Assembly: GCA_016839365.1 (NCBI GenBank)
Contig: JAEOUH010000071.1
Coordinates: 26,865 to 90,864 of the forward strand
Direction: 5' to 3'
Source: Candidatus Hermodarchaeota archaeon
GTDB taxonomy: Archaea > Asgardarchaeota > Hermodarchaeia > Hermodarchaeales > Hermodarchaeaceae
Length of the DNA: 64,000 nt
Shown here: one piece after another, positions 1-64,000 of the stretch
Layout of the letters: each line of letters begins with the position of its first letter
How positions within the stretch are numbered: the stretch's first letter is position 1
Program-made: the position numbers and the translations under genes
Notes under the pieces: generated by a model
What the model saw: the letters and a program-made list of their open reading frames with translations, nothing else
The model's database searches: none
Told to the model about the DNA's origin: nothing

Positions 1-173
1 TCATTGAAGTGGGTAGCCATCATCTGTTTATTGGTGACGTGGTCGCTGCCCATATTAACGAGGAGGTACTGAATGCTGAGGGCGAACCTGACTTGGCAAA
101 GATGGCGATTTTCACATATAATCCGCTAGTTTCACAATATTGGGCAGTTAATGAATTCCTGCGAAATCGATGA
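1..173 (+). CDS. Flavin reductase family protein, 3' end (truncated by window start)
   Basis: Frame starting at nt 3 reads IEVGSHHLFIGDVVAAHINEEVL...RNR* (TGA 171-173). GxHxLFIGxV is the flavin-reductase C-terminal motif. Not in the ORF track because it has no start. Confidence 0.75.
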   Translation, partial: IEVGSHHLFIGDVVAAHINEEVLNAEGEPDLAKMAIFTYNPLVSQYWAVNEFLRNR

Positions 174-303
174 GACACAATAATCGATTCATCAGGGCAA
201 TTTTCCATCCAAGATGGAGTGCCGATAAAGTCAATCTTTTAATTACCGTTTTACTTAAAGTCCATAGGATACCTACTGAGCCGCACTTGGTGGAGGAGCG
301 GTA

Positions 304-1293
304 TTGACAAAACCAAGCACAATAAAATACCTAGCTATACTAGGCGGAGTTGGAGCTGTAATCAGCCCATTCATTGCCCTCACCATGTCAATAGCAACGC
401 TTCCCCGCTATTATTATATTCCCCTCTATTACATATACGGTGCAGGTTCCATTTTGTTTTTCCTGTTATTTTTGACTGGATTATTGGCGTTAATTCTGAC
501 CATCCACACCGCACAATTTACTTCTAAGATGCCACAACGAGCAGCCACAGACTTGAAAACAGTTGGCATCGTTGTTATCATCGTGGGCATAATCTCAATA
601 TTCAACCTGGTAACCATCATCTCGGGCTTGCTTATTTTAGCTGCTGGCGTCGAATGTAGTTCAATTTGGCAAAAAATTCGTCAGGCTCGAACGAAAACTG
701 GATGGCCTTTTAACACGGTTGCTACAGCAGCAGGAAGCACTTGGGCGCGAAGAATGTCATGCCAATTTTGTGGAGCACCTCTTGTCATTATGACTGCATC
801 ATCCTATGGGCATTTAGTTCACATTGACACCCAATGTCCGTTGGATGAAACTCATGAGACCCTTCAACTCCCGCTTTCTCAATTAGATATTTGGGCTCCA
901 GTAGCTGCTGATCGGCTGCATCGCTGTGTGAAATGTGGGGAACGAACCATCGCTCAAATCATTATTCGCCAAACTCACGTCTCCTCTCAATTACAAGCAT
1001 ATTGTCCTCATGGACACCCCAACCGAATCTACCGAAGCATTTGGACACCACTCTACCCTTATGTAGCCCGCATACCGAGTACAGATATTGGTTTCCAGGA
1101 AGCCCGAATCACACCCCGATTCCGCCCAGCTATATTCACTCCTCAAATAGAACCCCGTCAACAACCCATAACCATATCATATAGTAATATTGAAAGTATA
1201 CGTACCGGACCGATAGGATACTGCACTCAATGTGGTGTAAAAATTGAATCCTCTGATCGATACTGCTTCCGGTGTGGCGCATCCATCCGATAG
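304..1293 (+). CDS. Membrane protein with N-terminal TM helices, two CxxC...CP zinc modules and a C-terminal double zinc ribbon
   Basis: Hydrophobic segments in aa 1-120; CQFC..CPLD, CVKC..CPHGH; terminal CTQCG...CFRCG; GGAGG upstream of the TTG start. Confidence 0.75.
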   Translation: MTKPSTIKYLAILGGVGAVISPFIALTMSIATLPRYYYIPLYYIYGAGSILFFLLFLTGLLALILTIHTAQFTSKMPQRAATDLKTVGIVVIIVGIISIFNLVTIISGLLILAAGVECSSIWQKIRQARTKTGWPFNTVATAAGSTWARRMSCQFCGAPLVIMTASSYGHLVHIDTQCPLDETHETLQLPLSQLDIWAPVAADRLHRCVKCGERTIAQIIIRQTHVSSQLQAYCPHGHPNRIYRSIWTPLYPYVARIPSTDIGFQEARITPRFRPAIFTPQIEPRQQPITISYSNIESIRTGPIGYCTQCGVKIESSDRYCFRCGASIR

Positions 1294-1296
1294 AAA

Positions 1297-1830
1297 GTGA
1301 AACTTATGGTTCAAGCAGCAATTGAAGCAAACTTTACCTGTTCATGTGGAACACCCTTCATTGTGATGACACTCGATCCAGCTCCAAACGATAAAATCAA
1401 CGCTTTATTGGTCTGCCCGCGACACAGGGTGGGCCATCACATAACCCTTGACCATTCAGGCCTGGATCTGTGGATAAGCGTCGTTGCGAATCACCTGTAT
1501 CGGTGTGGTGTGTGTGGTCGAGAACTTACTCCACCGAGTGCAGTCAGTTCCACAGACATTGCCACCACCTTCACGCTTAACTGCCCTGTTCACGGCTCAC
1601 AAAACAACACACGAACCGTATGGAGTGTATTGCATCGGCGCCTTCTCTCTGAAATCCAACAACAACGGGAACTACCGGTCCCTGAAGAAACATCAACAGT
1701 TCCCGATAAACCGAAAACACAACCCGCTGTGGAAGACCCTGGAGTAAAAGCCACGTTTTGCCCCCAGTGTGGAAAGAAAATCCGCCCCCAAGATAATTTT
1801 TGCTTCATTTGCGGTAGCGCTATAGACTAG
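1297..1830 (+). CDS. Soluble multi-zinc-module protein, paralog of the C-terminal part of the upstream gene
   Basis: CSCG..CPRH, CGVC..CPVHG, terminal CPQCG...CFICG; starts 3 nt after the upstream stop. Confidence 0.75.
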   Translation: MKLMVQAAIEANFTCSCGTPFIVMTLDPAPNDKINALLVCPRHRVGHHITLDHSGLDLWISVVANHLYRCGVCGRELTPPSAVSSTDIATTFTLNCPVHGSQNNTRTVWSVLHRRLLSEIQQQRELPVPEETSTVPDKPKTQPAVEDPGVKATFCPQCGKKIRPQDNFCFICGSAID

Positions 1831-1945
1831 CTAGTTTCTGTTAATATTTTCAAGTCAATTGAGGTAGGTTTTCTTGGGTAAGCTCCAGATATAGGTAGGA
1901 CTTTATAGGTTAAGCACAAAGTCGCTTCCTATTGGTGAGATCTCC

Positions 1946-2521
1946 ATGAGAACGCGGAATATAATAGGCGTTATACTCGCCATTATTGCTGGTATTGGAC
2001 TAATTCTTGCTGGCTATTCAGTTAACGCAGGAATCTTAGTGTATCTCCAACTAATTTGGACAACTTTTAGCCTTCCTCCAGAATTATGGCCTATTGTACT
2101 CATCGTCAATGGCATACTTGATGCTCTTGCTCTAGGTGGTGGCTTTACCGTACTTGCTGGAGCGCTTGTCGTCATTCTGGGCTGGGAAGGTTGGGGCCGA
2201 TGGCTAATCAAAGTCGGGACCGGAATTAGTATTTTTTCCATGATATGGCGTATTGGAATGCACGCCTACTCCTATATTCTAGCAAATCCAGGATTTACCA
2301 TAATGGATTTAGTTATCGAATCAATGTTCTTTACCTTCCAAATCTTCATAACACATCCTGTGGGTTGGGCGTTAATCTTAAGCCTAATTGCTCAGCAATT
2401 GATTGTTAAGGTTCCTAGAAGTGAGGCACGACGTGAGAAAGAAGAGAACCGAGCGAAAAAAGAACAGGAACTCAAAGAAGAAAAACCTAGCAAAGATGAA
2501 GAAATAGAAAAGGACGAATAA
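1946..2521 (+). CDS. Hypothetical polytopic membrane protein
   Basis: About 4-5 hydrophobic Gly-rich segments and a highly charged C-terminal tail; GGTGA upstream. Confidence 0.7.
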   Translation: MRTRNIIGVILAIIAGIGLILAGYSVNAGILVYLQLIWTTFSLPPELWPIVLIVNGILDALALGGGFTVLAGALVVILGWEGWGRWLIKVGTGISIFSMIWRIGMHAYSYILANPGFTIMDLVIESMFFTFQIFITHPVGWALILSLIAQQLIVKVPRSEARREKEENRAKKEQELKEEKPSKDEEIEKDE

Positions 2522-2599
2522 TTTGTTCTTTGAATATTCGTATCTATCCCAGATCCTGCTATGGGTTCAAGGAGGATTATTGTCTCAAGATTGGTGAGG

Positions 2600-4180
2600 T
2601 TAGGCTGAATCGAAAAATGCTTTGCCAAAAGAGTGGAACAATAGTTCTTTGATCATTGGTGCTGCAGGATTTTGACTGGCATACATAAAGTATACTAGGC
2701 TCCCAAAAATAGGAACAAGCATGCTACTTGAGAACGCTTTCCATGAATTAATTCGTAATTTAGGTCGCCAGATATCCAGGTTAAGTTTCCATGCCCGTTT
2801 AAAGACTTCCCATTGTAAATCAGTTAAGGCTTCGATTTCTGGCTGACTTCCCGTACTTAGAATCGATGGACGTAATGGTACCCATAGGAGAGGTGTGACA
2901 AAGAGCCTCATTCCTTTCATGTCGTCGAGGAGTTCAAGTGTAGCGTTTACATCTTCTTCCTCTTCTTCAGGTAAACCTACTAGCCAAGTTGTGAGAGGGA
3001 ACCACCGATTATCGTTGAGAATGCCAATAGCTTGTTTCACGATTTCAGGCCACTGTTCAGGTTTGAAGGGAATCGATTTCCCAGCCATCCGTTTTTTAAA
3101 GAGGCGGACACTGCCAGTTTCAATCCCTGCTTCAGCGGTGACATAGGGTTGGCCACCCCGTCGATACCGGCCATGTGAGACAAGAAGTTCTGCAACCTCT
3201 TCAGTACATTTGGGATCCGCCACAACCGGGGCTAAGGCAATATGAGCTGGCTGAATATATTTCAACCCGGGAACCTTGACCAGATTTTCAATTAGATTCA
3301 CTATTGCTTTCCGATTTGGTATAAAGCGTGAAGAGTTCAATCCATAGAGAAATAGGTCCTCAGTAGCCAAAATGGTCATATCATTTCCAGATTCAACATT
3401 GACAATGACTTCCTTGAGGATTTGATCCAAGGAAACTGAAAAGCGAGTACGTTGCGTAGGCGAACAAAATTGGCACCCACGACCACAACCTCGCGTAATC
3501 TCAACAGTGCCATGAAGAGACCCCCCTCGAATGACTGGGATTTCTTCGGGTTTTCGAAGCACACCACCAGTCGTGGTAGTAGGAAGCCGTTCACCCTTTA
3601 CTGCTTGATTAAAAAGCTTTACAACGGAGGGTCCGACCTCGCCTGTTACAACACAGTCAATGCCAAGGCTTTCTCGCGCAGTAGGTCCTCCAACCTGCCA
3701 GGCACCAGCTCCCCCGACAATGACCTTTGCCTGCCCTTTGTCATGTATCTTGGCGATTGGGGTGTTTCTTAAGAGATGCTTAAACGCGCGTCGATTTCGA
3801 GGCTCTGTACCAAGCGCGAACATACTCGAATATGTAAGGCTCACATAAGCAATGCCTAATGGATCCATGCTTGAGATCCCGACTACACGTGTATCGGCTC
3901 CGATGAATTGCTTCAAGTTCTTAGGATGTACTACTGCTAAATCAGATTCATCAAAACCATTATTGAGAAGTAGTGCCTCTACTTTCCTTAGCCCATAAGG
4001 TGCGATGCTGGCTCGACCATTAGGCAGATCATCTTCTTTGGGCATGTAAAAAGGCTTGAGGAAGCTGGGTATGAGAAGAAATGACCCAGCGAATGCTCCA
4101 AATGGGTCATCACCAAAATGACTCATTTCAATTTCGGAAGCAGTTAATATGATTTTTGTGCCGTTCCTCGTTTGAGCCAT
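2600..4180 (-). CDS. B12-binding radical SAM protein of the archaeal GDGT-modifying (Grs/Gms/Gmm-like) family
   Basis: CxxxCxxC (RGCGRGCQFC), N-terminal IILTA...APYGLRKVEALL, MDPLG and IVGGAGAWQ motifs, GIETGS. Confidence 0.75.
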   Translation of the reverse strand: MAQTRNGTKIILTASEIEMSHFGDDPFGAFAGSFLLIPSFLKPFYMPKEDDLPNGRASIAPYGLRKVEALLLNNGFDESDLAVVHPKNLKQFIGADTRVVGISSMDPLGIAYVSLTYSSMFALGTEPRNRRAFKHLLRNTPIAKIHDKGQAKVIVGGAGAWQVGGPTARESLGIDCVVTGEVGPSVVKLFNQAVKGERLPTTTTGGVLRKPEEIPVIRGGSLHGTVEITRGCGRGCQFCSPTQRTRFSVSLDQILKEVIVNVESGNDMTILATEDLFLYGLNSSRFIPNRKAIVNLIENLVKVPGLKYIQPAHIALAPVVADPKCTEEVAELLVSHGRYRRGGQPYVTAEAGIETGSVRLFKKRMAGKSIPFKPEQWPEIVKQAIGILNDNRWFPLTTWLVGLPEEEEEDVNATLELLDDMKGMRLFVTPLLWVPLRPSILSTGSQPEIEALTDLQWEVFKRAWKLNLDIWRPKLRINSWKAFSSSMLVPIFGSLVYFMYASQNPAAPMIKELLFHSFGKAFFDSA

Positions 4181-4275
4181 TTAACGACCTCATGAGAGCG
4201 CGCAACGGGTCAATGCTTTCTTAATCCACAAAAAGCTTCTGCCTATTAATAAGAAAAAAGAATTGAGGAGTTCAA

Positions 4276-4737
4276 TTAAGGTTGCTCGAATTGAGATTGC
4301 AGGTTTTTGAGTGTCTGGCGAGCATCGGCCCGAATCTGTTCATCAAGTTGTTGCCGGGTCTCTTCATCGAGTTTGCGTCCAAGGAATACTTCAGGCAAGT
4401 CATAGGTGATTTCGTAAGTCACCCGTGTACCGTTCGCGGTGTGCTCGAAAAACCACCGAGCATCCTTGAAAGGTTGTCCCGAAAGTGATCGAACGTGTAA
4501 GGATCGACCTAGTTGAAGTTCAACAACTTCTAATTCTTGAGTAAAGCGAAAGTCCTTGACACTGACGCCCATAGCGAAGCGGGCACCGACACCCCATAGG
4601 GCCTCTGTGGTTGGATCATAGCTTGTTACTGAAGCGATGAGCTTGGGAACATTCCGATGATTTACGGCATATTTGAACACTTGCTCAAGAGGAGCTTTGA
4701 TTTCGATACTTTCGCTGACATCTGTCATTTTCTGCAT
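4276..4737 (-). CDS. SRPBCC (START/polyketide-cyclase-like) family protein
   Basis: SIEIKAPLEQVF...GVGARF...GTRVTYEITY pattern; 153 aa. Confidence 0.8.
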   Translation of the reverse strand: MQKMTDVSESIEIKAPLEQVFKYAVNHRNVPKLIASVTSYDPTTEALWGVGARFAMGVSVKDFRFTQELEVVELQLGRSLHVRSLSGQPFKDARWFFEHTANGTRVTYEITYDLPEVFLGRKLDEETRQQLDEQIRADARQTLKNLQSQFEQP

Positions 4738-4773
4738 CCTTCTATTCTTAGCTAGCCTTTCAGTTCTTAAAAT

Positions 4774-6102
4774 TTAGCGATGTAAGTATTCATCCCATTC
4801 GAAATCTGTAATCGTTTCGTGTGTGTATCGATGCCATTCCGCTTCCCGAATAGCTTTGTAAACATCACAGAACTTTTTGCCTAGAACCTCACATAGAACA
4901 TCGTCACTATGGAGCGCATGAAGCGCGCCCTTGAGAGATTCAGGAAGTTGTAATATTTTCATTTGGTTCAATCTTTTTGGCGTAAGTTCGTATACATTTT
5001 CAGTGACAGGTTCTGGAGGCTGAAGTTTACGTTGAACACCAGTAATACCCGCGCCCAGTAAAACAGCGAATAGAAGGTATGGATTCGCAAGAGGGTCGGG
5101 AGAACGGAATTCCACCGCAGCTTTTTCAACACTGTTGAAGAGAGGAATTCGTATCAGTGTTGAACGGTTAAGATAACCCCAACTTATGTAAACTGGGGCT
5201 TCAAACCCGGGAACCAGTCGTTTGAAGGAATTCACCGTCGGATTAGCTAGCGCTGTGATTCCAGGAGCATGTTTGAGTAGACCAGCAACGAAATGTAATC
5301 CGGTGTCAGAGAGGGTGCCATCAGGCATTCCTAATAAGTTTTGATTGCCTTTCCATAGTTGGAGATGACAATGAAGACCACTCCCTGCTTCACTGGAAAA
5401 GGGTTTAGGCATGAAACTAACTTCAACATCATAGAGGGCGGCGCGTCGGCGGAGAAGCAGTTTGAAGATTATGAAATTGTCTGCGGCTTGTCCGAGCTCA
5501 GTGAAAGCTAGTTCAATTTCCTGTTGGCTTTGTCCATGCTCTGAATGTAGCCAAGCCGTTTCGATTCCGATAGCTCGTAAATCAAGGGCTGTTTCAAGCA
5601 GAAGATCCATACCCCGATTTTCAGGAAAAATATCCGCATATTCTGCGTCGTCGAGTGGCACCCCATCTGTGGTCAAGAAGTAGAATTCTGGTTCGAGTTT
5701 GACTCGTATTTGAAGACCATTGGCAGCGAGCTGTTCCAGGTTCTGTTTTAGAATTGTGCGTGGTGCCATTGGATGAGGAGTGAGGTCTCCATCTGGTCCA
5801 CGTTGGTAAACGTCAGCAATGACTACTGCGCGTCGAGGATGGCTATTTGGTAATTCTTGAATAGTGGAAATATCTGGAACCAACTGGAGATCTGATGTAG
5901 TAATTGAGGCTAATCCCTTCACCGACGACCCATCAACACCACAACTGGGAACCAGGGAGGAGTCCTTCTTGAGTGCTGAAATGGAATCAACGGGGTTGAT
6001 GGGTACCGTCATGCCCTTGGGAACACCATCAATATCGACCGTGAGTAATTCGACGAAGTGCAGTTTTCCTCGGCTTTCAGCTGGATTCATTTCACCAGGC
6101 AT
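4774..6102 (-). CDS. glnA: Glutamine synthetase (type I family)
   Basis: DGSS, EPEFY, HSEHGQSQQE, FMPKP, GSGLHCH, PGFEAP, NRSTLIRIP, EFRSPD motifs. Confidence 0.88.
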   Translation of the reverse strand: MPGEMNPAESRGKLHFVELLTVDIDGVPKGMTVPINPVDSISALKKDSSLVPSCGVDGSSVKGLASITTSDLQLVPDISTIQELPNSHPRRAVVIADVYQRGPDGDLTPHPMAPRTILKQNLEQLAANGLQIRVKLEPEFYFLTTDGVPLDDAEYADIFPENRGMDLLLETALDLRAIGIETAWLHSEHGQSQQEIELAFTELGQAADNFIIFKLLLRRRAALYDVEVSFMPKPFSSEAGSGLHCHLQLWKGNQNLLGMPDGTLSDTGLHFVAGLLKHAPGITALANPTVNSFKRLVPGFEAPVYISWGYLNRSTLIRIPLFNSVEKAAVEFRSPDPLANPYLLFAVLLGAGITGVQRKLQPPEPVTENVYELTPKRLNQMKILQLPESLKGALHALHSDDVLCEVLGKKFCDVYKAIREAEWHRYTHETITDFEWDEYLHR

Positions 6103-6251
6103 ACTTGGACCTCCACTCTATAATTGGGAGAGATAGAACAGGGATGTGTGCTTTTAAAGCTTGATATGGAGTATATCTACCATCAATCCTTCATAGATTT
6201 GGATAAGTTTATTGGGATATACCCCGTTTTGAGCATAAGAGGGCAATCTGT

Positions 6252-8183
6252 ATGAAAGGGGCGCGATCACTTTTTTGTCTCCTCCTTATCCTGCTCTTTC
6301 TTCTTCCTTCAAACGCCCCAATCGATTTTAGGACCTCCCAATCATCGCCAACTCCTCAAATGGTCTCAACCTTACCCAATAGGGACCAGGTATTAGATTC
6401 CTCACCAGAGAAGTCGACGTTTTCGTCGAATGGAAATGCTCCCCGGAATTGGACAGTTCTTGTGTATATGGCTGCAGACAATGATCAGGAATTTGCTGCC
6501 ATTGAAAACATCAAAGAAATGGAAGTTGTTGGGTCAACCGAGCAGGTGAATATCCTAGTCTATGTGGATTTCCTGACTAACAACACAAGCTATGGTCCAG
6601 GAGCCTACACCTTCAATATTACAAAGGATGAGCCGCCGTTGAATAACACAATTGTTTCTGAGCCCTTGAATACTACGCTACCTGATGAGCCCAATATGGG
6701 GGATCCCACTACTCTTTTCGGCTTTATCGAATTTGGCCAAAACTATTCTCAGGCCGCTAACTATCTCCTCATCCTATGGGATAAGGGAGGAGGTTACAAG
6801 GGAGTATGTTATGATGACACCAGTGGTGGAGACCATCTCCTCCTTCCTGAACTCGCGACTGTCCTCGAAAATGATACCCTCGAGCCCATCACTCTCATTG
6901 CCTTTGACGCTTCATTCATGGGGCAAATGGAACTCGCTTACGAGTTAAAGGACAGCACCGAGTTCATCGTTTTCTCAGAAGAGGCAGTTCCTAACCAGCA
7001 TTTCCCCTACCACATTATTTTCAATAGCCTCATTTCACACGAAGATTCAAGTCCATACTTATTGGCGAAAGAAATCATTGACCGCTACATTGAAGCCTAC
7101 TCCCCCCTCGGAACATACCATAATCCAGTTTCACCACAGACTCGGCTTTGCCTTTCAGTCGTTAACACAACACTAGTAGGTGATGTCTTCGATTGGTTCA
7201 ATCGAACCACTACCTGGCTAACCACTGGTTATAACACTCTTACTTACTATCAAGAAATCAGTGCCGCACGGGGATTAACTCAACAGTTCAACCTGCCTTA
7301 CTACATCGATTTAGGTGGCTTCGCCTATCAACTCTCACAGTTAATACAGAATATCACATTCACACATTATACTGGGAATCTTAGCCTCAGTATTCAGGCA
7401 GCAGTTTCCTACAACCGTGCCCTCTCCGGGCTACCTGGTACGTCAGGGCTAGCCATAAATTTCAACTCTTATGAGCCAGTGTCACTGGCACTTCTAAATA
7501 ATGCCGTATACGAAGAGTTTCTTTCCACGTTCCTTAGCCTTGGAGAAACAACAGACACCTCCATTATCTCATTGACACTTGGTCCCCTTCAGGGGTACCT
7601 GGATGGAAAAGATGACTCCGTATTTTATCGGTTCACCTCACAAATCGCTGTGGAGCATACCATCACGCTTGGCGCATTTCAATCCACTGACGACGACTTT
7701 GACCTCTATTTATATGATAGTAATCTGAACCTCCTCACCCGATCTGTCGGCTTAGCATCCGATGAAGCCATACAATGGGTTCTGATTCCTGGACGGCTCT
7801 ACTATATACATGTTCATTCCAGTCCACGAGCTGAGATCACATATGGACTCGGTTCATTTGAAGTGCGTATAATTCCAAGTTCACCGATTAATCCAGCAAC
7901 AGTTGCACTGCATATTGGAATCATCGTGGCCATCATCTGTTTACTCTTTCTTGCGCTCTACATCATCTGGCGTAATCGAGAACACATCACAGGAGCCATT
8001 GAACGATATCGGGTCCGACGAGTGGCGAGGCGACTCCAACCTGAAGCATCGACGGGAACTATACAATCAACCGCTACGCCCGGAGCTTGTTTGAAGTGTG
8101 GTGAACAGCTCCCTGAGGATGCACGATTCTGCCCCAACTGCGGCGAAACTTTCGAGGATTCTTCAGGCGAGACCAAGGATTAG
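6252..8183 (+). CDS. Clostripain (peptidase C11)-like surface protein with PPC-like domain, C-terminal TM helix and cytoplasmic zinc ribbon; catalytic His and Cys both replaced
   Basis: Signal peptide; WTVLVYMAADND, EPNMGDP, LILWDKGGG, FDASFM, SEE motifs; DFDLYLYD PPC-like segment; TM helix IGIIVAIICLLFLALYIIW; CLKCG..CPNCG. Confidence 0.8.
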   Translation: MKGARSLFCLLLILLFLLPSNAPIDFRTSQSSPTPQMVSTLPNRDQVLDSSPEKSTFSSNGNAPRNWTVLVYMAADNDQEFAAIENIKEMEVVGSTEQVNILVYVDFLTNNTSYGPGAYTFNITKDEPPLNNTIVSEPLNTTLPDEPNMGDPTTLFGFIEFGQNYSQAANYLLILWDKGGGYKGVCYDDTSGGDHLLLPELATVLENDTLEPITLIAFDASFMGQMELAYELKDSTEFIVFSEEAVPNQHFPYHIIFNSLISHEDSSPYLLAKEIIDRYIEAYSPLGTYHNPVSPQTRLCLSVVNTTLVGDVFDWFNRTTTWLTTGYNTLTYYQEISAARGLTQQFNLPYYIDLGGFAYQLSQLIQNITFTHYTGNLSLSIQAAVSYNRALSGLPGTSGLAINFNSYEPVSLALLNNAVYEEFLSTFLSLGETTDTSIISLTLGPLQGYLDGKDDSVFYRFTSQIAVEHTITLGAFQSTDDDFDLYLYDSNLNLLTRSVGLASDEAIQWVLIPGRLYYIHVHSSPRAEITYGLGSFEVRIIPSSPINPATVALHIGIIVAIICLLFLALYIIWRNREHITGAIERYRVRRVARRLQPEASTGTIQSTATPGACLKCGEQLPEDARFCPNCGETFEDSSGETKD

Positions 8184-9967
8184 TCCTTGAGAAGGGCTTC
8201 TAGTTGGGATATGAACTCTTCAGCTTGCTTCATGCCCAGGCCCCAGAAGTCTTCCTTCGAAATATCAAAGCCTAGTTCATCCGCCAGTTCTCGTGGGGAG
8301 CTAGTACTGCCTGCTGAGAGTAGTCGCCTAAGCTTAGGTACGAAGTCCTGTCCTTGTTCTTTATAGAGCCGGTAAAGAGCATACACAAACAAATTAGCAA
8401 AAACGTATGGGTAGTTGTAAAGTCGATACCTAGGAATGTAGTAATGTCCCTTGAAGGTCCACTCCCACTTGCTTTCTGGCAGCCACTCTACTGCATCGCC
8501 AAACATACGGTCTCGACCCTCCACCCAGTATTTCGAAATAGTTTCTCCGTCAAGATACTCACCTCGCTCAAATGCAGCATACATATCCATTTCGAAGAAA
8601 TATCGAGCAGTGACTTGGAATACGGTTTGTCCAAATTCGTCAAGGACCCTTCCTAACACTTCCAACTTCTCATCCTTGGTTTTTGCTTCAGCAAGGAGTT
8701 TGTCTGTGAGAAGTAGTTCGCCAAAGATACTCCCAACTTCTGCAATACAGCTGCCGATATCCATATTGATGGGTTTGTGTTTTGCAGTCATGAGATAATC
8801 GTGGACGGCATGACCGTTCTCATGGACTAAGGTAAAGACTTCGCCCAGTTTGCCATTATAGCTCATAAGGATGAATGCTGACTTTCCTGCATTCCAGGAG
8901 GCACAGAATGCTCCTTGGCGTTTGCCTTCACGAACATCTCCATCAATGCGGTGCTTATCAAACATTTCCGCAACAATTTCAGCAAGATCCGGATCAAATC
9001 CTTGGTAAGTATCGAAGGCTATTTGCCGAGCTTCGTTCCATGTGAAACTGTGTTCAGGCATATTGGGTAATGGTGCGACCACGTCCCATTCACCGAGTTT
9101 GGGGACCTTCATTATCTTCGCTTTCAATCGAAGATACTTCTGATAAAGAGCAGTATGGTTATCGACGGTATTGATCAGCGCATCGATGGTCTCGTCATCA
9201 ACATCGTTGTCAATAAGGCTCTGTGTACGAGGAGATGGCCATTTACGTTTCTTGCTAGTCTCTACATGGTCACCGATTATGGCACGGACAGCACTGGCCC
9301 AGAGAATCTGGTCTTTTCCAAGACCTGTCCAGATGATGCTCTTAGCCGCTTTACGAACATCACGATCTGAGTCCTCGAAGAGGGCATGAATCTGTGTGAA
9401 CGGCATTTGCTTCAGCTCCCCTTCGATTTCAATTTCAAACATCCGTGTCGAGAGCCAGTCACTATGGAGCTGCTGCCAAGAGTTAATGCCAAACTGGTCC
9501 TTCTGAATAATCAGTTGCTCAAGCTCTTCACTTAGCATATGTGGTGCGGTCCGAGCTGCCTTTTCAAGAGCATGTTTGTACTCAGCTAGCTCAGGATTCT
9601 TAATAAGTTCAGGTCTCGCTGCAACCAACTGGGCAAGTTCTATCTCTGAGAAAGCCAACAGTTGTCCTATCTTCGAGCTCATTCGTCTTGCCAAATCAGC
9701 TACCTGTTTGGCATCTTCGTCAAGCGAATTGGCGGCGTAAGCAAGATATGCATATAAGAACGCCCCTTCACGTTTCAAATACTGGTCTTGGGTTTTTTCG
9801 AGAAACGATAACAATTCCTTTGGGTTTAGCTTTCTGATTTTTCCTTTATACTCAGATGCCAACGCTTCTGCATCTTGGACTGCTTTTTCCATTTGCATTT
9901 TCAAACTGTCGAGTTTCGTCGAAGGAACCATTGGGCTTAGGTCCCACGACTCACCTTTAATCGTCAT
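8180..9967 (-). CDS. pepF: Oligoendopeptidase F (peptidase M3B)
   Basis: WDLS N-terminus, GKRQGAFC, HENGH (HExxH), AEVGSIFGE, YNYPY. Start set at MTIKGESWDL because the longer ORF overlaps the kinase gene. Confidence 0.88.
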   Translation of the reverse strand: MTIKGESWDLSPMVPSTKLDSLKMQMEKAVQDAEALASEYKGKIRKLNPKELLSFLEKTQDQYLKREGAFLYAYLAYAANSLDEDAKQVADLARRMSSKIGQLLAFSEIELAQLVAARPELIKNPELAEYKHALEKAARTAPHMLSEELEQLIIQKDQFGINSWQQLHSDWLSTRMFEIEIEGELKQMPFTQIHALFEDSDRDVRKAAKSIIWTGLGKDQILWASAVRAIIGDHVETSKKRKWPSPRTQSLIDNDVDDETIDALINTVDNHTALYQKYLRLKAKIMKVPKLGEWDVVAPLPNMPEHSFTWNEARQIAFDTYQGFDPDLAEIVAEMFDKHRIDGDVREGKRQGAFCASWNAGKSAFILMSYNGKLGEVFTLVHENGHAVHDYLMTAKHKPINMDIGSCIAEVGSIFGELLLTDKLLAEAKTKDEKLEVLGRVLDEFGQTVFQVTARYFFEMDMYAAFERGEYLDGETISKYWVEGRDRMFGDAVEWLPESKWEWTFKGHYYIPRYRLYNYPYVFANLFVYALYRLYKEQGQDFVPKLRRLLSAGSTSSPRELADELGFDISKEDFWGLGMKQAEEFISQLEALLKD

Positions 9968-10067
9968 AATAGTACGCCCCATCATGCAATGAGGTTTGGG
10001 GTTAAAAGTTACGTGGATGAATAAGCTTTGACTAAACACGCTGAAGATAAGCGAATTCCAACTCCTG

Positions 10068-11600
10068 TTAGGTATTGAGTTGAAAGCAGACACCACTGAA
10101 CTGGTCGAAGATGGAACGGAATGCTTTGTAGAGTTTATTGTAAGTGGATACCCGCTCTGGGTCAGGCTTAACCTCTCGATCATAGGTAAAAAGATGTTGA
10201 AGGTCATCAAAGGACTTGAACTCACCTAAGGCTACTGCAGCTAATAACGCGACCCCTACGGTACCAGCATCTTGCAGAGTAGTCACACGCTTCAAGGGTA
10301 CATTGAGCACATCGGCGAATATTTGCATCCAAAGATCACTTTTGGCTCCACCCCCACAGATGTTTAAGCCAGGGAAAGAGTGCCCCATACCCTCTAGTAC
10401 TTCTTTGACCCACCGTGTGTTATAAGCTACTCCTTCCAGTACTGCTCGGACCATATGGGCCCGTTGATGGTCAAAACTCAGATTCAAGAAAGCACTGCGG
10501 ATGAAGGGATTGATGAAAGGACACCGCTCACCAATGGGCCAAGGCAAGTATATGAGATTTCGACTACCAGGAGGAACTTGTTTTGCTTTCTCAGTGATGA
10601 GATCATAGACATCAATGTTGGCAGCGGAGGCCTCCTTAATCTCAGCAGTGCACACATTATCCACTAGCCATGCTAAGCATGCCCCCGCACTCTCCATATG
10701 TCCGGTTAATAGTAGTCGGCCTGGTATGGCACTCTCTACAGTTCCTGCTCCGGCTAGATCAAATTGTGGCTCATCTTGGTGTTGGGCAATCCAACCTGAC
10801 GATCCGACATATAGGTGAGGTTCTTTGGGTTTTAATGCACCAGACCCAATCGGAACAGCCACCATATCACCACAGCCACACACAACCTGGGTTTCAGCTG
10901 TTAATCCCATCTGTTTGGCTGCTTCAGGTGAAAGGGTTCCCAAAATATCAGTGGTCTTTTTGATTATTGCCAACTGGTCCATTGAAAGCCCTAATCCTTC
11001 TTCGATGATTTCGGGTTGGGGTTCATGATGATCAATCCGAAAATAATTCCACAGACATGCATGACTCCAATCAGTATAGAAATCACCTACACCGGCCTGG
11101 AAGAGAATCCAGTCTTTGACATCTACAAACTTCGCTGCTTTTTTGAAAATATGGGGTTCCTCATGCTTCACCCATAGAATCTTGGGTAGGGGATCCTTTG
11201 CGGAAGCGACGGGGATGATATTCTTTGCCAGCATGTCTGGAATAGTGAACTGGTTCATCAATGGAGTTACATAATCAACAGATCGTACATCGAGCCACAA
11301 GATCGTCTTCCGAAGGGGACGTCCCTTCTTATCCACAGGAATCACCGAGGCCATCATTGCGTCAACTGTGAAGGCAGTGATTGAACGGGGATCGATACCG
11401 GTTTGGTTAATGATCTCCCGGGATGTGGTGGTGATGGCATCCCAATAGACCTTTGGATCTTGTTCCGCCCATCGCTCCTTGGGGTACTCTACATGATAGG
11501 CTTGTGTTGCAGTGCCTTGAACACAGCCTTGCATATCAATGATACTGGATTTGGTAGCACTGGTGCCTAAATCACAAGCAAGAATATAGTTGGCAGACAT
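10068..11600 (-). CDS. FGGY-family carbohydrate kinase (xylulokinase-like)
   Basis: DLGTSATK, WLDVR, GCGD, GERCP, CGGGAKSDLWMQIFADV. Confidence 0.88.
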   Translation of the reverse strand: MSANYILACDLGTSATKSSIIDMQGCVQGTATQAYHVEYPKERWAEQDPKVYWDAITTTSREIINQTGIDPRSITAFTVDAMMASVIPVDKKGRPLRKTILWLDVRSVDYVTPLMNQFTIPDMLAKNIIPVASAKDPLPKILWVKHEEPHIFKKAAKFVDVKDWILFQAGVGDFYTDWSHACLWNYFRIDHHEPQPEIIEEGLGLSMDQLAIIKKTTDILGTLSPEAAKQMGLTAETQVVCGCGDMVAVPIGSGALKPKEPHLYVGSSGWIAQHQDEPQFDLAGAGTVESAIPGRLLLTGHMESAGACLAWLVDNVCTAEIKEASAANIDVYDLITEKAKQVPPGSRNLIYLPWPIGERCPFINPFIRSAFLNLSFDHQRAHMVRAVLEGVAYNTRWVKEVLEGMGHSFPGLNICGGGAKSDLWMQIFADVLNVPLKRVTTLQDAGTVGVALLAAVALGEFKSFDDLQHLFTYDREVKPDPERVSTYNKLYKAFRSIFDQFSGVCFQLNT

Positions 11601-11660
11601 TTCGAGGCCTCCCGGGTATTAAGGGTAGAAACCTGGTTAAAGGCTTATTCCACTGAACCC

Positions 11661-12758
11661 TTACTGCTCTATCGCGTTTCTTAGGGAGTCCAAACAGGCT
11701 TCGTTTTGTGCTTGGGTGCCGACGGTAATGCGAATGAACTGCCCTACTAATCCAGCTTTTCCAGTATAGTCTCGGACGATGATACCGTCCTGCAAGAGTT
11801 TCTGAGAAATTTTATTCGAATCTGCATTAGATGCAGTAAATTGTGTTAGTACAAAGTTAGTTCTTGAGGGAAAAGCTCTAACATTGGGTAATCCGTTGAG
11901 AGACTTTTCCAAGAATTCTCGACCAGCCTTGATTTCCTTTTTCACATAATTCAGATATTGAGTATCGCCTAGCGCGGCAACGGCTGCAGCTGCGGTGATG
12001 CGGTTAACTGGAAAGTGGTGTACAACCTTTGTGAGATAATCAGCCAATTCGGGGTTTGTGATAGCATAGCCAAGGCGTAATCCTGCAAAACCGAATGCCT
12101 TAGCCATGGTCCGAGTGATGATGAGGTTTGAGTGATTATGAATAAAGTGCGCGAGGCTGGTGTCAGCAAAGTCGAAATACGCTTCATCAACAACAATAAG
12201 CAAATCCAGGTCAAGTAAACGCTTGAACTCACTTTCGGGAATACAGTTGCCCACAGGATTATTCGGACTTACTAAAATGATTTCTTTAGTAGCTGGTGTA
12301 ATGGTATTAAAGACATGATCAAGATTCCAAGTGTAATCAGGAGGGGGGCGTGGAGCGAGTTGGGAGGTTCCTCCAAAGATGGCGAGACGTAGTTGATAGG
12401 GTCCGTAATCAGGAGGAATAAAGAGCGCCGCTTCTCTGGGATTAAGGAAGCCATGATAGAAGGCATCAATGAATTGGGTCGATCCATTTCCGACGACAAT
12501 CTGAGTATCGGGAAATCCTGTATAGGTTGAGAGTGCCTTTTTGAGTTCATAGTAGGAGGAGTCGGGGTATAAGTGAGCGGTATCCAGGGCTTCGATAGCT
12601 GCTTGCCGGGCTTGGGGGGAAATCCCGAAAGGAAGCTCATTGCCCATAAGCCGTGCATAATCATCACGAAGTTCGTAAAGTTTTCTGAGGAGCGCTGTGG
12701 GGCTGTATGCAACACCTTTCTGAATGTGTGGCTTTAGCAGATGTGAAATGTCACCCAT
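11661..12758 (-). CDS. hisC: Histidinol-phosphate/aromatic aminotransferase (class II PLP)
   Basis: GNGS, SPNNPVG, DEAY, RTMAKAFGFAGLRLGY, RITVG; no other his genes nearby. Confidence 0.78.
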   Translation of the reverse strand: MGDISHLLKPHIQKGVAYSPTALLRKLYELRDDYARLMGNELPFGISPQARQAAIEALDTAHLYPDSSYYELKKALSTYTGFPDTQIVVGNGSTQFIDAFYHGFLNPREAALFIPPDYGPYQLRLAIFGGTSQLAPRPPPDYTWNLDHVFNTITPATKEIILVSPNNPVGNCIPESEFKRLLDLDLLIVVDEAYFDFADTSLAHFIHNHSNLIITRTMAKAFGFAGLRLGYAITNPELADYLTKVVHHFPVNRITAAAAVAALGDTQYLNYVKKEIKAGREFLEKSLNGLPNVRAFPSRTNFVLTQFTASNADSNKISQKLLQDGIIVRDYTGKAGLVGQFIRITVGTQAQNEACLDSLRNAIEQ

Positions 12759-12891
12759 CGTGTATTCTCACCCTGGATCAATAATGGTATTGAGCTGTTT
12801 CAGTTGCGGTATATCTTAAAACCGATGGTTGTACCGAAATCTAGTTCAGCCTATTAGGCTCAGATTTTTCCGCTATCCGGCTCGCTTTTAA

Positions 12892-14433
12892 ATGGAGGTC
12901 ACTCAATCTTTGAGCATGGCGGTCTATGACGATATTATGGCAAAGTACCGTGAGGTGGCGTTAACTGAGTCCGTGATTTCCACCATGGGGTGGGATATGG
13001 ATGTTTACCTGCCACCCAAAGGATACCCGTTGAGAGGTGAACAGCTGGGATTACTGAATCAAATGCGCCAGCGGATGCTCTCAAGCCCTGAAATTGGAAC
13101 ACTCCTCAATAAGGCTGAATCCAAAACCGAATATGCCAAACTCGATGCAACCCAAAGAAGGAACCTCTACTTATTACGACGCCAATATGAAATCATGGTA
13201 AAGATTCCTGAAGAACTGACTGGAGCAATCTCAAAACAGGCAACAAAAGCGGTCGGCATTTGGAAACAGGCGAAGTCGAAGAACGATTGGAAACTCTTTG
13301 AACCTGAACTGGCAGAGCTCATCACCTTGCTCCGGAGACGTGGAGAAATTCTGATGGAGGTCCGAAATACTCCCACACTCTATGATGCATTCATAGACAT
13401 CTTTGAACCGAAGATGACGCAAGAAAAAATATCCAAGGTATTCACAGAGCTTCGAGACGATCTAATCCCATTGGTCGACAAATATAGCACTATAGTGAAA
13501 GATATGGATTTTTCTTTCCTGAAACGCAAAGTGCCTGTTGAACAACAACGTAAAATCGCAACAGCGCTCTGCGAGTACATCCAATATGATACTACCTCGG
13601 ACCAGGCCGGTGGGCGAATCGATGAAACCGAACACCCATTCACCAGCGGTTATTATGATGATGTCCGAATAACTACACACTACCATGAGGATAGTTTCAC
13701 ATCTGCATTCTATTCAGTGTTACACGAAGGGGGACACGCGTTATACGAACAGAATTTTCCACATGAAGGGAAATTCCAACCCTGGGGCGATTCAGCCAGT
13801 TATGGGCTCCATGAATCTCAATCAAGATTCGTCGAAAACGTCCTGGGGCGATCAAAGGAGTTCATCTCATACTTCTATCCAACACTCAATAAACTTACAA
13901 ATAATACATTCAAGGATATCAGCGCCAATCAATTGACTCAAGCGGTCAATAAGGTTGAACGATCAAAGATCCGCATCGAAGCCGATGAGGTCACCTACTC
14001 ACTTCATGTCATTATTCGGTTTGAAATTGAACGCGATCTCTTCGCGAACAAAGTCAGTGTCGCTGATTTACCTAGTGTGTGGAACGAAAAATACGAGAAA
14101 TACCTAGGTGTAACAATTCAAACCGACACTGAAGGAGTTTTACAGGATACACATTGGGCGTCTGGATACCACGGATACTTCCCCAGCTATGCTCTCGGCA
14201 ACGTCTACGGTGGGCAGCTACTCACGGCGATGGAAACGAAACTACCAAATTGGCTCGATCTCGTTGCCTCAGGAGACTTTGGGCCAATCAAGGAATGGAT
14301 GGGAACTAATGTTCACCGAAAGGGAAATCTGTATGACCCTGAAGATCTATTGAAACAGATTACTGGTGAAGGGCTGAACGCAAAACCTTTCATTCATTAT
14401 TTAACAGCTAAATACAAAAAGATCTTCGACTAG
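12892..14433 (+). CDS. Carboxypeptidase Taq (peptidase M32)
   Basis: HPF, HEGGHALYEQ, HESQSRF, IRIEADE, GYFPSYALG. Confidence 0.92.
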   Translation: MEVTQSLSMAVYDDIMAKYREVALTESVISTMGWDMDVYLPPKGYPLRGEQLGLLNQMRQRMLSSPEIGTLLNKAESKTEYAKLDATQRRNLYLLRRQYEIMVKIPEELTGAISKQATKAVGIWKQAKSKNDWKLFEPELAELITLLRRRGEILMEVRNTPTLYDAFIDIFEPKMTQEKISKVFTELRDDLIPLVDKYSTIVKDMDFSFLKRKVPVEQQRKIATALCEYIQYDTTSDQAGGRIDETEHPFTSGYYDDVRITTHYHEDSFTSAFYSVLHEGGHALYEQNFPHEGKFQPWGDSASYGLHESQSRFVENVLGRSKEFISYFYPTLNKLTNNTFKDISANQLTQAVNKVERSKIRIEADEVTYSLHVIIRFEIERDLFANKVSVADLPSVWNEKYEKYLGVTIQTDTEGVLQDTHWASGYHGYFPSYALGNVYGGQLLTAMETKLPNWLDLVASGDFGPIKEWMGTNVHRKGNLYDPEDLLKQITGEGLNAKPFIHYLTAKYKKIFD

Positions 14434-14635
14434 AAGAGAAGAAAATAACACAAATCCACAACTAGATTCAACAATAGCGGATGAGTAGAACCGGAAATCG
14501 AGTGATAATAATCGATTCTTCGAAAAACGCATCAAAAATCTAGCTTCAAGAGACCAACTAAAGCTTTCTTAAAGGCATTTTTTAATAAGCTACATGAGGA
14601 GCGATATCAGTTCCTGGAAGGGGTAGCGAAAAAGG

Positions 14636-15484
14636 ATGATCCATCATGTTTTCATAATTGATGCACGAGACACCGTGGTCGTGCAGAAGAAGTTCTGGAT
14701 CATCAATGTTGACAAAGAAGAAATACGACGATTCGCATTTCGAGTAAAAACGAACCAGATGCTATTGATTGAAGAAATCGGGTCAATAAAATGTATAGGC
14801 CAACCCCTTGGCCGGGGTGTTGTCATCCTTTGCGCTGAGTTCGTTGATGAAGATACAACCTTGATGGAAAAAATCGAAAAAGTGGCTTTTGAGTTTCGCA
14901 GAGTGATCAGCTATGAAGAAGAATTCGATGCGTTCATGCGGAAACTCGACACCTACGTGACGACTAAGCTAAAAATTAGCTTACTAGGTCACGGCGGTGT
15001 CGGCAAGACCACAATACTCCATCTCCTTAATGGTGGTAAGATGCCCCAAACGTATATCCCGACAATAGGGGTTGATATCCAGAAAGTTGAGAGGACACGA
15101 ATTGGCACTTATGAACTTTTATTGTGGGATTTTGCTGGGCAGGAAAGGTTCAGGAAGTTATGGAAGACATTGTTTTCTCGTTGTCGAATCGTGTTTTTAG
15201 TCACGGATTCCACTTTGGAGAATGTTTTACAGAGTAGGGATATTCTGGATTTTTTGAAAGAACATGATTCGCTGAATGCTGTTGTAATTATTGCAAACAA
15301 GCAAGATTTACCTGGAGCCCTTCAACCATCGATTGTCCAACGATTATTGGGCATAAAGACATTCGGACTCATAGCAATCGATCCTAATGACCGCTTGAAA
15401 GCCCTGGATATCATCCAAAAAAGCCTCGAACGTGAAGTGGATTGGACAAAGATGGAAATCGATACTATCAATTTCCTCCCGTAA
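14636..15484 (+). CDS. Arf-related small GTPase with N-terminal longin-like domain (eukaryotic signature protein)
   Basis: GHGGVGKT (G1), YIPTIG (G2), WDFAGQERFRKLW (G3), ANKQDLP (G4); about 110-aa N-terminal domain starting MIHHVFIID. Confidence 0.85.
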   Translation: MIHHVFIIDARDTVVVQKKFWIINVDKEEIRRFAFRVKTNQMLLIEEIGSIKCIGQPLGRGVVILCAEFVDEDTTLMEKIEKVAFEFRRVISYEEEFDAFMRKLDTYVTTKLKISLLGHGGVGKTTILHLLNGGKMPQTYIPTIGVDIQKVERTRIGTYELLLWDFAGQERFRKLWKTLFSRCRIVFLVTDSTLENVLQSRDILDFLKEHDSLNAVVIIANKQDLPGALQPSIVQRLLGIKTFGLIAIDPNDRLKALDIIQKSLEREVDWTKMEIDTINFLP

Positions 15485-15572
15485 GCACAACGAACGGCGC
15501 TATACCTGAATCATTTGTAAAGCCAACGAATTTAATTAGACAATGCATTCTCAAAATGTATTAGTGAATTAC

Positions 15573-16442
15573 ATGGCAAGCCAAACCGATGCACCCACTA
15601 GCCAAAAGCCTGACAAGTTCCTTGTGAGTAAGGTTCACACCTCAGAGAATCTTCGAACGGATATCGAAAAAGCCGTAGAGCTCATTGGCGGGTTTGACCC
15701 CCTAATCCAGCCTGGCGATTTGGTGACCATAAAACCCAACCTGAATACCGCTGACCCCTATCCCGCCTCGAGTGATGTGGATTTCATTCAAGCATTAGGT
15801 GAAGCCTTGTTAGCTGCAGGGGCTGGAAAGCTCCAAATCATGGATGCATCTACCCAACGCGTTTGCACCCGGGATGTCGGTGAAGCCATTGGCATCTGCG
15901 ACGTGGCATTGGATTTGGATGCCGATTTCATTTCCCTTGATGAGCACCCCTGGATCAAACAAACATTACCTAAAGGGAAGTACCTGAAGAGTGGGCATAT
16001 CGGTGAACCAGCCCTGAATCTTGGTAAATTGGTCATTGCTCCGTGTTTGAAGACCCACTTTATCGCAAAATTTACAGCTAGTATGAAGGTGATGATGGGG
16101 TTGCTGAAACGCCAAGACCGTCTTAAAATGCACATCCGACACCTCGAATATAAAATCGCCGACCTTGCCTCCTATTTTCATCCAATACTCGTAATAATGG
16201 ATGCCCGTAAGATCTTCGTGACAAAGGGTCCTGCTTCCGGAGACCTTGAAACCCCCAATCTAATTTTAGCAAGTCACGACATGGTGGCTATTGATGTTGA
16301 GGGTGTGCGACTTCTTCAAAGCTATAACGCGAGTAACAAACTCAATGTACCGGTTTGGGAGCTAGGACAAATCGCCCGAGCCAAGGAAATCGGGTTCGGA
16401 GCTACAAGTGATGATGAGATTCAAGTCATCGAGGGGCCTTAG
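15573..16442 (+). CDS. DUF362 family protein
   Basis: VTIKPNL, PCLKTH, ASHDMVAID motifs; start may be 15543. Confidence 0.8.
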   Translation: MASQTDAPTSQKPDKFLVSKVHTSENLRTDIEKAVELIGGFDPLIQPGDLVTIKPNLNTADPYPASSDVDFIQALGEALLAAGAGKLQIMDASTQRVCTRDVGEAIGICDVALDLDADFISLDEHPWIKQTLPKGKYLKSGHIGEPALNLGKLVIAPCLKTHFIAKFTASMKVMMGLLKRQDRLKMHIRHLEYKIADLASYFHPILVIMDARKIFVTKGPASGDLETPNLILASHDMVAIDVEGVRLLQSYNASNKLNVPVWELGQIARAKEIGFGATSDDEIQVIEGP

Positions 16443-16486
16443 GAATCTGCAAGAATCTAAACAAGATTTACTATGCGTTGAGAATT

Positions 16487-16957
16487 CTATCTGGACACTT
16501 TGATGATGTCATCGTAGTGCCCGTCGCGGATTTTGTTGAGGACTACGAAGGAGCGGGTCTTTTCGATGAAGCCTTGATCACGGATTTGTTCGATGATTTC
16601 TTCAAAGCAAGGAATATCACGGCAGACAATTTTGATAATGAGGTCAAACTCACCAGTCACCGTGTAGATTTCGACGATGTTATCAATGTCCTGAAGCGCT
16701 TTGGCTACTTTGGGTCCTGGCATTCGTCCGGCGTTAACACCCATGAGGACTATTATGGGATTGTCAGCTTTTTCATAATCGATATCCACGGTGAAGCGTT
16801 TGATAACGCCAGTTTTGGTGAGTCGATCGATGCGGCGACGCACGGCCGATTCATTCAGCCCAAGGGTTCGAGCTAGTCCAGCAACAGGTTGCCGGGCATC
16901 ACGCACAAGGTGTCGAAGAATCCGCCGATCGGTTTCATCAATGAGTGATTGGGTCAT
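16487..16957 (-). CDS. Lrp/AsnC transcriptional regulator
   Basis: DETDRRIL...DAR...GLNESAVRRRIDRL...GVIKRF HTH, VTGEFD RAM domain; divergent from ilvE. Confidence 0.92.
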   Translation of the reverse strand: MTQSLIDETDRRILRHLVRDARQPVAGLARTLGLNESAVRRRIDRLTKTGVIKRFTVDIDYEKADNPIIVLMGVNAGRMPGPKVAKALQDIDNIVEIYTVTGEFDLIIKIVCRDIPCFEEIIEQIRDQGFIEKTRSFVVLNKIRDGHYDDIIKVSR

Positions 16958-17133
16958 TTTGTCACATCCGCAACATTTTAAGGAGGACTTGAGGGGGCTC
17001 GAAAATCAAGGTTTTGGGAGCCATTTCTAGCCTGTTTCAGTCATACCCTTAAAGGATATTGGTGGTTTATGCATTTTCATTCAAATTTCTTGGCAGATTC
17101 TAACGTTCCCTTATATTATATCGGTGGATTTCA

Positions 17134-18021
17134 ATGGCAAAGGATCCAGTTTTCTACATTGATGGAGAATTTGTGCTGAGTCAAGAAGCTAAGATTTCAG
17201 TATTTGACCATGGCCTCCTGTACGGTGACGGTATCTTTGAAGGCATCCGCATCTATTCGGGTGTGGTCTTCAAGTTGGATGCCCATTTGGATCGGTTGTA
17301 TCGGAGTGCTCGGGCGATGTGGTTGACAATTCCCCTGGAGAAAGCAGAAATGAAGGCGGCAGTGTTGGAGACGCTCCGGCGTAACGGGTATCAGGACTCG
17401 TATATCCGGTTGCTGGTGACCCGGGGGAAGGGCGATTTGGGGGTAAATCCGAAGAAATGTCCAAAGGCGTCAGTGGTGATTATTAACGTCCAGGTGGAGC
17501 CCATGCACGGACATGGCAAAGCCGATGGGATAACCACAATCATTTCAAGCATCCGGCGACAAGCCCCGGATTCGACGAGCCACGAAATCAAATCCCTCAA
17601 CTACCTGAATAGTGTCTTAGCTACGATTGAGGCGAATCGACAGGGCGTAGACGATGCAATCATCTTGGATCAACGAGGCTTCGTCGCAGAAGCGACAGGT
17701 ACTACGCTCGTGGCGGTCTGGGATGGTGCGTTGTATGCACCTCCGCTGACAGCCAGCATCTTGGATAGCATTACCCGACGATTCGTCCTCGAAATGGCGG
17801 AAGATCTCGGTTATCCAGTTCATGAAAGAGATATGACACCATTCCAGCTGTTGATGGCTGAAGAGGTGTTTCTCTGTGGGACTATGGGTGAGATAACACC
17901 AGTACGTAGCATCAACGACCAAGAAATCGGTTCTAAAACACCTGGTCCTATCACTGAACAATTAATTGCTGAGTATCAGAATCGTCGAAAAGACCCTAAG
18001 AATGGCACACCGATTAGCTAG
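17134..18021 (+). CDS. ilvE: Branched-chain amino acid aminotransferase
   Basis: ISVFDHGLLYGDGIFEGIR, YIRL, KSLNY, EEVFLCGT. Confidence 0.92.
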   Translation: MAKDPVFYIDGEFVLSQEAKISVFDHGLLYGDGIFEGIRIYSGVVFKLDAHLDRLYRSARAMWLTIPLEKAEMKAAVLETLRRNGYQDSYIRLLVTRGKGDLGVNPKKCPKASVVIINVQVEPMHGHGKADGITTIISSIRRQAPDSTSHEIKSLNYLNSVLATIEANRQGVDDAIILDQRGFVAEATGTTLVAVWDGALYAPPLTASILDSITRRFVLEMAEDLGYPVHERDMTPFQLLMAEEVFLCGTMGEITPVRSINDQEIGSKTPGPITEQLIAEYQNRRKDPKNGTPIS

Positions 18022-18061
18022 GTCACTTCCTTGGACTTTCTTGCGGTCACCTCCAAGCGGA

Positions 18062-19513
18062 CTAAATAGGGATAATAGTCCCCTTTAGCGTTGAAGAGAC
18101 AGGGCTATGCTTGCTGAAATATTGTTTGAGGGCATCAATTGCTGTGACCTTGAGATCTCTCCGGTTAGTGCCATAATGGGCGGGGATACCTTGGATAGTG
18201 AGGAAACAGGCACGGTACATCTTTGCGGGATTCAGGGGATGTCCCTCGATGAAGAAATCGAGGATACGCTTACGGTAGGGGTTCTCGATTTTAAAATAGA
18301 TGTTCAGACCTAAGCAGCGTTTGACATAGCCCCCTTGCTGTCGGTAGGGATCACGGGAAAAGGTGTTTTCTAGATTATCTTCCATCATCTGCCACAGCTG
18401 TTCCCCCTTAATATCACAGATTGAGATGGGGGGATTGTGAGGGATGATATTATAGAGATCATCCATGGTCACGTCCCCTGGAGGGATTGGGGCTCCAAAG
18501 CGATAGCCATTCGAGAAGGCGAGTTCGGCTCCGCTTGCATCGAAACAGGCTTGGAGTAGAAGATTATCCATAGTGGATTCAAGAGAACGCCAACGGCTGA
18601 GAGTGCTGCGGGTTTGTCCGACAACAGTGTTGAGCATTGATTGTTCCGAGGTGGAAAGGATACGAGAGACCATGTCTTCGACGGCGGGGTTGGGTGGTGT
18701 GACCTCTTCGATGGTATGGAGTTTGTGCTGGAAGGTTTTGACCCGGTTGTTGACGATTTTTAAATCGAGCTTCCCAAGAAAAGATGCATGGCTCCCGGAT
18801 TGAATAATAACGGCACGGTTTACCACAACGGGTTGGTAGAGGCGATTATGAGTATGTCCACTGAGGAGTATATCGATACCATCGATTTCAGAGGCGAGTT
18901 TGAGGTCGTGGGGATACCCTAGATGCGATAAGACGAGAACTAGGTCGACACGTTCTTTTTCACGGAGATGAGTTATATAGTCGGGGAGTTCTTCGTTGCC
19001 GAGGGTGAAATAGACACCTTCACTGAAGGAGGGGGGCATGGTTTTGTCAATGTGGTTCGCGCAAATTCCCACAACCCCGATATGAAGCCCATTGCGCTCA
19101 ATGATAGTGCCTGGGGAAAAGATGAGGGTCTTGGTGTCTTTCGAGTAACAATTGATAGCCAGCATTGGATAATTGAGTTTATGCGTAATGGCTTGGAATT
19201 CAGCGGGTCCGTAGGCAAATTCCCAGTGTGCGGTCATGGCATCGATGGCTAAGGCGTTGAGGATAGGGATCATCGCGTTGCCATTATCTTTCATCGCGGT
19301 GTAGGTGCCATGGATAGTATCCCCGTTGTCAAAGGTGAGGACCTGGTTGGGATGGTCTACTTCGAATTGACCAAGGAGGGTCGCTAGACGAGCAAAGCCG
19401 CCAACTTTCTTCGTGGTGGGGCGGCCGCTTTTCCAAAGAACTTCATGGTGCGGGTTGAGATATCCGTGGGAGTCGTTTAGCTGGAGAATAGTGAGATGAC
19501 GTTCTTGACTCAT
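18062..19513 (-). CDS. Cytoplasmic bifunctional metallophosphatase/5'-nucleotidase, SoxB-like
   Basis: NDSHG, DNGD, HWEF, SHLG, GHTH; FSNGYRFG and DPYRQQGG resemble SoxB; no signal peptide. Confidence 0.8.
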   Translation of the reverse strand: MSQERHLTILQLNDSHGYLNPHHEVLWKSGRPTTKKVGGFARLATLLGQFEVDHPNQVLTFDNGDTIHGTYTAMKDNGNAMIPILNALAIDAMTAHWEFAYGPAEFQAITHKLNYPMLAINCYSKDTKTLIFSPGTIIERNGLHIGVVGICANHIDKTMPPSFSEGVYFTLGNEELPDYITHLREKERVDLVLVLSHLGYPHDLKLASEIDGIDILLSGHTHNRLYQPVVVNRAVIIQSGSHASFLGKLDLKIVNNRVKTFQHKLHTIEEVTPPNPAVEDMVSRILSTSEQSMLNTVVGQTRSTLSRWRSLESTMDNLLLQACFDASGAELAFSNGYRFGAPIPPGDVTMDDLYNIIPHNPPISICDIKGEQLWQMMEDNLENTFSRDPYRQQGGYVKRCLGLNIYFKIENPYRKRILDFFIEGHPLNPAKMYRACFLTIQGIPAHYGTNRRDLKVTAIDALKQYFSKHSPVSSTLKGTIIPI

Positions 19514-19626
19514 TCAGGATAGTTCCTCCCGGTTCACCAAAGGGCTCAAATGCGAACGAATCTATTCTCATGATGGCACTTGAGGATTCCGATTCTGCAG
19601 AGAAGGATATCTGTTTGATACAAAGT

Positions 19627-19893
19627 TTAGACCGAAGGGGTGCCTTTGGTTTGATTGGTTTTCGAACGTGGGAATGGACAGGATTGCATCATCGCTTGAA
19701 CTCCCTTGACAGATTCTTTGATAAGGAAATTCCAGGTTAAAGGACCAAGATCGAGGAGGGCATTGAGAAAATTATCCCAGGTTTGTTCACCCAACCCAAG
19801 ACTTTTCTCATAGGCGCTTTTCATTGCTACAAACTTAGCTTTGGTTCCACAGAGCATACCGATTGCTGTCCATTTGTCCTTTGATTTTGACAT
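19627..19893 (-). CDS. Small hypothetical protein (possible small DNA-binding protein)
   Basis: ATG at 19893 preceded by GGAGG; 88 aa; no recognised motif. Confidence 0.5.
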   Translation of the reverse strand: MSKSKDKWTAIGMLCGTKAKFVAMKSAYEKSLGLGEQTWDNFLNALLDLGPLTWNFLIKESVKGVQAMMQSCPFPRSKTNQTKGTPSV

Positions 19894-20073
19894 TAGATAG
19901 CCTCCGAGATTGAGAGCACTTCCTGACAATATCAGTTTTCATTTTTGAACCTGTCGGCTCAAAGGTAGACAGAAAGTTTGGTAATTTTTTATTCTCTGTA
20001 TTCGATTTTCTGGTAGCAATAAATAATTAATGGATTCAGGTTAATGGTGGTGTGGAGTTAAGGTGTTCAGTCG

Positions 20074-20619
20074 ATGCGAATTAAAGCTCTTGTTGAGGGA
20101 CTTGAGGAGTTAGCCGTAGAACTTGGGGTTGAGGGATGGTCTGAGTTTCGAACCCCTGATCGCACACGCATTGATTATGCAATTACTAGAGGATCCCAAC
20201 GGCTACTTGCAGTGGAGTTTGAACAGTCACGAAAGTGGCTGTTTGCGCGAGTGCTTTATAATGCGATAAAAGCACAGCGTGCAGAATTTCCAGCTATTCT
20301 GTTTGTTTATCCTTTCTATGATCTCCCTCGAGCAGGTCGTTCATGGGTTCCAAATTATGTGGAAGATACCTTAGGGCTCCGATTAGCTTTATGTCATCCT
20401 CGCGATTGCCTTGTGAGTACTCGTACACTTATCTGTGAACAGTTGGATTTTCCAGTTCCAACCGAAATTATTGAGAGGGATTATGTCATATCTTCGAATA
20501 CGATGCCAGGATCACTGAAAGTAGGTGCAGAGGCTTGGAAGACTTTGAAATCTCGTTCAGCCTTTAAGAAACCTCAAAAACAACGAGTATCGAAAACATC
20601 AACAAGAAGAAAAAAATAG
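20074..20619 (+). CDS. Hypothetical protein with PD-(D/E)xK nuclease-like motif
   Basis: E..PDRTRID...LAVEFEQS pattern; basic C-terminal tail. Confidence 0.55.
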   Translation: MRIKALVEGLEELAVELGVEGWSEFRTPDRTRIDYAITRGSQRLLAVEFEQSRKWLFARVLYNAIKAQRAEFPAILFVYPFYDLPRAGRSWVPNYVEDTLGLRLALCHPRDCLVSTRTLICEQLDFPVPTEIIERDYVISSNTMPGSLKVGAEAWKTLKSRSAFKKPQKQRVSKTSTRRKK

Positions 20620-20706
20620 GCCATCGAATGAAATTTGATAATTGGGGCATGAAGCTTATAATCTCATAATATACAGTTTTGATAATGTCTGAGTAGGGGA
20701 ATAGAA

Positions 20707-21702
20707 ATGAGCGAGACAATTGATCAGGTTATATCCGATAGACTTGAAGTTCTCTCACGCACGACATTCCCTATTAACTACGTTTTCTCTAAGACCTTTG
20801 AATTTGCAGTTAAACATCGAGATTGTGCTTTGACAATTGTAACAAAGTCAGGCGCACAAGTGAACTTCACTATACCTGTCAAAGTGCATCCAAAGTTATT
20901 GGATCGGGAAGGAGCATTTACTTACCGAAGACGTTTGTATTATGTTAAAGAACTGAAAATCCTTGATAGCTTTTTGGTTCTCACCCAAGACCAACTTGAT
21001 CTACCCGAAAAACAAGAACCAAAAGAAAACGTTGGACTCTTTGTAAAAGCTGTAACACCCTATGTTGAAGCTGTGAATGAAGTCATTCGGCGACGATTCG
21101 GAACGATAGTGATCCGTATTTCCACTCGAGATAAGCCGATGGTCTTACATCGCCAATCGATGAAAGGAAAACAAATTCTTACTGCAAATGAACTTTTCTC
21201 AGAGACTGAAATTCTGTCAGAGCTCAGACTTGCGATTAAGGAGACTCTTTTCAGAAGTAAACCAGGTCCGAAAATCCAAGAAAAAGGGCAGGAAAAAACT
21301 CAAGAAACCACAGTGCAGGCTTCTTTTTTGACATTGGAGGATGGGCGAGTGATCCTTCATTCTCCCGGTAGTGTTCAAGCACAGGAATTTATTGAGCTGG
21401 GGAAGGTTCCTTACCGCTTTGATAGTAAGGAGGGTCCGATCACAGCTCGGGCGATTATTACTAGTTTTCTTCAATTTAAAGATCAGTCCATTGCTCAATT
21501 GCTTGAAGAGTATAGCGATTTGGCATTTCTTCCCTTTTTCTTCGATCTTTATTTGGAACAGGGTGGACCTCCAATTCGGAATATTGCTCTCTTTGATGGA
21601 AAACTGATAATTGGTCGAACTCCAGGATCAAATATTAATGAAGGAGCGTTTGAGATATTTTTGGCAAAATCTGGAATCGACAAACGTCTTTTGAAAAAAT
21701 GA
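20707..21702 (+). CDS. Hypothetical protein
   Basis: 331-aa ORF with purine-rich leader; no motif recognised. Confidence 0.65.
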   Translation: MSETIDQVISDRLEVLSRTTFPINYVFSKTFEFAVKHRDCALTIVTKSGAQVNFTIPVKVHPKLLDREGAFTYRRRLYYVKELKILDSFLVLTQDQLDLPEKQEPKENVGLFVKAVTPYVEAVNEVIRRRFGTIVIRISTRDKPMVLHRQSMKGKQILTANELFSETEILSELRLAIKETLFRSKPGPKIQEKGQEKTQETTVQASFLTLEDGRVILHSPGSVQAQEFIELGKVPYRFDSKEGPITARAIITSFLQFKDQSIAQLLEEYSDLAFLPFFFDLYLEQGGPPIRNIALFDGKLIIGRTPGSNINEGAFEIFLAKSGIDKRLLKK

Positions 21703-21732
21703 ATAGTGATTGGCTGACTAAGTGGAATGAAG

Positions 21733-22338
21733 TTATAGATTCTTCTTGATTGCATCGACACCAAGATTAAATGCGGTGAGATTGACATCCTTAAGTCGTC
21801 GTATTTTCGCGATTTCTTGTTCTAGAACAATGACATCTACAGGAGTGATGTGAGCCCCAGCTAGTGCCCCGACCATAACGGTATTCATGACTAAGGGATC
21901 TCCAGCTTGTTGGGCTAGATCTACCGCATCCAGAGTGTATATCTTAGAGCACAGTGTTCGAAGTCGTTTTTCAACTTCATTGATTGAAGGATATTCAAGT
22001 TGACCTGTGAGCACTTCAATAGGATATACAGGGTGCATGTTTACAATTGCTGTACTAGAAGGATTCAGGAATTTAGCGCCTACACGGAGTGCTTCAATAG
22101 GCTCAAAACCGAGTAGCAGATGGGCTGAGTGCTGTGGGATAAGGGGACCAACATCGTGTTTGCTTATCCGAATATGCGACATCACTGACCCCCCGCGTTG
22201 AGCAGCTCCGTAAGTTTCTCCGATTGCGACGAAATAGCCTTTAGCTATTGCCGCATCAGCGACTAAGCGTGAGGAGAGAACGTTTCCTTGACCACCTACA
22301 CCCGCAATCACGATGTTGAAAGGGTCGTCGTATTTCAT
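21733..22338 (-). CDS. iorB: Indolepyruvate:ferredoxin oxidoreductase beta subunit
   Basis: GVGGQG, GETYGAAQRGGSVMSHIR, FEPIEALR; start at MKYDD just after the iorA stop. Confidence 0.9.
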   Translation of the reverse strand: MKYDDPFNIVIAGVGGQGNVLSSRLVADAAIAKGYFVAIGETYGAAQRGGSVMSHIRISKHDVGPLIPQHSAHLLLGFEPIEALRVGAKFLNPSSTAIVNMHPVYPIEVLTGQLEYPSINEVEKRLRTLCSKIYTLDAVDLAQQAGDPLVMNTVMVGALAGAHITPVDVIVLEQEIAKIRRLKDVNLTAFNLGVDAIKKNL

Positions 22339-22343
22339 ACTTC

Positions 22344-24254
22344 TCACTCCTCTAAAAGATGGATCGCTTGATGGGGACACACATCCACACATACGCCACA
22401 TCCATTACACAATGTGGTCTCGATTAGAGCTTTGTCGGATTCATTGTCCCAGACACATGCTGGACAATTGAATTCGACAGAACAAATCTTACATTTATCT
22501 CCGAAACATTTGTCAGCCTCAACCATAAACATAGGGATGGATTCTTGTCGTTGCCTCCTCTGGCGATTGGTTATCAATGCACATTCTCGTCGAAAGACGA
22601 TAGCTTGGCTTTTATCGGAGTTTAAGGCTTTATAGACAGTATCAATTGATTCCTTGAGATTAAAGGGATCGACCACTGTAACCGACTGAAAGCCAATACC
22701 TTGAAGGACTCGTTCAATCGGAACTGTTGAGGTCACATCTCCTGTGGCACTCAATCCTGTTCCAGGATGAGGTTGAAATCCTGTCATTGCGGTTGCGTTG
22801 TTATCCAATACACAGACGATAGCCTTTGATTGATTGTAAACAATATTCACCAAAGCAGGAAGGCAAGCATGGTAGAATGTTGAATCACCAACTACTGCAA
22901 TAATTGGGTCCTTGAGGCCAAATTGGTCTAGCTTCCCTAGCCCACTTGCAATCCCAACTCCAGCACCCATTGAATGTTGGTTCTGCATCACACCATGATA
23001 AAACACACCCAGCGAGTAGCACCCAATATCTCCGGTGACAATCCCTTTGCCTTTATTTCGTTTGATGGCTCGGTAAATGCTATAATAGGTTGGTCTATGG
23101 GGACAACCGGTGCAGAAGGTGAGAAGGCGCCGTGGAACAATATTGGGAGCATCCTTTGCCATATTGACATATTCTTTCTGAGCAGCGGAGTAACTGAGAG
23201 CTTTGAGAGCGGCAATCGACTTAAGCGCTTGGTTGATATCAACTTCCCCAAAGACTGGAACATGTCCTGTTAATTTTCCAAAGAATTGTGGAGTAGAATT
23301 GGATGACAGTTCCGTGGCAAGGCTTCGAATTTGTGTTTCTAGATAAGGATCGACTTCTTCAAAGAAGAGTACTTCAGAGGTTTTCTTCAATCGATCAAGA
23401 ATCATTGCCTTGGGTAATGGTGAAAGAGTAGCAATCCGAAGAATGCCAACATCTTTCAATTGGAGAAGATCAACCGCCTCTCGAACGTATTTCCAAGCTA
23501 TACCCGATGTGATAATTAGCAAAGAGGGTTTAGGAGGTCCATCATATAGATTCAATGTAGATTTTTCAAATTCCTCAACGCGAATTTTATCCAGCCGCGT
23601 ATGCAAATCACCATGCCGCAAATGGGGACGAGGAAGATTGTGTAAAGGGAGATTATAATCGAAAGTGGCAGTTCTTTTAGTTTTAGAAACTTTACCAAGT
23701 TTGAAAGGAGCACGACTGTGAGCTAATCGTGTTGTTTCTCGCACCATGACGATTACGCCATGCTTTTCCGATAACTCAAAGGCGTATGGAATGATATCCT
23801 TTGCTTCTTGATGAGTAGAGGGTTCGAGTACAACAATATCTGAATAAAATCCAAGAGGCCGTGCATCGCCCTCAGTTGTTGAACTGTGAGCAAACGGATC
23901 ATCAGCGACAACCAGAACCAATCCACCAGGCCCATGACCAGTATAGGCGATATTAATGAGCGAATCGAGGATAACAAAAAACCCATTAAGTTTCATGGAA
24001 GCCATGGCACGTAGACCAGTCCAAGCTGCAGCGGTTGCAGCTTCAAAAGCGACCTTTTCATTGACACTCCATTCAACATAGATTCCAGCATCCTTAGAAA
24101 TTGTAGCCAAATTTTCTAAAATCTCTGAAGATGGTGTGCCAGGATATGCTGCAGCGAAATGGACACCTGCCTCGAAGGCTCCACGGGCAATCGCATCATT
24201 GCCCAGGCCAATAACTATGTCACCGGTTTTCCCGGTCATTGGTGAATTACTCAT
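22344..24254 (-). CDS. iorA: Indolepyruvate:ferredoxin oxidoreductase alpha subunit
   Basis: GNDAIARGA, YPGTPSSE, NEKVA, CTGCPHR, GDIGCY, GDSTFYH (TPP), C-terminal ferredoxin domain. Confidence 0.93.
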   Translation of the reverse strand: MSNSPMTGKTGDIVIGLGNDAIARGAFEAGVHFAAAYPGTPSSEILENLATISKDAGIYVEWSVNEKVAFEAATAAAWTGLRAMASMKLNGFFVILDSLINIAYTGHGPGGLVLVVADDPFAHSSTTEGDARPLGFYSDIVVLEPSTHQEAKDIIPYAFELSEKHGVIVMVRETTRLAHSRAPFKLGKVSKTKRTATFDYNLPLHNLPRPHLRHGDLHTRLDKIRVEEFEKSTLNLYDGPPKPSLLIITSGIAWKYVREAVDLLQLKDVGILRIATLSPLPKAMILDRLKKTSEVLFFEEVDPYLETQIRSLATELSSNSTPQFFGKLTGHVPVFGEVDINQALKSIAALKALSYSAAQKEYVNMAKDAPNIVPRRLLTFCTGCPHRPTYYSIYRAIKRNKGKGIVTGDIGCYSLGVFYHGVMQNQHSMGAGVGIASGLGKLDQFGLKDPIIAVVGDSTFYHACLPALVNIVYNQSKAIVCVLDNNATAMTGFQPHPGTGLSATGDVTSTVPIERVLQGIGFQSVTVVDPFNLKESIDTVYKALNSDKSQAIVFRRECALITNRQRRQRQESIPMFMVEADKCFGDKCKICSVEFNCPACVWDNESDKALIETTLCNGCGVCVDVCPHQAIHLLEE

Positions 24255-24427
24255 TGCTTTCTACACTCTCGTAATGAGCATAAGTATAATGGAGTGACTA
24301 AGTGAGAGACCTGAGAAAATAAAACCTTTTAGCCACAACCAACATCCAAAGAAAAAATCAAAACGGTCATCTTTTTCATCAACTTCAGAGTGGAGGATTA
24401 TAAATGAGGTCCAAGGAAACTGCAAAC

Positions 24428-25276
24428 ATGAAAGTGGTTGATTTTCATTTACACATAGGAAAACGGGAACATTGGAACCCAGCTATTCATGCACTTTTTC
24501 AAAAACTTAACCCGGGACTTTATGAAATCCAAGACGAGGTTATGATACCAGAAAACATCGTTAGGATGCTCGATAGTTGTGGAATAGATTGGGCTGTTAT
24601 TTTAGCTGAAAATTCCCCAGAAGTTACTGGAGTAGTAACCAACGAATTCGTTGCTGAATTCTGTGAAAATCACTTAGATCGCCTCATTCCATTTTGTTCG
24701 GTTGATCCCACTGAAGATTCCAATCCCGCTAAGACTCTTGAACACGCGATCAAAACTCTTGGGATGCGTGGATTGAAGCTCTATCCAACATACCAGCACT
24801 TTTATCCGAATGCATATGCAACCTCCAATGATTGGGAGAAGTTGTGGAAATTATACGAAACTGCAGAGACTCTCGATGTTCCTGTTATGTTTCATACGGG
24901 AACCAGTATTTTTCCGAATGCCCGGTTGAAATATGGAAACCCGATGTTCTTAGATGATGTCGCAACCGACTTTCCGAAAATGCCTGTGATCATCGTTCAT
25001 GGTGGAAGAGGTCCATGGTTTGAAATGGCTTTCTATGTGACACGGCTCCATTCGAATACCTACCTTGAGGTTTCCGGTTTGCCTCCGAATAATCTACTCC
25101 GATATTTTCCGCAACTTGAGGTAATTGCTGATAAAGTCCTTTTTGGTAGTGATTGGCCGGGAGTTCTTAGTATAGCTGAAAACATCGAAGCGATTCGAAA
25201 TCTTAACATAAGCAAAAAAACAAAGAAACAAATTCTTGGCGAGAACGCCATCAAATTACTCAAACTGGACTCCTAA
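24428..25276 (+). CDS. Amidohydrolase_2 family metal-dependent hydrolase (BzdT-like context)
   Basis: DFHLH, GLKLYP, FHTG, VHGG, FGSDWP. Confidence 0.85.
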   Translation: MKVVDFHLHIGKREHWNPAIHALFQKLNPGLYEIQDEVMIPENIVRMLDSCGIDWAVILAENSPEVTGVVTNEFVAEFCENHLDRLIPFCSVDPTEDSNPAKTLEHAIKTLGMRGLKLYPTYQHFYPNAYATSNDWEKLWKLYETAETLDVPVMFHTGTSIFPNARLKYGNPMFLDDVATDFPKMPVIIVHGGRGPWFEMAFYVTRLHSNTYLEVSGLPPNNLLRYFPQLEVIADKVLFGSDWPGVLSIAENIEAIRNLNISKKTKKQILGENAIKLLKLDS

Positions 25277-25293
25277 AAACCAGGATTCATCCC

Positions 25294-25521
25294 TCATTTA
25301 GGTCGCGTAAAGATGGTAACGAGAGTACAATTATCAGATTGAATACACTCATCACAGGTTCGATCAGTCTCAACATCAGCTGTCGGAAAGATCAGCACCT
25401 CAAAACCTAATTCCTCATAATTGGCTTTGTATTCGGGAGCACGATGCTTTTCAATACTGAATCGTTTTTCCCACCCCTGTTGTCCTAACTCTTTATCTGT
25501 CGGAGTATCCATCGAAATCAC
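25294..25521 (-). CDS. Small CxxC protein at the end of the bzd operon
   Basis: GWEKRF...YEELGFEV...CDEC...IFTR; starts 26 nt after the bzdV-like stop. Confidence 0.65.
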   Translation of the reverse strand: MISMDTPTDKELGQQGWEKRFSIEKHRAPEYKANYEELGFEVLIFPTADVETDRTCDECIQSDNCTLVTIFTRPK

Positions 25522-25547
25522 CCGAAATAATTGAGAGCTTATTTTGT

Positions 25548-28058
25548 TTAGAACAGGTCATCAAGTTCATCTTCACCTGGAATTTTCCCATGATCTTGTA
25601 CGTACTGTTGGAGAAGCTCAGTTTCTCGTTTTGTGTACATAGGGTCTTCTTCAAACTGGAAGAGTTTCGCATTGGGCTGCTGGGTTATCTGCTCTTTCAA
25701 TGCTGCTTGAAGGCTATCAGTTCCTTTGATAATTAACACCGTCTTTTCCGAGTCTGCGAGCGTAAATACACCAGGGCCTAATGGAACCTGATCAATTTCC
25801 TTTTTTACAAAGAGTAGCCACGCTTCTGGAGGCATGGTGAGTTGAGTCAATAATAATCTGAGGTCACATTGCAGACAGCGCTGAGCTTCCTTTTGTGCCA
25901 CTTCAAGTGGAAGGGCTAGCTCAACCTCTTCAAAGGATGAAACGCGATCATTTTTTGGAAGTAATGGCAATTTGGGGCGGCCCCATTTGTAGAAGTCCTC
26001 ATCATGTCCCAATTGATGGTTGATTATTGGATCACCTGCAAGACGCTCAACAAGAATGCCTGTGCCGCCCAAGTAGGTATCAATCTGCGAAGCGGCTTGT
26101 CGACCAGTTGCCATTGCTTCCACCACGGAGGTGGGTCCAGTAACCACATCGCCAGCCACAAAAATCCCACTTATTTGGGATTCCCAAGTGTTCTCTTTCG
26201 TTGCTAAGGTTCCCTCTTCTTTTAGTTTCAGTTCTAATCCCTTACTGATTTTGGACAGGTCAACTGATTGACCAACCGCAAAGAAGACAGTATCAGCGGT
26301 GATCGTTTGCAATGTTTCTTCATCAAAGCTAGGATTGAAGCAACCTTCCTCATCGAATACACAGGTACACCGGATTAATTCAACCCCAGAGACCTTTCCA
26401 TTTTCACACAGAATCCGTCGAGGCCCCCAAGAAGTATGAAGCTCAACACCTTCATCAACAGCTTCAGAGATTTCCCATTCATGAGCTGGCATTTCTTCAT
26501 CAGTTTCTAAACAGGTAAGCATCACTTTTTCAGCGCCTAAACGAATAGAGGTCCGCGCAACATCAATTGCTACGCTTCCACCACCAACAACAATGACTTC
26601 TTTACCAAGATCTGGTTTATCTCCTGCATTCACTTTTTTTAGAAAATCTAATCCATTGTAAACGCCTGTGAAATCATGCCCTTCAATCAGTAGATCTTTA
26701 CCCACTTGTGTCCCGATAGCCAGTAACACAACATCAAAATCGTTTCTTAATTGAGTAACAGAGATTTCTTCACCAATGGGAGTTCCCGTTTTCATCTTGA
26801 CACCCATGTCAGTAAGAACCTGGATGTCAGCTTCTAGAACTGTTCGTGGTAGCCGATAAGATGGAATCCCAGATCGAAGCATTCCTCCGGGCTCCATTTG
26901 CTCTTCAAAGATGGTTACATCATGCCCCAATCGGGCAAGGTAGAATGCGGCACTTAGACCAGCAGGTCCAGAGCCGACGATACCAACACGTTTTCCTGTT
27001 GATTTAGAAATCGATAATTCTGATTGCCATTGACGGGTATCATTCTCAACTGCAGTTCGTTTGAGTCCCATTATGCATAAAGCACCATTGAGATCTGTTC
27101 GGCGACATTTCTCTTCACAGGGATGATGGCATACATGAGCTAGCACGGATGGGAGTGCAGCCTTTTCGCGAATAACAGCAGTGGCTTGTGTATAATCACC
27201 TGCTGCTACCAGACGAAGGTATCGCGGAATATCAATTTCCAAAGGACAATTATTGACACAGGGCAATAGGACGGCTTCTCGGTCAGCCCAGATTACTTCC
27301 TGATCTAACAACGCACCAGTGGGACAGACTTCCACGCACGCCCCACAGAATTTACAACCAGATTCACCCAGACTTATAGCCTTTGATCCAACAAGTAATT
27401 GTTTCCCATCAAAAGCCATTCCCAGTGCATCAATGTCACGTAGGTCACTACAGGCCCTAATACAACGAGTGCATCCAATGCATAAATTGTAATTGCGGAT
27501 GATTAGTGGTTCATCTTCAATTTTCGGAAGCTTTTGAGGAACGTAGCGAGGGGTGTCTTCCCGAATGCCCACATATTCTGCTACTTTCTGCAGTTCACAA
27601 CGTCCAAATTTCTCACAACATCTTTCATCAACTGGAACATTGGGTGGGCAAGGTTCACGGGCACAACCTTCTCGTTGTGCACAGGTCAAACATGCATGGG
27701 GGTGAGTAGATAATATTGATACTAGCTTTTCTTGGCGGTGTGCAACAATTGCTGGTGTGTCAATAAATACAACCATTCCTTCCTCAACAACGGTGTCACA
27801 AGCCTGAAGAATTCCATCACGCCCTTCAATTTCAATTGCACAGAGGCCACAGCCCTCATAATCTACGTTCCCTCCAATGTTCTTGATTTCTTGAGACCCG
27901 CGAAAGACATTGCCAGTAGTTTTCTTTCCCACTCCAGATGGTAAATCGGGGTGATAACACAAGCGAGGGATATACAAATCCACAGATTCTGCCGCAGTTA
28001 GTATGCTTGAGCCCTCATCTACTTCAGCTTCGATGCCATTTATTGTCAGTTTTACCAT
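25548..28058 (-). CDS. bzdV: BzdV-like NAD(P)H:ferredoxin oxidoreductase (NuoG-like Fe-S N-terminus, GltD-like FAD module, GIY-YIG-like tail)
   Basis: IPRLC/CGLC/QAC 2Fe-2S, HPHACLTC, two ferredoxin motifs, CVNNCP/CHHPCE, GSGPAG, GGGSVA, AGD; lies in the bzdNOPQM operon. Confidence 0.8.
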   Translation of the reverse strand: MVKLTINGIEAEVDEGSSILTAAESVDLYIPRLCYHPDLPSGVGKKTTGNVFRGSQEIKNIGGNVDYEGCGLCAIEIEGRDGILQACDTVVEEGMVVFIDTPAIVAHRQEKLVSILSTHPHACLTCAQREGCAREPCPPNVPVDERCCEKFGRCELQKVAEYVGIREDTPRYVPQKLPKIEDEPLIIRNYNLCIGCTRCIRACSDLRDIDALGMAFDGKQLLVGSKAISLGESGCKFCGACVEVCPTGALLDQEVIWADREAVLLPCVNNCPLEIDIPRYLRLVAAGDYTQATAVIREKAALPSVLAHVCHHPCEEKCRRTDLNGALCIMGLKRTAVENDTRQWQSELSISKSTGKRVGIVGSGPAGLSAAFYLARLGHDVTIFEEQMEPGGMLRSGIPSYRLPRTVLEADIQVLTDMGVKMKTGTPIGEEISVTQLRNDFDVVLLAIGTQVGKDLLIEGHDFTGVYNGLDFLKKVNAGDKPDLGKEVIVVGGGSVAIDVARTSIRLGAEKVMLTCLETDEEMPAHEWEISEAVDEGVELHTSWGPRRILCENGKVSGVELIRCTCVFDEEGCFNPSFDEETLQTITADTVFFAVGQSVDLSKISKGLELKLKEEGTLATKENTWESQISGIFVAGDVVTGPTSVVEAMATGRQAASQIDTYLGGTGILVERLAGDPIINHQLGHDEDFYKWGRPKLPLLPKNDRVSSFEEVELALPLEVAQKEAQRCLQCDLRLLLTQLTMPPEAWLLFVKKEIDQVPLGPGVFTLADSEKTVLIIKGTDSLQAALKEQITQQPNAKLFQFEEDPMYTKRETELLQQYVQDHGKIPGEDELDDLF

Positions 28059-28123
28059 TGGCTTCCACCTTCTCGAAGAGGCTTTGGTGCATAAAGTTGG
28101 TATGGGTGACGATTATATTGTGA

Positions 28124-28435
28124 TTAGAGCATCTGCCCTTTTGCAGTGCTAAGGAAATGGGTAATAGCTTGAGTTGGGCAAGCTGATACACAAGGGGGGT
28201 CATCGTCCCCGCCTGTTTTCTTACAGGGAGCACAACTGTATTTGAGCTTGTGTCGATGTTCCTCTTGGACACTCATGATGTTGCCATCATCAATATCGAA
28301 ATCGTTTGGGATAACTTCTAACACTGATGCAGGACAGACTTCAGCACATTTACCACACCCATCGCATTTGGCTGTATCCAAAGCGATGAAATATTCCCCG
28401 GAACCATCCTTGTACCCGTAATTAGCAATCAACAT
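28124..28435 (-). CDS. bzdM: Benzoyl-CoA reductase-associated ferredoxin
   Basis: ANYGYKDGSGEYFI N-terminus, CDGCGKCAEVCP, CAPC..CVSACP; directly follows bzdQ. Confidence 0.82.
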   Translation of the reverse strand: MLIANYGYKDGSGEYFIALDTAKCDGCGKCAEVCPASVLEVIPNDFDIDDGNIMSVQEEHRHKLKYSCAPCKKTGGDDDPPCVSACPTQAITHFLSTAKGQML

Positions 28436-28450
28436 TATCACCTAGATAAA

Positions 28451-29350
28451 TTAGCCTTGAGAGCGTTCGTAGAGTACCTTTGCAAAAAGTGCGGCTCCTG
28501 CCGCACCAGCCAGCATCGGATCAAAACGTGGGTCACCACGCCATTGGTCCGGTTTGAGGGCCTGAATTCCCAGCTCTTTTTCAACACGTTTGACGATTCC
28601 AATGTTTTTGGCAATCCCACCTGTGATGACGAATTCTTTCTCGATACCCACTCGATTGAGCAGATCAACGACACGATGGGCCATGGCTTGGCAATAGGCG
28701 GCCAAAACCTCATCTTTTGACCAGCCACTGCGAAGAAGACCCACAGCTTCAGACTTGGCGAAGACTACACAGGTGCTACTTACTGATTGGGGTTCCTCTT
28801 TTACAGCAAGGGATCTGTCTCCGACTTCCTGAATAGGGACAGAGAGTAGATCGGCAAACACTTCCATACCTCGACCAGTTCCTGCTGCGCATTTATCATT
28901 CATCAGGAAGTTCTGGACTTTACCTTTTTCATCAACGCGAATGGCTTTGCAATCCTGTCCGCCCATATCGAGAACCGTTCGAACAGTAGGTCCCCACATG
29001 AAATTAGCTCCACGACCATGACAGGCAATCTCAGTAATTGCCTTTTGTGCGAAGGGAATGTTAACTCGTCCATACCCAGTTCCTACAACATAATTCACTT
29101 CTTTGAGGGTCAGTCCAGTATCCTCAAGAGCCCAGTTCATTGTTCGTTCAGCACTATCAGGACTGCTGGAGCCGGTTCGCATGACACTCTGTGCAAATAC
29201 TTCTCCATCTACCATGATTACAGTCTTTGAACTGACAGATCCGATGTCGACCCCTCCACTGATGACCTTCCCTTTCGTGGGATCGATGCCTTCGACTGTG
29301 TGTCGGTATTCCGGCCATCTCCAGAATTCTTCTTTGCTCATTTTCATCAC
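28451..29350 (-). CDS. bzdQ: Benzoyl-CoA reductase (Bzd type) ATP-binding subunit Q
   Basis: EFWRWPE leader, GVDIGS, GTGYGR, DMGGQD, MNDKCAAGTG, CVVFAKSE (ASKHA activator). Confidence 0.88.
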   Translation of the reverse strand: MMKMSKEEFWRWPEYRHTVEGIDPTKGKVISGGVDIGSVSSKTVIMVDGEVFAQSVMRTGSSSPDSAERTMNWALEDTGLTLKEVNYVVGTGYGRVNIPFAQKAITEIACHGRGANFMWGPTVRTVLDMGGQDCKAIRVDEKGKVQNFLMNDKCAAGTGRGMEVFADLLSVPIQEVGDRSLAVKEEPQSVSSTCVVFAKSEAVGLLRSGWSKDEVLAAYCQAMAHRVVDLLNRVGIEKEFVITGGIAKNIGIVKRVEKELGIQALKPDQWRGDPRFDPMLAGAAGAALFAKVLYERSQG

Positions 29351-30123
29351 TCCTTTACTCTTTCCTGAGCGACCAGGGCAGCCCCATAAGCACTCACATA
29401 CTCAGGAAACTCAGGCACATGAACTTCCACCCCTAATCCATGTTTCATCGAGTCCACAAAGCCCACATCATAGGCGAGTCCCCCAATCAAAAGAACGTCT
29501 TCAGTTATCCCAAGCCTTCGCACCATTGACACCACTCGTTCAGCAATTGCATCATGAATCGCACGAGCAATGTTTGCTTTGGGGGTCTGATTGTGAATGA
29601 GTGAGACGACTTCAGATTCCGCAAAGACCGTACATTGTGCATTCATGGGAACAGCTTCAGTGGCTTTCAAAGACATTGGACCCATCTGTCCCAATTCGAC
29701 TTCCAATGCACGAGACATGGCTTCAACAAATGCGCCTGCCCCAGCAGCACACCGTTCATTCACCACAAAGTCCTTCATACTCCCAGTTTCATCACATTTG
29801 ACCGCACGTGCTTCCTCAGCCCCGACATCAATAATGGTCCGAGCAGTGGCTAGCAATTTGACCCCTGCTTTAGCATTTGCTCCCACTTCACTGACACTAT
29901 CAGCCGCAAAATCCACTGATCCTTGGCCAATTCCAGTTTCAGTGATGTGCACAATATCCTCAATCTTCAACTCCGCTGCCTTAAGGGCCATCTCAGAGGC
30001 AGCCTTAGCTGCAATTTTCAGATCGAATCCCGTAAGGGCGGAACCACGAGCAACTATCTTGTCATCATTGAGAATAACAACTTTCACATTCTTTGCGCCA
30101 AAATCGATTCCTGCAGTAATCAC
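29347..30123 (-). CDS. bzdP: Benzoyl-CoA reductase (Bzd type) ATP-binding subunit P
   Basis: GTG start after GGAGGTG; AGIDFG, DVGAEE, NERCAAGAG, CTVFAESE. Confidence 0.88.
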   Translation of the reverse strand: MITAGIDFGAKNVKVVILNDDKIVARGSALTGFDLKIAAKAASEMALKAAELKIEDIVHITETGIGQGSVDFAADSVSEVGANAKAGVKLLATARTIIDVGAEEARAVKCDETGSMKDFVVNERCAAGAGAFVEAMSRALEVELGQMGPMSLKATEAVPMNAQCTVFAESEVVSLIHNQTPKANIARAIHDAIAERVVSMVRRLGITEDVLLIGGLAYDVGFVDSMKHGLGVEVHVPEFPEYVSAYGAALVAQERVKE

Positions 30124-30136
30124 CTGTTTACACCTC

Positions 30137-31444
30137 CTACTTAACTCCCAATAGTTCCAAGAAGGAATCCACCGCCTTCTTAGTGCGTTCCAAATCGAAT
30201 TCGCGTTCATCACCCATATTCCCTTCAAAGGGAAGAACGGGTATACCTGCTTCTTTGAAAGCAAGACGATTCTCGGCGATGTTCAATGTCAACCCTTCAC
30301 AACCACGATTATAATGCAACATTACTCCATCAACCTTCCATTCTCGCACAATCCGGAGCATCAAATCGCTCTTTTCATGAGCGGAATAGAAATGCTGCCA
30401 CTCAGGTCGAGCATGCGTCCAATCAGCCAATATTTCAAGGGCCTGCTTACGGGTTTTAATATCAATCCCTTGCTGTTGGGGAGTTGTTCTGGGACCCCAA
30501 GTCCCATCCTCTTTCACTTCCCATGCCCCAATCAAGGAAAAAGTGTAAAGTGATCCAACGGACACCACACCATGCTTTTCGAGATACCGAAACACTTCTA
30601 AAAATCCCCAAGGAGGTTGAGTATCGGTGATGACTCGTCGTTGTTCATTACCCACTGCGGCAATTTTGGTATCGACCCGATCTTGAACTTCATCACGAAG
30701 TTTTCGATAAAAGGCAACAACCTCTGGACGATGTTTCATGAGGGTTCCAAAGACATAGAGTGAATACATCGTCTTTTCATCAAGTGGAGCTGGAATGGTT
30801 TTATTCAACACACAAATCTCAGCCCAAAGAGATGTGGCTTCACATTCGTTATACACAGCTTGGATAAGCTTCTCATCATCATAGTCGCGACCAGTGGTTT
30901 TCTCTAACCAATCAATCCCATCAAGCAACTGATTGACCACGTACCCTCGACGTCTTTCATTGAAATCCTCGGTTAACCCAGTGCTTACATCAATACAAAA
31001 GAATGGAACTCCGCCTTCAAGATCGCTAGCAATTTGATACCACTTTGCATGACTACAGCAGATGTGAGTTGTCCACATGAAATCTGGTTTGGGAAACTCC
31101 CCACCGAACACATATTCATCTAAAACAACAGAGCCCAGATAATTGCGTAAATACGCACATAAATCCCTTGCAAATCCTTTTGCCTCAATTGCCTCCTGAC
31201 AACGAGCGGCAAATTCCTTGTTGAAGGCTACTGAAGCACCATAAGGTTCGCCAGTCAGGCTCCATACATCATCGCCCAACCCGGAAGGTACAGCGCTATA
31301 AGCCCATGCTCCACCAGCCCATCGGATTCCACCCCGCTCATGGGCCTTAGCATAATTCTCGTAATATTGTTGTCGTAATGCTTTGCCTTCATTCCAGATA
31401 TCCAAAGGTTTGGTTTGATATTTCATCTCAGTCATCTTCATCAC
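30137..31444 (-). CDS. bzdO: Benzoyl-CoA reductase (Bzd type) subunit O
   Basis: GEPYGAS, DLCAY, HICCSHAKW, DTQPPW, HYNRGCEG, FEGNMGD; HgdAB-family fold. Confidence 0.9.
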   Translation of the reverse strand: MMKMTEMKYQTKPLDIWNEGKALRQQYYENYAKAHERGGIRWAGGAWAYSAVPSGLGDDVWSLTGEPYGASVAFNKEFAARCQEAIEAKGFARDLCAYLRNYLGSVVLDEYVFGGEFPKPDFMWTTHICCSHAKWYQIASDLEGGVPFFCIDVSTGLTEDFNERRRGYVVNQLLDGIDWLEKTTGRDYDDEKLIQAVYNECEATSLWAEICVLNKTIPAPLDEKTMYSLYVFGTLMKHRPEVVAFYRKLRDEVQDRVDTKIAAVGNEQRRVITDTQPPWGFLEVFRYLEKHGVVSVGSLYTFSLIGAWEVKEDGTWGPRTTPQQQGIDIKTRKQALEILADWTHARPEWQHFYSAHEKSDLMLRIVREWKVDGVMLHYNRGCEGLTLNIAENRLAFKEAGIPVLPFEGNMGDEREFDLERTKKAVDSFLELLGVK

Positions 31445-32569
31445 CTAATATAGGTCGGGTAATGCAAAGGTCTCCAGAAACGCTTCTACACGAGTCTTAA
31501 ACTGTCCAATTGGTACTGTTACATCAAACTCTAAGAAATAGGTGGGAATGCCATTCTCTTGAAGCATTTGTCGTAAAGCAGGCATATCCAATTCATGTGG
31601 ATCACAGAATTTCTGCTGGATGACAAGAGCACCCTGAACATTGTAGTCCTTTGCAAGTTGCAGTATATGTGGGAATCGCTTCCGATCTGGCCAATCCTTG
31701 CTAGGACACGGGGGTCTATCAATATATCGAGCAGCGATAGCCATCAGTCGGTCATCTTGGAGTTCAACTTCGTTCCAGAAATAACGAGTGCCAGTACAAT
31801 GGTCATCGACGACTAGTGTGGAGTCCAGTGTTTCGACCATTTTCACAAATTCTGTGTCGTCGTCTTCACTTCCCAAGATCATCAGACGAGTCCCCGTATT
31901 CCTGTCCAGCTTCCGATTTGGCAGTTCTTTGAGTACTTCTTCTAGAGCCTGGTTATGTTCTTCTTTGTCGACCATTTGACTTGAGACAACCATATACATC
32001 GCTTCAAGTCCAGTTAAAGGTGGATTCTCTTGTTTGCGGTATTCATACACTTTTTTCATCAATTGGCGATTCTTATTCACAACCTCGATGCCCCGATCAA
32101 TGTCTTTATCCGAAATTGAGCGGCCAATCCATTTTTCTAAAGCCTGCTTGAAGACCTCAAGTTCCCCACGTAAATATGGGTATGCATGGGGGGTCTGTAC
32201 TCCATGGGGCATGTACAAGTAGAAACTGAATTCTTGGGGAATGTGCTTTATCCAGCTGTTGTAAGTTTGTCGAATATGGAGACATGATTGAGCAATCATG
32301 ACTCCATTGAGATAGTCATAGCGACCTTTCAAACCTTGAGCTAAGCAGTCACGACAAAAGGGGCAAAACATGCCAAAGATATGTGGTTCCGTTACATCCT
32401 GTGCCTCGTGGCTACCCAGGATGCGAACTGGAAGGATATCAGCCGCAATAATGAGTTCTTCAGGAACGTAGGTACAAAAGTAACCAAGCACTTTACCACC
32501 CGTACGCTTTTTCCAAGCCTGAGCATAGTCGTGTCGGTTGGTAAACCATTCTTTGAATTTCTCAAACAT
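31445..32569 (-). CDS. bzdN: Benzoyl-CoA reductase (Bzd type) subunit N
   Basis: GYFCTYVPEE, FCPFCRDC, DDHCTGTRY, PPCP, QKFCDPH, TRVEAFLE. Confidence 0.9.
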   Translation of the reverse strand: MFEKFKEWFTNRHDYAQAWKKRTGGKVLGYFCTYVPEELIIAADILPVRILGSHEAQDVTEPHIFGMFCPFCRDCLAQGLKGRYDYLNGVMIAQSCLHIRQTYNSWIKHIPQEFSFYLYMPHGVQTPHAYPYLRGELEVFKQALEKWIGRSISDKDIDRGIEVVNKNRQLMKKVYEYRKQENPPLTGLEAMYMVVSSQMVDKEEHNQALEEVLKELPNRKLDRNTGTRLMILGSEDDDTEFVKMVETLDSTLVVDDHCTGTRYFWNEVELQDDRLMAIAARYIDRPPCPSKDWPDRKRFPHILQLAKDYNVQGALVIQQKFCDPHELDMPALRQMLQENGIPTYFLEFDVTVPIGQFKTRVEAFLETFALPDLY

Positions 32570-32637
32570 CGGGATCTTCCTGCTCTGAAAAACACTTAGG
32601 AGAGAGCGTCTTGTTCGCGGAGTAATAGAGTGATATT

Positions 32638-32654
32638 CCTTAAGAATTTTTGCA
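32638..32654 (-). promoter_or_regulatory. Putative BRE/TATA promoter of the bzdN operon
   Basis: Minus strand reads GCAAAAATTCTTAAGG (purine-rich BRE-like run, then TTAAG) about 70 nt upstream of the bzdN ATG. Confidence 0.35.
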
Positions 32655-32740
32655 AAACTGTTTTATAATGATTGTTGGTTATTTAATATTGATAAAAAGA
32701 AATAGCAAGAATATGCACAAACCATCAGGGAGTTGTTAGT

Positions 32741-33076
32741 CTGACAGACTGGTTCGCTCAAAAGACTCGAAACCTACTTTCAGCAATTACCCACCCCTCA
32801 CGCGTGGCGATTCTAGAATTCTTATCTGACCGTGATTTTGGAACAAATAAATCCCTTAGACAACACCTCAAAATGTTACAACCTAAAGCGGGTGGTGATT
32901 CACCAGCAGTAGTTACCCATCATGTCACTTTGCTTGAAAAATCTGGCCTGGTAAGGCATTCAGAGGATGATGCCCGGGTTATAGTTGCAACAGCGATGGG
33001 ACGTAGAATGACTCGATTGTTAAGACAAATGATAACTAATTCGGACTTGGAGGAGTCGTGGGATCGTTCCCTTTAG
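32741..33076 (+). CDS. ArsR-like winged-helix transcriptional regulator, divergent from bzdN; probable CTG start
   Basis: Frame is open upstream of the listed GTG and reads LTDWFAQKTRNLLSAITHPSRVAILEFL...VTHHVTLLEKSGLV; GGGAG lies 8 nt before CTG 32741. Confidence 0.7.
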   Translation: MTDWFAQKTRNLLSAITHPSRVAILEFLSDRDFGTNKSLRQHLKMLQPKAGGDSPAVVTHHVTLLEKSGLVRHSEDDARVIVATAMGRRMTRLLRQMITNSDLEESWDRSL

Positions 33077-33717
33077 AGATTGAATCCTTGTTCGCGAAGC
33101 ACTTGAGTTAGATTCTTTCCCTGGTTACGGGCACGTTGCAGGAAAAATCGAAGGTAGCGATCGAAGAAAGGATTGCTACCCTTTGCCGCGAGGGGGATTC
33201 CGAGGATCATGTCACCTTCAATTAGCCTTAATCGTTGAGCTGCCATTCCCACCGACCACATCATTCGATTATCGATGAAGTGTTGGGCGGCTATAGTTAT
33301 TGCAGATGAGAGGGCAATCCCTAAATCTAGGATTTTGAAGGCGCAGAGGGCCGTGGTTTTCTTTTGGCCAATCGCCTCTTCGTAATCAGCACAGGTATTG
33401 AATCCACACGCTTTACAATCGAGGGTAAGGGGCGGGCGTTTGGCATGGATACCTATAAGGAAAATGGCAGCACTTTCCTTGACAGCTTCAGCATCAGGTT
33501 CTAAAAACCAAAAGGTTGGGCTGGTGAGGTCTTCTTTGCGCATCTTTTCGATTTCTTTGGTAATTTGCCGAATTGTGGGCCCAGATACGATTTCAATTGT
33601 GAGATCATCGAATCCTTTGGATTTGGGAGCAGTGGTTGCAGCTGCGACCATTAGATTTGCCACAGTCTTGACTGCTTCGTTAGTGTGCTTCTCTCTTTTT
33701 GTTTGTATTTGATTCAC
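33073..33717 (-). CDS. DUF2148 ferredoxin-domain protein
   Basis: AAATTAPKSKG, DCKACGFNTC, DLGIALSSA, IDNRMM. Confidence 0.82.
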   Translation of the reverse strand: MNQIQTKREKHTNEAVKTVANLMVAAATTAPKSKGFDDLTIEIVSGPTIRQITKEIEKMRKEDLTSPTFWFLEPDAEAVKESAAIFLIGIHAKRPPLTLDCKACGFNTCADYEEAIGQKKTTALCAFKILDLGIALSSAITIAAQHFIDNRMMWSVGMAAQRLRLIEGDMILGIPLAAKGSNPFFDRYLRFFLQRARNQGKNLTQVLREQGFNL

Positions 33718-33760
33718 CCTTCTGTGGATAATTTTAGGTAACCGATAGTCGTGTGCACAT

Positions 33761-35050
33761 TCAACTCTTCGGTGCTTTCCCGGTAATGGCTTCTACAATA
33801 TTCCAGAACTCATCTTCTTTCAAACCAAGTCGGGTTTCTCGGAGGAGCTCCGCGGCTTTTTGTAATTGGCGAAGCATTTCGACTTTATCTCGGAGTTTAT
33901 GTGTTTCTTTCACTTGCAATACAATTTGTCTGATCTCTTCATCGGTGGCTTCGATGTTTTCTTGCTCTAGTTTAGTTTTTACAATTTGACTCCCAGTGTG
34001 TTTCCCCAAGTAGAATTCAGTTTTGCGTCCAACCGTTTCAGCAGGAATGGGTTCATAGGTTAGTCGGTGGGAGAGTATGCCATGAACGTGGATGCCTGCT
34101 TCATGGGAAAAAGCGTTTTCACCAGTAATGGCTTTATGGACGGGAAGGAGGATAGCAAACGCTTGACTCACCATATCGGCAAGTTCTTGGATTTTTTCGG
34201 TTTTGATGCCCGTTCGAACGTCATAAAGGAATTCGAGTGCCATGACTACTTCTTCGAGGGGCGCATTACCCGCACGTTCACCAAAACCAGCGATACACAC
34301 ATGTGGAACCGTAACACCTTCCTCTACTGCTGCTAGGGTGTTGGCAGTGGCTAGACCAAAGTCATTGTGGTTATGAATGGAGAGCGGAACTTTGCCTTTG
34401 ACTTCCTGGTTCAGGCGGTCACGGATTTGGGAGACCAGATATCGCATCGATTCTGGTCTTAAGAAACCTACAGTATCGGTGATTACACACCGATCTGCAC
34501 CAGCTTCCATTGCAGTTTTGAAGATTTTCACTGTGTTATCAATGCTTGTGCGTGATGTGTCTTCGGTCACGAAATCAACAATAACTCCGTGCTTCTTTGC
34601 ATATTCTACACAATCGGCTGCGAGACTAAGTGCTTCTTCAGGGGTTTTCTTTAGCTTGTATTTCAGGTGAAGATTACTGAATGCAATGAAAATGGGTACT
34701 TCTTCGGCTCCTGCTTGGATGGCGACATCGATATCCGATTTGATTGCACGAGCTGGTGCACAAATTTTGGCTTGTTTAAAGCCTTCAGCGGATATTCGGC
34801 GAACGACCTCTTCTTCATCTTTTGAAACAGCGGGAAAGCCGACATTAATTATGGCAATTCCCATCTCATCCATGAGCTTAGCAATTTCGATTTTTTCGTC
34901 AACCAAAAGACTAGGGCCTGGTGTCTGTTCACCATCGCGAAGGGTTTCATCCCAAATAAGAACTTCTTTGGGGAGATACTTTGGTTTTGTTTGGGGAACC
35001 TTGTTAAAGTTCACAATTAGGCCATCAGCCTCTAATTTTTCTAACATCAT
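33761..35050 (-). CDS. Homocitrate/isopropylmalate synthase family enzyme (DRE-TIM), lacking a LeuA regulatory domain
   Basis: DETLRDGEQ, DTVG, HNHNDFGLA, GERAGN, HEAGIH, GKHTG; 429 aa. Confidence 0.85.
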   Translation of the reverse strand: MMLEKLEADGLIVNFNKVPQTKPKYLPKEVLIWDETLRDGEQTPGPSLLVDEKIEIAKLMDEMGIAIINVGFPAVSKDEEEVVRRISAEGFKQAKICAPARAIKSDIDVAIQAGAEEVPIFIAFSNLHLKYKLKKTPEEALSLAADCVEYAKKHGVIVDFVTEDTSRTSIDNTVKIFKTAMEAGADRCVITDTVGFLRPESMRYLVSQIRDRLNQEVKGKVPLSIHNHNDFGLATANTLAAVEEGVTVPHVCIAGFGERAGNAPLEEVVMALEFLYDVRTGIKTEKIQELADMVSQAFAILLPVHKAITGENAFSHEAGIHVHGILSHRLTYEPIPAETVGRKTEFYLGKHTGSQIVKTKLEQENIEATDEEIRQIVLQVKETHKLRDKVEMLRQLQKAAELLRETRLGLKEDEFWNIVEAITGKAPKS

Positions 35051-35155
35051 TGTCCTCGGCCAACCTGTACCTCCAATATGGATAGTATAGACTTAAGTCT
35101 CTTTCTTGTCTATTAAGTAAGAACCTTTGAACTCATATCAGGAAGGAGAAAAACC

Positions 35156-35932
35156 ATGGGTTCTGGATATGCGAATTTGAAAGTTGAAGTTTCAGATGGT
35201 GTGGGGGAGATTTTAGTGGATCGTCCACCCCTAAATATCCTGGATCAACAAACACTGACAGAACTTCACAAGGCTTTGTTACAAGTGAAGGCAGACTCTG
35301 GAGTGAATATTGTTCTTCTGAGAACAGCAGGTGATCGATTCTTTTCCGTTGGAGTGGATGTAGAACAGCATCTGCCTGAACATGCCCCGAAAACTTTAGA
35401 TGCATTCAATAAAGTCTTTGAAGCCCTCATCGATGTCGATAAACCTGTCATTGCTGTTGTTCAAGGATCAGCCTTGGGTGGAGGATGTGAGCTTGCCTTT
35501 GCTTGTGATCTTGTGATCGCTGTGGATTCAGCCAAGTTTGGTCAACCAGAAATTCAAGTAGGTGCAGTCCCTACGGTTGCTGCCGCAGCCATGCATCATC
35601 TTATTGGTCAAAAACGAACCTTCGAGTTACTTTATACTGGAGATAGTATTTCTGCTGAAAAGGCTGAACGGATTGGACTAATTAACCATGCTGTGCCAGC
35701 TGACCAGTTAGAGAAGGCAGTCAATGAATTTGTAACTAAACTTAAGGAACACAGTCCAATCATGCTTCGATACGTTCGACGAGCCGTGTATGAGAGTATG
35801 CACCTCGACTTTAAGCAAGCTGTCGAAAAATCAACTGAGATTTACCTCGACTCGTTGAAAAACACTGAGGATGCATCTGAGGGACTCAAAGCATTCCTGG
35901 AGAAACGTAAACCGAAATGGACAGGAAAATAA
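35156..35932 (+). CDS. dch: Cyclohexa-1,5-diene-1-carbonyl-CoA hydratase (Dch/BzdW-like crotonase)
   Basis: RPPLNILD, FSVGVDVEQHLPE (Dch-like), LGGGCE, FGQPE; cluster context. Confidence 0.72.
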   Translation: MGSGYANLKVEVSDGVGEILVDRPPLNILDQQTLTELHKALLQVKADSGVNIVLLRTAGDRFFSVGVDVEQHLPEHAPKTLDAFNKVFEALIDVDKPVIAVVQGSALGGGCELAFACDLVIAVDSAKFGQPEIQVGAVPTVAAAAMHHLIGQKRTFELLYTGDSISAEKAERIGLINHAVPADQLEKAVNEFVTKLKEHSPIMLRYVRRAVYESMHLDFKQAVEKSTEIYLDSLKNTEDASEGLKAFLEKRKPKWTGK

Positions 35933-35947
35933 AGATACAGATGAAGA

Positions 35948-36979
35948 TTAAGGAATAACGAGAATCCGACCAATAACCTTGCCTTCTTCTAGGAGTTCGA
36001 AGGCTTCATTGATTTCTGTTAATGGACGTTTGCTATCGATTAGCGGTTTGATTTGAATGACACCTTGTTCTACCATCCTCAGGAGAGGAGGATAATCCAC
36101 GGGGCGACAACCTAGCGATCCACGAATTTCGACTTCTCGGAACATGATTCGGGATGCTGAAACAGTCCAATCGGATTCAGCATACCCTACCACCACCATC
36201 CGACCACCCCACCTCACAACGGCCAAGGCTTGACTCATTACGTCAGGAATGCCAATGGCTTCAAAGGAGATATCCACACCACGCTTATTGGTTAGAGCTC
36301 GAATCTGCTTGACGGGATTCTCATCCGTCGAGTTAATGGTCACAGTAGCTCCAAGTTTTTCAGCGAGTTTGAGCTTCTTGTCATCAATATCGACAGCATA
36401 CACAATGCCACCTGCGGCAGCAGCGATTTGAACCACATTGATACCCACTCCACCACAACCAAATACAGCCACCAAATCTCCTGGACGTACTTCGCCACGG
36501 TTCTTTACCGCATGGTAGGGTGTTGAAATTGCATCGGCAACGATGCTCGTGTCTTCTAAAGGTAATGAGTCAGGAATTCGAAAGAGATCCTTTGCAGGGA
36601 CACGGATATATTCAGAATAGGCTCCATCTATGTTGTTTCCTACCATTTCTTGGTTTTGACAGACATTTTCGCGCCCTAACCGGCAATTTTCACAAAATCC
36701 ACAGCTAAGAACGGCCGGAATTAACACGCGATCTCCTTTAACCCAGTTATTGACTGCAGATCCAAGTTCGGTAATAGTACCTGAAGCTTCATGACCAAGT
36801 ATCAAGGGAGGTTTCTTGAAAGTCGGAGTACCATGCAAATAGTGAAGGTCAGTTCTACATACTCCACAGGCTGCCACTTTAATCAAAACGTCACTTGATC
36901 CAAGTTCTGGTGTAGGTATATCTTCAATTTTGAGCGGTTTTCCTGCTTCATAGAATACTGCAGCTTTCAATGAGAACAC
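35948..36979 (-). CDS. had: 6-hydroxycyclohex-1-ene-1-carbonyl-CoA dehydrogenase (Had/BzdX-like Zn-ADH)
   Basis: CGVCRTDLHY, GHE, CGFCENC...C, ADAISTPY, GCGGVG, GSLGCRPVDYP; cluster context. Confidence 0.72.
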   Translation of the reverse strand: MFSLKAAVFYEAGKPLKIEDIPTPELGSSDVLIKVAACGVCRTDLHYLHGTPTFKKPPLILGHEASGTITELGSAVNNWVKGDRVLIPAVLSCGFCENCRLGRENVCQNQEMVGNNIDGAYSEYIRVPAKDLFRIPDSLPLEDTSIVADAISTPYHAVKNRGEVRPGDLVAVFGCGGVGINVVQIAAAAGGIVYAVDIDDKKLKLAEKLGATVTINSTDENPVKQIRALTNKRGVDISFEAIGIPDVMSQALAVVRWGGRMVVVGYAESDWTVSASRIMFREVEIRGSLGCRPVDYPPLLRMVEQGVIQIKPLIDSKRPLTEINEAFELLEEGKVIGRILVIP

Positions 36980-37104
36980 CAGAGGTAAGTATCTGAACTT
37001 GAACCTTATATCATTTTATGACGGTTAATTTCTTTAGGAAGATTGGTGAACTGGAAAAAGTAAAGATTTTTGATTTCTGTCGAAGGAGGTTGAGGAGAGT
37101 ATCA

Positions 37105-37401
37105 ATGGAAAGTGCAGATTCGGGTGTCACAATCCGTTTGATAGGTGTATTGAAGATTACAACAGGAATCGAATATGTAAAGTTGGATTTAAAGGATAAT
37201 GATACCGTTGAGACAATTCTTAGTAGGCTAGTTGAAATGTACCCTGATCTCCGTCAGGAATTGTACACCAAGACTGGCGAGATCCATAAGTATCTTAACA
37301 TTTTTGTTGACAACAAACCTGTTATTCAGAAAAATCTTAATGATATCCCAATTCAGAAGTCAACGACATTAACACTAGTTATGGCAGTTGGTGGCGGATA
37401 A
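37105..37401 (+). CDS. MoaD/ThiS/SAMP ubiquitin-like sulfur carrier
   Basis: Beta-grasp pattern ending AVGGG; directly upstream of AOR; start at MESAD after GAGGAG. Confidence 0.8.
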   Translation: MESADSGVTIRLIGVLKITTGIEYVKLDLKDNDTVETILSRLVEMYPDLRQELYTKTGEIHKYLNIFVDNKPVIQKNLNDIPIQKSTTLTLVMAVGGG

Positions 37402-37424
37402 CAAACCCTTTGGAATAACTCAAA

Positions 37425-39257
37425 ATGACAATAAACCAATATGCTATTGTCAATCTTAGTAAAGGCTCAGTGAATATTAGAGAAATACCAGCAAATGTAA
37501 TAAGAAGTTATTTAGGCGGTCGAGGAACGAACGTCTATCATCTTAACAAATTGTTAAGGAAGAATGTGGATCCCCTTTCTCCGGAAAACGTGCTGATATT
37601 TGGTGCAGGTTTACTTACTGGGTATCTTATCCCAAACGCGTCACGATTCAATGTTACAGCGAAATCACCCGAATCCGGGTTTTTGGGTGACACCAACTGT
37701 GGAGGTTATTTTGGTCCCGAAATGCGCTACGCTGGCTTTGATCAGATTATAATAATTGGAAAAGCGAGGAAACCAAGCTACATTTTCCTTCAAGATGGTT
37801 CTATTGAAATTCGAAACGCTTCGGATTATTGGGGCCTTGATACCTATAATGTTCAAATCGAGCTTCGGAAGGATTTGGGTGATGTGCAGGCTGCAGTTAC
37901 CGGTGAAGCTGGTGAAAAACTCGTTCGATTTGCCAACATACGAAACGGTGTGAAGAACGCCGGTGGGCGAGGTGGATTGGGTGCGGTTATGGGATCGAAG
38001 AATTTGAAGGCCTTGGTTGCTTATGGAACTCAAGGTCTTGATGTCGCTCATCCAGAACAGCTACTAGAAGTTACAAAACGTGCCAACGAATACGTCTTGA
38101 ACTCGAAGGTCATCTCTGTAATGGGCAAATTGGGATCTCCTTATCTCTATGACGTTAGTAATGCACTTGGAGCGATTCGCACTAAGAATAGTCAGCTGAA
38201 TGCTTGGTCTGATTCATTAAATGCAGAACATTTCGAAGAATATGTGGAGAAGATGGTGTCTTGTGCTTCATGCGTTGTACATTGTCGGCATCGGAATACC
38301 ATGGATGGGGAAGGTCCTGAATACACAACAATTGGATTGCTGGGAGCAAATGTCGGGATATCTGATCCAAAGCAGGTAATCGAGTTAAATAACCTCTGTA
38401 ACAGGCTTGGTTTGGATACTGCTTCAGCAGGGGGTATTCTTGCTTGGGTTTTTGAGTTATATGAGAAAGGAATTGTTGATAAGGCAAAATTCAAGGAAGA
38501 AAAGTTGGAATTTGAAAACTTCGAACTCATCAAATCCCTCCTTGAAAAGACTGCACGCCGTGAGGGGCTTGGAGATATCCTAGCGGAAAGTAGTCAAGCT
38601 GTAAAGCATTTTGGACCCAAATCGGCGGATTATCTCATTGCAGTTAAGAACCTACCTCAAAGTGATCCCCACGATGTTCGATATATCAAAGCATTTGCGC
38701 TAGGCATAGCAACCGCTTCAAGAGGTGCGGATCACCTACGAAGTCGTCCTACTCTCGAAATCTTTCTCCGATTACCTCAAGAAGTAAAGGAAAGCATCTA
38801 TGGAGCAGGTATCTCACCTGATCCCACATCGTATGAAGGAAAGGAAAATACCGTTTTCTGGTCAGATAACATGTACGCTGTAATTGATGCTGTTGGAATC
38901 TGTAAATTCATCTGTCATGGATTTAATAGCCCGCATCTCATTGGTTATGAACATGTGAAGGATTTCCTAGACACGGCGGTTGGCCTCAAGTTCGATATTC
39001 AAGAATTGAAGGAGGTTGGTCAACGAATAATTGACACGGAACGAATCCTCAATCTTCGATTTGGACTCACACGCGCTGATGATTCACTACCTAAACGCTA
39101 TTTTGATGATCCGGCCCCCCTGAAGACCGCTGAAGGCCACCATGTTGATCGCAAGCAGTTTCAGATTATGTTGGACCGATATTATACTCTTCGGGGGTGG
39201 AACGAAGACGGAATGGTGTCTGAAGAACGTGTAAACGAATTGGAGGCAATTGAGTGA
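37425..39257 (+). CDS. aor: Tungsten-dependent aldehyde:ferredoxin oxidoreductase family catalytic subunit
   Basis: LGGRG, GRGGLGAVMGSKNLKA, CASCVVHC, GPEY, GLDT, RGADH, GICKF, YYTLRGW. Confidence 0.88.
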   Translation: MTINQYAIVNLSKGSVNIREIPANVIRSYLGGRGTNVYHLNKLLRKNVDPLSPENVLIFGAGLLTGYLIPNASRFNVTAKSPESGFLGDTNCGGYFGPEMRYAGFDQIIIIGKARKPSYIFLQDGSIEIRNASDYWGLDTYNVQIELRKDLGDVQAAVTGEAGEKLVRFANIRNGVKNAGGRGGLGAVMGSKNLKALVAYGTQGLDVAHPEQLLEVTKRANEYVLNSKVISVMGKLGSPYLYDVSNALGAIRTKNSQLNAWSDSLNAEHFEEYVEKMVSCASCVVHCRHRNTMDGEGPEYTTIGLLGANVGISDPKQVIELNNLCNRLGLDTASAGGILAWVFELYEKGIVDKAKFKEEKLEFENFELIKSLLEKTARREGLGDILAESSQAVKHFGPKSADYLIAVKNLPQSDPHDVRYIKAFALGIATASRGADHLRSRPTLEIFLRLPQEVKESIYGAGISPDPTSYEGKENTVFWSDNMYAVIDAVGICKFICHGFNSPHLIGYEHVKDFLDTAVGLKFDIQELKEVGQRIIDTERILNLRFGLTRADDSLPKRYFDDPAPLKTAEGHHVDRKQFQIMLDRYYTLRGWNEDGMVSEERVNELEAIE

Positions 39258-39709
39258 AGTATATCTTTGTTTATCCAGAACGGTGCACCGGTTGTCGATT
39301 ATGTTCTCTTGCTTGTTCATTAACGAAATTCGGAGAATGTAACCCACGGAAAGCTGCGATAAGTGTCGTCCGAGATGAGTTTGAACGATTTGAGTTTCCG
39401 GTAGTATGTTTTCAATGTCAGGAAGCACCTTGTGTCACAGCTTGTCCACAAAATGCGATAAAAAAAGATGAAGGTACTGTTTCACGCGATGATGATCGCT
39501 GTATTGGTTGCCGACTCTGTGCAGTTGTTTGCCCCTTTTCTGCCATAACAACCTTTGGCAAGGAACTCATCCATTGTGACCTTTGTGGTGGAGATCCACA
39601 ATGCGTTAAATATTGTTCTACAAAGGCAATTGAATACACTGATGAAACTCAAGAAGCGATGCAACGACGTAAAGAACAGCTAGCCCGTGTCCTAATTACG
39701 GAGAAATGA
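39254..39709 (+). CDS. 4Fe-4S dicluster (DmsB/HydN-like) subunit of AOR
   Basis: Four Cys clusters (CTGCRLCSLAC, CFQCQEAPC, CIGCRLCAVVCP, CDLC); start overlaps the AOR stop. Confidence 0.88.
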   Translation: MKYIFVYPERCTGCRLCSLACSLTKFGECNPRKAAISVVRDEFERFEFPVVCFQCQEAPCVTACPQNAIKKDEGTVSRDDDRCIGCRLCAVVCPFSAITTFGKELIHCDLCGGDPQCVKYCSTKAIEYTDETQEAMQRRKEQLARVLITEK

Positions 39710-39720
39710 TTCTGAGATTT

Positions 39721-40962
39721 TCACTGGTTATGTTTGTTTTGTTGAGAACGCCAGTAGTGTTGTCCAATGAGATTGTCTTTTTTCAGAGAGTCGATGATTG
39801 CTGTTATGTCTTCACCTGTTCGGTGAGCGTGAAGGAGGAACCCAGCATTTCTAAGATCTCCTATTGCCTGATATCCCATGACTTGACCATCACAAAGAAA
39901 GAGTTTCTTGTAAACCTTGCTTCGATGTATACGAATAACCTCACAAGTCCCAATTTCCCTCGATGTTTGACCGATACTAACCACTGGAGTCTCGAAAATA
40001 TTAATCAAGTTAACAGCATCAGATCCTTGATAGGAAATCTGTTGACCTAGCATATTTTGTGCTGCGACTCGACCCTGGGTAATAGCGTTTGGCCAGATGG
40101 CATTGACCTTCAATTCGTTTGAGGCACGTTCTAATGCTTCCGCTACGTCTCCTGCAGCATAAATGTTTTTCACGTTGGTTTGCATGAATTCGTTAACTAG
40201 AATTCCTTCGTTGGTTCTAATCGGAGTTCCTTGAATGATATCAAGGTTGGGACGAACACCCACAGCCACGATGACCAAATCGCATTCCAGTTGTTTTTGA
40301 CCAACCTGTACACCTTGGGCGTTTTTTCCACCGAGAATTTGGTTCACAGTTGTCGAAGTATGAACTTCTATGCCTTGTTCCTGCAATAGTTGGTTCACGA
40401 TTTCCGCTGTATCTTCGTCTAGCATTCGAGGGAGAAGATAGCCTTCTCTTTCAATGATTGTCACTTGGGCACCAAGGCGATGGAGCGCGGTAGCACTTTC
40501 GATACCAACAAATCCCCCACCAATTACAACTGCATGTTTTATCTTGCTTTTCGCACGCGCAAGGATATCTTCGCTATCTCGTAAATTTACTAGAGTTACG
40601 ACACCACCTTTATCAAGCCCTTCTATTGGAGGTTTGATTGCAGTTGCACCAGTGGCAATGAGTAGCTGATCATAGGGAAGTTCGTCCCCGGCTTCGAGGA
40701 GAACCGAGTTGGACTGCGGATTCACCGCTTTTACCGTTGTGGCCAGTTTCATTTCAATTCCCGCGTCTTCGAAGTACCGGGAATCAAAGCGATCGAGATA
40801 TCGTTCATCAATTTCTCCAGCAACATAAGAGGGAAGAGAGAACAACGCGTAGAATCGTGTATCCTTTGTGATTAACACGACATCAAAGGTATTTCGATGT
40901 TCAATTAGTGTTTGAACTGCACTCAGCCCAGCAGCCCCACTTCCGATAATCACAAGGCGCAC
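39721..40962 (-). CDS. NirB/Nox-like FAD-dependent NAD(P)H oxidoreductase (AorC-like)
   Basis: GSGAAG, ATG, GGGFVG, IYAAGD. Confidence 0.82.
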   Translation of the reverse strand: MRLVIIGSGAAGLSAVQTLIEHRNTFDVVLITKDTRFYALFSLPSYVAGEIDERYLDRFDSRYFEDAGIEMKLATTVKAVNPQSNSVLLEAGDELPYDQLLIATGATAIKPPIEGLDKGGVVTLVNLRDSEDILARAKSKIKHAVVIGGGFVGIESATALHRLGAQVTIIEREGYLLPRMLDEDTAEIVNQLLQEQGIEVHTSTTVNQILGGKNAQGVQVGQKQLECDLVIVAVGVRPNLDIIQGTPIRTNEGILVNEFMQTNVKNIYAAGDVAEALERASNELKVNAIWPNAITQGRVAAQNMLGQQISYQGSDAVNLINIFETPVVSIGQTSREIGTCEVIRIHRSKVYKKLFLCDGQVMGYQAIGDLRNAGFLLHAHRTGEDITAIIDSLKKDNLIGQHYWRSQQNKHNQ

Positions 40963-41086
40963 GTATATCCACTCAATCCCACAGATAGCTCAGTTCGTAT
41001 ACAAATACGCTTGGTAGCAGCCCACAATTTTGGCGAATAACAGGTTTTTTAATAACATCTTGCATAGCCTCTGCGAGGTGACACTT

Positions 41087-41950
41087 TTGGAAATTAAAAA
41101 AGTCGCAGTCATTGGTGCTGGACTCATGGGTCACGGTGTTACACAGGTTTTGGCTCAGATTGCCGGTTATGAGGTATATCTGAAAGATATCAAACAAGAA
41201 TTCATTGACTCGGGTATGGGTCGAATCAAATGGAGCCTTGGCAAACTTGTCGAAAAAGAGAAACTCACTCAAACTGATGCGGATGCAACCCTCAACCGTA
41301 TCCACCCTACCCTTGATATGAAGGAAGCAATGAGTGACACTGATTTCGTCATTGAGGCAATACCTGAAAATTTAGATCTTAAGAAAAAGATCTTTGCTGA
41401 AATGGATGGGTTTGCACCTTCTCATGCAATACTTTCATCGAACACTTCATCAATCAGTATTAGCCGGATAGCCGCAGCAACTAAACGTCCTGATAAGGTC
41501 GTAGGTATGCACTTTTTCAACCCTGTACAGATCATGAAGCTTGTTGAAATTATCCGAGGAGAGAAGACGTCCGATAACACTGTATCAATAGTCGAAGAAG
41601 TATCACAAAAAATGGGTAAAGAGACCGTGCTTTGTAAGAAAGACTCACCCGGTTTTATTGTCAATCGTATATTAGTTCCTGCACTTAACGAAGCCATCTG
41701 GTTACTCCAAGAGGAAGTTGCGGAACCTGAGGATATTGATAAGGCAATCAAATTGGGATTAAACTGGCCAATGGGTCCAATCACACTTTTAGATTATGTA
41801 GGATTAGACACTACTCTTTCCATCACCAAAGTATTCCAAAAAGAGATGGATGAACACAAATACGCAGCTGCTCCACTACTAGGAAAGATGGTTAAAGAAG
41901 GCAAGTTAGGTAGAAAGACAAAGCAAGGATTCTATAATTGGAACAAATAG
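41087..41950 (+). CDS. 3-hydroxyacyl-CoA dehydrogenase
   Basis: GAGLMG, EAIPE, SNTSS, GMHFFNP, PGFIVNR, PMGP; TTG start after GAGGTGA. Confidence 0.92.
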   Translation: MEIKKVAVIGAGLMGHGVTQVLAQIAGYEVYLKDIKQEFIDSGMGRIKWSLGKLVEKEKLTQTDADATLNRIHPTLDMKEAMSDTDFVIEAIPENLDLKKKIFAEMDGFAPSHAILSSNTSSISISRIAAATKRPDKVVGMHFFNPVQIMKLVEIIRGEKTSDNTVSIVEEVSQKMGKETVLCKKDSPGFIVNRILVPALNEAIWLLQEEVAEPEDIDKAIKLGLNWPMGPITLLDYVGLDTTLSITKVFQKEMDEHKYAAAPLLGKMVKEGKLGRKTKQGFYNWNK

Positions 41951-42023
41951 ATTCCAATTCCATCTTGAACCTTTTACTGGCTCAAGCCCTCACTTTGAGG
42001 GTTAATTGAGAAGTGAATTCGGG

Positions 42024-42959
42024 TCACTTCTCTAGCTTTGCGCCACATTTTCCGCAGTGAGTGAACTCGCTGGGTAGGTATGCTGTTTTGCAGCTGGGAC
42101 AGGTTTTTTCCCAGGGTCCCCATTTGAATTCAGGTGATTTCCCATCTGCGGCTTCCTGTCGTAATCGCATGTATGCGGGGGGTCGTTTCTCAACGAACGC
42201 CCACATTCCTTCATGAGGTTCTTGAGAACTGAAATGAACACTTAGCCAATCTCGTACGCTTGGCCAAGTTAGTGACCAGACAAAGTCCTTCCAGAAGTTC
42301 ACTTGGGCTTTGGTAAAGCGGAGGCATTCGGGGAATTTTTCAAGGATTTTCTTTGACCATTCTGCGATAGTGTCATCAAGTTTGTCGTAAGGAACAACTT
42401 CGTTGACAAGTCCCCAATCCTTGGCTTTTTCAGCACTGATTCGATCACATGTGAAAAGCATTTCCCGGGCTCGGCGATCACCAATAATTAGTGGTAGCCA
42501 CTGAGTCGCGCCTCCCGCGGCAACACTTCCAACACGTGTTCCGACTTGTAATATTTCAACGTGGTCTGCAGCGATTGCAAGGTCACATGCCATTTGGACT
42601 TCATTTCCACCACCAGCAACGATACCATTTAGTCTCGCTATCACTGGTTTTCCACAATGTCGTAGCAGATGTAAGGCACGTTCGAAGATTTCACACCATT
42701 TCCAAAAGTCTCGGGGTTTTTTCGTGTATTTGGTTGCATATTCTTTAACATCGCCACCAGTGCAGAAAGCTTTCTTGCCTGCACCAGTAACGACGATGAT
42801 GCCAACTTCGTCATCCCATGATGCTGTATGAAGAGCATCACACATTTCGTTGAGCGTCAGAAGTGTATACGCATTATATTTGTCTGCACGGTTGATTGTG
42901 ATAGTGGCGACCCAGTCTTTCTTCTCATAGAGAATTTCTTTGTATTGGGGTTTAGCCAT
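42024..42959 (-). CDS. oah: 6-oxocyclohex-1-ene-1-carbonyl-CoA hydrolase (Oah/BzdY/BamA-like) with C-terminal zinc ribbon
   Basis: YNAYT, AFCTGGDVKEYATKY, GGGNE, GSVAAGGATQWLP; CPSC..CGKCG tail. Confidence 0.8.
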   Translation of the reverse strand: MAKPQYKEILYEKKDWVATITINRADKYNAYTLLTLNEMCDALHTASWDDEVGIIVVTGAGKKAFCTGGDVKEYATKYTKKPRDFWKWCEIFERALHLLRHCGKPVIARLNGIVAGGGNEVQMACDLAIAADHVEILQVGTRVGSVAAGGATQWLPLIIGDRRAREMLFTCDRISAEKAKDWGLVNEVVPYDKLDDTIAEWSKKILEKFPECLRFTKAQVNFWKDFVWSLTWPSVRDWLSVHFSSQEPHEGMWAFVEKRPPAYMRLRQEAADGKSPEFKWGPWEKTCPSCKTAYLPSEFTHCGKCGAKLEK

Positions 42960-43116
42960 CTTAACCACCAAAGTTGGTGAGTAAGTAATAGATTCTCTTA
43001 TTTGAAGTTTCTACTTGATACTAGAACTTTGAATAAGTATAGAATATTCCATTATGAAAATGGATGTAAAAGGAAGGCACTTCAAAGAATCTATCTTATC
43101 TGCACTGATTAGCGAG

Positions 43117-43527
43117 TTAAGCAGGAATGAATACGTAGGAATCCAGCCCAAATGATTTCTTTATCTTAATTTTTATTGGAGTACCAATTTTTAGATCTTC
43201 AAATTTAGCATTTTCTACTCGGGCAACGACTAAAATCCCTTCATCGAGTTTCCCGATGGCAATGATATATGGTAACAAATCCTTGAATGCCGGAGGTGAT
43301 GCTCCGACATAGGTTTTCGCATAGATTTCTCCAGTACCTTTCAGTTCAATCCATTCTGCAACCTTGCCTCCACACTGGGGGCAAGTGGATTTTGGAGGCC
43401 ATAAAACGCCACAGTTTGGGCATTTTGTACTAGTAAATCTATTTTGAGCAAGATTATCCCAGAATGGTTTGATTTGAGATTCAGGATAGACAAGATAGTA
43501 GGGAAGGTTCATGGGTTGTTCGGTCAA
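43117..43527 (-). CDS. DUF35 zinc-ribbon/OB-fold thiolase partner
   Basis: CPNCG..PP..CPQC, GEIY, PY; follows the thiolase. Confidence 0.85.
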   Translation of the reverse strand: MTEQPMNLPYYLVYPESQIKPFWDNLAQNRFTSTKCPNCGVLWPPKSTCPQCGGKVAEWIELKGTGEIYAKTYVGASPPAFKDLLPYIIAIGKLDEGILVVARVENAKFEDLKIGTPIKIKIKKSFGLDSYVFIPA

Positions 43528-43528
43528 T

Positions 43529-44698
43529 TTAGTTCTGCCTCCTTAGAATGTGAACAACATGATGTGTAGCAAACCCACTAAGGTTCTGGGTAATTCCTGT
43601 GATTGCACCATCGACTTGCCGTGGGCCACATTCACCGCGTAACTGTTCTGTTATTTCAGCAATTTGTGCAACACCTGTCGCACCCACAGGATGCCCTTTT
43701 GATTTGAGACCTCCAGAGGGATTAACAGGAATTCGTCCTCCGATTTCATTTTCACCACTATCAATTAGTTGTGGTCCTTCTCCTTTCTTACATAATCCGA
43801 GATCTTCACATTCAATGAGTTCTGCAATAGTGAAGCAGTCGTGGGTTTCTGCAAGATCCATATCTTTGGGTTTGAGTTTTGCCATGGAATAGGCATTGTT
43901 TGCAGCATTTACTAATGCTCGCCATGTTGTCAGACTCTGCATATTTGAACAATTTAATGAAGGTTCCATGAATTGTCCTGAACCGATGACATCAACAGGA
44001 GTATCGTTGTACTTTCGGGCTTCTTTCGCAGGGACAAGAATTGCTGCTGCGGACCCATCGGAAATCGGACTACAGTCATAAAGATTCAATGGGTGTGCAA
44101 TCATGGGTGATTCAAGGACAGTTTCAATTGTAATTTCTTTTCTAAACTGTGCGATTGGGTTTTTAGCGCCATTCTTATGATTTTTCACAGCAATCTTTGC
44201 TAGTTGTTCCTGAGTTACACCATACTCATGCATGTATCGTGATGCTATGAGGGCAAATCCTGAGGGAGGAATCATACCATGAAAACTTTCCCACGTTAGA
44301 TCCTCTACTAAGCAGAGATTACGCATGGCTTCAGGAGAAGGTACATTGCACATTTTTTCTACGCCAGAAACAAGTGCAGAGTTCGCTTGTCCAGATGCAA
44401 TAGCGAAGAACGCATTGCGAAATGCAGCGCCTCCACTTGCACAGGCCATTTCAATTCTTGAGGTTACCTTCGGGGATATTCCCAGAAATTCAGCAGCAAG
44501 ATTTGCCGGATGAGCTTGTTCGGTAAATCGTTCTGATTGAGCATTAGCAACATACAATGCTTCAATATCCTTTGATGCTAGCCCCTTTGTATCTTCGAAG
44601 GCATGTTCTGCTGATTCAACAATGAGTTCACCCAATGAAACATCATTTCGTTTGCCCCATTGTGTGAGTCCGACACCTACAACAGCTACAGGTCTCAT
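43529..44698 (-). CDS. Archaeal SCP2-type thiolase
   Basis: EMACASGG, KNHKN, ETHDCF, KGHPVGATG. Confidence 0.9.
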   Translation of the reverse strand: MRPVAVVGVGLTQWGKRNDVSLGELIVESAEHAFEDTKGLASKDIEALYVANAQSERFTEQAHPANLAAEFLGISPKVTSRIEMACASGGAAFRNAFFAIASGQANSALVSGVEKMCNVPSPEAMRNLCLVEDLTWESFHGMIPPSGFALIASRYMHEYGVTQEQLAKIAVKNHKNGAKNPIAQFRKEITIETVLESPMIAHPLNLYDCSPISDGSAAAILVPAKEARKYNDTPVDVIGSGQFMEPSLNCSNMQSLTTWRALVNAANNAYSMAKLKPKDMDLAETHDCFTIAELIECEDLGLCKKGEGPQLIDSGENEIGGRIPVNPSGGLKSKGHPVGATGVAQIAEITEQLRGECGPRQVDGAITGITQNLSGFATHHVVHILRRQN

Positions 44699-44790
44699 TC
44701 TACTTCACCATTCAATTCGAAAGGAGCAACTCATCCTTTTTGCACCCTGCACTCTTTTAAGTGCATTCAACAAGCAATTTTAGTAAAAAT

Positions 44791-46725
44791 TTATTTTGAA
44801 TCACGTATTGAATCAAAAGCTTCAGGATTCTCAACTGAGGATAAGTCACCGACGTCTTGTCCAAGATAAACTCGTTTGATTAATCGTCGGACAATTTTAC
44901 CTGATCGGGTTTTAGGCAGAGCTGTTACAAATCGTACTTCTTCTGGAAGGAAGGGTTTTCCCATCGTTTTTCCAACATATTGTTTCAACTCTTCTCGAAG
45001 GTCCTCACTGATTTCAAATCCAGACTTGAGAACAACATAGGCAATGATTCCAGCCCCTTTGATTTCATGAGGAACTCCTACAGCAGCAACCTCAGAAACC
45101 GCTTTGTGGCTGATTAGGGCTGTTTCAATCTCAGATGGTCCAACTCGTTGACTTGACACCTTAATAACATCATCAGCCCGCCCCAAGAGGAACCAAAATC
45201 CATCCTCATCAACTTGAGCAAGATCACCATGCCACCACACACCTGGGAATGTCGACCAATATGCTTCGATATAACGGTCTGGGGCATTCCAGAAACCTCT
45301 TGTCATTGAAGGGGCTGGCTTCCGGCAAACTAAGGTGCCAATATCTCCTCTAACACTTTTTCCTTGATCATCAACACAATCAATATCCATCCCCAACCCG
45401 GGGCCACGAAGAGTTCTGGGCTTTAAATCGTTGATAGGCATGGGGCTCAAGAAACAACCAAAAATCTCAGTTCCTCCAGATATGTTGATTATTGGAAGTT
45501 TGTTTTTTCCAACCATTTTGAAATACCAGAGCCAACTGGTATCATCCCAGGGTTCGCCTGTAGAACCCAAAATGCGGAGAGAGCTTAAATCATGTTTCTT
45601 AACCCAAGTATCACCTAACCTAATGAGATATCGAATTGCTGTAGGCGAAATGCCAAATGCTGTAACTTTATGATCATGGATGGTTTTCCATAACTGATCT
45701 GGTGCTGGATAGTCAATTGCACCCTCGTAGATGAGATGAGCAGCACCTTGATGTTGTGCTCCAACGATTTGCCAGGGTCCCATCATCCACCCAAGATCAC
45801 TCAGCCAAAACAGAGTATCAGTTTCTTTGATATCACAATAATAAGCGACTTCTTTGGCAGCCTGAGCTAAAGCCCCAGCATGGGAATGGACTGTACCTTT
45901 TGGCTTCCCAGTTGTGCCAGAACTGTATAGCACCATGGCAGGGTCTTCTGAATCCATTTGTACTGTAGATGCAGAAGACTCCATGCTGTCAATGGTATCG
46001 TGCCACCATAAATCAACAGCTTCATTCCAAGGAATTTTGATATCAAACCGATTGAATACAATCAAATGTTTAATCGATTTGACTCCATCAATGCTTATGT
46101 CAGCATTTTGTTTGAGAGGGATTTTTTTTCCACGTCGAGTCGAGTAATCCGCGGTAAAGAGAATTTTTGCTCCAACATCTTGGATACGCATTTTCACAGC
46201 ATCAGGACTAAATCCAGAGAAGATTGGAACACCAATGGCTCCAATTTTATAACTGGCTAATAAAGCCATTACCGTTTCTGGAACCATTGGCATATAGATT
46301 GCGCAGGGATCGCCTTTTTTAATGCCTAACGAGTATAAGGCATTTGCAAGTTTACAAACTCCCTCATCAAGTTGTTTATAAGTAAGAATTCTTTCCTCAC
46401 CAGTTTCGCTCACCCAAATGAGTGCCATTTTTTCTGCACGTGGTGAATGAACATGACGGTCTAGAATGTTGTGAATAATGTTGATTTTACCATCAAGAAA
46501 CCACTTGGTCCATTCAATTCCTTTTGAGTCGTCTAATACTTTTGAATAAGGCTGATACCATTCGACACCAAGATCCTTGAGGGCTGCATCCCAAAACCAT
46601 TCAATGTCTTCTGTACTTCGATGTATTAGTTCGTCGTATGTTTTGATATTGTGTTTATTCATGAAACGGCGAATGTTACTATGGGTTTGATATTTACCAG
46701 AAGAACGCCAAACAATTCCATCCAT
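44791..46725 (-). CDS. AMP-forming acyl-CoA synthetase (acetate/acetoacetate-CoA ligase-like)
   Basis: YSSGTTGKPKG, GSTGEPW, SGGTE, HGD, GRADD, PKTRSGK. Confidence 0.88.
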   Translation of the reverse strand: MDGIVWRSSGKYQTHSNIRRFMNKHNIKTYDELIHRSTEDIEWFWDAALKDLGVEWYQPYSKVLDDSKGIEWTKWFLDGKINIIHNILDRHVHSPRAEKMALIWVSETGEERILTYKQLDEGVCKLANALYSLGIKKGDPCAIYMPMVPETVMALLASYKIGAIGVPIFSGFSPDAVKMRIQDVGAKILFTADYSTRRGKKIPLKQNADISIDGVKSIKHLIVFNRFDIKIPWNEAVDLWWHDTIDSMESSASTVQMDSEDPAMVLYSSGTTGKPKGTVHSHAGALAQAAKEVAYYCDIKETDTLFWLSDLGWMMGPWQIVGAQHQGAAHLIYEGAIDYPAPDQLWKTIHDHKVTAFGISPTAIRYLIRLGDTWVKKHDLSSLRILGSTGEPWDDTSWLWYFKMVGKNKLPIINISGGTEIFGCFLSPMPINDLKPRTLRGPGLGMDIDCVDDQGKSVRGDIGTLVCRKPAPSMTRGFWNAPDRYIEAYWSTFPGVWWHGDLAQVDEDGFWFLLGRADDVIKVSSQRVGPSEIETALISHKAVSEVAAVGVPHEIKGAGIIAYVVLKSGFEISEDLREELKQYVGKTMGKPFLPEEVRFVTALPKTRSGKIVRRLIKRVYLGQDVGDLSSVENPEAFDSIRDSK

Positions 46726-46860
46726 ACTGCGACACTCCTAGGGAATATTATATACTGATATCGTTCAGTCTTTGTTCATATTTCTTTGTGATGATGTGTC
46801 TGTAACAATGAAATACTTTTTTACAGTAGATGTTTGTATTTGAGAAAAAGGTGGTCGATT

Positions 46861-48021
46861 GTGACAAATCGTGTTGCCATTATTGGCGTTGGGCAAAGTA
46901 GTTTTGGAATACGTCCCGACTCGTCAATCCGTGATTTGACATTTGAAGCATTTCACGATGCTATTGAGGATACCAAGAATCTGGACAGGAATGATATTGA
47001 TGCTTCATTGATTGCCACTGCAGCTGGCTATGATAAACAGAGGTCACCTGCAGCCGTGATTGCCGAATACTTAGAATTAAACCCTCAACCGACGTTTCTG
47101 ACTGAAGCGGCTTGTGCATCTAGTACAGTTGCATTACGGACGGCTTGGTCCTTTGTGAAATCTGGTCTGCATGATGTTGTAGCTGTGATTGGTTATCAAA
47201 AAATGACAGATATGACCTCAGATGCAATTCAAGAAGTCATGGGCCGTGCAGGGGATGTGATGTTTGAATCATCTTTTGGGACTAGTATGCCAGCATATTA
47301 TGCCATGTTCGCCCGAGCACACATGAATGCATACGGGACAACAGAAGAAGACCTTGCTAAGGTTGCGGTAAAGAATCATTATTATAGCCAATATAATCCA
47401 AAAGCGATGTTTCAAAAAGAATTCACCTTGGAGAAAGTCCTGTCCACACGCGTAATCGCCAGTCCATTGAAAAGCCTCGACTGCTGTGCAAATGCGGATG
47501 GTGCGTCATGCGTTATAGTGGCAAATGAAACAAAAGCAAAGAAGTTTGCTGAGCAGCCTGTCTGGATTAAGGGGTTGGGTCTAGGTTCGACAGCCATGTC
47601 ACTTGCTAGCCGTAACCCGCCTTTCACCGGCTTTGAAAGTGCAAATGAAGCAGCCCGGCAAGCATACGCTATGGCAAAAATTCAGCCCACAGATATCGAT
47701 GTTGCTGAAGTTCATGACTGCTTTACAATTGCAGAATTGATTTCTTATGGAGATCTCGGATTCTGTAAACGTGAAGACAGCCCCAAAATGATTCGAGAAG
47801 AAGAAACGCATCTTGGTGGACGCATACCTGTGAATATTGATGGTGGACTTCTATCAAAGGGTCATCCAGTTGGAGCAACCGGAGGTTCTCAGATTCGAAC
47901 CCTTGTTCACCAACTTCGTGGTGAAGGAGGAAAAGTGCAAGTCGATGGAGCTAAGATCGCCTTAGGTCACAACGTTGGTGGCATTGGAATGTATACCAAT
48001 GTGACTATTCTGGAGGCGTAA
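46861..48021 (+). CDS. Archaeal SCP2-type thiolase (second paralog)
   Basis: EAACASS, KNH, EVHDCF, KGHPVGATG. Confidence 0.9.
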   Translation: MTNRVAIIGVGQSSFGIRPDSSIRDLTFEAFHDAIEDTKNLDRNDIDASLIATAAGYDKQRSPAAVIAEYLELNPQPTFLTEAACASSTVALRTAWSFVKSGLHDVVAVIGYQKMTDMTSDAIQEVMGRAGDVMFESSFGTSMPAYYAMFARAHMNAYGTTEEDLAKVAVKNHYYSQYNPKAMFQKEFTLEKVLSTRVIASPLKSLDCCANADGASCVIVANETKAKKFAEQPVWIKGLGLGSTAMSLASRNPPFTGFESANEAARQAYAMAKIQPTDIDVAEVHDCFTIAELISYGDLGFCKREDSPKMIREEETHLGGRIPVNIDGGLLSKGHPVGATGGSQIRTLVHQLRGEGGKVQVDGAKIALGHNVGGIGMYTNVTILEA

Positions 48022-48035
48022 TTTAAAAATTTGAG

Positions 48036-48467
48036 GTGAGAAGAATGGGGTTTGAACAGTTTGGTTTTGTCAGTTATGTTTCGCAAACAAAAATCGGTAA
48101 GTTTACTGAATACCTTAAAAACAATCGGCTAATGGGGACAAAATGTAAAAAATGTGGAAAAGTCTATTTTCCCCCCCGTGGTGATTGCACTTCATGTTTT
48201 GGAGAGGAAATTGAATGGATTGAAATGAAGGGGGAAGGCAAACTTGTTACTTACACTGAAGTCAATTTTGCTCCAACTGGATTTCAAGATGATGTTCCCT
48301 ATATCCTAGCATTAGGACAGTTAAACAGTGGACATTATGTATTTGCCCGATTTGCCAAGGATGTCCAGATGGAACAGGTGAAAATTGGGATGTCCATTCA
48401 ACTAGTCCCGTTTAGAATTGATGAGGAGCGAATAACCTACGAGTTTCAGATTCCCTATTTTGACTAG
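48036..48467 (+). CDS. DUF35 zinc-ribbon/OB-fold thiolase partner
   Basis: CKKCG..PPR..CTSC, GKLVTYT, APTGF, VPY. Confidence 0.87.
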   Translation: MRRMGFEQFGFVSYVSQTKIGKFTEYLKNNRLMGTKCKKCGKVYFPPRGDCTSCFGEEIEWIEMKGEGKLVTYTEVNFAPTGFQDDVPYILALGQLNSGHYVFARFAKDVQMEQVKIGMSIQLVPFRIDEERITYEFQIPYFD

Positions 48468-49513
48468 CGGAATTCTGGTATGACCTCAGTGGCGAAGAGC
48501 TTTAGGGTATCCTTGAGCATTTTTGGAGGAACAAAGAAGTTGACAACCAAATGCTGTACACCAGCCTTTTGATAAGCTTTGATGCCTTTGATAACATCAT
48601 CTGGTGTTCCAAAGAAAACAGGGGCTTTGTCAAGAACTTCATCGGGAATCTCTTTGGCCATCGCGAGTAATTTTTCAGTAACATCTGAGTTCATCACAAG
48701 ATGCCACGTCATATCAAATTCGTCTGTGATATCTTTATAGCCTAATCGATGAAGAATACGGGGTCGTGTAAGAAAATAGATTTTCGCTCCTAGTCCCACG
48801 CTTTTTCGAGCTGTCTCATACTCATCGGCTACTACTGTAAACACAAATGCTGCTGGCTCAATTGCATTAGGATCCCGTTTTGCCTGCTTCGCATGAGCTC
48901 GAACAATCTGTAATTTTTCTGCATATTCATCTGGGAACATGCTAGCGGGAACCCATCCATCTCCTAATTCTCCTGCCATCTTCATGGTTTTAGGCGAATT
49001 AGCGGCTATCCAAACAGGAGGATTTGGTTCCTGAATTGGTCGTGGTTGGAGAAACGCATTATCTAGTTTGTAATACTTACCCTTGTAATTGGACACTTCT
49101 TGTGTCCATAACATTCTCATGACTTTCACGGCTTCACGTGTGCGTCCAAGAGGTTTTTTGAGATCAATTCCGAATGGGAAGAGATTCATTGCCTCACCCA
49201 GCCCAATACCGACAATTGCGCGTCCATTTGAGATGTGATCACAGGTGGTGACCATCTGTGCCAAAGCCGCTGGATGGTGGCGATAAGTATCACCTACGCA
49301 AGTACCTAATTTGACATTCTTCGTCTGAGTGGCCACAGCAGAGAGTGCTGACCAAGCTTCCAAAGCATCCCACCGCCGAATACCAAATCCAACTGTATGA
49401 TCTGGCATCCAGAAGGAATCAAATCCCATTTTTTCGATATACGTTGCTGTGTCAAGGATTTGGTCCCAAGCTGATGGTGTGCTCACCACTCCAAATTTCA
49501 GTAGGTCTGACAA
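48464..49513 (-). CDS. LLM-class flavin/F420-dependent oxidoreductase
   Basis: GFDSFWMPDH, HPAALA, GRAIVGIGLG, PPVWIAA, GDGW. Confidence 0.87.
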   Translation of the reverse strand: MSDLLKFGVVSTPSAWDQILDTATYIEKMGFDSFWMPDHTVGFGIRRWDALEAWSALSAVATQTKNVKLGTCVGDTYRHHPAALAQMVTTCDHISNGRAIVGIGLGEAMNLFPFGIDLKKPLGRTREAVKVMRMLWTQEVSNYKGKYYKLDNAFLQPRPIQEPNPPVWIAANSPKTMKMAGELGDGWVPASMFPDEYAEKLQIVRAHAKQAKRDPNAIEPAAFVFTVVADEYETARKSVGLGAKIYFLTRPRILHRLGYKDITDEFDMTWHLVMNSDVTEKLLAMAKEIPDEVLDKAPVFFGTPDDVIKGIKAYQKAGVQHLVVNFFVPPKMLKDTLKLFATEVIPEFR

Positions 49514-49526
49514 AATCTTTTCCTCC

Positions 49527-50291
49527 CTATTTGTCCACTACTTTGGGTTCGCGTTTTTCTAAGAAGGCTCTTACACCTTCTCTTGCATCTTCGGTTTCAA
49601 GGAGTTTTCTCATATATTGGGCTTCGATAAACAATCCCTCTTCAAGGGTTCGTTGTGTAGCTTCCTTGAGAGCCCGTTTAGCGTATTTTAATGCAACAAG
49701 ACCATGCCGTGCTATGCGTTCTGCCAGTGTCTTTGCCGTTGGTATTAACTGATCAGATGGAACGATTTTATAGACAAATTGCCCCATTTTCGAAGCGGGT
49801 AGGATTTCGCCAGTGAAAATTAATTCCCGAGCAAGCTGGGGGTTCATCCAGCGTTGTATCCGTTGTGTTCCACCCCAGCCTGGAATGACTCCTAATTTGA
49901 TTTCGGGTTGCCCAAATTTCGCGTTTTCAGAGGCAATAACGAAGTCGCAGGCCATTGCAATTTCCATGCCACCCCCGAGGCAATAACCATTGACCGCGAC
50001 AATTATTGGCTTTGAAATCCTTTCCAAAGATAAGGTAAAATTCTGACCTGTTCTTGTCAGTTGATCAGCCTTGTCAGCATCATTTTCCTCGAATTGTCTG
50101 ATGTCTGCCCCACCAACAAAAAACTTGTCTCCCGCTCCGGTGAGGATAACCACCTTGGTATCGTCTTGATCAAGTTTTGAGAATATTTCCTCTAGGGTTT
50201 GAAAGACTTTTGGGGTTAGAGTGTTGGCAGGGGGATTGTTTATTGTGACTAACGCTATTTGATTTTCTTTTTCAAGTTCGACCAATGGCAA
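49527..50291 (-). CDS. Enoyl-CoA hydratase (crotonase)
   Basis: FVGGADI, LGGGME, FGQPEIKLG, PGWGGTQR, AFLEKR. Confidence 0.9.
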   Translation of the reverse strand: MPLVELEKENQIALVTINNPPANTLTPKVFQTLEEIFSKLDQDDTKVVILTGAGDKFFVGGADIRQFEENDADKADQLTRTGQNFTLSLERISKPIIVAVNGYCLGGGMEIAMACDFVIASENAKFGQPEIKLGVIPGWGGTQRIQRWMNPQLARELIFTGEILPASKMGQFVYKIVPSDQLIPTAKTLAERIARHGLVALKYAKRALKEATQRTLEEGLFIEAQYMRKLLETEDAREGVRAFLEKREPKVVDK

Positions 50292-50589
50292 ACGTTCTTG
50301 CTCCTGTAGGCTGTTAGTGTCACAAAGAGACTTAGAACTCTTAACAGTTTTTCGTATTTAAGATTTCATTTGAAAACCAACGAAAGAGTGTTCTACTTAA
50401 TTTCGTCGGAAAATAGTGGATAGGTGTCGGTGTGCATCTAGAGTCGAGCAGCCAGTATATGATCGATTATATCAGACCTTACTCGTACTAGTTAACTCAT
50501 CAATTCCGGAATAAATATAGCATACCGATACGTCTTATATTACGGTTCTATTTGGGATAGGACCGAGGCTACTGATTGCGGGTGCAACT

Positions 50590-51039
50590 ATGAGTAAATC
50601 CACTCAGCACAGTAAACAGAAGAAGACCCCCAAACGGCGAAAAGTAGAGGTGGAGACACCAGAGGATTTACCCGAAGCCATTGGCTGGCTTCGCAAAGTA
50701 TTAGCTACTTCCTATTCGATGAACGAAGAGGGAATTATTCGTTTGAAGAAACAATTCGATCAATTATATGATGATCATGTTGAGGAATTTGATCGGAAAC
50801 TCATGAAGTCTGATTTGGAAAACAAAGACATCTTTGGTGAGTGCTTAGCTGCAAAAGAGATTCTGGGACATCTTCTGGCAGTGTGTAAATATCTTGAGCT
50901 GATTTTGGCTACAAAACAACTTCCAGCAGATTTGAAATCAGAGCAGCGAGAATCTGGAGCCCTCACAAGAACCCTGCAAAGGGATTTAACTTCTGAATTA
51001 CGGACCTTTTCACAGCGATTAGAACAGTTACAATCTTAG
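50590..51039 (+). CDS. Hypothetical all-alpha protein with basic N-terminus
   Basis: 149-aa ORF, KQKKTPKRRK leader, amphipathic helices. Confidence 0.65.
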   Translation: MSKSTQHSKQKKTPKRRKVEVETPEDLPEAIGWLRKVLATSYSMNEEGIIRLKKQFDQLYDDHVEEFDRKLMKSDLENKDIFGECLAAKEILGHLLAVCKYLELILATKQLPADLKSEQRESGALTRTLQRDLTSELRTFSQRLEQLQS

Positions 51040-51206
51040 CTCATTAATTGAATTTACCTACTCAGTACACTTCGACTTCGCAACCAACTTAATATTCCAG
51101 GAAACAAAGCAAAACGCTTTTGGGAATTCAGAACTAATTGAAATTCGATACCACATTAAACATGTAATCTTGAGCTCTTAAACCAAATAAATGAGGGCTA
51201 TTTCTT

Positions 51207-51953
51207 ATGACGGGAATTTCTTTAATTATGGATTCATTGAAAAAAAACCAAGCTGTCGTCGAAGAATTGACAGCGACGACAAAACGAGAAATTACGGAAA
51301 TCCAAACCCAAATTGACCAACTCCTGAAGCTGGTTACACTTCTCCAAGATGAGTGGGACGAACGGAAAGCCATTGAGGAAGAGTTAACCCGGGAAACAGC
51401 AGCATTGGAAGGCGAATTGTCTGCTGAAAGTCAGGAACATGGAAAATTAGAGTCGACAAGTGCAACCCAAAAGCAGGCTATCATGGAAGCGAAGACGGAA
51501 AGAGAACAACTCCAGAGAGAGCTAGCTGATATCGAAAGAAAACTTGAGGGCTTTGAAGATGATATTCGGAATGCTGAGCGGGCGCTACGCGAAGCAGAGA
51601 AGAATATGAACAAAGTCAATGAGAAGCTTTCGTCCGTCGATGACAAATTCAGTGAGCAACTTCAAAGTATCGATGCACAGGTAGCCGAAGCACGTAATGA
51701 GGCGGAATTACAGGGGGCCCGATACAAAGCATTGCGTTACTTGTTGTTGGAAGGCATTGTGAGTATGCCCGAAGCAAAGGTAGCAGCGGAGCTTAAAGAC
51801 AAAGACACCACAACCCTTGACCACTTACAAAAAACTACATTCATTGGGCGATTTAAGGTGCGAGAAATTATCCTGCAAATGGCTGAACGTAAGATTGTAC
51901 ATTTCGACAAGGAGACAGAACAGGTGAAGGTACTCAAACAGATTGATTTGTAA
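51207..51953 (+). CDS. Long coiled-coil protein with C-terminal winged-helix-like domain (paralog A)
   Basis: About 175 aa of heptad-rich E/K/Q helix, then YLLLE..PE...L, three short helices and a beta-wing (QMAERKIVHF...VKV). Confidence 0.75.
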   Translation: MTGISLIMDSLKKNQAVVEELTATTKREITEIQTQIDQLLKLVTLLQDEWDERKAIEEELTRETAALEGELSAESQEHGKLESTSATQKQAIMEAKTEREQLQRELADIERKLEGFEDDIRNAERALREAEKNMNKVNEKLSSVDDKFSEQLQSIDAQVAEARNEAELQGARYKALRYLLLEGIVSMPEAKVAAELKDKDTTTLDHLQKTTFIGRFKVREIILQMAERKIVHFDKETEQVKVLKQIDL

Positions 51954-51960
51954 CCGTTGA

Positions 51961-52710
51961 GTGGAAGTGAAAGAGATGGCAGAAATTAAGCAAATCCAAC
52001 AGATCCTTGAACAGAATCAAGCACGAATGAAAGCCATACGGGAAGCCTTCCGCAGCCAAATGTCAGCACTTATCGATGAGGTGACCAATGCACAACAAAG
52101 CTTGATTCGTATAGAACGTGAAATTCAATTATCCGAATCTCGAATCGAAGAAAAAAATACCACAATCAGTCATAACCGAGAACAACTAGCCCAGTTACGA
52201 GAATCAGGATCAGCGATGGAAGCAAAAATCGCTGGACTATACTCTGAGCTGAGCGAACAACAACAACAGATTACCGTACTGAAAGCATCTATAATGGAGA
52301 AATCAGGTCGCTTAGAATCTCTTGAAGCTGAAGCAAGACAAAGGGCAAAAGCCCTTGAGTCAAGACAGACCCTCCTTGATGAGAAACAAAAAGAACTAGG
52401 ACGCCTCCAAGCAAATAAGGATCAAGAACTCGCAAAACAAAATGAGGAACTCAAGAGGGCAAAAAAACAGATTAAAGACGTGAAGAAAGAGAATCCAGTT
52501 GCCGATTATCTATTAACAGAGGCTCATGAGCCCCCGGAACTTGATATTCTTGCCGTTCTCATTCATCAAAAAGAGGCCCCGGTATCTGAACTCAAACGTC
52601 TATCAAAATCACCCCCAGCCATTACATCTCGCATCCTCAAAGAGATGGAAAACAAAGGAATCATCGAACTCACAGGTTCAGACACAGCTCGATTAGTAAT
52701 TTCAATTTAG
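51961..52710 (+). CDS. Long coiled-coil protein with C-terminal winged-helix-like domain (paralog B)
   Basis: Same architecture; YLLTE..PPELDILAVL...SRILKEMENKGIIEL; starts 7 nt after paralog A (ATG alternative at 51976). Confidence 0.75.
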   Translation: MEVKEMAEIKQIQQILEQNQARMKAIREAFRSQMSALIDEVTNAQQSLIRIEREIQLSESRIEEKNTTISHNREQLAQLRESGSAMEAKIAGLYSELSEQQQQITVLKASIMEKSGRLESLEAEARQRAKALESRQTLLDEKQKELGRLQANKDQELAKQNEELKRAKKQIKDVKKENPVADYLLTEAHEPPELDILAVLIHQKEAPVSELKRLSKSPPAITSRILKEMENKGIIELTGSDTARLVISI

Positions 52711-52765
52711 CCCAAATTTCCATTGGGACGGCAAAGCCTTTTTGAGTCTGAAAGGCGGTTAGAGG

Positions 52766-53749
52766 GTGTTGGATGGTCGGACTTTGCATTCAGAATTAAA
52801 AAAACAAGATACGAAGCCAGATAAGAAAGCAGAGTCCAAATCCTATCCAGAACGTCAACTGGCAAAAATGCTAAAAGATCAACCTTTGACCCTTCCAGAA
52901 ACCAACCACAATCTCATTATTGGCGACAGTCGACGCATGACAGAACTTGCTGATGAATCAGTTCACTTGATTGTGACTTCACCCCCATACCCCATGATTG
53001 AAATATGGGATAACTTGTTTGCAGAAATGGGATTTAATGACTTTGCTGCGATGCACTTATATCTGGCTGAGGTTTGGAGCGAATGCTTCCGGATCCTTGT
53101 TAATGGCGGCATCGCCTGCATCAACATCGGAGATGCACTCCGAAAAATCGACGACAATTTTCAATTATATCCGAACCATGTAAAGGTCATTGAGCACTGT
53201 GAAGCGTTGGGATTTACCAGCCTTCCCTATATTCTGTGGAAAAAACCAACAACACGAGCTAATGCTTTTCTCGGTTCTGGTTTCATCCCACCCAACGCTT
53301 ATGTAACCCAAGATTGTGAATTCATCCTTGTCTTTCGCAAAGGACAACCTCGAGAATTTCCACCCAAAGATTTGATTCGTTATGCAAGCCATTATACAAT
53401 TCCTGAACGAAACACTTGGTTCACACAAATATGGAAGCTCCCGGGCACCCGACAGCACATCCCGCAGATAGCCCGGCGGGTGGCAGCGTTTCCTGAAGAA
53501 ATCGCGTACCGTCTAATTCGAATGTTTTCCATCATCGGAGATACCGTTGTTGATCCTTTTTTGGGAACAGGAACCACCATGAAAGTTGCACGAGACAATC
53601 ACCGCAATAGCATCGGATATGAGATCGATGAAAAACTAGTTCCAGTAATCGAGGACAGATTAAGCAGTGATGATCTCCTCAAGCCGCGTCACCGTCGAAA
53701 GAAAATCCAAGGATATCATATTACCTATCAAAAAACCAACCCAGAATAG
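52766..53749 (+). CDS. Site-specific DNA methyltransferase, N4-cytosine type (beta class)
   Basis: IIGDS, TSPPY catalytic motif before DPFLGTGTT SAM-binding motif, AFP, GYEID. Confidence 0.88.
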   Translation: MLDGRTLHSELKKQDTKPDKKAESKSYPERQLAKMLKDQPLTLPETNHNLIIGDSRRMTELADESVHLIVTSPPYPMIEIWDNLFAEMGFNDFAAMHLYLAEVWSECFRILVNGGIACINIGDALRKIDDNFQLYPNHVKVIEHCEALGFTSLPYILWKKPTTRANAFLGSGFIPPNAYVTQDCEFILVFRKGQPREFPPKDLIRYASHYTIPERNTWFTQIWKLPGTRQHIPQIARRVAAFPEEIAYRLIRMFSIIGDTVVDPFLGTGTTMKVARDNHRNSIGYEIDEKLVPVIEDRLSSDDLLKPRHRRKKIQGYHITYQKTNPE

Positions 53750-53798
53750 GGTTGGAAAAAAAGATATTATCCGTACTGCATAACATTAGAGTTAAGGG

Positions 53799-54710
53799 TT
53801 GTTCATGATATGTGCAGTTGGGAACATCAACATCGATTGGATTTGCACCCTTTCACACCTCCCAACCTGTGATGAAAAACTGAATATACAGTCCCTCTCC
53901 ATCTTCCCTGGTGGAGCAGCAGCAAACTTCGCTGTTAGTCTAGCCCGTCTAGGATCCAAAATACGCCTGTTTGGTCATGTGGGAGAAGATTCAAGGGGTC
54001 GTGAAGCCCTCCAATCCCTTCGTGACGAAAAGGTGGACACATCATTTGTCATCCATGAAAAAGACCTTTCTACCGGACTGGTTATCATCTTAGTTGATAA
54101 AGATGGACAAACTATGAAACTACGGTTTCGTGGGGCGAATAGCCGGCTTTCTCCCAATGATATCACTTCTAAGTTATTTAAGGACGTTCAGATCGCATAT
54201 GCTGCAAGCGTATCTATTCCCGTTGCGACTCAGATTGCAGCAGTAAGCAATCAAATGGGCATTTGTTCAGCAATTGATGTAGGTGAAGAATTTACTAAGC
54301 AATCCATTGACAAAGTTCGTGACATGATTTGTAGTTTCTCAATTGTTTTCATGAATCAATTGGTCTTTAAGCGAATTTTCAAACGGCCCCCAACTTTGAA
54401 CAACATTCAATCCGAAGTGAATGGTGCACTCGAGGTGTTGAACGTCACATTAGGACGCAAAGGATCCATAACCGCAACCAAAGAGATAGTCTTCGAGACA
54501 CCAGCTTTCCAGGTGGAAACCGTGGATACAACGGGAGCAGGTGATGCTTTTGCCGCTGGATTCATCCATTATTACAATCAAAAACTACCCATCGTAGAAA
54601 CTGCTAAACGTGCTGCCGCGTGCGCCTCTTTACAAGTAACCCAACCAGGGGGACGCGAAGGACTACCTACCGCCCAACAAGTGGAAGACTTTCTCAAGAA
54701 TGCTGAGTAG
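53799..54710 (+). CDS. PfkB/ribokinase family carbohydrate kinase
   Basis: GNINID, PGGAAAN, VDTTGAGDAF. Confidence 0.9.
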   Translation: MFMICAVGNINIDWICTLSHLPTCDEKLNIQSLSIFPGGAAANFAVSLARLGSKIRLFGHVGEDSRGREALQSLRDEKVDTSFVIHEKDLSTGLVIILVDKDGQTMKLRFRGANSRLSPNDITSKLFKDVQIAYAASVSIPVATQIAAVSNQMGICSAIDVGEEFTKQSIDKVRDMICSFSIVFMNQLVFKRIFKRPPTLNNIQSEVNGALEVLNVTLGRKGSITATKEIVFETPAFQVETVDTTGAGDAFAAGFIHYYNQKLPIVETAKRAAACASLQVTQPGGREGLPTAQQVEDFLKNAE

Positions 54711-54746
54711 GAAGAAAACTAAACTCTCAATTTCATTCACATTGAT

Positions 54747-55631
54747 TTAAGAAAGGAATGGGATGACTACAGGTGTTGATGATTTGGTGGCTATCACCTG
54801 AGAGACAGTCCCAAGAAAAAGCCCGATACGGCCAGGCTTTCGATGTGCCCCTAAAATAATGAGGTCAACCTTTTCTTTTTCAGCGAACTTTAACGCTGCC
54901 TCACCAACATTTGGTGCACCCAAATGCTGAGGCGTCAAAGTAAGCCCTGTTTGCTCGGAAAAAATCGACACATCATCTGTGAAGAGTTCACGTTGTACCT
55001 TCAGCTCCGGTGTCCCTAATGGAGTAGAATTCATCACCTGAGGGATTGTAGTAACATTCAAAGCAATCAGTTCCGCATTAGCTGCAGCTGAACTGCCCTT
55101 CAAAGAGGCCGCTAGTCGAAGCGCAACCTGATCTTTCCGTGTATTGCGTATTGGAACTAAGATCTTTTTCAGATTAGCCCGATAATTCGCTTCAAAGTCA
55201 TCAATCCAAGACGTCACAATAAGCACCGGAATCTTACTTTTCCGAGCAACGCGCCGTGCAGTCGAACCCAATAGTCGCTTATCTGCTTGGGTTTGAGCGA
55301 TGGACATGATAATCATATCGCAATCCTTCTCCTGACTCGAAGACAAAATCGCATCCGATGCCCGAACACGTGTAACGCGTTCCTCATCAAAGGGAACTTT
55401 CATTGACTTAGACAAACTTTTCGCATACTTGAAAAGCCGATTAACCAGTGTAATCTTTGATCGGCGAATCCTCTCACGACAATGTAGCAACGAGACCTTC
55501 GCTTTTGATTTCTCAGCAAGGTTGAAGGCTAGCTGGATGTGATCCACTTCAGCAGGAAAACCCTGGAGTGGAACAAGAATCCGAGTCAGTTTTGGTTCGG
55601 TCCATTCTTTAGTACACAAGTAACTCATCAT
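54747..55631 (-). CDS. Tandem universal stress protein
   Basis: Two repeats of ILVP...D(M/L)II...LG(S/T)...PV. Confidence 0.85.
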   Translation of the reverse strand: MMSYLCTKEWTEPKLTRILVPLQGFPAEVDHIQLAFNLAEKSKAKVSLLHCRERIRRSKITLVNRLFKYAKSLSKSMKVPFDEERVTRVRASDAILSSSQEKDCDMIIMSIAQTQADKRLLGSTARRVARKSKIPVLIVTSWIDDFEANYRANLKKILVPIRNTRKDQVALRLAASLKGSSAAANAELIALNVTTIPQVMNSTPLGTPELKVQRELFTDDVSIFSEQTGLTLTPQHLGAPNVGEAALKFAEKEKVDLIILGAHRKPGRIGLFLGTVSQVIATKSSTPVVIPFLS

Positions 55632-55723
55632 CGAACGCCTCCGTATTAGTTCGGTGAAACCATGTTTGCAGATATAAAAAGTCTATGGAACATATTAATG
55701 TTAAAAAGAAAATAAAATCTGCC

Positions 55724-56134
55724 TTAGGAGATGAGGTGAGTCGCATTCTTGATGGCTGAAACCAACTCCGGAAACGTCAGTTCATCGGGAAACACAGGAA
55801 CCGCATCCATGTCCTCCAAGCTGATAAACAACAAATACCAAATAGCCTTCACCAAAGACTCCTGAAGTTGAGGACCAGGTACTTCAAAAACATCTTGACA
55901 CAGTTTATCTAGTGTCCGGCTTGCATGCGTTGTTTTTTTCTGGCCATGCACCGACAAGTACACTGGAGTCCAACGCTCGTAAAAGAACTTCAACGCCTGA
56001 TAGATATTATCGACAAACAGTTCACGAATTTGTTCTTCATCCACACTATTCGACGCAGCGTTCACTACCTCGTTGATTCGAGGAATCAGAACATCAGCAA
56101 CGAATCCTTCAAGTTGGGCTTTTGGTGTGGCCAT
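55724..56134 (-). CDS. Hypothetical helical protein
   Basis: 136-aa ORF; no motif recognised. Confidence 0.6.
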   Translation of the reverse strand: MATPKAQLEGFVADVLIPRINEVVNAASNSVDEEQIRELFVDNIYQALKFFYERWTPVYLSVHGQKKTTHASRTLDKLCQDVFEVPGPQLQESLVKAIWYLLFISLEDMDAVPVFPDELTFPELVSAIKNATHLIS

Positions 56135-56199
56135 GATAATTCATCACAGACCATTAATCGAGAGAAGATTTACCAATTCACGCCATAAAAATCCATATG

Positions 56200-56470
56200 C
56201 CATAAGCATAACAATTAGATGAAGGATTGGTTAAAATATTTGTGTATCAAAACTTCAGTTAGTTTTTTAGCTAATATTTAATACTTTTCTATTCTTTTTT
56301 AATCAGTTTTTTTTCTATTATATAATCTGATATACCATAAGTCCTGAAAAACGTTGTTTTAACTAATGTTTTACTATTATTTTATAGATTAAATCCATAT
56401 TATTTATTATATTCTAAAAACAAACCATTTTGTTTAAAGTATTATTTTTAATTTAATTCAAAAGTAATAC
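56200..56470. other. Strongly AT-rich intergenic tract
   Basis: Long runs of T/A with very few G/C, unlike any other spacer in the window; AAATCCATAT occurs at 56189 and 56391; inverted repeat AAACAAA/TTTGTTT at 56418-56435. Confidence 0.7.
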
Positions 56471-56567
56471 CATCTTTGGTACAGTTATTGCAATAAAAAT
56501 TCGTCTATAAGATTCTTCGTGTATTAGGCGTTTTTGCAGTTTGTCCAATGTTTTTTGTACATTAAAG

Positions 56568-57173
56568 TTATTCAAGGGCTGCAAGAAATTCTTTAGTTTC
56601 TTCACCATCTTCAACCAGGATGATGTTCTGAGCGCCAGCTCTTTCGTAGTCATAGCGTCGCGCGATGAGCATAGCGTGGAATTTTTCGTGACCAGAGGAT
56701 GTGCTGCCACGCCAGATGTAGATCTGATCGAAGGTGTCGAGGATATAGACGTCATCAGATTTGAGGCTTTCTTTGGAGCGGGGGACCTCTATGAAGAGGT
56801 GGACGCCGCCGACGATGTTGAGCCGGAAGAGTTTGAATTCGTGTTTTTCTAAGATGACTTTTTTGAGGATGCCTTCTGTATCTTGATCGGTGATGTTAAT
56901 TTTTCCTCCGAAGAGTTCAAGGAATTCAGGGGGTTCACTACGAGCTTCAACGGTGACGAGGCGTGCGGCACCTTTACGGTCTTGGTCACGCCAAACCGAG
57001 GTGACGGCACCAATGAAGCGCTCATCCACAGAGGCGGTGCTACCACACCAGAGATAGATAACTGGACCAGTGTCGACAAGGTAGCAGTCACCGTCGCCAA
57101 AGTCGTTGAGCATATTTTCTGGCACCTTCAGCAGGTGGCCTCGTTGGACGTGGTATTTTATAAAATCAGTCAT
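56568..57173 (-). CDS. Two-domain gelsolin/villin-like protein (Asgard 2DGel type)
   Basis: Two gelsolin repeats: GDCYLVDTGPVIYLWCG...DE...SEPPEF and DDVYILDTFDQIYIWRG...HEK...EDGEETKEF. Confidence 0.88.
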   Translation of the reverse strand: MTDFIKYHVQRGHLLKVPENMLNDFGDGDCYLVDTGPVIYLWCGSTASVDERFIGAVTSVWRDQDRKGAARLVTVEARSEPPEFLELFGGKINITDQDTEGILKKVILEKHEFKLFRLNIVGGVHLFIEVPRSKESLKSDDVYILDTFDQIYIWRGSTSSGHEKFHAMLIARRYDYERAGAQNIILVEDGEETKEFLAALE

Positions 57174-57313
57174 ATTTCATTCCACCATTACGAACCTGTC
57201 TTGGACAAGGAAGGATTGTCCACAGCTTCTTACCTAGAATGCACTCAGATATGGGTTTTTAATCTTCCTTCGAATCTGTTTGAAATTCTTGTTAGGATAG
57301 GAATTCCTCAGAG

Positions 57314-58510
57314 TTAGATAATGTTGAGTTCCTTGCCAACTTTTTCGAAAGCGGTGATGGCACTGTTCAAATCTTCCATTGTTAAGGCTGAGTTCATTAT
57401 AACACGGATTCGGGCTTGACCACGGGCGACCATGGGATAGACAATTGGTAGGGCGAAGACACCTTCTTCGAAGAGACGTACACTGAACTTTTGTGCGTCG
57501 TCGCTTTCACCGATCATGACGGGGATGATGGGGGTTTCACTCATACCAGTATTGAACCCAAAATCTTGCATCGATTTGATGAAGTATTCCCGATTCTTCC
57601 AGAGGTTCTCAACATGTTTTGGTTCGGTTTCGAGAATGTCAATAGCGGCGATGCAAGCTGCAGCGACGGGTGGAGGATGAGATCCGCTTAGGAGCCAGGT
57701 GCGGGATTTGTTGTAGGCGAATTTGCGAAGGTACTCGCTTCCAGAGATGTGACCCCCAACAACACCGAAGGCTTTACTGAAAGTGCCCATTTCGACGTGG
57801 ACATCCCTGTGGGTGAGATTGAAGTGGGAAACAATCCCCCGTCCACCTTTTCCAAGAACGGCTTCCCCGTGAGCATCATCAACGTAAATCATAGCGCCAT
57901 GGGGGTTGCTCATTTTGACGATTTGATCGAGGGGAGCGATGTCGCCGTCCATGCTGAATACACCATCGGTGATGATTAGAATGCGATTATAGGCGGGTTT
58001 GTGTTTTTTCGCTTCATCAAGAACTCGTCCAAGGTCTGGGACATCAGTGTGCTTGAAGATTGCCCGTTCAGCACGAGTGAGTCGAACACCATCGATGATG
58101 GAACCGTGGTTGAGCTCATCGCTAATGATGAGGTCACCTTTACCAACAAGTTGGGGTATGAGTCCGGCGTTAGCTGCAAAGCCAGTCTGATAAACAAGGC
58201 TGGCTTCGGCGCCTTTGAATTTGGCAAGGCGTCGTTCGAGCTCTTCGTGAAGGTCCATATTGCCTGCGATTGGACGAACACTGCCACTGCCAACACCATG
58301 GGATTTGATGGCATCGATGGCGGCTTGTTTGAGTTTGGGGTGATTGCTCAACCCAAGGTAATTGTTACTGCAGAGCATGATGACTTCCTTGCCATCCACT
58401 ATCGCTCTGGGGGAGCTTGGACCTTGGAGTTCACGGAGCCTCCAATCAAGGGCTTGTTTGACCAGCTCTTCATATTCTGACTTTAGAAAGGCGGTTGGGT
58501 CGCGAGTCAT
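57314..58510 (-). CDS. kbl: Glycine C-acetyltransferase (2-amino-3-ketobutyrate CoA ligase)
   Basis: CSNNYLGL, SDELNHGSIIDG, DGVFSMDG, DDAHG, GTFSKA, ARIR; tdh nearby. Confidence 0.85.
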   Translation of the reverse strand: MTRDPTAFLKSEYEELVKQALDWRLRELQGPSSPRAIVDGKEVIMLCSNNYLGLSNHPKLKQAAIDAIKSHGVGSGSVRPIAGNMDLHEELERRLAKFKGAEASLVYQTGFAANAGLIPQLVGKGDLIISDELNHGSIIDGVRLTRAERAIFKHTDVPDLGRVLDEAKKHKPAYNRILIITDGVFSMDGDIAPLDQIVKMSNPHGAMIYVDDAHGEAVLGKGGRGIVSHFNLTHRDVHVEMGTFSKAFGVVGGHISGSEYLRKFAYNKSRTWLLSGSHPPPVAAACIAAIDILETEPKHVENLWKNREYFIKSMQDFGFNTGMSETPIIPVMIGESDDAQKFSVRLFEEGVFALPIVYPMVARGQARIRVIMNSALTMEDLNSAITAFEKVGKELNII

Positions 58511-58699
58511 TTTAGGGCACACCTTGGATGCAAATCTACCTTGGGACTTTTAAAGTATTTCAGAATTCCATGAATCGCTGGCAGGTAAGAATTTGTCATT
58601 AACACTAAAGAGAAATACGTAGTGGAGGCGAAATGGCTATAAAATCGAACTTGCCGGCAACCACACATTCATATTCGGTGCTTTCGGGGATTTAACAAG

Positions 58700-59077
58700 G
58701 TGGTTTCTATGACTCTTAGTAACATCAACATTGTATTGTATGTTCGATCTTTTACCGCTGCATCACGACCTATGATCGACCGGGAGACAACTTCATTTTC
58801 TTGTACTTGCACGCGGTCATATTGGGATTCTTTGAAATCCGACATTGCTGGATCGACTGGCAGGTTTTTATCAACGGAGGACCAACGGGCTTTACTCATC
58901 CTGGATGATCTTACCAGGAATCATGGCATAAGTGCAAAGATTATTGATGTGGGTGCCAGCTTTCTGAAACGTTTGAATTTTATTTTGAAGGGTGTATTAC
59001 GAACACCCCGATTCGAGGTAAACGGAAAAGAGATTACTGGTGTTACACACCCACAGCAGCTAGTTAAAAGTATCTGA
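58700..59077 (+). CDS. Hypothetical protein, possible thioredoxin/glutaredoxin-like fold
   Basis: IIDV...GVLRTPRFEVNGKEITG resembles the cis-Pro strand of glutaredoxins; CTC instead of CxxC. Confidence 0.55.
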   Translation: MVSMTLSNINIVLYVRSFTAASRPMIDRETTSFSCTCTRSYWDSLKSDIAGSTGRFLSTEDQRALLILDDLTRNHGISAKIIDVGASFLKRLNFILKGVLRTPRFEVNGKEITGVTHPQQLVKSI

Positions 59078-59180
59078 TATTGATTGGCTCCGTAACCCAC
59101 TCCTAAAGAGAACAACAAGATTTCAATACATCAAAAACTTTAGAGCATAAGGCTTTAGACTCCCAAATTCAGTTCTTACT

Positions 59181-59999
59181 TTGACGAGTATGCATGATCC
59201 AGCGGGAACCCCCGCATCTCGTGTCGATTTTGGACATGTTGCTGGGGACTATGAAGCCACAAGGGGCATTCCTGAAGCCTTTATGGAAACGCTAATCACA
59301 GATGTTATCGACACCTGCGAGCTGACCTCGACTGACCTTGTATTAGAGTTGGGCTGTGGTGCTGGACGATTTCTGCGAGCATTGACCAGCCAGAAGATTC
59401 CCGTCGTGGGTGTTGATGTTTCCCAAGGAATGCTTGAAATGGCCTACAACAACCAACGATCCTCGAAGTTTCTTCGTTCCAATCTTGCCCTCAGTGATGC
59501 AGCTGCAATTCCGTTTAATCATGGGCTCTTCAGAGCCATTCTGGCGATACATCTCTTCCATTTGATGACTGATTGGAAGGAAACCCTATCTGAAATCGTT
59601 CATGTGCTGCGGGCTGGAGGGACTATTATTACAGGATATGTAGGAGCACTCACCTATCAGTCGCAACTGAATCAACTTTATCGGAAGCGCCGTGATGAAC
59701 TGGGATATTCAGTAGGCTCGATTGGCGCTGATCCTCAGGATGTTGTTTTAGAACTAAAAGGACTCGGAGCAGTATTGGAAACGCATAATTTCCAAACCTG
59801 GGTTGAGGTCCCCCTTAACGTCACGCTGTCATACTTAGACCGTCGTGTCTTTTCATCGATGTGGCGGAACCTTCCTGATGTGGTTCACCGGCAAATCATT
59901 CAAGATGTGCGTGCAGCTGCAAATAGCCAATTCAAAGACCTAAACGATATCGAGCGAATCAAGATCGATGCCCAACTACATTTCCTAACTTTTGAATAA
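59181..59999 (+). CDS. Class I SAM-dependent methyltransferase
   Basis: VLELGCGAG, GVDVSQGML, DAAAIPF, VLRAGG. Confidence 0.87.
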   Translation: MTSMHDPAGTPASRVDFGHVAGDYEATRGIPEAFMETLITDVIDTCELTSTDLVLELGCGAGRFLRALTSQKIPVVGVDVSQGMLEMAYNNQRSSKFLRSNLALSDAAAIPFNHGLFRAILAIHLFHLMTDWKETLSEIVHVLRAGGTIITGYVGALTYQSQLNQLYRKRRDELGYSVGSIGADPQDVVLELKGLGAVLETHNFQTWVEVPLNVTLSYLDRRVFSSMWRNLPDVVHRQIIQDVRAAANSQFKDLNDIERIKIDAQLHFLTFE

Positions 60000-60172
60000 T
60001 TGGTAGCTGAATACCAACTCAAACTATTTTCTAAAACCAAACCGCCTTTCCCAACCGACAAGAAACCACCAATTAATCGCTCTGTTTGTAAAAAAACTAT
60101 GTAAATATGAAGATGAAAACCGATGTCGTTGGTATAGTACCCAGCTTCGAGAAACCAAGAACTAGGATATGG

Positions 60173-61240
60173 CTACCATTTAGGTAATAATCCGACTTTT
60201 GCGGCCTGCTTAGAAAGAATCAATTCATACCCGTCTTCAAGATCTCGAATCGGCACTCGATGGGTGACGACTTGACTGACTTTCTTACGTAGCGTTGGTC
60301 GTCGGAGAAGCCCCCTTACCTGAAACCAGGTCCGGTACATGAGACGTCCACTAATACCGTAGATAGTAGCGGCTTTGAAGATCATAAGGCGATTCAAGTC
60401 TACTTCGAAGGCTTTAGGAAATACACCCAATAAGCTGACACGTCCACCTTTAGTTAATACTTCAAACGCAGTCACTAATCCATCTGGGTGGCCACTCATT
60501 TCAACGGCTACATCAACACCGTTGCCATCTGTCGCGTCGAAGATTGCTTTGACAATGGCTTCGCGACCCTCTTCACGAGCACTAAATACCTGATCGGCAC
60601 CCATGGATTTGGCAAGTTCAATGCGGGTTTTATTTAACCCACCAGCTGTAGCAAATACCTTATCGGCGCCTAATTCTTTGGCTACAGCAACGGCCATGAG
60701 ACCGATTGGACCCATTCCTACTACCGCGACGTTTCGCCCAGCAATATCTTCCACATTATTAATGGGTAGAAGGGTTTGCACCGCATTGCCTAAGGGTTCC
60801 TGGATGGCTCCGACAACGGGATCTAAGTCGGGATCATTTTTCCAAGCATTGTGGGCAGGGATGGATACGTATTCTGCAAAGACACCATCACGGTCGACGC
60901 CAAGAATTGTCATGTTCTGGCACACGTGTTCACGGCCGGTGAGACATTGAAGACAGGTTTGGTCGACAATGTGGGTTTCAGCAGAAACCATTTCACCGAC
61001 GCTGATATGGTCTACATTTTGGCCGACTTCAACCACTTTCCCAGACATTTCATGGCCAACAATGAGAGGTGGCTTAATGCGGTTCGCAGCCCATTCATCC
61101 CATTCGTAGATGTGAACGTCGGTTCCACAAATGGCAGCTCCCTTCACTTCGACCAACACATCCGTGCCACCAATGGTAGGTCTATCAACCGCTCCGCGTT
61201 CGACACCGGGTCCAGGTTTCTTCTTCAAAAACGCTTCCAT
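60173..61240 (-). CDS. tdh: L-threonine 3-dehydrogenase
   Basis: AICGTDVHIYEWDEWA, GHE, SAETH, QEPLGNAV, GMGPIG, EMSG, GISGR. Confidence 0.9.
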   Translation of the reverse strand: MEAFLKKKPGPGVERGAVDRPTIGGTDVLVEVKGAAICGTDVHIYEWDEWAANRIKPPLIVGHEMSGKVVEVGQNVDHISVGEMVSAETHIVDQTCLQCLTGREHVCQNMTILGVDRDGVFAEYVSIPAHNAWKNDPDLDPVVGAIQEPLGNAVQTLLPINNVEDIAGRNVAVVGMGPIGLMAVAVAKELGADKVFATAGGLNKTRIELAKSMGADQVFSAREEGREAIVKAIFDATDGNGVDVAVEMSGHPDGLVTAFEVLTKGGRVSLLGVFPKAFEVDLNRLMIFKAATIYGISGRLMYRTWFQVRGLLRRPTLRKKVSQVVTHRVPIRDLEDGYELILSKQAAKVGLLPKW

Positions 61241-61331
61241 GGTATCAGCTCAGAGACTTGACTGAGAGGTGTTGTTATTGTATGCTATTTGTTTTTTTGG
61301 TTTGCTTGAAAAACAGAATGCAAGTTTTGGT

Positions 61332-61949
61332 TTAGCGTCGAATGCTTAGTTCGACACCATCATTTTCTACCATGATAAAGCGACTGGTGTATAATCCCGA
61401 TTCACGCACATGTTTCAAGTAATCCTGCATTTGGGCCTCGCTTTTGCTAACGTTATCAGCAACAATCATGCTACCTCGGAAAAGGTTTGGTTCAAGCGCC
61501 TGCAAATACGCGTAGTATTGGCTTTTTACACCGTCGATGAACACGAAATCGAATTCATCCTTTAGGGTTGGAATAATTTTCAGAGCATCACCTACAAGAA
61601 CTTCAATGGTGGGTTCAAGGCTAGCCCGTGCGATGTTTTCCTTCGCTTGTTTAGCAAATTCCGGATTAATCTCAATAGTAGTGATTCGTGCACGTTTCGG
61701 TAACTCTTTCCCCATGAGAATCGTGGAATAACCCACATTGGTTCCGATTTCAAGAATACGCTGGGGATGAAATTCACTGGCGATTCGGACAAGAATATGC
61801 CCACGCTTCGGGCCAATGATGTAATGGTTATTCGAGGCTTCGATTTCTCGGAGAACCATGTGCGCTGCCGCAGCGTCCAAGAGCAATACCCCAGTTATAC
61901 TAGACACGGGCTTGCTTAAATGGGCTTTAATCTTTCTATGTTTTCCCAT
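61332..61949 (-). CDS. O-methyltransferase (Methyltransf_3 family)
   Basis: ILEIGTNVGYST, GDA, DFVFIDG, VADN, DG. Confidence 0.85.
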   Translation of the reverse strand: MGKHRKIKAHLSKPVSSITGVLLLDAAAAHMVLREIEASNNHYIIGPKRGHILVRIASEFHPQRILEIGTNVGYSTILMGKELPKRARITTIEINPEFAKQAKENIARASLEPTIEVLVGDALKIIPTLKDEFDFVFIDGVKSQYYAYLQALEPNLFRGSMIVADNVSKSEAQMQDYLKHVRESGLYTSRFIMVENDGVELSIRR

Positions 61950-61950
61950 C

Positions 61951-62589
61951 CTACCGTTTGATCATTGAGATTGCCTCAACCGGACAGGTACTAGTACAGA
62001 CGCCACATCCAAAGCACTTGGACGAATCGAATTTGAGCACCCCATTGTGTAAAATACGGGCTTGAAAATGACACCGATCAACACAGGTTCCACAATCGAT
62101 GCATGCGTCTTCATCTTGGAGTGCAATATAATCAGATTCGACCACCATCTCTGGAAAATCAAAGCGCATTATGCCTGCCAGCGAATGGCAGCAGCAAGCA
62201 CAGCAGCTGCAAATGATGTTGGGCTCAGGCTGCCCCTTATCTGCGTAGGAAATGTGCACAAGCCCAGCATCATGCGATTTTTTCAGTGCGGCTAACGCTT
62301 CCTCTATCGTAACAAGTCGCCCAATCCCTTTCGATATCATAGTTTCAGCTTTTTCATCCATACTCAGGCAAACTTCGAGGGGATAATCACAGGCTTGCAC
62401 CCTTTCCCGACAATCACAATTGGCTAAAGAGATGATTTGAGCCTTTTTGAGGATTGCTTCTGCTTGCTTGAAATCGTAGATATATGTTGAACCATCTAGT
62501 GTGATTTTTACTGGCAGGGTCACGGCTGTATAGGTTTCAACGTAATCACGCTGTAATTCTTCACGGGTCCAATCTTTTTTCTCTTGCAT
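61951..62589 (-). CDS. Cys-rich 4Fe-4S binding protein
   Basis: CDCR...C...C, ICSCCACCCH, two C-terminal ferredoxin motifs. Confidence 0.85.
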   Translation of the reverse strand: MQEKKDWTREELQRDYVETYTAVTLPVKITLDGSTYIYDFKQAEAILKKAQIISLANCDCRERVQACDYPLEVCLSMDEKAETMISKGIGRLVTIEEALAALKKSHDAGLVHISYADKGQPEPNIICSCCACCCHSLAGIMRFDFPEMVVESDYIALQDEDACIDCGTCVDRCHFQARILHNGVLKFDSSKCFGCGVCTSTCPVEAISMIKR

Positions 62590-62703
62590 ACCGTGGTTAC
62601 CCCATGAAGGTACCTTTCAGCGTATCAAATTAAATAATTACTCCCGTCAAATGACCATCCATTGTGTTTAATTAGTGACTAGGCACTAACTACTCGGCTT
62701 GAG

Positions 62704-63084
62704 GTGTTCATAGTGTTCATCCGTAATCTGAATGAGTGTAAAGAGATAATTGCAATCGACGGAACTATCCTGCGGGAACTGATCAACCCGTTGTATGATG
62801 GTTCTGAGTTACACCTACGGTATAGTATTGCCCACGCCAAGGTGTCTCCCGGGAACGCATCGTTTCCTCACCGACTAACCAAGGCATCCGAAGTTTATTA
62901 TTTCCTTAGGGGAACCGGAGTAATGTATATCGATGACGAGAAACAGAAAGTGGGTCCAGGTTCTCTCGTCTATATCCCTCCTAATGCTATCCAATATCTC
63001 GAAAATACCGGCGATCAGGATCTTGCCTTTCTTTGCGTCGTGGATCCGTATTGGCGTCCCGAAGATGAGGAGCTCGTGGAATGA
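62704..63084 (+). CDS. Cupin domain protein
   Basis: PH....EVYYFLRG.G...VYIPP...N.G cupin motifs. Confidence 0.85.
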   Translation: MFIVFIRNLNECKEIIAIDGTILRELINPLYDGSELHLRYSIAHAKVSPGNASFPHRLTKASEVYYFLRGTGVMYIDDEKQKVGPGSLVYIPPNAIQYLENTGDQDLAFLCVVDPYWRPEDEELVE

Positions 63085-63144
63085 CTATTATCTATGATGG
63101 TTAGCGATACCAAGTTTTTTAGAGCAAGATAACCATCAAAATGT

Positions 63145-63993
63145 TTGTCAATCATGAACTTAATGCAGTTAATAAAAAGGATCGAGACTCCTGAGCCTTG
63201 GAGTGAGGGTGAGAAGATTCCTTGGAACGACTCAGGGTTTAGTGAGAGGATACTTAAGCATCACCTTACGCAGGAACACGATCTCGCCAGCAGAAGATTC
63301 GAGATAATCGATAGACACGTTGATTGGATCCACAACAAGTTGGGAGGAAAACCATCCAAAATACTGGATCTAGCCTGTGGGCCTGGGTTATACTCTAACC
63401 GGTTGACTAAGCTTGGACATCGCTGTCGAGGGATAGACTTCAGCCCTGCTTCCATCAAATACGCCAGAGAACAGGCTATCAAAGAAGAGGTTGAGATTGA
63501 TTATGTTCTTGAGGATATCAGGACCGCAGATTACGGAGATAATAATGATCTTGTATTATTTATCTACGGTGAGTTCAACGTCTTTAAACCAGAGCACATA
63601 AAACGCGTGCTCAAAAAGGCATATGATTCACTGAACGAAGGGGGTCTTTTCATCGCTGAACCCAACAGGTACGAGACTGTGAAACGAGTGGGAACAAGTC
63701 CAGCTTCATGGTACTCGTCAAAGGAGGGGCTGTTCAGTCCGAAACCACACCTGTGCCTGATGGAGAACTTCTGGGACCAAGAGAAACATGTTGCCACTAC
63801 AAGATATTTCATCATAGACGCTGAAACCAACAATGTAACCCTCTACGCTTCAAGCATGGTTGCATATACACGAGAGAACCTTGAACAAATAATTAGAGAA
63901 GTCGGATTCAAGGATATCATGTTTTATGAATCTCTGTCAGGCGGAAAAGAAGATCTTGATAAAAACCTTGAAGTTGTTGAAGCTCGAAAATAG
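63145..63993 (+). CDS. Class I SAM-dependent methyltransferase
   Basis: ILDLACGPGLY, GIDFS, D, LNEGG. Confidence 0.87.
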   Translation: MSIMNLMQLIKRIETPEPWSEGEKIPWNDSGFSERILKHHLTQEHDLASRRFEIIDRHVDWIHNKLGGKPSKILDLACGPGLYSNRLTKLGHRCRGIDFSPASIKYAREQAIKEEVEIDYVLEDIRTADYGDNNDLVLFIYGEFNVFKPEHIKRVLKKAYDSLNEGGLFIAEPNRYETVKRVGTSPASWYSSKEGLFSPKPHLCLMENFWDQEKHVATTRYFIIDAETNNVTLYASSMVAYTRENLEQIIREVGFKDIMFYESLSGGKEDLDKNLEVVEARK

Positions 63994-64000
63994 ACCTCTA

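Follow-up and report, generated by a model that had tools for sequence, protein, structure and literature searches.

Three genes on the forward strand occupy positions 50,590 to 52,710 of the analysed window, a stretch of 64,000 nucleotides from Candidatus Hermodarchaeota archaeon (contig JAEOUH010000071.1), and an ORF check of the window found them present as an earlier sequence-only reading of this DNA had given them. The features of the locus are as follows.

50590..51039, forward strand: 149-aa gene encoding a helical protein with the basic stretch KKTPKRRK at residues 11–18
51040..51206, intergenic: AT-rich spacer of 167 nt separating gene A from the 149-aa gene
51207..51953, forward strand: gene A, 248 aa, with a rod at residues 1–181 and a divergent winged-helix (wHTH) head at residues 186–248
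51976..52710, forward strand: gene B, 244 aa from the ATG at 51976, with a rod at residues 1–182 and a wHTH head at residues 186–240

The head of A (residues 186–248) corresponds to window positions 51762–51950. For gene B an in-frame GTG at 51961 provides an alternative start that would yield 249 aa (51961–52710), and this was the form given by the sequence-only reading, which had described proteins of 248 and 249 aa lying 7 nt apart. Its length for A was reproduced, while B is probably a protein of 244 aa separated from A by 22 nt rather than 7, because B homologues are nearly all 244–245 aa long and begin at a Met equivalent to the ATG at 51976. The promoter of the A–B unit probably resides within the 167-nt spacer, and in two congeneric genomes (G010 and G006) a second pair, A'–B', occupies the position of this spacer.

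AlphaFold2 models of both proteins were generated from input alignments of 22 sequences. In the model of A (mean pLDDT 87.1), a helix spanning residues 2–181 is followed by the order H-S-H-H-S-S over residues 188–242, and the block-mean pLDDT of the helix exceeds 90 for residues 21–160, with no hairpin. The model of B (pLDDT 86.8) comprises helix 2–172 and 174–182 with the same wHTH order over residues 186–240, and the protein stops directly after the wing (strand 237–240 of 244 residues). As modelled, each chain is thus a helix of about 180 residues, which in a coiled coil would be about 26 nm long, joined to a minimal wHTH domain of about 60 residues. No proline was found in the rods, and neither protein has a Walker A motif or a TM-like stretch, the KD-19 maximum being 0.89 for A and 0.71 for B. 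The initial description of two equal-length proteins with coiled coil and winged helix is therefore upheld by the rod and wHTH modelled in both and by the Foldseek matches of the heads described below.

Several familiar identities were considered for proteins of this shape. An SMC or Rad50 identity was ruled out, as the sequence-only reading had already argued, since Walker A is absent, A is only 248 aa long, and the NCBIfam SMC matches cover the rod only, with 26–28 bits against cut-offs of 567–729; the JGI product name of homologues, 'chromosome segregation ATPase', is probably an echo of coiled-coil similarity. An ESCRT-III/CdvB protein with a wH tail was ruled out by the absence of a Snf7 match and by the single continuous helix, with no α1-α2 hairpin, in the model of A. 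As to SMC accessory proteins, the A–B pair neither matches Pfam SMC_ScpA or SMC_ScpB nor stands in for them; replacement of the kleisin/kite proteins by the pair was rejected because the same genome encodes a canonical ScpB (110 bits) together with ScpA on contig C15.

Plain BLASTP of A against B detected no similarity, so that their relationship is visible only to profile methods. With hhalign, the two align over the whole length with E 9e-7; the heads alone, compared with more diverse alignments, gave 97.9% probability and E 3.8e-13, and the rods alone 97.8% probability and E 1.1e-12, residues 1–167 lying on residues 1–167 in 167 ungapped columns. By profile comparison, A and B are ancient paralogues of matched length, and the earlier claim of homologous heads in paralogous proteins is sustained by the separate comparisons of head and rod. 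In the phylogenetic tree one branch divides A from B with support 99/98, and lineage sub-groups are mirrored on the two sides; the duplication is therefore older than the sampled Asgard lineages.

A match to the A profile at E ≤ 1e-5 was obtained in 286 of 400 Asgard genomes, in 64 of the 90 high-quality genomes and in 68 of 85 genera. All family members carrying organism names are Asgard, namely Thor-, Hermod-, Hod-, Kari- and Baldr-archaeal. B follows directly after A in 24 of 24 testable units from at least nine Asgard families, these being the window, nine units in eight distant loci, and another 14 units from a set of 16 loci; in the two left over, the contig stops right after A. Conservation of the pair, which the sequence-only reading had made its own test by synteny, is hence confirmed in these units. 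Protein lengths stay within 241–258 aa across the 24 pairs, the stop codon of A overlaps the start codon of B in many other lineages, and where extra copies occur (G010 and G006 in the same genus; G029 and G039) it is the whole A–B pair that is duplicated.

Among 1.84 billion cluster representatives about 45 family-type matches were retrieved, either full or partial including the head, plus a few rod-only fragments; below them, among the matches listed, stood long proteins with several coiled-coil stretches that matched the rod, and none of the 150 matches listed had an alternative architecture with an A/B-type head. A search of the ESM Atlas by features and shape returned unnamed Promethearchaeota clusters followed by PCI, DprA and FtsK-gamma WH domains as weak matches (TM < 0.4), while a PDB sequence search with the A and B profiles gave generic coiled-coil matches and, for B, a weak MarR match (E 0.46). 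No description of the A/B family was found in the literature on Asgard coiled-coil, winged-helix or heterodimer proteins.

Of 14 other genomes in the genus, 11 also have the upstream 149-aa protein, with within-genus identity of 53–87%, and its gene adjoins gene A wherever the coordinates of both are listed. A single-sequence query found it in none of 26 genomes outside the genus, Pfam and NCBIfam assign it no family, and hhalign gave less than 1% probability against the A and B profiles. Its candidacy as a conserved third subunit was rejected on account of this genus-restricted occurrence and lack of relationship to A and B, and it does not belong to the A–B module. No phylum-wide conserved neighbour of the A–B pair was observed in the loci examined; in the Loki-type family f9, a kinase-like gene is kept immediately upstream.

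The reading we favour, with a probability of roughly 0.45, is that A and B are subunits of one conserved, Asgard-specific rod, a parallel two-headed DNA-binding heterodimer with a structural role. A and B would be made in equal amounts and zipped into an A/B coiled-coil dimer, for which a parallel, in-register arrangement is favoured, with both wHTH heads next to each other at one end of the rod and, at the far end, two conserved N-terminal segments of about 20 residues. As proposed from fold and family resemblance, the head pair would bind DNA, with B bearing a canonical MarR/TrmB recognition-helix signature and the head of A having diverged, and the rod could keep a fixed distance, as a spacer or tether, in a structural role associated with the nucleoid, as opposed to a small-molecule-sensing repressor.

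With regard to the heads, the nearest structures to both in Foldseek were wHTH domains of the MarR family, with a best E of 2.4e-3 for the A head and 1.5e-3 for the B head, and VIA-align superposed them on many wHTH domains with Z 9–10 and 1.3–2.0 Å rmsd over about 60 residues. Superposition on MarR-family wHTH domains takes in part of the helix entering the domain in both heads. The B head scores 25.2–25.4 bits against Pfam MarR (PF01047), marginally over the cut-off of 24.6, whereas the A head of the window protein has no wHTH match in Pfam, and one or two of 13 A-family members match MarR_2, TrmB or FtsK_gamma at E ≤ 0.1.

Winged-helix domains can also bind proteins, as in ESCRT-II, CdvB, kleisins and cullins, and the rival that survives best, somewhat unlikely as we judge it, is a protein–protein adaptor whose heads bind ESCRT-III-like filaments, the cytoskeleton or a membrane complex in place of DNA, and whose rod would resemble the stalk-plus-wH parts of archaeal ESCRT-like systems. 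The charge of the heads would suit such an adaptor, the mean net value being -0.6 for the A wHTH and -1.9 for the B wHTH, close to neutral or mildly acidic, with wing tips that are not basic, in proteins that are acidic as a whole; the A head, devoid of the MarR/TrmB sequence signature, yet keeps an invariant motif of its own, D-H-L-x-K-T-T-F-I-G, and VIA-align also returns protein-binding WH domains, such as the C-terminal WH of the cohesin kleisin (Z 8.7). Arguing for DNA instead, the MarR/TrmB regulator signature is kept by the B head across the family, MarR and TrmB each matching 11 of 13 diverse members at E ≤ 0.1, and the best structural matches of both heads are overwhelmingly DNA- or nucleic-acid-binding wHTH domains.

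The genomic evidence likewise stands against the adaptor. Proteins with a coiled coil and C-terminal wH are known in non-Asgard archaeal ESCRT loci, where Makarova et al. (2024) described arCOG09748 and arCOG11741 and proposed wH and coiled coil as ancestral ESCRT building blocks (PMC10936438). A and B resemble these in being archaeal and in domain order, the wH coming after the coiled coil at the C-terminus; in contrast to A and B, the two arCOGs are defined by Vps4 and ESCRT-III gene neighbours and carry extra domains, either a central globular domain or a duplicated wH (PMC10936438). The A–B pair shows no Vps4/ESCRT-III neighbourhood, and no ESCRT, actin or tubulin gene adjoins it, in 25 loci; in the same genome Vps4 (with its MIT domain) lies on contig C71 and the pair on contig C49. 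An ESCRT linkage is thus devoid of genomic support, and the wider tie to chromosome or cytoskeletal machinery suggested by the sequence-only reading falls away in gene context, there being no phylum-conserved neighbour and both Vps4 and ScpA/ScpB being encoded on other contigs.

The parallel dimer of the favoured reading was interrogated through the pattern of the rod. In A, three heptad phases succeed one another: a-positions lie at residues ≡4 mod 7 until about residue 24, at ≡1 between about residues 25 and 155, and at ≡5 beyond about 157. B follows the same three phases at about equal residue numbers, so that in both families the phase shifts near residues 25–33 and 150–157. Asn14 takes one shared heptad d position in the Thor/Hermod/Hod-type members of both families. 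Mean pairwise identity in A is 0.29 over the N-terminal 24 residues and 0.31 over neck and head, against 0.22 in the rod; the corresponding values in B are 0.28, 0.36 and 0.23. The ends are more conserved than the rod, and the pattern therefore fits functional ends linked by a spacer.

A heterodimer of A and B, as claimed from the sequence alone, is tentatively indicated by one complex prediction, in which A+B reached an ipSAE of 0.59 (three runs, 0.58–0.60) while the highest-scoring of three controls reached 0.00, with partner pLDDT of at least 84 and runs agreeing in at least 97% of contacts. The pass mark of the tool is reached by 58 of 80 solved complexes and by 2 of 110 mismatched pairs; at scores ≤ 0.60, however, few solved complexes pass (7 of 80) and both mismatches do, and the result was for this reason graded as weak support. 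It bears on pairing and carries no geometry for the chains. Counting g-e' charges over 24 pairs in parallel arrangement gave +0.085 for A/B at register 0 and +0.135 at +7, compared with -0.02 for AA and +0.06 for BB homodimers, a signal too small to decide either orientation or hetero-specificity. Polar residues at the a/d core positions frequently occupy different layers in the two chains, in a pattern too variable across the phylum to score.

An antiparallel dimer, either A/B or homodimeric, would carry a wHTH domain at each end and bridge two DNA segments, or link DNA to another ligand, across a distance of about 25 nm. The heptad discontinuities, at about residues 28 and 153 of about 180, are roughly mirror-symmetric along the rod, as such a dimer would have them, and the conserved N-terminal segment could pack on the equally conserved neck of the partner. 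Lying also at equal residue numbers in A and B, the discontinuities fit parallel and antiparallel pairs equally. The shared phases at equal numbers and the conserved Asn14 are, however, what a parallel in-register pair needs, and the g-g'/e-e' charge counts of antiparallel A/B were flat at every register tried, leaving this arrangement quite unlikely in our estimation.

Typically, MarR proteins are about 140–150 aa long, dimerise through N- and C-terminal helices flanking the wHTH and often possess a ligand pocket. The resemblance of A and B to MarR/TrmB regulators resides in the B head standing at the Pfam MarR cut-off and in the superposition of both heads on the MarR wHTH. Unlike MarR, they end at the wing, carry about 180 coiled-coil residues before the head and comprise two distinct paralogues that are always paired, and the whole-protein architecture of B departs from the MarR plan of flanking dimerisation helices. 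The least probable of the readings takes A and B for a pair of ordinary transcription factors that regulate genes independently, each homodimerising through its long helix and adjacent by mere tandem duplication. It accords with the MarR/TrmB-type head of B and with the name 'MarR family transcriptional regulator' that NCBI gives to one homologue, but it is opposed by an adjacency and order, often with overlapping stop and start, kept since before the sampled Asgard lineages split, by the constant rod length in both families, by duplication only of the whole pair, by the lack of a ligand-binding domain and of a conserved target-gene neighbourhood, and by a 26-nm dimerisation helix that far exceeds a repressor's need.

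Eukaryotic rods offer further points of comparison. Ska1, of the kinetochore Ska complex, has an N-terminal coiled coil and a C-terminal winged-helix-type domain in about 255 aa; its short coiled coil forms a three-helix bundle together with Ska2 and Ska3, and about 120 residues make up its WH, an elaborated module that binds microtubules. The searches run with A and B returned no Ska1 match in sequence or structure. Hop2-Mnd1 is a eukaryotic meiotic recombination cofactor whose two WH domains, in its crystal structure, are juxtaposed at one end of a parallel coiled-coil rod and bind DNA jointly, the WH being N-terminal and the rod consisting of three leucine zippers with kinked junctions (PMC4402518). 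A and B are likewise two paralogous chains of similar length, but their WH is C-terminal and their rod is modelled as a single unbroken helix. The Hop2 WH domain (2mh2) is one among many wHTH structural matches (Z 8.6, VIA-align), and the window proteins gave no match to Pfam TBPIP or Mnd1 at E ≤ 1. The likeness to Hop2-Mnd1 is one of analogy, not membership, and the comparisons once drawn with it, with Ska1, with Spc24-25 and with CdvB are reduced to architectural analogy, there being no sequence or family match. A bolder extension, which we hold to be very doubtful, would make the A/B rod an Asgard-specific tether of constant length, about 26 nm, with its paired heads on chromosomal DNA and its conserved N-terminal tips on a second structure of the cell, for instance membrane, actin or ESCRT-type filaments, an independently built counterpart of the eukaryotic paralogous rods.

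Overall, the A profile is matched in about 70% of the sampled Asgard genomes, including those of Hodarchaeales and Kariarchaeaceae, two groups counted among the archaea most closely related to eukaryotes. The duplication predates the split of the lineages containing these two groups, and protein length has since been held within 241–258 aa. Being small, soluble-looking and without cofactors, A and B are simple to test in vitro. Their interest would be modest if they turned out to form a transcription factor of an unusual kind; if the tether reading were true, they would represent a prokaryotic counterpart of Hop2-Mnd1 and the kinetochore rods on eukaryotic chromosomes. Two subunits forming a conserved rod with paired winged-helix heads would plausibly belong to the chromosome or cell architecture of Asgard archaea.

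Proteins A and B are matched-length paralogous rods with winged helix-turn-helix (wHTH) ends that are always co-encoded, and in the window their genes share a common orientation with the ORF of a 149-aa protein directly upstream.

Genes at the A-B locus of the window
50590-51039, + strand: 149-aa ORF (ORF and translation)
51207-51953, + strand: gene A, 248 aa (ORF and translation)
51961-52710, + strand: gene B ORF, 249 aa from GTG (ORF and translation)
52766-53749, + strand: N6/N4 DNA methylase (PF01555, E 3.5e-39)

The sequence-only reading had described two adjacent genes of 248 and 249 aa, 7 nt apart; the adjacency and the length of A stand, but since almost all B homologues (244-245 aa) start at the Met corresponding to ATG 51976, gene B is taken as 244 aa from this ATG, with an A-B gap of 22 nt. 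The ATG is preceded by a purine-rich stretch, and no terminator-like site was found between A and B. Walker A motifs and TM-like segments are absent from both proteins, and the first ~180 residues of each are free of proline, which agrees with the earlier argument that proteins devoid of ATPase and TM segments are not SMC.

Within the genus of the window, A and B are both present in 13 of 14 other genomes and adjacent in every one, A first. B likewise follows A at all eight distant loci on complete or large contigs (two each in G029 and G039, one each in G019, G021, G026 and G010) and at 14 of 16 further loci picked across families, often with the stop codon of A overlapping the start codon of B; at the remaining two the contig ends just past A. 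Asgard-wide synteny, suggested earlier as a check, was thus observed at every locus where the sequence past A could be seen. Extra copies comprise the whole pair in every case. G029 (L013/L014) and G039 (L015/L018), complete genomes of ~2.8 Mb from another Asgard family than that of the window, each carry two unlinked A-B pairs, which trace to one whole-pair duplication in a common ancestor. G010 and G006, of the window's genus, show the order A'-B'-A-B, where A'-B' is a second, highly diverged pair (L017 (G010:C27) 4563-8476; G006:C8 894-4588) placed after the homologue of the 149-aa gene and with the methylase gene following B; in the window this place is taken by nothing but 167 nt of spacer (51040-51206). 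In the tree described below, A' groups with A of its own genus (100/97 support) on a long branch.

Similarity between A and B was not found by BLASTP, and whole-length profile comparison of their close-family alignments gave E 9e-7. Because coiled coils can inflate such whole-length scores, two alignments, A3 and A4, each of 13 diverse members, were cut into heads and rods for separate comparison. The heads alone matched at a probability of 97.9% (E 3.8e-13, 69 columns), upholding the homology earlier proposed for them, and the rods alone at 97.8% (E 1.1e-12), residues 1-167 falling gap-free on 1-167; a junction motif, "YLL-x-E ... PE", is common to both families at the same position. When 24 sequences from each family were placed in a maximum-likelihood tree, one branch parted the families (99/98 support) and the same lineage groups recurred on both sides. 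The duplication is therefore older than the sampled Asgard lineages, and A and B have diverged in step since.

AlphaFold2 models, each built with 22-sequence alignments, gave for A a single helix (2-181) followed by helix-strand-helix-helix-strand-strand over 188-242 (pLDDT 87.1), and for B helices 2-172 and 174-182 followed by the same order over 186-240 (pLDDT 86.8), an element order that in these models is that of a canonical wHTH. Foldseek placed MarR-family regulators nearest to both heads (best E 2.4e-3 for A, 1.5e-3 for B). In VIA-align many different wHTH domains (SelB, SarA, MarR, ArsR, Z-alpha, CRP, FUR) matched at Z 9-10 and 1.3-2.0 Å over ~60 residues, with Hop2 WH at Z 8.6 and cohesin kleisin WH at Z 8.7; the predicted fold is hence a generic wHTH. 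The long helix and winged-helix head foreseen for each protein are borne out by the models, and the head also by the structural comparisons. The B head just reaches the Pfam MarR cut-off (25.2 versus 24.6 bits), and MarR and TrmB are each matched by 11 of 13 diverse B-family members; the A head has lost this signature and keeps an invariant motif of its own.

Owing to the MarR/TrmB signature of B and the structural neighbours of the heads, DNA binding would be the default reading. That the heads bind protein instead is a serious rival, since they are neutral to slightly acidic and their wing tips are not basic.

A and B would form an equimolar coiled-coil dimer, with a rod length calculated at ~25-27 nm (170-180 residues at ~0.148 nm, standard coiled-coil geometry). 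A single complex prediction of A with B weakly supports the heterodimer: ipSAE was 0.59 (0.58-0.60 over the runs), whereas the best of three controls scored 0.00, a grade set by the calibration, in which 7 of 80 solved complexes and both mismatched pairs that passed (2/110) passed at 0.60 or below. The partners were modelled at pLDDT 84 or higher, and the runs agreed on at least 97% of contacts. Across 24 A-B pairs, both families run through three heptad phases, with a-positions at residue ≡4 (mod 7) in the N-terminal part, ≡1 along the middle and ≡5 towards the neck, and the phase changes come at about the same residue numbers. In Thor/Hermod/Hod-type members, A and B also share Asn14 at an identical d position. 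Such matching is what a parallel in-register pair would require and equally what paralogues would simply inherit. The dimer may also be antiparallel, as the two heptad discontinuities are roughly mirror-symmetric; charge-pair counts did not discriminate the orientations.

No neighbour was conserved across the phylum in the loci examined, where the flanking genes encode, for example, MFS or ABC transporters and glutamate dehydrogenase. The methylase, which starts 56 nt past B and beside which no restriction enzyme was noticed, keeps its position in the one same-genus locus compared (G010) and not in more distant lineages. Other upstream genes, on the same strand as A, were as follows.

Genes upstream of A at other Asgard loci
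L020 8713-9555: ~280-aa gene of f9, a large Asgard family
L021 3024-3902: same f9 gene
L023 3021-3857: same f9 gene
L031 4838-5674: same f9 gene
L033 3036-3878: same f9 gene
L035 3065-3901: same f9 gene
L036 4857-5693: same f9 gene
L014 8957-10324, - strand: three small ORFs (133, 140, 174 aa) without Pfam family

The f9 gene, ~100 nt upstream of A in at least three genera, matches protein-kinase-like families only below threshold (RIO1 at 21.6 bits, Kdo at 19.9 bits, choline kinase). It may regulate the pair in this lineage or may merely reflect local synteny. The three small ORFs lie directly upstream of one G029 pair, with no counterpart at the orthologous G039 locus. The KKTPKRRK lysine/arginine patch (50590-50640) with which the 149-aa protein opens looks like a classical monopartite nuclear-localisation signal, though binding to nucleic acid or to acidic surfaces is its likelier meaning in an archaeon. 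Found only in the window's genus, faster evolving than A and unrelated to A and B, the protein is excluded from a conserved module. In the window's genome Vps4 lies on contig C71 and ScpA-ScpB on C15; thus nothing in the genomic context connects A/B with ESCRT or SMC machinery, which gives the proposed chromosome or cytoskeletal linker no backing from context, and replacement of kleisin or kite subunits is excluded. A/B belongs neither to SMC, ScpA/B nor ESCRT-III/CdvB and is no standard MarR regulator.

Of 400 Asgard-phylum genomes, 286 gave a match to the A profile at E ≤ 1e-5; the tally was 64 of 90 among high-quality genomes and 68 of 85 by genus. The matches inspected were the 150 listed, almost all of which span the profile from end to end within open frames of ~250-290 aa; a further 320 matches, and per-genome hits of lower significance (E 1e-6 to 1e-9), lie outside this set. 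Homologues with an organism name are all Asgard (Thor-, Hermod-, Hod-, Kari-, Baldr-archaea, or 'Promethearchaeota'). Among the matches listed from 1.84 billion cluster representatives, those containing the head were all ~250 aa or fragments and the others long coiled-coil proteins matched by the rod only; ESM Atlas returned Promethearchaeota clusters only. No relatives beyond Asgard archaea were found in these genome, cluster-representative and ESM Atlas searches, which does not prove absence elsewhere.

Makarova et al. 2024 reported coiled-coil proteins with a C-terminal wH in non-Asgard archaeal ESCRT loci and treated both elements as ESCRT building blocks (PMC10936438), whereas the A-B pair is without such a neighbourhood. 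No published description of the A/B family was found in literature on Asgard coiled-coil, winged-helix or heterodimer proteins. By analogy, Hop2-Mnd1 is the closest system in design: it has two paralogous chains with rod and WH domains, as in A/B, the rod being parallel and the two juxtaposed WH domains binding DNA (PMC4402518), but its WH is N-terminal and its rod kinked, while the WH of A/B is C-terminal. The likeness with reversed domain order is one of design, and a Pfam search detected no sequence relationship. In A and B the N-terminal ~24 residues and the neck plus head are more conserved than the rod, a pattern consistent with two functional ends spaced a constant distance apart.
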